Assembly: GCA_044070495.1 (NCBI GenBank)
Contig: JBIPSI010000047.1
Coordinates: 1 to 29,233, forward strand
DNA length: 29,233 bases
Origin: Spirulina sp.
GTDB lineage: Bacteria; Cyanobacteriota; Cyanobacteriia; Phormidesmidales; Phormidesmidaceae
Direction: 5' to 3'
Shown here: positions 1-29,233 of the stretch, in pieces
Numbering within the stretch: the stretch's first letter is position 1
Layout of the letters: the number at the start of each line of letters is the position of its first letter
Made by a program: the position numbers and the translations under genes
Notes under the pieces: generated by a model
What the model was told of the DNA's origin: nothing
Databases searched by the model: none
The model's input: the letters and a program-made list of their open reading frames with translations, nothing else

Positions 1-8131: not shown

Positions 8132-9508
8132 ATGCGCCTAGTGGCCTACCGCTACCACAGTCTGGGATTAGTACATTCCCAAGACAAGGCCAGCCCTCCG
8201 TTTCCAGCGATCCTGGGGGTTGGGTGGCCCGATCAAGATGTACCGTCTGACACGAAGGTTCAGATCTACGAAGACCACGCCATCGCTGCCGACCCCAGCT
8301 ATCGGCCCCAGCTTGCCCAGCTTCTGGCCGATAACCAACGCATGCCCGCCGATCACCTGTGGGTCGAGAACCTGGCCGACCTGGGGGATAGTCCGGCGGC
8401 GGTGCAGCGGTGTTTAGACGACCTCGCCCAGGCGGGAACCACGGTATGCGTCGGGGGCGATCATCCGCTGATCCTCAACCAAGACCTGCCCCTAAACGAC
8501 ACCATGGCCCTAGCCACCGCCATGCAGGATCAGCAACAGCGACGGCAAAAGCAAGCAGGCCATGCGCGTAATCGGCTCCAGGCGTTACCCCCACCGGGTA
8601 AAGCTCCCTACGGCTATCGACGGGGCCAGGGGCGTTATCTGATCGACCGCACAGCCGCTCCGGTGATTACCGCTTTTGTCAACGAATTTTTGCTCTACGG
8701 TTCCCTGCGGGGGGCGGTGCGCTTTGTGGAAAAACGGTTTGGCAAGCGCATTTCGGTTTCCACTGGGCAGCGCTGGCTTAGCCATCCGGTTTACCGGGGC
8801 GATTTGCAATACCGTGATGGTCAGGTGATTCGCGACACCCACGCCGCCATCATCTCCCGCGACGAATCCGCCCAAATTGATCGCCTGCTGCGCCGCAACC
8901 GCCCCCTCCCCCCGCGCACCGCCGGAGCCCCTCGCTCCCTGGCTGGATTGGTGCAGTGCCACACCTGTGGTAGCCCCATGACCGTCTCCACCACCACCGT
9001 GCGGGGCAAGGCCCAGAGCTATCTCTACCTGCGCCCCACCGCCTGTTCTCAACAGCCCCGCTGCCGCGCCATCTCCTACGACGAGGTGCTCCAGGCCGTG
9101 ATTGCCGACATTTGCCACACCCTGCCCCAGGCCGTCGCCCAATGGCAAACTGCCCGAACCACCGCCGCCCCAATCCCTAATCCCCAATCCCAACTGCAAA
9201 GCCAATTACAGCAGCGGGAATCAGCCCTTAACCAACTTCCTGCCCTGATCGAATCGGGGATTTTGGACGACGAAATCGCCGCCCTGCGCCGCTACAAACT
9301 GCGTGGAGAAATTGCCCAAATTGAACAACAGATCGCCCAACTACCCCCCGTCAACCTGGCAGAATTAGCCCCCTCCGTAGCCCTACCCCAGTTTTGGCTA
9401 GACCTCTCCGAAGCTGAACGCCGCTTCTTTTTCCGCGAGTTCATCCGTCGCGTTGACCTCCATCGCCAGAATGGAACATGGCACATCAACCTCACTTTTG
9501 TGTTCTAG
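8132..9508 (+). CDS. Large serine recombinase-family protein (recombinase domain, Zn ribbon, coiled coil) with degenerate catalytic domain
   Basis: GKAPYGY, WLSHPVYRG, HAAIIS, LAGLVQCHTCG and C-terminal ERRFFFREFI motifs; ATG 8132 preferred. Confidence 0.85.
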   Translation: MRLVAYRYHSLGLVHSQDKASPPFPAILGVGWPDQDVPSDTKVQIYEDHAIAADPSYRPQLAQLLADNQRMPADHLWVENLADLGDSPAAVQRCLDDLAQAGTTVCVGGDHPLILNQDLPLNDTMALATAMQDQQQRRQKQAGHARNRLQALPPPGKAPYGYRRGQGRYLIDRTAAPVITAFVNEFLLYGSLRGAVRFVEKRFGKRISVSTGQRWLSHPVYRGDLQYRDGQVIRDTHAAIISRDESAQIDRLLRRNRPLPPRTAGAPRSLAGLVQCHTCGSPMTVSTTTVRGKAQSYLYLRPTACSQQPRCRAISYDEVLQAVIADICHTLPQAVAQWQTARTTAAPIPNPQSQLQSQLQQRESALNQLPALIESGILDDEIAALRRYKLRGEIAQIEQQIAQLPPVNLAELAPSVALPQFWLDLSEAERRFFFREFIRRVDLHRQNGTWHINLTFVF

Positions 9509-9650
9509 CCTGAGAAGGAATGGGCTTGGCTAACCGATCATCCCGATGGGCAAACTTCACCCAAGCTGATCCGGATCAATGCCCTGTGCCTTCAGTCAGT
9601 CGATGCGCCAATCGGCTGAGTCTGGGCTTCGCTAAGGTCAAAGCAGCCTA

Positions 9651-9783
9651 AGCGGGCGTTTGAAAAGGGTTGCCTCAGGTGCGATTGGTCGCTAGATCGG
9701 TGCAAATCTACGGGATTTTTGACGACTGAGGCTGACCTCATCGGTATCACTTGGGACGAGCTTCGGCTTTTCAAACGTCCGCT
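9651..9783. mobile_element. 133-bp MITE with 17-bp terminal inverted repeats and TA target duplication
   Basis: AGCGGGCGTTTGAAAAG (9651-9667) and CTTTTCAAACGTCCGCT (9767-9783) match with 1 mismatch; flanked by ccTA and TAgg. Confidence 0.75.
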
Positions 9784-10763
9784 TAGGATTGAGGCTTCCG
9801 CACGGGCTTCTCCAGCATGGGCTTGCCTTGCAGAGCCTCAAAGAGGCCGAGGACAACGCTACCTGTGGGCCATTGGCTGAGCGGTTTGAGGAATTTGTCC
9901 AGGGGGTTGAAGTCTACCAACCAAGGGCCAAAGCAGATGCCGAGGGGTTCTAGATGTTTGCCCTCCAGTTTGTGGTGGAGCCGTCCCTTAGGTTTGAGGT
10001 AGTTGTAGAGCCAGAGGACATCGCTGGTGTTGGGGTCGGGGTCGCCGATGTGGCCCGCTACCGTATCTTGGGCAAAAGACACCAGGGCTGTGAGGTTGAA
10101 TAGACGGCTGCGGTCAATCAGGGTAAGGGTTTGCTGGCGTGTGGGCTGCACCCCTAGCCCTAGGGTATCCAGCAGGTGGGCTAGGGCTTGGAGGGGAACG
10201 GCACTGGTGGTATCGCTCACATCGGGGGCCAGCAGTTGGGCAGGCTGGTTCCAAATGGTGGACACCTCCCCCAGGCGATGGCGCAGCCAGTGGGCCTTCT
10301 GGGTTCCAATCACCTCCTCTAAGGCTGTATCGGTGGGATCTTGCTCAACGCCGCAGAGGAGTTCGAGCAGGGCGATATACTTGCAGCCCAGGCTGTGCCC
10401 TAACCAGAGGTAGCGGTCGTTCTGGCGATAGGGGTGGTCATCGTATCCAGCCTGCCGAGCCAATTCTGGCAGATAGCGCTGGAGCCGTCGCTGTTCCTCC
10501 AGAAGGTCTAGGGCGATGCTCCAGTGGCGGAAACTAAACCGAAAGGGTATGGCGACCACGGTGTAGCCCTCCTGGTAGAGCACCTGGAGCAGGTGACGAT
10601 AACTGAGGGTGGGGAAGGATCCAAACAGGGCACCGCCAATGAACTGAATAATGCCCTTGGGCTGGGGGTGCAGGGCCACCCAACTAAAGGAAACGGGCTG
10701 GAACGAGGCCGAGGGTGGAGTGGCCATGGGGGCTAGCGTTGGGGTTGAAAGTGGGGCTGGCAT
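9783..10763 (-). CDS. DUF1350-family alpha/beta hydrolase-fold protein
   Basis: PKGIIQFIGGA..G.FP, GHSLGCK nucleophile elbow, GKHLEP; AGGAGA RBS precedes ATG 10763. Confidence 0.85.
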   Translation of the reverse strand: MPAPLSTPTLAPMATPPSASFQPVSFSWVALHPQPKGIIQFIGGALFGSFPTLSYRHLLQVLYQEGYTVVAIPFRFSFRHWSIALDLLEEQRRLQRYLPELARQAGYDDHPYRQNDRYLWLGHSLGCKYIALLELLCGVEQDPTDTALEEVIGTQKAHWLRHRLGEVSTIWNQPAQLLAPDVSDTTSAVPLQALAHLLDTLGLGVQPTRQQTLTLIDRSRLFNLTALVSFAQDTVAGHIGDPDPNTSDVLWLYNYLKPKGRLHHKLEGKHLEPLGICFGPWLVDFNPLDKFLKPLSQWPTGSVVLGLFEALQGKPMLEKPVRKPQS

Positions 10764-10860
10764 TGGGGAAAATCTCCTGGATGGCCCCACCCGCAGGTTG
10801 GTGATTGGTCTACGGATGGAGGGTAATCCCAAATCCGACTGACTGCCCCCCAGTATCAAC

Positions 10861-10883
10861 GGGCGAGGAGACCTCGCCCCTAC
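10861..10883. repeat. REP-like hairpin GGGCGAGG-AGA-CCTCGCCC-CTAC
   Basis: 8-bp stem followed by CTAC (GTAG on the other strand). Confidence 0.6.
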
Positions 10884-10955
10884 CGTGTGCCCGGTTGAGC
10901 ATCGGGGCTTTCTACTGCGGATTTGGCATGATCTATGGCAGCGATGGAAGGGTCG

Positions 10956-11819
10956 CTACTGAATCACCGGCTCCATGCGGATGGGGATCTCCAGGCGGGA
11001 CAGTAGGTTGCTGACGGTGCTCAGGTTTTCTGCGCTGGGATCGACCTGGGCCAGGGTTTCGGCCAATACCTCGGCCCGTGCGGCGGGGCTAAGCAGCGAT
11101 AGGTCGATGGCGGGCCGATCCAGAAATTCCGGCACCAGGGGGCGGTTAATTCCCACGTTGTCCACAAAAATTGGATCAATTAGGAAGGAACCGGGTTCGG
11201 GGGTAATTTCGTTTAGCCCCTTGCCGCTGGCTAGTTGCAGGGGGTAGTTGATTTGGTCAAAGTCGCCGCCGCTGTTGGGGAAGGTATTGGGCAGGAACGT
11301 GCCGCGAGTCTCTGGGTTGAGCAGTACCTTTACGGGCGTGGTACTCTGAGGCCGCAGGCGGAACCCTTGGCTGAGGGCGGGCAGAGTGAGCCGCACAAAG
11401 CCGCGAATTTCGAGTTGGGGGTTGGCCGCTGAGAGCAAGCCGGGCTTGGCCAGGTCGGGCAGAAGCTGGAGGGAGGCCGTTTGTTTGGCGGGTACCCGAA
11501 ACCGCGTGGTAAATACGGGCGTTGCAGGGCTGGGGGCCACCGGATTGAGGGACAAAAAGCTGTTGGCCCCAGCCAGGTCATAGGCGACAATCGCGTTGCC
11601 CGCCAGGGTGCGGTCGGGATTGATCGGATTGGGCCGAGTAACGTGAAATTCTAGTTGATAGGTGAAATCCCGATCTTCCAGGTTAGACAGGGTCAAAAAA
11701 TATCCCTGAATAACGCGGCGGGACACGTTACCAAGGGCATTGGCCAGGGACGCCGGAGTGCCAGCGGGCGGGGGCGGGGCAATGCGCTTCACCAACAGTT
11801 CAAAGGTCGTAATTTCCAT
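10956..11819 (-). CDS. Hypothetical protein (~287 aa, begins MEITTFELLVKRI)
   Basis: Long ORF; ATG 11819 with upstream AGGA preferred over TTG 11960; no recognisable family. Confidence 0.7.
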   Translation of the reverse strand: MEITTFELLVKRIAPPPPAGTPASLANALGNVSRRVIQGYFLTLSNLEDRDFTYQLEFHVTRPNPINPDRTLAGNAIVAYDLAGANSFLSLNPVAPSPATPVFTTRFRVPAKQTASLQLLPDLAKPGLLSAANPQLEIRGFVRLTLPALSQGFRLRPQSTTPVKVLLNPETRGTFLPNTFPNSGGDFDQINYPLQLASGKGLNEITPEPGSFLIDPIFVDNVGINRPLVPEFLDRPAIDLSLLSPAARAEVLAETLAQVDPSAENLSTVSNLLSRLEIPIRMEPVIQ

Positions 11820-12003
11820 TGGGGGGGTTCCTAAAACAACGACTCCAATCCCCACCAGGCCGAGCGTTGGGTTATCTTGGTGCTCCAGCCCGTCGGGGTT
11901 GAACCCATTGTGCGGTTGCCCCCAGGGCCTTGCCGTCACCCACGCGGGTACTTTAGCCAACGGGTACCTGGGAATGCGTTAGGTCAAGCCTCCCCCAGCC
12001 CCA

Positions 12004-12777
12004 TTAACCCCAGGCCGTATCGCCCAAATTTGGCGGCACATCCTGCCAGCGGCCATCCCCTACGGCCCGGATGGCTTCCTTTAGATTTACATCCCCGGTG
12101 TAGATGGCGCGACCGACAATCACACCCTTCACGCCCACGGGTTCCAGCGCTAACAGGGAAAGCAGATCCCGCAGGGCACCCACGCCCCCAGAGGCAATCA
12201 CGGGCATGGTCACCGCCTCAGCCATGGTTCGGAGGGCGTCCATATTAGGGCCTTTGAGGGTGCCGTCGCGTTTGATGTCGGTGTAGATCACGGCGGCGGC
12301 TCCCCGTTGCGCCATCTGTTGGGCCAGGTCAACGGCTTCCACCTCAGAAATGTCTAGCCAGCCCCTGGTGGCCACCTTGCCGTCCTTGGCATCAATCCCA
12401 ACGATGATCTGGCCGGGATAGTCGGCACTTAAATCACTCACCAAATCAGGATTTTCAATCGCCGCCGTACCCAAAATGGCGTAGCGCACTCCCAGGTCAA
12501 ACAGGGCCTTCACCCGATCCCGATCCCGCAGACCACCGCCCACCTCCACGGGCATACTCACCGCCCGCGTAATCGCCTCAATCGCCTGCCAGTTCTCCGG
12601 CTTGCCCGATTTTGCCCCGTCCAAATCTACTAAATGCAGCCGAGTCGCGCCCTGTTCCTCCCACTGCCGCGCCACCGCCACTGGGTTGTCGTCAAACACC
12701 TCCGATTGGGCATAGTCGCCCTGATATAGGCGCACACAACGGCCTTCTAGCAAATCAATGGCGGGGATAACTTCCAT
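12004..12777 (-). CDS. hisA: ProFAR isomerase HisA
   Basis: [46 protein letters not shown] and IASGGV motifs. Confidence 0.97.
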
Positions 12778-12805
12778 GGTTCAGGGTTTCACAACAGCGA
12801 GCAAC

Positions 12806-12943
12806 GGGGACTTGGATAGATTATTGAATCCAGTTCCCCCCTTTTTAAGGGGGGCTAGGGGGGATCCACACAAAGAACCAATCCGCATAGAGACTTATGT
12901 GTAAGCAGTAGCCCCCCCTGGGAGAGGGGCTAGGGGTAAGGGC
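12806..12943. repeat. Composite cyanobacterial palindromic repeat between hisA and fabI
   Basis: TTCCCCCCTTTTTAAGGGGGGCTAGGGGGGATC block also occurs near 29182-29214; 12893-12931 is an imperfect reverse complement of 29074-29113. Confidence 0.75.
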
Positions 12944-13063
12944 TAGTCTCTGCCCAAAGGATAGTTTCTCAATCTACCAAGCCCATCCATTCTATCGGCC
13001 CATCCCCTACCCACGGGCACCAATTTCCCGTAGACTCCAGAATGCGAATCACAACAGAGAACC

Positions 13064-13840
13064 ATGCTAGACCTGACTGGGAAAAACGCCCTGGTAACGG
13101 GCATCGCCAACAATCGATCCATCGCCTGGGGCATCGCCCAGCAGCTCCATGCCGCCGGGGCCAACCTTGGCATCACCTACCTGCCCGACGAAAAGGGCAA
13201 AATGGAAGGCAAGGTGAAGGACTTGGTGGATCCCCTCAATCCCAGTCTGTTTTTGCCCTGCAATGTGCAGGACGAAGCCCAGGTTTCCGAGGTTTTCAAC
13301 ACCATCGGCCAAGAATGGGGCAAGCTAGATATCCTCATCCACTGCCTCGCCTTCGCCAACCGTGACGACCTCTCTGGTGATTTCAGCAACACCTCCAAGG
13401 AGGGCTACCAACTGGCCCTAGATGTCAGCGCCTACTCCCTCATCACCCTCGCCCGTGGGGCCAAACCCCTGATGACCGAGGGCGGCAGCATCGTCACCCT
13501 CAGCTACCTAGGCGGCGTGCGGGTGGTGCCCAACTACAACGTCATGGGCATCGCCAAGGCCGCCCTAGAAATGAACGTGCGCTACCTGGCTTCGGAGCTT
13601 GGCCCCAACAACATCCGGGTGAACGGCATTTCCGCTGGCCCCATCCGCACTCTGGCCTCCTCCGCCGTGGGCGGCATTCTGGATATGATCCACCACGTCG
13701 AAGAAATTGCCCCCCTGCGCCGCACCGTCACCCAAACCGAAGTGGGCAACACCGCCGCATTCCTCTGTAGCGATCTGTCTAGCGGCATGACCGGGCAAAT
13801 TCTCTACGTCGATTCCGGCTACTGCATCATGGGAATGTAA
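13064..13840 (+). CDS. fabI: Enoyl-ACP reductase FabI
   Basis: GIANNRSIAWGIA, YNVMGIAKAALE and ISAGPIRTLAS motifs. Confidence 0.97.
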   Translation: MLDLTGKNALVTGIANNRSIAWGIAQQLHAAGANLGITYLPDEKGKMEGKVKDLVDPLNPSLFLPCNVQDEAQVSEVFNTIGQEWGKLDILIHCLAFANRDDLSGDFSNTSKEGYQLALDVSAYSLITLARGAKPLMTEGGSIVTLSYLGGVRVVPNYNVMGIAKAALEMNVRYLASELGPNNIRVNGISAGPIRTLASSAVGGILDMIHHVEEIAPLRRTVTQTEVGNTAAFLCSDLSSGMTGQILYVDSGYCIMGM

Positions 13841-13852
13841 CCTATCGATAAC

Positions 13853-13873
13853 GTAGGGTGGGCAGTGCCCACC
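13853..13873. repeat. REP-like hairpin GTAG-GGTGGGCA-G-TGCCCACC after fabI
   Basis: GTAG followed by a perfect 8-bp stem. Confidence 0.65.
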
Positions 13874-14330
13874 ATCCGGCCCACAGACTTACCATGAGGC
13901 CGTCTCAAATTAGCCAAAAACTTGATCCCCAGCACCCGGAAATTCAGTTGTGAGTGATACTTTCTTCTGATAAGATCAGCTCACAGCGGTAGAAATACTT
14001 ATTAATCTCGATTCAGACGCCACGGGCAAGGCTCCTAAGCTATAGGGAATCTCCGTGTCTAAATCCTGAATTGAGACCTAGGCGCAAGGATTCTTGGCTT
14101 TGGTCAATAAGGTAGGTTCTGCCATAGATTGCCCCAGATTGCCCTAGGTGCGGCGCTTCAACAGAAGTCCTGTGCTATGGGAACTGAGGGAAAGACGCTT
14201 CACAAGCGCCACATTTTACGAGATATTTTTTGGGGTATTTCGTGGGGGTTTAGGGATGTTGCCTTGCGGCCAGCGGGGCATACCTTGCTTAAACTGCATG
14301 ACTTTAACAGGAGTTGTATAGAGGGAACCT

Positions 14331-15335
14331 ATGATCAGCAAGCCAGACAAAGTAGTTCTCATCGGTGTTGCGGGCGACTCTGGATGTGGTAAGTCCACTT
14401 TCCTCAGACGGCTGAGCGACCTGTTTGGGGCCGAGCTGATGACCGTCATCTGCCTGGATGATTACCACAGCCTCGACCGCAAGCAGCGCAAAGAAGCTGG
14501 CGTCACCGCCCTCGATCCTCGCGCCAACAACTTTGATCTCATGTACGAACAGATCAAAGCCCTGAAGGAAGGCAAGAGCATTGACAAGCCCATCTACAAC
14601 CACGAAACTGGTGAGCTTGATCCCCCTGAGCGGGTTGACCCCAACCGCATCATCGTGATTGAAGGTTTGCACCCCCTCTACGACGAGCGCGTCCGCGACC
14701 TGATCGACTTCAGCGTCTACCTCGACATCAGCGACGAGGTGAAAATTGCCTGGAAGATCCAGCGCGACATGGCCGAGCGTGGCCACACCTACGAAGATGT
14801 GCTGGCCTCCATCAACGCCCGCCGTCCCGACTTTGAAGCCTACATCGACATCCAAAAGCAGTACGCCGATGTGGTCATTCAAATTCTGCCCACCAAGCTG
14901 ATCCCCAACGACGAAGAGAAGAAAGTGCTGCGGGTGCGCCTGATGCAGCGGGAAGGCGTGGAAGGGTTCGACCCCGTCTACCTGTTTGACGAAGGCTCCA
15001 CCATCGACTGGATCCCCTGCGGTCGGAAGCTCACCTGCTCCTATCCCGGCATTCGGATGCACTACGGCCCCGACACCTACTACGGCCACGAGGTTTCTGT
15101 ACTAGAGGTGGATGGTCAGTTTGATCGATTGGAAGAGATGATCTACCTGGAAAGCCACCTGAGCAACACCTCCACCAAGTACTACGGTGAAATGACCGAG
15201 CTGCTGCTGAAGCACCGTGAATACCCCGGTTCCAGCAACGGTAGCGGCCTGTTCCAGGTGCTTGTGGGTCTGAAAATGCGCGCCACCTACGAGCGTCTGA
15301 CCTCCACCAGCCTCAACGTGGCCACCCACGCCTAG
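14331..15335 (+). CDS. prk: Phosphoribulokinase (cyanobacterial/plant type)
   Basis: GDSGCGKST P-loop, ICLDDYHSLDR, EGLHP, KIQRDMAERGH and regulatory Cys pair PCGRKLTCSYPG. Confidence 0.97.
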   Translation: MISKPDKVVLIGVAGDSGCGKSTFLRRLSDLFGAELMTVICLDDYHSLDRKQRKEAGVTALDPRANNFDLMYEQIKALKEGKSIDKPIYNHETGELDPPERVDPNRIIVIEGLHPLYDERVRDLIDFSVYLDISDEVKIAWKIQRDMAERGHTYEDVLASINARRPDFEAYIDIQKQYADVVIQILPTKLIPNDEEKKVLRVRLMQREGVEGFDPVYLFDEGSTIDWIPCGRKLTCSYPGIRMHYGPDTYYGHEVSVLEVDGQFDRLEEMIYLESHLSNTSTKYYGEMTELLLKHREYPGSSNGSGLFQVLVGLKMRATYERLTSTSLNVATHA

Positions 15336-15517
15336 GGTAAGCAAAACCGTACGGTGTATAACGCTAAGGCGAGGCTTCGCGTTGGCGAATTAATGCACCA
15401 CACCCACCATCATGGTCTGACGAATCATTGTCTGGCTCATAATCAAGGAGAGGATGCAGGGTTGTGTCCTCTCCTTTCTTTTGGAAGGGATTTCTCTTAC
15501 TAGGGTCTCTCCCCGCC

Positions 15518-15916
15518 ATGGATCTCACCCTCACTACCCCCGCCCTTTTGTTTCCCGCTATTTCCCTGCTGCTGCTGGCCTATACCAACCGCTTTCTGGT
15601 GCTGGCCCAGCTCATTCGCCAACTCCACAGTTCCGAGCGGGATTATTTTGAGGCGATGGTGCAAAAGCAAATTACCAACCTACGCCGCCGCATAGCTCTG
15701 ATTCGGCTGATGCAGGCGTTGGGAGTATCCAGCTTCATTTTCTGCACCCTGTCAATGTTTTCGCTGTTTGTGGATCAGCTTCGGTTGGCTGAGGTGTTGT
15801 TTGGGTCGGCCCTGGTTTTGCTGGCGGCCTCGCTGATTGTGTCCCTCTACGAAATCGCGATCAGCACCAAGGCCATTGAGGCCGAACTGGCGGATATCGT
15901 TGCGAAAAGTCGCTGA
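15518..15916 (+). CDS. DUF2721-like small membrane protein
   Basis: TTPALLFPAISLLLLAYTNRF N-terminus, three hydrophobic helices, EIAISTKA end; ATG 15518 preferred. Confidence 0.8.
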   Translation: MDLTLTTPALLFPAISLLLLAYTNRFLVLAQLIRQLHSSERDYFEAMVQKQITNLRRRIALIRLMQALGVSSFIFCTLSMFSLFVDQLRLAEVLFGSALVLLAASLIVSLYEIAISTKAIEAELADIVAKSR

Positions 15917-15950
15917 AAATACCCCGACCTAAGCCACGCCAATCCTCACT

Positions 15951-16049
15951 GGCCCTCACCCTAAATCCCTCTCCCAAGCTGGGAGAGGGATTTTGAAGGA
16001 TGCTCCAGTTCCCCTCTCCTCCCTGGGAGAGGGGCTAGGGGTGAGGGCC
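15951..16049. repeat. ~98-bp double-hairpin dispersed repeat (CCCTCACCC...CCCTCTCCC...GGGAGAGGG...GGGTGAGGG)
   Basis: Internally palindromic; inverted copy at 17397-17493. Confidence 0.85.
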
Positions 16050-16066
16050 GTCAAGGACTTACTGGG

Positions 16067-17242
16067 CTACTCAGGGGCCGACCAAGTGCGACCATCTAGG
16101 GCGGTTTGGACGGCTTGGCGCTGGTCGCGGAGGGTAATCCAGCGGTGGTAGGTACGGGTGTGGATGGCGACGGAGTGGCCCATCATCCGGGCGGCGACGG
16201 TGTCGGGGAGACCAAAGTGGATGGTGCGAACGGCCCAAGCATGGCGAAGGTCGTAGGGCGAAAAGGGCACCCCGTAGCGCTTGAACTGGAGGGCGACCTG
16301 TTGCCCCACCCGTTGCAGAGTGGTAGTGGCGAGATCAGTATTGATCGGCGGCAGTTCCCCTTGGCGCAATTCAAAGCGTTCCACCCATTCGGGATAGAAG
16401 GGCCAAACGTCGTGCAGTCCGGTTTTGGTGGTTTCGAGGACGGTAATCCGAGCTTCGGGGTCGCCTGTGGACAAAAGGCTGCGGTCACAAAAAAATACCT
16501 CATGGTTTCGCAAGCCGTAGGCGGCCATTAATCCATAAACCGTACGCCAAGCGGGGTTTGGGATCAGGTCATGCCAGGTCAAAATATCCTCATCGGTGGG
16601 CAGGTGGCGGCGCTGGGTTTTGTGGCTGCCGTAGGTGCCCCACAGGGTCTCTAGGTCAACGGGCAGAGCAATTTTATGAAAATCCGCAAAGGCTTTGAGG
16701 GCCGTACAACCCACTTGCCGACTGCGGGCCTGTCGGGGCAGGGCTTCTAAGGTCGCCACAATGGCCTGTCCTAGAGATTGGCGCGGGTGGTCGTTCACCT
16801 GGGCCAGCAGCTTATTCAGGTAGGGGGCGTAGGCCTTTGTCCAGGTACTTTTCAGCGCTGCTTGGGCCGCGATATCCTCCCCCGGACGGTGGAACCAGTG
16901 GGATTGAAACTGATCAATCAGGTCGGCGATGGGCTGATGGTCGGGATCGGCAGGGACTTCAGTGGGTAGGTACTCGGCCCAATCAAAGGCGCGCTCAATT
17001 AGTCGGGCGGCGATCACCTTGGCGTCTTGCTCAATTTGCTTCAGTCCGGCCTTGGTGGCGGGGATGCCCAGGGGAATGCGCTGCTGGTGGGGTTTGGTAC
17101 GGCCACTGTCGGGCCTAGGCGGTAGGGTACCCCGCAGGGCCAGTCGATCTCCGCGCCGCTCCACCGCTAATCCCATGCGAGCCGCTTTCAGCCGTTCGTT
17201 GAGCTTGGCAATGGCGGCATCTAGGCTATCCGTGGCTCCCAT
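16067..17242 (-). CDS. Site-specific tyrosine integrase, cyanobacterial XisA/XisC-like
   Basis: LALRGTLPP N-terminal motif; YGLRNHE, TKTG, YDLRH, MGHS and HTRTYHRW catalytic motifs. Confidence 0.9.
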   Translation of the reverse strand: MGATDSLDAAIAKLNERLKAARMGLAVERRGDRLALRGTLPPRPDSGRTKPHQQRIPLGIPATKAGLKQIEQDAKVIAARLIERAFDWAEYLPTEVPADPDHQPIADLIDQFQSHWFHRPGEDIAAQAALKSTWTKAYAPYLNKLLAQVNDHPRQSLGQAIVATLEALPRQARSRQVGCTALKAFADFHKIALPVDLETLWGTYGSHKTQRRHLPTDEDILTWHDLIPNPAWRTVYGLMAAYGLRNHEVFFCDRSLLSTGDPEARITVLETTKTGLHDVWPFYPEWVERFELRQGELPPINTDLATTTLQRVGQQVALQFKRYGVPFSPYDLRHAWAVRTIHFGLPDTVAARMMGHSVAIHTRTYHRWITLRDQRQAVQTALDGRTWSAPE

Positions 17243-17396
17243 ATCCAGTGCATTTTCGGGTAAGGACAGATTAAAGGTAAAGCCCCGTAGGGTGAGTTGG
17301 CGCAGCGTAACCCAGCCTGGTTAAGGCTTTAATGCGTTACAGCAACACCTAACCCATTTTCAGTAGATCACAAACTCTCTTGACTGCCCTAAGCTT

Positions 17397-17493
17397 GGCC
17401 CTCACCCCCAGCCCCTCTCCCACGAAGGAGAGGGGAGTCGGAAGTCCTTCAAAGGCCCTCTTCCAACATGGGAGAGGGATTTAGGGTGAGGGC
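17397..17493. repeat. Inverted copy of the 15951-16049 repeat
   Basis: Its reverse complement aligns end to end with 15952-16049, with scattered mismatches. Confidence 0.85.
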
Positions 17494-17788
17494 TGGATCG
17501 TGCCAAAAGGGGCCGTTTGTGTCCTAATGATTCTACTCAAGATGCCGACAACTGACTAAATCGGTAGATTCAGCGACGTTTTACCGTGGAATCGGCGGAT
17601 TCGTGGATGGATGATCAACTGACCCTGTAGAATGGGTAGTATTAGGAACAGTTAGCATTAAGGCTGAGCCAAGGCTAACGATTCCCGCCAAAATCTCCCC
17701 GCCAGCCTGGGGAACTCGCCGCAGCTATCGGCGGCAAATTGTTACGATAATAAAAGATTATTCGCCGTTTAGAAAACAGCACAGTGCC

Positions 17789-18952
17789 ATGGGTCGCGTA
17801 GGGGTCTTACTGCTAAATTTGGGCGGGCCAGAACAGCTAGAGGATGTTCGTCCCTTTTTGTTCAACCTATTCGCCGATCCAGAAATCATTCGGTTGCCCT
17901 TCCCCTGGTTGCAGCGCCCCCTGGCCTGGTTGATTTCCAGCTCCCGCGCCCAAAAGTCCCAGGAAAACTACCAGCAGATTGGCGGTGGTTCGCCCCTGCG
18001 CCGCATCACCGAACAGCAGGCCGATGCCCTCAAAGCCGCCCTAGAAGCCAAGGGCGAAGAGGCCAACATCTACATCGGCATGCGCTACTGGTATCCCTTC
18101 ACCGAAGAAGCCGTGGCCCAAATCAAGCGCGACGGCATCGAGCGCTTGGTGGTGCTGCCCCTGTATCCGCAGTTTTCCATCAGCACCAGCGGATCGAGCT
18201 TCCGCCTGCTAGAGAAAATTTGGACGGAAGACCCCTCCCTCAACCGCATCACCTACACGGTGATCCCCTCCTGGTACGCTCGTCCCGGCTACACCGGAGC
18301 CATGGCCGACCTGATCGCCCAGGAACTCGACAAGCTGGAAAATCCCGACCAGGCCCACATTTTCTTTAGCGCCCACGGTGTCCCGGTCAGCTACGTGGAA
18401 GAAGCGGGCGACCCCTACCAGCGAGAAATTGAGCACTGCACCGAGCTGATCATGCGGTCGCTGAATCGCCCCAACCCACACACCCTGGCCTACCAAAGCC
18501 GCGTTGGCCCAGTGGAATGGCTGCAACCCTACACCGAAGACGCCATCGAAAACCTGGCCCAGCAGGGCGTGAAAGACCTGGTGGTGGTGCCGATTAGCTT
18601 TGTCTCCGAGCACATCGAAACCCTGCAAGAAATCGACATAGAGTACCGCGAAATCGCCGAAGAAGCAGGCATCCACGGCTTCCATCGGGTGCCTGCCCTC
18701 AACACCCACCCCCAGTTCGTCAACGACATGGCGGAGATGGTGGTGGAAGCGCTAGATTCCCCCCGCAAGCTGTTCTCCGATGTGGTGCAGCCGGAAAAAC
18801 GGGTGAAGATCTACCCCCCCGAACGCTCCGCTTGGGGGCTGACTCCCTTTGCGGAAGTGTGGAACGGTCGCCTAGCGATGGTGGGCTTTTTGGCCCTGCT
18901 GCTGGAACTGGTCAGCGGCCATGGCCCCCTGCATTTTGTCGGTATTTTGTAG
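17789..18952 (+). CDS. hemH: Ferrochelatase with C-terminal CAB/HLIP domain
   Basis: [44 protein letters not shown] and C-terminal [10 protein letters not shown] motifs. Confidence 0.97.
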
Positions 18953-19141
18953 GCCACATCTGGGATTGCCCTCCGGGGTATGACAACGGAGTGGGTTGAT
19001 AAACGCGATCAATCGAGGTCTAGGCTAAGAGGCTGTGCCGTCCCTAGGCTGTCTTGGGCATCATGGAGTTGTCTGACCTTACTGTTAACTGATCAGAGTT
19101 AAGCAGGGGTCATCCTTAGAGTGTCACGGACGCTAGAACCC

Positions 19142-20254
19142 ATGAGTCAACCTCCATCCCCAGAATCCCAGCCCGTCCCCTTTGCAGACAAAACCGCCCG
19201 ACTTCAGGCCATTGGCCAACTCATTAAATCCATTACCCCGCTGATTTGGGGAGTGGTGATTTTGGTAGTAGCCGTACCGTTGATCGGGCAACTTTTGATC
19301 CATCAGGCGGTTTCGCCATCGGGGGATAGAGCTGGCAACCCAAAAACTGAAACCATCGTTGTTGCGCCGCCACCGGATTTAAGCCGACTGGATACCGCCC
19401 TAGCCGGGGCGATGCGGGAAGCCCATCAAACGGCAGAAAGCTTTGCCCAGGAGGGTTTGACCGACTGGCATCGGGAGCTAGAGCCGCGCTTGGAGGGCTT
19501 CCTGGATTGGTATTTTGACTACTTCAACCAAAAGGGCTTGGAGCTGCGAGTGCCGCTGATCTGGGCCTCTTCCGCCGCGATCCATGCTGTCAAGCCTGAC
19601 CAACCCGCAGGGAATGACGCCGTTGTTGAGCAGTTGACGGAGCGGCTTCAGCGGGAATTTTCTAAGCGGGTGCTGGTGCCCAGAACGGCGCAGATGAAGC
19701 TGGAAAATATTACCCAAGCCACGGTAGACCTGTACCTAACCGAGGTGAGCCGCAATGTGGCCCTGGTGCAGCAGCGCTATCAGATTCCCCAGGGCGACTG
19801 GGATCGCTACCTCAATGATGTGGCCACCACCGTGGCCGATACCGAGGGCAATCTTTCCAGCCTGTCGCTGAAGCTGGTGGCGGGCGGGGGCAGCTACCTG
19901 TTGGCCAAGCCGCTGATTGCCCTGTCTATGGCTAAGTTGGGCAGCAAGCTGAGCGCTAAGTTTGCCGGGTCGGCCCTGGCTAAGGTGGCGGCTAAAACGG
20001 GGGGCACCGTGGCGGCGGAACTGGGCAGTTCTCTCCTAGACCCCATTGCCGGGGTGGCGATTTTGCTGTGGGATGTGTGGGACTATCGCCATACGGTGAC
20101 GGTGGATCGGCCCCTGCTGCGAGACACCCTGTTGGCTTACCTTAGCGATATGGAAACGGCCCTGCTCAAAAATCCTGAGACGGGTATTATGTCGTCGATT
20201 TATCAACTGGAGGGGGGCTTGCTTCAGTCCTTAGAACAGCATTCGCGGGCCTAG
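19142..20254 (+). CDS. Hypothetical membrane-anchored helical protein
   Basis: Long ORF with an N-terminal TM segment and a C-terminal Ala/Gly-rich hydrophobic region; start 19121 or 19142. Confidence 0.75.
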   Translation: MSQPPSPESQPVPFADKTARLQAIGQLIKSITPLIWGVVILVVAVPLIGQLLIHQAVSPSGDRAGNPKTETIVVAPPPDLSRLDTALAGAMREAHQTAESFAQEGLTDWHRELEPRLEGFLDWYFDYFNQKGLELRVPLIWASSAAIHAVKPDQPAGNDAVVEQLTERLQREFSKRVLVPRTAQMKLENITQATVDLYLTEVSRNVALVQQRYQIPQGDWDRYLNDVATTVADTEGNLSSLSLKLVAGGGSYLLAKPLIALSMAKLGSKLSAKFAGSALAKVAAKTGGTVAAELGSSLLDPIAGVAILLWDVWDYRHTVTVDRPLLRDTLLAYLSDMETALLKNPETGIMSSIYQLEGGLLQSLEQHSRA

Positions 20255-20817
20255 GGCCGTTTAGACGACCAGTTTTTCCAGACGTAGGAGGTGCGAATCA
20301 CCAGCCACAGCAGCAACAGGGCAATGATTCCGCCTTGGCGAGGAGCATCGAAGGTGAGGAAAGCCAGCATTACGCACAGCCCATCAATCACAAAAAACAG
20401 CCAGCCCGGAGGCCGTTTGGGACGATAGAACCAGCCCACCTGCAACAGTTGAATGGCCAAGGCTAGCAGGGCACTTACCCCCGTTGCGATCACGCTAATC
20501 CAAGGGGATACACCGAGGGTGCGGGCCACGGCAATGGCAGCGAGGGCGGCGACCCCAGGGCTGAGGATGAGTTCGGCAATTTGGAAGACGCGCTGGTTGT
20601 AGCTGTCCTTAGAAAGCATCAACTCCGCCGTTGACCAACTCACAAGCAGCCCAATGCAGAGGGCGGGGGGCAACTGCGACAACAGGGGCACATTCGACCA
20701 CAGCTTTTCCCCAGACATTAGCCCAATCACCAGCAGCGGCAGGGCCACCCGTAGCCCCGTCGCCGCCGCAATCGATAAAATTGCCAGAATTTCAGTGATG
20801 ATCACAGTGATCTCCAT
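20251..20817 (-). CDS. DUF4126-like membrane protein
   Basis: AAATGLRVALPLL N-terminal motif and multiple TM helices. Confidence 0.8.
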   Translation of the reverse strand: MEITVIITEILAILSIAAATGLRVALPLLVIGLMSGEKLWSNVPLLSQLPPALCIGLLVSWSTAELMLSKDSYNQRVFQIAELILSPGVAALAAIAVARTLGVSPWISVIATGVSALLALAIQLLQVGWFYRPKRPPGWLFFVIDGLCVMLAFLTFDAPRQGGIIALLLLWLVIRTSYVWKNWSSKRP

Positions 20818-20868
20818 CCGTAGCACCCACGTTTACTATGACCTGGAAACGCGGAGAATAGCTAGGGC

Positions 20869-21945
20869 CTATTGACCCAGAGCGTTGGAGAGATAGTCAG
20901 CGGTAGCCTGCACCACGGCCACGGCATTTTCGTAGACCATGCGAGTTGGCCCCAACACGCCCACGGTGCCCAGGGAGGTCTCCTGCTTGGCATAGTTGGA
21001 GACCACTAGGGCGCAACCCTGCATCGGCTCGATGGGGTTTTCCGAGCCAATCCAAACCCGCACGTTGGAGGCGAGGGCGGCGGGAGGTTGGGAGAAGAAC
21101 AGCGGCCACAGTTGGGATTGCTCTTCTTCGAGTAGACGCACAATGGCTTGGATGCGCTGGGCATCGGCAAATTCGGGCTGGCGCAGCACCTCCGCCAAGC
21201 CACTCACCACAAGCTGGGTGGTGCCCGTGGTTTGGGAACGCTGGGCCAGATCGAGCAACGCCTGTTCTAGGGTGGCCCCATAGCGTTGAAAGTCGTGGTC
21301 GAGGTGGCTCCAGTCTAGGCCCGCCACATCCGCCAGGGGACGCCCCCGCAGGTGTTGGGTGAGAAAGTTGGAGAGAATGTCCATCTCGCGCCGACTGGCA
21401 TCTTCCCCTAGGGCTGAGGTGATCGCCGCTGGCAGTTGTAGCACCACAGACTGGGTGGTTAGGGAATCGAGCAAGACCAACAGCAGCACCTTGCCCACGT
21501 CCACCTGCACCAGTTGGATGTGGCGAATCAGGGCGGCGCTGGCCTGGGGCACCGTGATCAGAGCCAAATAGCCGCTCACCTGGGCCAAAATCTGGGTGGC
21601 TTCTTTCAAGAGGGCTTCCAGGCTCCATCCGGCCCAGCCCAGTTCCTCAGACAGCAGCGCATCCACCTTTTGCCCCAACGTCCCGGCTGGCCGCATCAGA
21701 CGATCCACGTAGAGCCGATAGCCAAAGTCGGAGGGCACTCGCCCTGCTGAGGTGTGGGGCTGGTAGAGCAGGCCGTATTTTTCGAGCCGACCCATGGTGT
21801 TGCGCACCGTAGCCGCACTGACCTTGAGGTTATATTCCTGCACAATGGCCCGCGATCCCACGGGTTCTGCCGTGGCGATGTAGTGGCGCACCGTGGCCTG
21901 AAGCACCTGCTCGTGGCGACTAGTTAACGGAAGAGCGGCGTCCAT
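20869..21945 (-). CDS. hrcA: Heat-inducible transcription repressor HrcA
   Basis: YIATAEPVGS, SAATVRN, QPHTSAGRVPS, GYRLYVD and GVLGPTRM motifs. Confidence 0.96.
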   Translation of the reverse strand: MDAALPLTSRHEQVLQATVRHYIATAEPVGSRAIVQEYNLKVSAATVRNTMGRLEKYGLLYQPHTSAGRVPSDFGYRLYVDRLMRPAGTLGQKVDALLSEELGWAGWSLEALLKEATQILAQVSGYLALITVPQASAALIRHIQLVQVDVGKVLLLVLLDSLTTQSVVLQLPAAITSALGEDASRREMDILSNFLTQHLRGRPLADVAGLDWSHLDHDFQRYGATLEQALLDLAQRSQTTGTTQLVVSGLAEVLRQPEFADAQRIQAIVRLLEEEQSQLWPLFFSQPPAALASNVRVWIGSENPIEPMQGCALVVSNYAKQETSLGTVGVLGPTRMVYENAVAVVQATADYLSNALGQ

Positions 21946-22044
21946 AGGGGGCGGTGATTAAACGACTCAACAGGGCCTTTGCCTTACCATAGCAGATGCG
22001 TCCAAGAAGCTGGTATCGAATGCGACCCGATGCGAGGGCAATGC

Positions 22045-22530
22045 CTAGGAGTCTGAGCTTTGGGTGAAGAACTCGCCCACCTTGAAGCTGGCGGTGTCCT
22101 CTAGTTGCTTTAGCACCGAGCGGGTAATCAGTTTGCCCGTTTCCACCAGCACTTCCCCGGTAATGGGGTGCAGCAGGTCTTGTTCTGCTCGCCGACCAAT
22201 CAGCGCTTCGATATCTTGGAGAGAGTTGACGTACATACCGGGGGGCAGTTCCACCACCACCCCGTTACCAATCACGCGGGACTGGCAGGCGAGGCGCGAG
22301 TTGGGTTTGCAGGAGGTAATCACCTCTAGGGTGCGCTGCTCACGGCGGTTGATGGGCGTAAGGGCTTCCATCCCCGACTGCACATAGATGTGGCAGGTGG
22401 CACACATGCCGCGTCCACCGCATTCTTTAAGAACATCAAGCTCCTTATTCAAGAGCACCGAGAGCAGGTTGCTGTTGGTTTCGATGGACGTTTCTTGGGC
22501 AATGGGCTCTAGGCGAACGGTTTTAACCAT
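22045..22530 (-). CDS. 2Fe-2S ferredoxin with C-terminal extension (Slr0148/Fed5-like)
   Basis: CGGRGMCATCH and RLACQ cluster ligands plus a ~60-aa extension. Confidence 0.85.
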   Translation of the reverse strand: MVKTVRLEPIAQETSIETNSNLLSVLLNKELDVLKECGGRGMCATCHIYVQSGMEALTPINRREQRTLEVITSCKPNSRLACQSRVIGNGVVVELPPGMYVNSLQDIEALIGRRAEQDLLHPITGEVLVETGKLITRSVLKQLEDTASFKVGEFFTQSSDS

Positions 22531-22607
22531 GGGGATTGCTTCACTCCAGAAGGGAACGAAAGACCTGCTAAGGGGGCTACTTTACGATACTGCAAGGATT
22601 CAGAATC

Positions 22608-22673
22608 TTTCCAGAGCAATTTTTCCAGGACAATTAAAGTTTTTCCAGGACAATTTTTCCAGGACAATTAAAG
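22608..22673. repeat. Four TTTCCAGGACAAT-like units arranged as a duplicated 32-bp block
   Basis: 22608-22639 and 22642-22673 differ only by AG/GA. Confidence 0.8.
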
Positions 22674-22742
22674 ACGGATCAATCCGTTGATCGAGGGTTA
22701 GGGTAGCGGTCTCCCGTTGCCAGAGGATAGACCCGGTCAACG

Positions 22743-23576
22743 CTAGGCGTCGGCGTTGTCCACCAGCAGAGTGACCTCCTGGGGAGAGAGCACCCCATCG
22801 CCGATGATGCCTTTAAAGCTGCGAATGGTTCGACTCCCCCGATCAATGAAGGCTTTTACCCAGTCGCGTACCCACTGCTGCTGTTCCGGGGTCACGGGCT
22901 CGGCGGCGTTGGGTAGGCTGAAATGACCATCCTTGCTGATCTCAAACTGGGTGAGCCAAGGTTGGTCAGGGCGAGACTGCTTCCAGGCATTGGCCACAAT
23001 AATTTTGCCGAGGTATTGGGTAGCCCCATCGCTCAGGTGGTTGAGGGCGGCAATCAGGTCATTGCCACTCACCACGCGACTCCCAGCCGCCGAGTTCCCA
23101 ACCACCGAGTTCCCATCCGCCGAGGGGGCACGGGTTCCTGGAGCAATCGGCGCAGCGGCGGGGGCACTGGCGGCGGGCGGATTCATCGACGCACTGCTGA
23201 GGGTAACGCACCCCGCTAGCAGTCGGAAGGTGGAAACGACATTGTGGGGCTCCTCCATCAGGGTATCGGTGAGCTGGTGGATGGCGGATCGGTAGGCGCT
23301 AAGGGGCATCTGATCCGCCATCAACACCATCAAAATGAGGCCCTGGTCAAGCTTATAGATGTGGACAAACTGATGGGTGAAGCGGAAGGAAAAACTATCG
23401 AACCCCTTCGGAATCGTTTCAATCACCTGTTGAATTCCCTGGGCCAAGGCATCTTGCTGACTCGTATTAAGCTGAATGTCCGGGCCGAGAAAAAACGGAC
23501 GATTGCGACCGTCTATCAGGCCAACCCCTGACAGTCCGGGTAAATTCAGGAAGTTCTGAATAACCTGACGTTTCAT
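22743..23576 (-). CDS. Hypothetical two-domain protein (possible roadblock-like N-terminal domain)
   Basis: FLNLPGLSGVGLIDG start, Ala/Pro linker, helical C-terminal domain; upstream of the ferredoxin on the same strand. Confidence 0.75.
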   Translation of the reverse strand: MKRQVIQNFLNLPGLSGVGLIDGRNRPFFLGPDIQLNTSQQDALAQGIQQVIETIPKGFDSFSFRFTHQFVHIYKLDQGLILMVLMADQMPLSAYRSAIHQLTDTLMEEPHNVVSTFRLLAGCVTLSSASMNPPAASAPAAAPIAPGTRAPSADGNSVVGNSAAGSRVVSGNDLIAALNHLSDGATQYLGKIIVANAWKQSRPDQPWLTQFEISKDGHFSLPNAAEPVTPEQQQWVRDWVKAFIDRGSRTIRSFKGIIGDGVLSPQEVTLLVDNADA

Positions 23577-23773
23577 AAATCCTTGTGGGCTATCCTGCCT
23601 TTTTTTTTCTGGGAGTGTCCCGAAACAAGTAATCTAGGGATGGCAGCCTGATCGACTGAGCCATTTCCCCTAGGCTCCGTTCATCCTGGTGGACTTGCCT
23701 CACTGCCCTGCCCCCTGTACCACCCTGTCTGTTCCTTGGCTGTTCAGCACTACTGATGTTAGGGTCACTGTCC

Positions 23774-24799
23774 ATGTCTGACCTTCCTTTTACCCTCGAC
23801 CAACTGCGTATCCTCAAAGCCATTGCGGCCAAGGGCAGTTTTAAGCGGGCTGCGGATAGCCTCTACGTGTCCCAGCCAGCGGTTAGCTTGCAGGTGCAAA
23901 ACCTAGAGCGCCAGCTCGATGTTCCCCTGTTTGATCGGGGCGGACGGCGGGCTCAGCTCACCGAGGCGGGGCACTTACTGCTCAGCTATGGCGACCGTAT
24001 TCTTAGCCTATGCCAAGAAACCTGCCGGGCGATTGAAGATTTACAAAATCTACAGGGGGGCACCCTGATTATCGGAGCCAGCCAAACCACGGGCACGTAC
24101 CTCTTGCCCCGCATGATTGGCATGTTTCGCCAGAAGTATGCCGATGTGGCGGTACAACTCCATGTCCATTCCACCCGCCGCACCTCCTGGAGTGTGGCCA
24201 ACGGTCAAATTGACCTCGCCATTATTGGCGGTGAAGTTCCTCCCGAATTACAAGACTCTTTAGAAAGAGTGCCCTATGCGGAGGACGAACTCGCACTGAT
24301 CATGCCGATGTATCATCCCTTGGCCAGCCAAGACCTAATTCAGCGGGAAGATCTTTACAAACTTCACTTCATTGCCCTCGATTCCCAGTCCACCATTCGG
24401 AAAGTGATCGATCAGGTGCTCACCCGCTGCGGCATCGAAACCCGCCGCCTCAAGATTGAAATGGAGCTAAATTCCATTGAGGCGATTAAAACCGCTGTGC
24501 AGTCTGGGCTAGGGGTGGCTTTTGTGTCGAACTCCGCCATTGAGAAGGAACTGCAAATGGGCGTCCTCCATCGGGCCAAGATTGACTCGGTGGTGGTCAA
24601 CCGCACCCTGTCGGTGATTTTTAACCCCAACCGCTACCGTTCTAAAGCCGCCGCCGCCTTTACCGAAGAAATCCTGCCTCAGTTCACCAACCTGCCCCTC
24701 AACTTCAAAGCCATCGGTGCCGAGAAAAATGGCACCAAAGCCATGACCCTCGGCGATCTCTGCGATGAGAGCACCCCTAGCCCATCGCCCTCAACCTAG
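23774..24799 (+). CDS. rbcR: LysR-family regulator RbcR/Ycf30
   Basis: [46 protein letters not shown] and NPNRYRSKA are characteristic of Ycf30/RbcR. Confidence 0.9.
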
Positions 24800-24911
24800 G
24801 GGGTTAGCCTCGATATCGCCTAGGAAATCCCCGTCCGACCAAGACCCCTGTTAATCTATAGCCATCTCGTTTGGTTGCCGCGTCTCCCATACTCTCGCCG
24901 GGCGTTTTCCT

Positions 24912-27197
24912 GTGGAATACTTTTCGGGTCTGCTTGATACCTCATCGGTGGCGCTGCCGCCGGAATATCTTCAATTGGCAGAGGTTCTGGCCCAACAAGA
25001 CCATGGCCGCTGGGGTAATGCGCTGTTGCAGTTGGGCTGGAAGTATGGCCCTCGGTTTGATCCGGTGCGGCAAACCCATCCCCACTTGGTGATCTTTGAA
25101 TCCTTACCGGAGGAGGTGAAGGCGAATAAACGGCGGACGTTTCTAGACAATTTTAAGGTAGTGCTGGCGATGGGCTATCGGCTGGCCACTCACCCCCCTG
25201 CCGAGGATCTGGATCCAGGGGCCAATACCACCCCCAGCCCCCCCTTGCAGGTGCCGCAGCCAGCGGGGGAAAACAGCCCCGCCAATATTCGATTGGCTTC
25301 TCTGGTGGCGTTGCGCAATGAACTGATTACCCTCCAGCCCACCACCCCCGACCTCCACACCGCCCTAGGGGATATGCTGCTTCAGCAGGGGCAGCCGATT
25401 TTAGCCTACGACGTGCTGATGGCAGGGCTGCATCGCTGGCCAGATTATCTGCGGTTGCAGCAGCTTTTGGCCTTGGCCCTAGCCCGCAGTGGGGCCACCC
25501 AGGCCGCCAACCAACTGCTGGCGGAGTTGATTCAATCGGGGCAACGGGACGAGCAAACCCTAGGGCTCTATGCCCGTACCCACAAGGATTTGTGGAAGCA
25601 GACCCGGGATGAGGGACAGCGATCACGGCATTTGACCCTGGCGTTTCAGCAGTACCTAGAAGCCTATCGCCACAGCCGCAGCCTTTGGACGGGGATCAAT
25701 GCGGCCACCATGGCTGTCATGGTGGGTGATCTGCCGTTGGCCCAGAGCCTCGCCGAGGAGGTGCGCCAGGAAAGCCTTGCGGCCCTAACCGATGAGGCCA
25801 TCCACGGCCAGGATCCCTACTGGGTGCTGGCCACCCTAGGGGAGGCAGAACTGATTTTGAACCATTGGGATGCCGCTGCCCAGTACTACACCCAAGCCGC
25901 CCAGTTGGGGGCTAATCGCTACGGCGATCTGAGTTCTAGCTATCGCAATGCGGCCCTGCTGATGCGCCACTTTCACCAAGAGGTGGAGACCCTCAACCAG
26001 TGGTTTTCCTTGCCACGGGTGGCGGTCTTTTGCGGCCATCGGGTCGATCAGCCTAACCGATCTATTCCCCGTTTTCCAGCGATGCTCGAACAGCCCGTCT
26101 ACGAGGCTATCCACCAACGGCTGAAGGCGCTGGGTACCTACGTGGGCTTTGCCTCGGCGGCGTCGGGGGGCGATATTTTGTTTTTAGAAGCCCTGCTGGA
26201 CTTGGGGGGCGAGCTAAACATCGTACTGCCCTACAACCGGGAGCAGTTTGTGGTCGATGCGGTGCAAGATCAGCCCTCCGATCAGGCCACGGATGACTGG
26301 CTGACTCGCTTTAATCGGGTGCTGTCCCATGCGCGGGAGGTGATCATCGCCTCCGACCACAAACCCAAGGACGACGCCATTTCCTACGAATATTCCAACC
26401 GCCTGCTCCACGGGCTGGCCAGTATGCGCGCCCAGCAGTTGCAAACCACCCTCGTGCCCATTGCGGTGTGGGATGGCCAGCCAGGAGATGGCCACGGCGG
26501 CACCGCCCACACGGTGTCCTACTGGCGGCAGTGGAACGACCATGTCGATATTGTGGATCTAGAACCCCTACTCACCCAGCATTGCCCGGATCTGAACCGC
26601 CAGCGCCAGGATCGCCTGCGGCAGACCCCTAACCTTATCCTCGATCCCCCCGATGCCGATGCCCAGCGGGATATCTGCGCCCTACTCTTCGCCGATGTGG
26701 TGCATTTCACAGATTTGAAAGAGGATCAGATTTTGCAGTTCTCCCAAAAGTTTCTGGGAGCGATTGCCGAGCTTTCCGACCCCCTGGCGCATCCGCCACT
26801 GATGAAAAACACCTGGGGCGACGCGCTCTACTACGTGTTTGCCACCGTGGAACAGGCGGGCACCTTTGCCCTAGATCTGTGCGACCTGATGCAAACCACC
26901 CAGTGGGAGCGCTATCACCTGCCAGCGGACATGAACCTTCGCATCGCCCTTCATGCTGGCCCGGTTTACCGCAATGTGGATCCCATTACGGGCCGGGTGA
27001 ACTATGTGGGCAACCACGTTAACCACGCGGCCCGCATCGAACCGATTACCCCCCCTGGCCGTGTCTATGCCAGCCAAGCCTTTGCCGCCATGGCCGCCTC
27101 GGAGAAGGTGCAGTCCTTCACCTGCGACTATGTGGGCCAAGTCCTCTGGGCCAAGCATTACGGATCCTTCCCCACCTACCATGTCCATCGGGTTTAG
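24912..27197 (+). CDS. Multidomain protein: RyR domain, TPR-sensor (MAP3K TRAF-binding-like), SLOG-like domain, class III nucleotide cyclase
   Basis: RyR: LAQQDHGRW...GWKYG...THPHLV..ESLPEEVK...GY. TPR-S: TLGLYARTHKDLW, TGINAAT, YWVLATLGEA. SLOG: FCGHR, ASGGDILF, VWDG...GGTA. Cyclase: LFADVVHFT, TWGDA, LRIALHAGPV, GNHVNHAARIE. Confidence 0.85.
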   Translation: MEYFSGLLDTSSVALPPEYLQLAEVLAQQDHGRWGNALLQLGWKYGPRFDPVRQTHPHLVIFESLPEEVKANKRRTFLDNFKVVLAMGYRLATHPPAEDLDPGANTTPSPPLQVPQPAGENSPANIRLASLVALRNELITLQPTTPDLHTALGDMLLQQGQPILAYDVLMAGLHRWPDYLRLQQLLALALARSGATQAANQLLAELIQSGQRDEQTLGLYARTHKDLWKQTRDEGQRSRHLTLAFQQYLEAYRHSRSLWTGINAATMAVMVGDLPLAQSLAEEVRQESLAALTDEAIHGQDPYWVLATLGEAELILNHWDAAAQYYTQAAQLGANRYGDLSSSYRNAALLMRHFHQEVETLNQWFSLPRVAVFCGHRVDQPNRSIPRFPAMLEQPVYEAIHQRLKALGTYVGFASAASGGDILFLEALLDLGGELNIVLPYNREQFVVDAVQDQPSDQATDDWLTRFNRVLSHAREVIIASDHKPKDDAISYEYSNRLLHGLASMRAQQLQTTLVPIAVWDGQPGDGHGGTAHTVSYWRQWNDHVDIVDLEPLLTQHCPDLNRQRQDRLRQTPNLILDPPDADAQRDICALLFADVVHFTDLKEDQILQFSQKFLGAIAELSDPLAHPPLMKNTWGDALYYVFATVEQAGTFALDLCDLMQTTQWERYHLPADMNLRIALHAGPVYRNVDPITGRVNYVGNHVNHAARIEPITPPGRVYASQAFAAMAASEKVQSFTCDYVGQVLWAKHYGSFPTYHVHRV

Positions 27198-27410
27198 GGC
27201 ACCCTAGGTCAGCGGTGTCTTGCCAGCGGCGCATTCATCGCCGGACTAAGGGCTTAGGGAGGGCTTCTCCTAGGCCACACCCAAGGCGGATATGACGTTC
27301 TGCTGCCATCCCCACATAAACCTTCACCGAGGGGCGTAGAATACATAGGGCAGCTTGCCCCAAGGCCTAATTTGGGGCGTATTTATCCTGTTTTGAGAGA
27401 CGTAGAAACC

Positions 27411-27866
27411 ATGATTATGGGACGGTTTAGACCCCTGCTCGGAATTCTGCTCGCTGTGATTGCCACCACGCTGGTGGCCTGTGGCGGTGGCCCTGCCAGC
27501 AAAGCACCCACCACCTATACCCCGGCGGTGCTGCAACAGGTAGAACTCTACAGCCCTGGGGTGGCCACCCTGCGGGATCGCTTCCCCGAACTTGAGGGCT
27601 ATATTCAAAAGCAAGATTGGGTGAATGTCCAGAGCTTTATCCATGGCCCCATGGGCGAACTGCGCGCCCGCGCCAACCGCTTGGCTGCGACCCTGCTGCC
27701 CAAAGATAAGGAACAGGCCCAGGCCCTTGCCCAGGAACTTTATGTTCACCTAGAGCGCCTGGACGAAGCAGCAGCCAACCGTCAGCAGGTGGTGGCGGGC
27801 CAAGAGTACCGCAATGCCCTGGATGACTTCGATAGCTTCCTGAGCCTAGTGCCCACTTTCCAGTAG
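27411..27866 (+). CDS. psbQ: Photosystem II lipoprotein PsbQ (CyanoQ)
   Basis: Lipobox LVAC; W.NVQSFIHGPMGELR motif; ATG 27411 or 27417. Confidence 0.9.
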   Translation: MIMGRFRPLLGILLAVIATTLVACGGGPASKAPTTYTPAVLQQVELYSPGVATLRDRFPELEGYIQKQDWVNVQSFIHGPMGELRARANRLAATLLPKDKEQAQALAQELYVHLERLDEAAANRQQVVAGQEYRNALDDFDSFLSLVPTFQ

Positions 27867-27871
27867 ATGCT

Positions 27872-29026
27872 GTGCCCTTGCAACAAGTGGTGATTGTAGG
27901 CTGTGGCGTCATCGGGGCCGCCATTGCCTACGAACTCAGCCAAAGCCCCGATCTAGCCATCACAGTCATCGACCCTAACCCACCCGCCAGCGGTTCCACC
28001 GGGGCAGCCCTGGGGGTAGCCATGGCGGTGATTAGCCAAAAGGCTAAGGGCCGCAACTGGCGGCTACGCGAACAAAGCCTGCGCCGCTATCAAACTCTGC
28101 TTCCCGAATTAGAGGCCAACCTGGGCCAGCCCATCCAGCGCAACCAGGGTATTCTCAGCCTCTGCTTTGACCCCGAAGCCCTCCCTCGCTGGCAATCGCT
28201 CCAAGCCATCCGCCAAGGGCAGGGGTATCGTTTAGACCTTTGGACGCCGGAACAAATCCTAGAACACTGCCCTTATCTAGAGGTCAGCCGCGCCGTGGTG
28301 GGGGTGTATTCTCCCCAGGATATTCAGGTGAACCCTACGGAACTTACTCAAGCCTTGGTCGCCTCGGCTACCCAACGCGGGGTCTGCTTTCAGTTTGGGG
28401 AAGCGGTGGTTGGGTTTGAGATCACTGCTTCCCAGGATCAGGCCATCTGTACCCAGGTAAACACCCCTAGTCAGAGCTTTTTGGCAGACTGGGTGATTGT
28501 GGCCGCTGGCCTCGGCAGCACCCCCCTAACGGCCTCCCTTCAGCAGCCGACCCTGCTGGGGCCAGTGCTGGGGCAGGGGTTACGATTGCATTTGGCAGAA
28601 CCCTTAGAAAGCCAAGACTTTCACCCCGTCATCAACGGCAACGACATTCACCTGGTGCCCCTGGGCGGCGGTGATTACTGGGTGGGAGCAACGGTGGAAT
28701 TCCCTGCCCACCCAGAGAACCCAGAAGCCGCCATCACTGAGTTTTTGACCCAGCCCCCCGATCCAACCCTCCTAGACGAGGTGCTTCAGGGAGCCATCGC
28801 CTACTGCCCCGCCCTCGCCCAGGGCACCATCACCGACCGCTGGTTTGGGCTGCGTCCCCGTCCCCAGGGTCAAGCTGCTCCGGTTCTGAAACCCCTAGCG
28901 GACTACCAGAACGTCATCCTAGCCAGCGGACACTACCGCAATGGCGTCTTGCTGGCCCCCGCCACTGCCCTAACGGTGCGAGACTGGGTGCTTGGTACTG
29001 CGCCCTTCTCCCCGGAGCGAGCATAG
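27872..29026 (+). CDS. FAD-dependent oxidoreductase (DAO/ThiO-like)
   Basis: GCGVIG Rossmann motif, STGAALG, GLRPRP and GHYRNGVLLAP. Confidence 0.9.
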   Translation: MPLQQVVIVGCGVIGAAIAYELSQSPDLAITVIDPNPPASGSTGAALGVAMAVISQKAKGRNWRLREQSLRRYQTLLPELEANLGQPIQRNQGILSLCFDPEALPRWQSLQAIRQGQGYRLDLWTPEQILEHCPYLEVSRAVVGVYSPQDIQVNPTELTQALVASATQRGVCFQFGEAVVGFEITASQDQAICTQVNTPSQSFLADWVIVAAGLGSTPLTASLQQPTLLGPVLGQGLRLHLAEPLESQDFHPVINGNDIHLVPLGGGDYWVGATVEFPAHPENPEAAITEFLTQPPDPTLLDEVLQGAIAYCPALAQGTITDRWFGLRPRPQGQAAPVLKPLADYQNVILASGHYRNGVLLAPATALTVRDWVLGTAPFSPERA

Positions 29027-29073
29027 GGTCAGCGGAGGGGCCGCTGTTGACCGATGGCTTGATTGCTATACCA

Positions 29074-29214
29074 AGCCCCTCTCCCAGGGGTGAGCTACTA
29101 AGTACACACATCTTGCTTTCATGCCGCAAGTCCTTGGAGATCCCCCTAAATCCCCCTTAAAAAGGGGGACTTTGACTCCGGTTCCCCCCTTTTTAAGGGG
29201 GGCTAGGGGGGATC
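29074..29214. repeat. Composite palindromic repeat (GATCCCCCTAAATCCCCCTTAAAAAGGGGG...CCCCCCTTTTTAAGGGGGGCTAGGGGGGATC with a terminal motif)
   Basis: Double hairpin at 29139-29214; shares blocks with 12833-12931. Confidence 0.85.
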
Positions 29215-29233
29215 GATTCCTTGTATTGTCTAC

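Follow-up and report, generated by a model that had tools for sequence, protein, structure and literature searches.

One open reading frame of 761 amino acids in the analyzed stretch of Spirulina sp. DNA (29,233 nucleotides, hereafter the window) encodes, as judged from profile matches and predicted folds, a RyR repeat, a TPR-S region, a YpsA-like SLOG domain and a class III nucleotide cyclase with its catalytic residues. We propose, with a probability of about 0.5, that the product is a cyclase that acts as a dimer and is gated by a nucleotide of the ADP-ribose type, and that it is of Thoeris-like TIR descent, the gene standing alone here with any TIR partner and cNMP receptors located elsewhere. 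The gene and its parts are laid out as follows.

24912..27197, + strand: whole gene, a 761-residue open reading frame with a GTG start, stop codon included
24933..25184, + strand: RyR repeat (residues 8-91), from Pfam, PDB matches, the alignment with phage RyR proteins and a homodimer prediction
25191..25289, + strand: Pro/Ser-rich linker (residues 94-126), predicted to be disordered (pLDDT <50 in the full-length model)
25293..26003, + strand: TPR array of 13 helices (residues 128-364), from Pfam and the helices of the model
25422..25712, + strand: Pfam TPR-S match (PF20308, residues 171-267)
26016..26582, + strand: predicted SLOG-fold Rossmannoid domain, YpsA-like (residues 369-557), from the model, fold searches and near-invariant residues
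26583..26666, + strand: SLOG-cyclase linker, helical and then disordered in the full-length model (residues 558-585)
26667..27191, + strand: class III nucleotide cyclase catalytic domain (residues 586-760), from Pfam, PDB alignments, Foldseek and conservation

The gene is present as a single copy in the genome, and in the alignment its GTG start coincides with the Met at which full-length homologues begin. The Pro/Ser-rich linker varies in both length and sequence across the homologues of alignment A1, which has 32 rows (family counts below refer to 63 rows), and the homologues also differ in the length of the SLOG-cyclase linker. The four motif blocks described in the first-pass annotation proved real, with positions within about 60 bases of the domain limits in the full-length model. 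The RyR, TPR and cyclase blocks gave Pfam matches above the curated cut-offs; the SLOG block was borne out by its predicted fold only, with no sequence-profile match. The annotated absence of a transmembrane segment agrees with a Kyte-Doolittle scan, in which the highest 19-residue mean was 1.47, inside the SLOG core.

The cyclase domain matched Guanylate_cyc (PF00211) over residues 586-744 with an E-value of 2.4e-10 and 40.7 bits, against a cut-off of 21.9. In a Foldseek search with the full model, it was superimposed on 5oyh with a TM score of 0.78 by target and an rmsd of 2.9. Residues D595, D637, N704 and R708 align with 3mr7; we take the two Asp residues to be metal-binding and N704 and R708 to be transition-state residues. 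The window protein contains the cyclase residues D595, K632, D637, R677, N704, R708 and K748, of which D595, D637, R677, R708 and K748 are conserved in 59-62 of the 63 family rows. Position 632 is Lys in 47 rows and Arg in 11, presumably as in purine cyclases. However, the spacing between K632 and the metal Asp exceeds that of the aligned cyclase by one residue, and position 704, which is Asn in the window protein and in 15/63 rows, is Ser in 40/63, making both substrate and activity uncertain. Based on the fold and these residues, the domain is predicted to be a competent class III cyclase.

The genomic surroundings consist of core genes. The nearest neighbors are a LysR-family gene (23756-24799) and a PsbQ gene (27372-27866); DAO, Fer2, HrcA and other core genes are also present. 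Of the two neighbors named in the first-pass annotation, psbQ was recovered as such, and the position labeled rbcR is occupied by the LysR-family gene. No TIR, SLATT, cNMP-binding or PADLOC-recognized defense gene was found near the gene in the 29-kb window, which is without a defense-island context. A search for signs of mobile elements around the gene revealed no inverted repeats, and short direct repeats only at chance level; promoter and terminator scans performed no better than on shuffled sequence. The order PsbQ-DAO is kept in the genus, whereas the upstream side differs in all seven of the seven relatives examined, so that no clean insertion site can be defined.

A universally syntenic gene behaving as a housekeeping cyclase had been named at the outset as the case against a signaling or conflict role. 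The gene proved to be neither housekeeping nor universally syntenic: it was found in 5 of 31 genomes of the genus and in 6 of 301 genomes of the phylum (the source genome is counted in both), and in three close relatives it is found in three different neighborhoods. The source genome encodes three TIR proteins elsewhere, and gave 12 cyclase-domain matches and 15 cNMP-binding matches. A TIR protein of 481 amino acids co-occurs with the gene within the genus, an association confounded by kinship since the same genomes are also the nearest by PsbQ identity.

Homologues were identified at no fewer than 628 loci in species-representative genomes, and neighborhoods were counted at 63 loci (L042, with its ORF outside the target cluster, was left out). 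This survey, which the first-pass annotation had called for, uncovered TIR partners: a TIR gene directly adjoins the homologue at 20 of the 63 loci and is located within the fetched flanks at 30 of the 63. The TIR ORF is at offset -1 in 13/59 loci and at offset +1 in 7/59, as compared to 7/537 at offsets of 3 or more (Fisher p 9e-11, uncorrected for kinship), an adjacency that could partly stem from defense-island clustering. At least nine TIR protein clusters from six phyla take part, often together with STAND NTPases. The partners include TIR alone, TIR fused to WD40/CHASE2, to a kinase, to Sel1/TPR or to BioY, and TIR beside nSTAND1-TPR. In several pairs both genes share a strand and are separated by -40 to 91 bases, TIR_2 matches number merely 2-11 per genome in five host genomes, and the TIR catalytic Glu column is conserved to about 90%. 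No cNMP-binding domain was detected in the TIR partners at E<=0.1.

Pfam was run on 80 of the 116 adjacent ORFs, the other 36 being either short, or longer with their cluster represented by another locus, and a home-made TIR profile was run on all ORFs. A cNMP-binding protein, a Crp-type regulator, was found in one of the 80 scanned neighbors, 214 bases upstream of the cyanobacterial homologue L010. All-against-all clustering revealed no neighbor that is universally conserved among the 63 loci. In fused variants, CHAT or nSTAND1 takes the place where RyR would be; no fused form longer than 1333 amino acids produced a score, which is weak evidence. The idea of a one-gene system is thus modified, in that the fusion of the four modules stands but the signal maker, a TIR protein often accompanied by a STAND NTPase, is a separate gene where the context is informative; a self-contained one-gene system is unlikely. 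We found no ligand binding, product or phenotype in print for any family member; earlier listings of the architecture are possible. SLOG, TPR-S and their contexts were reportedly defined by Burroughs et al. in 2015 and by Burroughs and Aravind in 2020, who may already list the RyR-TPR-S-SLOG-cyclase architecture, and candidate effectors of the cyclase type may appear in the supplements of the bioRxiv Thoeris survey.

The link to TIR is weaker close to home. In the cyanobacterial clade of a quick tree, an adjacent TIR gene was present in 3 of the 27 rows, so that the association with TIR may have disappeared here and something else may now be sensed by the protein. It is possible, although doubtful in our view, that the protein is a physiological, non-immune sensor cyclase in which the cyanobacterial SLOG/TPR-S region senses an endogenous metabolite, such as the NAD+/ADPR level, AMP or another nucleotide, and sets cAMP for routine regulation with no TIR input, the module having been recruited to housekeeping signaling in cyanobacteria. 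The core-gene surroundings with zero PADLOC matches in the window and the missing nearby TIR in 24/27 cyanobacterial-clade rows are consistent with this interpretation, as are the Crp-type regulator upstream of the L010 homologue and the many cyclase-domain and cNMP-binding matches, which are typical of rich cAMP signaling. An "institutionalised" role has also been proposed for the SLOG protein YpsA (available text of PMC6459960). However, a physiological sensor would hardly be expected to be so sparse in its genus and phylum or to occupy three neighborhoods in three close relatives, and the strong TIR/STAND linkage in other phyla and the persistence of the cADPR-binding triad in the RyR repeat also argue against it. 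The ADP-ribose-gated cyclase is our preferred reading.

This reading assigns a sensing role to the three N-terminal modules, which are of kinds known or suspected to recognize NAD-derived alarm nucleotides. The RyR repeat matched PF02026 over residues 8-91 (E 8.2e-17; 61.7 bits, cut-off 27.4). PDB entries of ryanodine-receptor repeats were retrieved with E-values of 1e-73 for a profile of 32 homologues and 7.8e-34 for the domain alone. The available text of PMC13232231 describes phage RyR-domain proteins that bind 2'/3'cADPR with nanomolar affinity or hydrolyze it through H75, W78, H100 and D117. In that account the glycosidase RyDEP has a catalytic H/D dyad (His75 and Asp117), and six of the eight phage homologues assayed bind without cleaving, so that the residues alone are no proof of catalysis. 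The columns of RyDEP H75, W78 and H100 correspond to H31, W34 and H56 of the window protein in alignment A4, where a Mycobacterium phage homologue with the same numbering as RyDEP served as the reference; DyoEdafos RyDEP is absent among the phage matches listed. H31 is present in 32/32 rows of alignment A1, and W34 and H56 in 31/32 each. In the Asp117 column, the window protein has K73, and L001 and L002 have Lys as well; the RyDEP-type dyad is thus incomplete, with Lys for Asp. Within the family, this column is Asp in 32/63 rows, and H-W-H-D is intact in 32/63. The replaced Asp touches the terminal ribose in RyDEP (PMC13232231, available text), suggesting that the RyR pocket of the window protein may take another ligand or none.

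Two copies of the RyR domain, the only part covered by the dimer folding, gave a fold score of 0.57, against 0.01 for the best control. The mark of 0.57 was reached by 20 of 30 proteins solved as same-chain pairs and by 1 of 23 solved as single chains. The homodimer runs agreed in at least 90% of the contacts with a partner pLDDT of at least 83. The predicted interface is formed by the first and last helices, like the one described for the RyDEP dimer; since similar solved assemblies exist, the prediction may reflect memorized structures. The RyR domain thus resembles the phage RyDEP/RyR-domain (PF02026) proteins in its single repeat, predicted homodimer and shared H/W/H columns. It differs from them in that Asp117 is replaced by Lys, and in that it is host-encoded and fused to a signaling enzyme, whereas the phage proteins are free viral sponges or glycosidases.

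The TPR array contains a TPR-S match (PF20308, residues 171-267) with an E-value of 4.3e-19 and 69.4 bits, against a cut-off of 27.6. MAP3K_TRAF_bd (PF13281) also matched above its cut-off, at residues 181-358 with an E-value of 1.1e-9, but the match covers positions 175-353 of 371 only. Membership in MAP3K_TRAF_bd/DUF4071 was rejected since the whole model is not matched. The array corresponds to the second half of this model, which describes the central region of ASK1/MAP3K5, and weakly matched the TPR of ASK1 in a PDB profile search (5ulm, E 0.004); in contrast to ASK1, the first, N-terminal Rossmannoid half is unmatched and the kinase is missing. The half-model match explains why homologues are labeled "TRAFs-binding domain-containing protein" in databases, which, judged from the sequence, is a misnomer for this protein.

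The SLOG block gave zero matches to Pfam, NCBIfam, PADLOC and PDB sequence profiles, both for residues 358-580 at E<=10 and for the whole protein; no curated SLOG sequence model recognizes it, and the family has no curated model. The AlphaFold2 model of residues 355-575 had a pLDDT of 93.4 and a pTM of 0.90. Foldseek retrieved B. subtilis YpsA (2nx2) with this model at an E-value of 3.3e-6, and VIA-align aligned 161 of 178 residues with a Z-score of 17.4 and an rmsd of 3.1. The Z-scores for other matches were 11.7 for DprA, 10.8 for ShosA, 9.7 for LOG and 6.5 for the SLOG domain of ThsA (7uxs). The best 9 VIA-align rows (Z 17.4 to 8.9) are YpsA, DprA, ShosA, LOG-type or Moco-carrier proteins, all of which we take to be SLOG members, TM1055 and TT1887 less surely. 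Based on the model, we conclude that residues 369-557 have a predicted SLOG-type Rossmannoid fold that is YpsA-like.

Both FCGHR (373-377) and GGT (529-531), motifs pointed out in the first-pass annotation, are located in this domain. A GxD loop, G419-G420-D421, precedes helix 419-430, and a second loop is formed by G529-G530-T531. H376, D379, R383, R387, E393, G419, D421 and E426 are each conserved in 58-62 of the 63 family rows (G419 in 61 and D421 in 62). G419-x-D421 fits the GxD/E motif of the YpsA clade, placed where the second helix starts, a predicted substrate-binding signature whose mutation abolishes YpsA function (PMC6459960, available text). YpsA is thus the best structural match and has the loop in common with the window protein. 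It differs in being a stand-alone protein of 178 amino acids tied to cell division and oxidative stress, and its similarity to the window SLOG was not detected at the sequence level in Pfam or PDB profile searches.

The many invariant polar residues of the SLOG domain would fit an enzyme as well as a sensor. We consider it improbable, however, that the SLOG and/or RyR modules are enzymes, LOG-like or RyDEP-like glycosidases, that end or alter an ADPR-type signal alongside cNMP synthesis. In addition to the dozen or so near-invariant polar residues, such a role might be suggested by the N-glycosidases among the SLOG clades (PMC9503650, available text) and by the H-W-H-D set, including the RyDEP dyad, in half of the family rows. 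In contrast, the acid of the dyad is replaced by K73 in the window protein, binding without cleavage prevailed among the phage homologues tested (PMC13232231, available text), and the nearest structure is YpsA and not LOG.

Among known systems, type I Thoeris (ThsB TIR and ThsA SIR2-SLOG) resembles the family in that SLOG is fused to an enzymatic output domain, a TIR gene directly adjoins the homologue at 20/63 loci, and the ThsA SLOG is a structural match. According to the available text of the preprint 10.64898/2025.12.03.692087, 3'cADPR is sensed in type I Thoeris by the ThsA SLOG. The output is a SIR2 NADase in Thoeris but a class III cyclase here, the RyR and TPR-S modules are extra, the window SLOG is far closer to YpsA (Z 17.4) than to ThsA (Z 6.5), and the same-locus TIR gene of Thoeris is missing from the 29-kb window. 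A defense role for the family is putative. The type VIII effector ThsI/BcTpr, with a CMP-hydrolase-like domain and TPR, likewise combines a Rossmannoid nucleotide domain of the TIR/DrHyd/SLOG class with a TPR array, and has TIR neighbors in common with the family. In preprints, this array is tied to TIR signaling and cADPR perception, and the TPR of ThsI has been put forward as the part that perceives cADPR. The order of the domains is reversed in the window protein, with TPR ahead of the Rossmannoid domain, which is SLOG here and MilB-like in ThsI/BcTpr, and a cyclase is added.

The parallel with Pycsar drawn in the first-pass annotation is weak. The window protein resembles PycC in its class III-type cyclase and possible conflict context, but the PycC model of PADLOC matched at an E-value of 0.05, and the single Crp-type regulator among 80 scanned neighbors (1/80) left no adjacent cNMP-binding effector. 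Membership in Pycsar was therefore rejected. A Pycsar-like or reversed cascade, in which the cyclase senses infection and its cNMP (possibly cCMP or cUMP) activates an NAD-depleting TIR, or in which the cyclase is itself an NTP-depleting effector, is very improbable given this marginal PycC match, the sensor-type WD40, TPR, kinase or STAND-linked parts of TIR partners that lack a cNMP-binding domain, and the presumably purine-cyclase-like Lys/Arg at position 632, despite the class III fold and the conserved TIR catalytic Glu. The known TIR effectors in Pycsar contexts, which were left out of the survey in 10.64898/2025.12.03.692087 (available text), would also speak for it.

According to the preferred reading of an ADP-ribose-gated cyclase, the protein would be soluble and homodimeric, and its N-terminal RyR/TPR-S/SLOG region would control the catalytic domain of the class III cyclase. 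The input would likely be an NAD-derived, ADP-ribose-type nucleotide, for example a cADPR isomer or ADPR, held in the SLOG pocket, in the RyR dimer or in both. Once bound, it would bring the two cyclase domains together as an active dimer, so that an ADPR-type signal would give rise to a cNMP, probably cAMP. The family would have originated in Thoeris-like conflict systems, a membership retained outside cyanobacteria, where the neighboring TIR protein, often with a STAND NTPase, would produce the input signal. In Spirulina sp., the input may come from one of the three TIR proteins encoded elsewhere or be an endogenous nucleotide, and the output would be read by the many cNMP-binding proteins of the genome.

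The label "TRAFs-binding domain-containing protein" is misleading across the at least 628 species-representative loci. To our knowledge, all characterized Thoeris effectors kill or arrest the cell directly, by NAD depletion, pores, proteases or nucleotide hydrolysis. If our reading is correct, a SLOG-gated cyclase would instead act as an effector by releasing a second messenger. The signal could then be amplified, reach many cNMP receptors in parallel and elicit transcriptional responses, a design closer to eukaryotic cascades. We tentatively suggest a two-tier cascade, undescribed so far, in which a TIR-made cADPR-type signal is read by RyR/TPR-S/SLOG and converted to cNMP, placing NAD-derived Thoeris-type and NTP-derived cAMP/Pycsar-type signaling in series. 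The host RyR domain would be a cADPR sensor or, in members with H-W-H-D, a signal-terminating glycosidase, and filamentous cyanobacteria may have uncoupled the module from its TIR gene and reused it for cell-to-cell or stress signaling. We know of studies on the phage versions only, as anti-Thoeris sponges or glycosidases, and host-encoded bacterial RyR domains would thus gain a role. The action of cADPR on the repeat domains of ryanodine receptors has long been debated, and a soluble domain of 100 residues would provide a tractable bacterial model for the binding of cADPR isomers by RyR repeats.

The first-pass annotation had proposed a single 761-aa reading frame with four domains, no transmembrane segment and core-gene neighbours. 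The four domains were borne out, RyR, TPR-S and cyclase by Pfam and SLOG by predicted fold, and a LysR-family gene and PsbQ were found as the neighbours. Transmembrane-like hydropathy was absent from every 19-residue window of the protein (highest value 1.47). The GTG start matches the Met position of full-length homologues in the alignment. The Pfam scan returned four families exceeding curated cut-offs, and the remaining boundaries were taken from a full-length predicted model (pLDDT 82.3, pTM 0.76), whose top Foldseek matches were class III cyclases (5oyh, rmsd 2.9). SLOG and TPR-S were reportedly defined in two papers from the Aravind laboratory.

The gene and the domains of its protein
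24912–27197, + strand: RyR-TPR-S-SLOG-cyclase gene, single ORF, 761 aa, GTG start
Residues 8–91: RyR, Pfam E 8.2e-17
Residues 171–267: TPR-S, Pfam E 4.3e-19
Residues 181–358: MAP3K_TRAF_bd, Pfam, profile positions 175–353 of 371 only
Residues 586–744: Guanylate_cyc, Pfam E 2.4e-10
Residues 17–86: RyR helices, model
Residues 94–126: disordered linker, model
Residues 128–364: thirteen TPR helices, model
Residues 369–557: SLOG domain, model
Residues 586–760: cyclase domain, model

In the PDB, a 32-sequence profile matched ryanodine-receptor repeats as well as bacterial entries titled 'putative ryanodine receptor'. A 2026 preprint (PMC13232231) describes phage proteins with a RyR domain that either bind 2'/3'cADPR with nanomolar affinity or cleave it by hydrolysis, the residues used being H75, W78, H100 and D117. 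Alignment of the window domain with three homologues and three phage RyR-domain proteins gave the invariant columns H75, W78, G86, W87, G90, H100, P101 and L109 (Mycobacterium phage numbering); in the window protein, columns H75, W78 and H100 are occupied by H31, W34 and H56. The D117 column is Asp in 32 of the 63 family rows; it holds K73 in the window protein and also Lys in the L001 and L002 homologues. Folding of the RyR domain as two copies passed, scoring 0.57 against 0.01 for the best control. Of proteins solved as one-chain pairs, 20 of 30 attained this score; of those solved as single chains, 1 of 23 did. Contacts agreed by at least 90% between runs with a partner pLDDT of at least 83, and the predicted interface consists of the first and last helices. 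This pass may reflect likeness only, because similar assemblies have already been solved.

One of the three phage proteins, gene 81 of Mycobacterium phage Baudelaire (L098, 275–682, + strand), is a 136-aa RyR-domain protein annotated as 'hypothetical'. It is flanked by NAD-salvage genes (PRPP transferase, nicotinate ribosyltransferase) and carries H75, W78, H100 and D117 in the numbering of the phage protein RyDEP. This gene probably encodes a RyDEP-type anti-Thoeris protein that has escaped annotation.

The SLOG block matched no curated sequence model in Pfam, NCBIfam or PADLOC and had no PDB sequence match. An AlphaFold2 model of residues 355–575, built from 46 sequences, was confident (pLDDT 93.4, pTM 0.90), and Foldseek gave YpsA (2nx2) as the best match (E 3.3e-6). 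Nearly all top fold matches are members of the SLOG superfamily. With VIA-align, the model reached Z 17.4 against YpsA (rmsd 3.1, 161 aligned), 11.7 against DprA, 10.8 against ShosA, 9.7 against LOG, 8.8 against TRPM2 and 6.5 against the ThsA SLOG. Residues H376, D379, R383, R387, E393, G419, D421 and E426 are conserved in 58–62 of the 63 family rows, and E493 in 56. The second SLOG helix begins with G419-x-D421, equivalent to the GxD/E signature that forms the predicted substrate-binding site of YpsA in PMC6459960.

In PDB alignments, D595, D637, R677, N704, R708 and K748 line up with solved cyclases, and all are conserved in 59–62 of the 63 rows, position 704 excepted. Class III cyclases have two metal-binding Asp residues and a canonical transition-state Asn. 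We take D595 and D637 to be the metal-binding pair and position 704 to be the transition-state site. At the N704 column (window nt 27021–27023), 40 rows have Ser, and the window protein is among the 15 with Asn; the K632 column holds Lys in 47 rows and Arg in 11. The residue pattern thus predicts a competent cyclase domain.

The architecture is widespread yet sparse. A homologue search returned 1396 proteins at E≤0.001, named 'TRAFs-binding domain-containing', 'DUF4071' or 'class 3 adenylate cyclase' at source, with full-length homologues (46–94% identity) in filamentous cyanobacteria and Pyrinomonadaceae. Relatives are encoded in at least 628 stretches of species-representative genomes, from phyla that include Cyanobacteriota, Acidobacteriota, Chloroflexota, Armatimonadota, Verrucomicrobiota, Poribacteria and Myxococcota. 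The SLOG domain as sole query matched 3181 cluster representatives at E≤0.001; a domain scan of every second one of the best 150 (75 proteins) found, as counted from the listing, TPR-S in 62, a cyclase in 49 and RyR in 16. Alternative N-termini in this sample included CHAT, nSTAND1 and cyclase+AAA/NB-ARC, and one relative had a C-terminal receiver domain. The phylum draw gave matches at E≤1e-60 in 6 of 301 genomes, and the gene is present in 5 of the 31 genomes of the genus, both counts including the window's own genome (G000), which has one copy. The other genus carriers comprise two full-length genes, one split over two contig pieces and one fragment. The carriers are the nearest relatives by PsbQ identity, so the distribution looks clade-specific, not randomly scattered. 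Three relatives at 85–88% identity hold the gene in three different neighbourhoods, and the window's arrangement is common only to L001 (95% identity), which is not the picture of a universally syntenic housekeeping cyclase.

We called and clustered ORFs in 62 fetched loci and the window; L042 did not cluster and was left out. No universal neighbour was found among the 63 loci. Of the 116 ORFs immediately next to the homologues, 80 were scanned with Pfam; they included many TIR_2/ThsB_TIR proteins, from which a TIR profile was built and run over all 961 ORFs. TIR ORFs were found in 30 of the 63 loci and directly adjacent in 20, so that the survey for TIR partners suggested in the first-pass annotation did find them. 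By gene offset, TIRs occurred at 13/59 positions at −1, 7/59 at +1, 7/106 at ±2 and 7/537 at three or more (Fisher p 9e-11, uncorrected for kinship). Host genomes contain only 2–11 TIR_2 matches each (five genomes examined), and chance adjacency should therefore be well under 1%. The partners form at least nine protein clusters of several architectures: proteins of about 507 aa that always adjoin a 1,400–1,500-aa nSTAND1-TPR gene, proteins of 630–695 aa, and fusions of TIR with WD40 or CHASE2, protein kinase, Sel1 or TPR, and BioY. Conservation at the TIR catalytic Glu position is about 90%, and several TIR genes share the homologue's strand, separated from it by −40 to 91 bases.

Neighbours of homologues in fetched loci
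L026, 3564–8126 and 8132–9652, − strand: nSTAND1-TPR and TIR pair
L017, 9099–9854, + strand: LSDAT-type SLOG gene (LSDAT_prok), 45 bases upstream of a RyR-less homologue
L048, 8160–9605, − strand: NAPRTase (nicotinate phosphoribosyltransferase)
L058, 7632–8180, − strand: Nudix hydrolase

In Acidobacteriota, an nSTAND1-TPR NTPase gene (about 900–1,500 aa) and a 490–550-aa TIR gene adjoin the homologue. The L026-type pair recurs in L027, L031, L033, L035, L045, L047 (on the opposite side of the homologue) and L063, and with the homologue looks like a three-gene system. The L017, L048 and L058 neighbours fit NAD/ADPR chemistry. L010 has a Crp-type regulator as neighbour.

In the window, the core genes comprise His biosynthesis, enoyl-ACP reductase, phosphoribulokinase, ferrochelatase, HrcA, ferredoxin, LysR, PsbQ and a DAO oxidoreductase, and PADLOC gave no matches beyond noise over the 29 kb. 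Three TIR proteins are encoded in G000 outside the window, and the genome has 12 cyclase-domain and 15 cNMP-binding matches.

Further features of the window and of G000
Window, 1522–2079, + strand: phage-integrase-family ORF, 186 aa
Window, 8111–9505, + strand: serine recombinase, 465 aa (Resolvase, Recombinase, Zn-ribbon domains)
Window, 22743–23576, − strand: 277-aa ORF, no Pfam match, Ala/Pro/Ser-rich middle, common only to L001 among fetched loci
L095 (contig C65), 137–1354 and 1697–4483, − strand: T2SSE-type ATPase/class III cyclase fusion and TIR-WD40 gene
L094 (contig C42), 5202–6647, − strand: 481-aa TIR protein

The integrase-family ORF and the recombinase, 15–23 kb upstream of the cyclase-fusion gene, may be mobile-element remnants among otherwise core genes. 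In L095, the ATPase-cyclase gene comes after the 928-aa TIR-WD40 gene on the same strand and is cut by the contig end; this is a second TIR-beside-cyclase arrangement of a different kind. The G000 TIR-WD40 protein shares 36% identity, along its entire length, with one encoded directly after the homologue in a Nostoc genome. The 481-aa TIR protein, whose N- and C-terminal parts are unmatched, has full-length orthologues (71–75% identity) within the genus only in G005, G019 and G043, three of the four other members with the cyclase gene, a suggestive co-occurrence that is confounded by kinship.

These results are most simply read as a fusion protein that would convert a TIR-made ADPR-type signal into cNMP, the RyR/TPR-S/SLOG part reading the signal and the cyclase then making the cNMP. 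We favour this reading because the three modules precede a seemingly competent cyclase, because relatives adjoin catalytically intact TIR genes, and because SLOG, TPR and RyR are each linked to cADPR in known systems. In a type VIII Thoeris effector, the TPR has been proposed as the cADPR-perceiving part; in type I Thoeris the 3'cADPR sensor is SLOG, as stated in 10.64898/2025.12.03.692087. In the window's cyanobacterium there is no physical link to a TIR gene, and the connection may have disappeared; we therefore hold an ADPR-gated cyclase at a probability of about 0.5.

Of the 61 rows in a quick maximum-likelihood tree, 34 fall outside the cyanobacterial clade and have 17 adjacent and 10 nearby TIRs, against only 3 for the 27 rows of that clade. 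The window protein groups with L001, L002 and L007 on a long stem (0.89 changes per site), and its RyR (nt 24912–25217) scores far weaker in Pfam (E 8e-17) than many members (to E 1e-34). The long stem and weak score hint that constraint on the RyR module has relaxed or changed in this subclade. A domesticated metabolite-sensing cyclase is a tentative, rather unlikely alternative, and it is doubtful that the N-terminal modules are enzymes. A Pycsar-like or reversed cascade is very improbable; TIR partners showed no cNMP-binding domain at E≤0.1.

Our literature search found neither a described TPR-S-SLOG-cyclase protein nor a Thoeris-type system whose effector is a cyclase, and an earlier computational listing of either may exist. 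In the available text of the 2025 systematic Thoeris survey (10.64898/2025.12.03.692087), 'cyclase' appears only for ADP-ribosyl cyclase and in a CBASS reference. We rate TIR-SLOG signalling as the known part of the proposed pathway and its second-messenger output as the new part.
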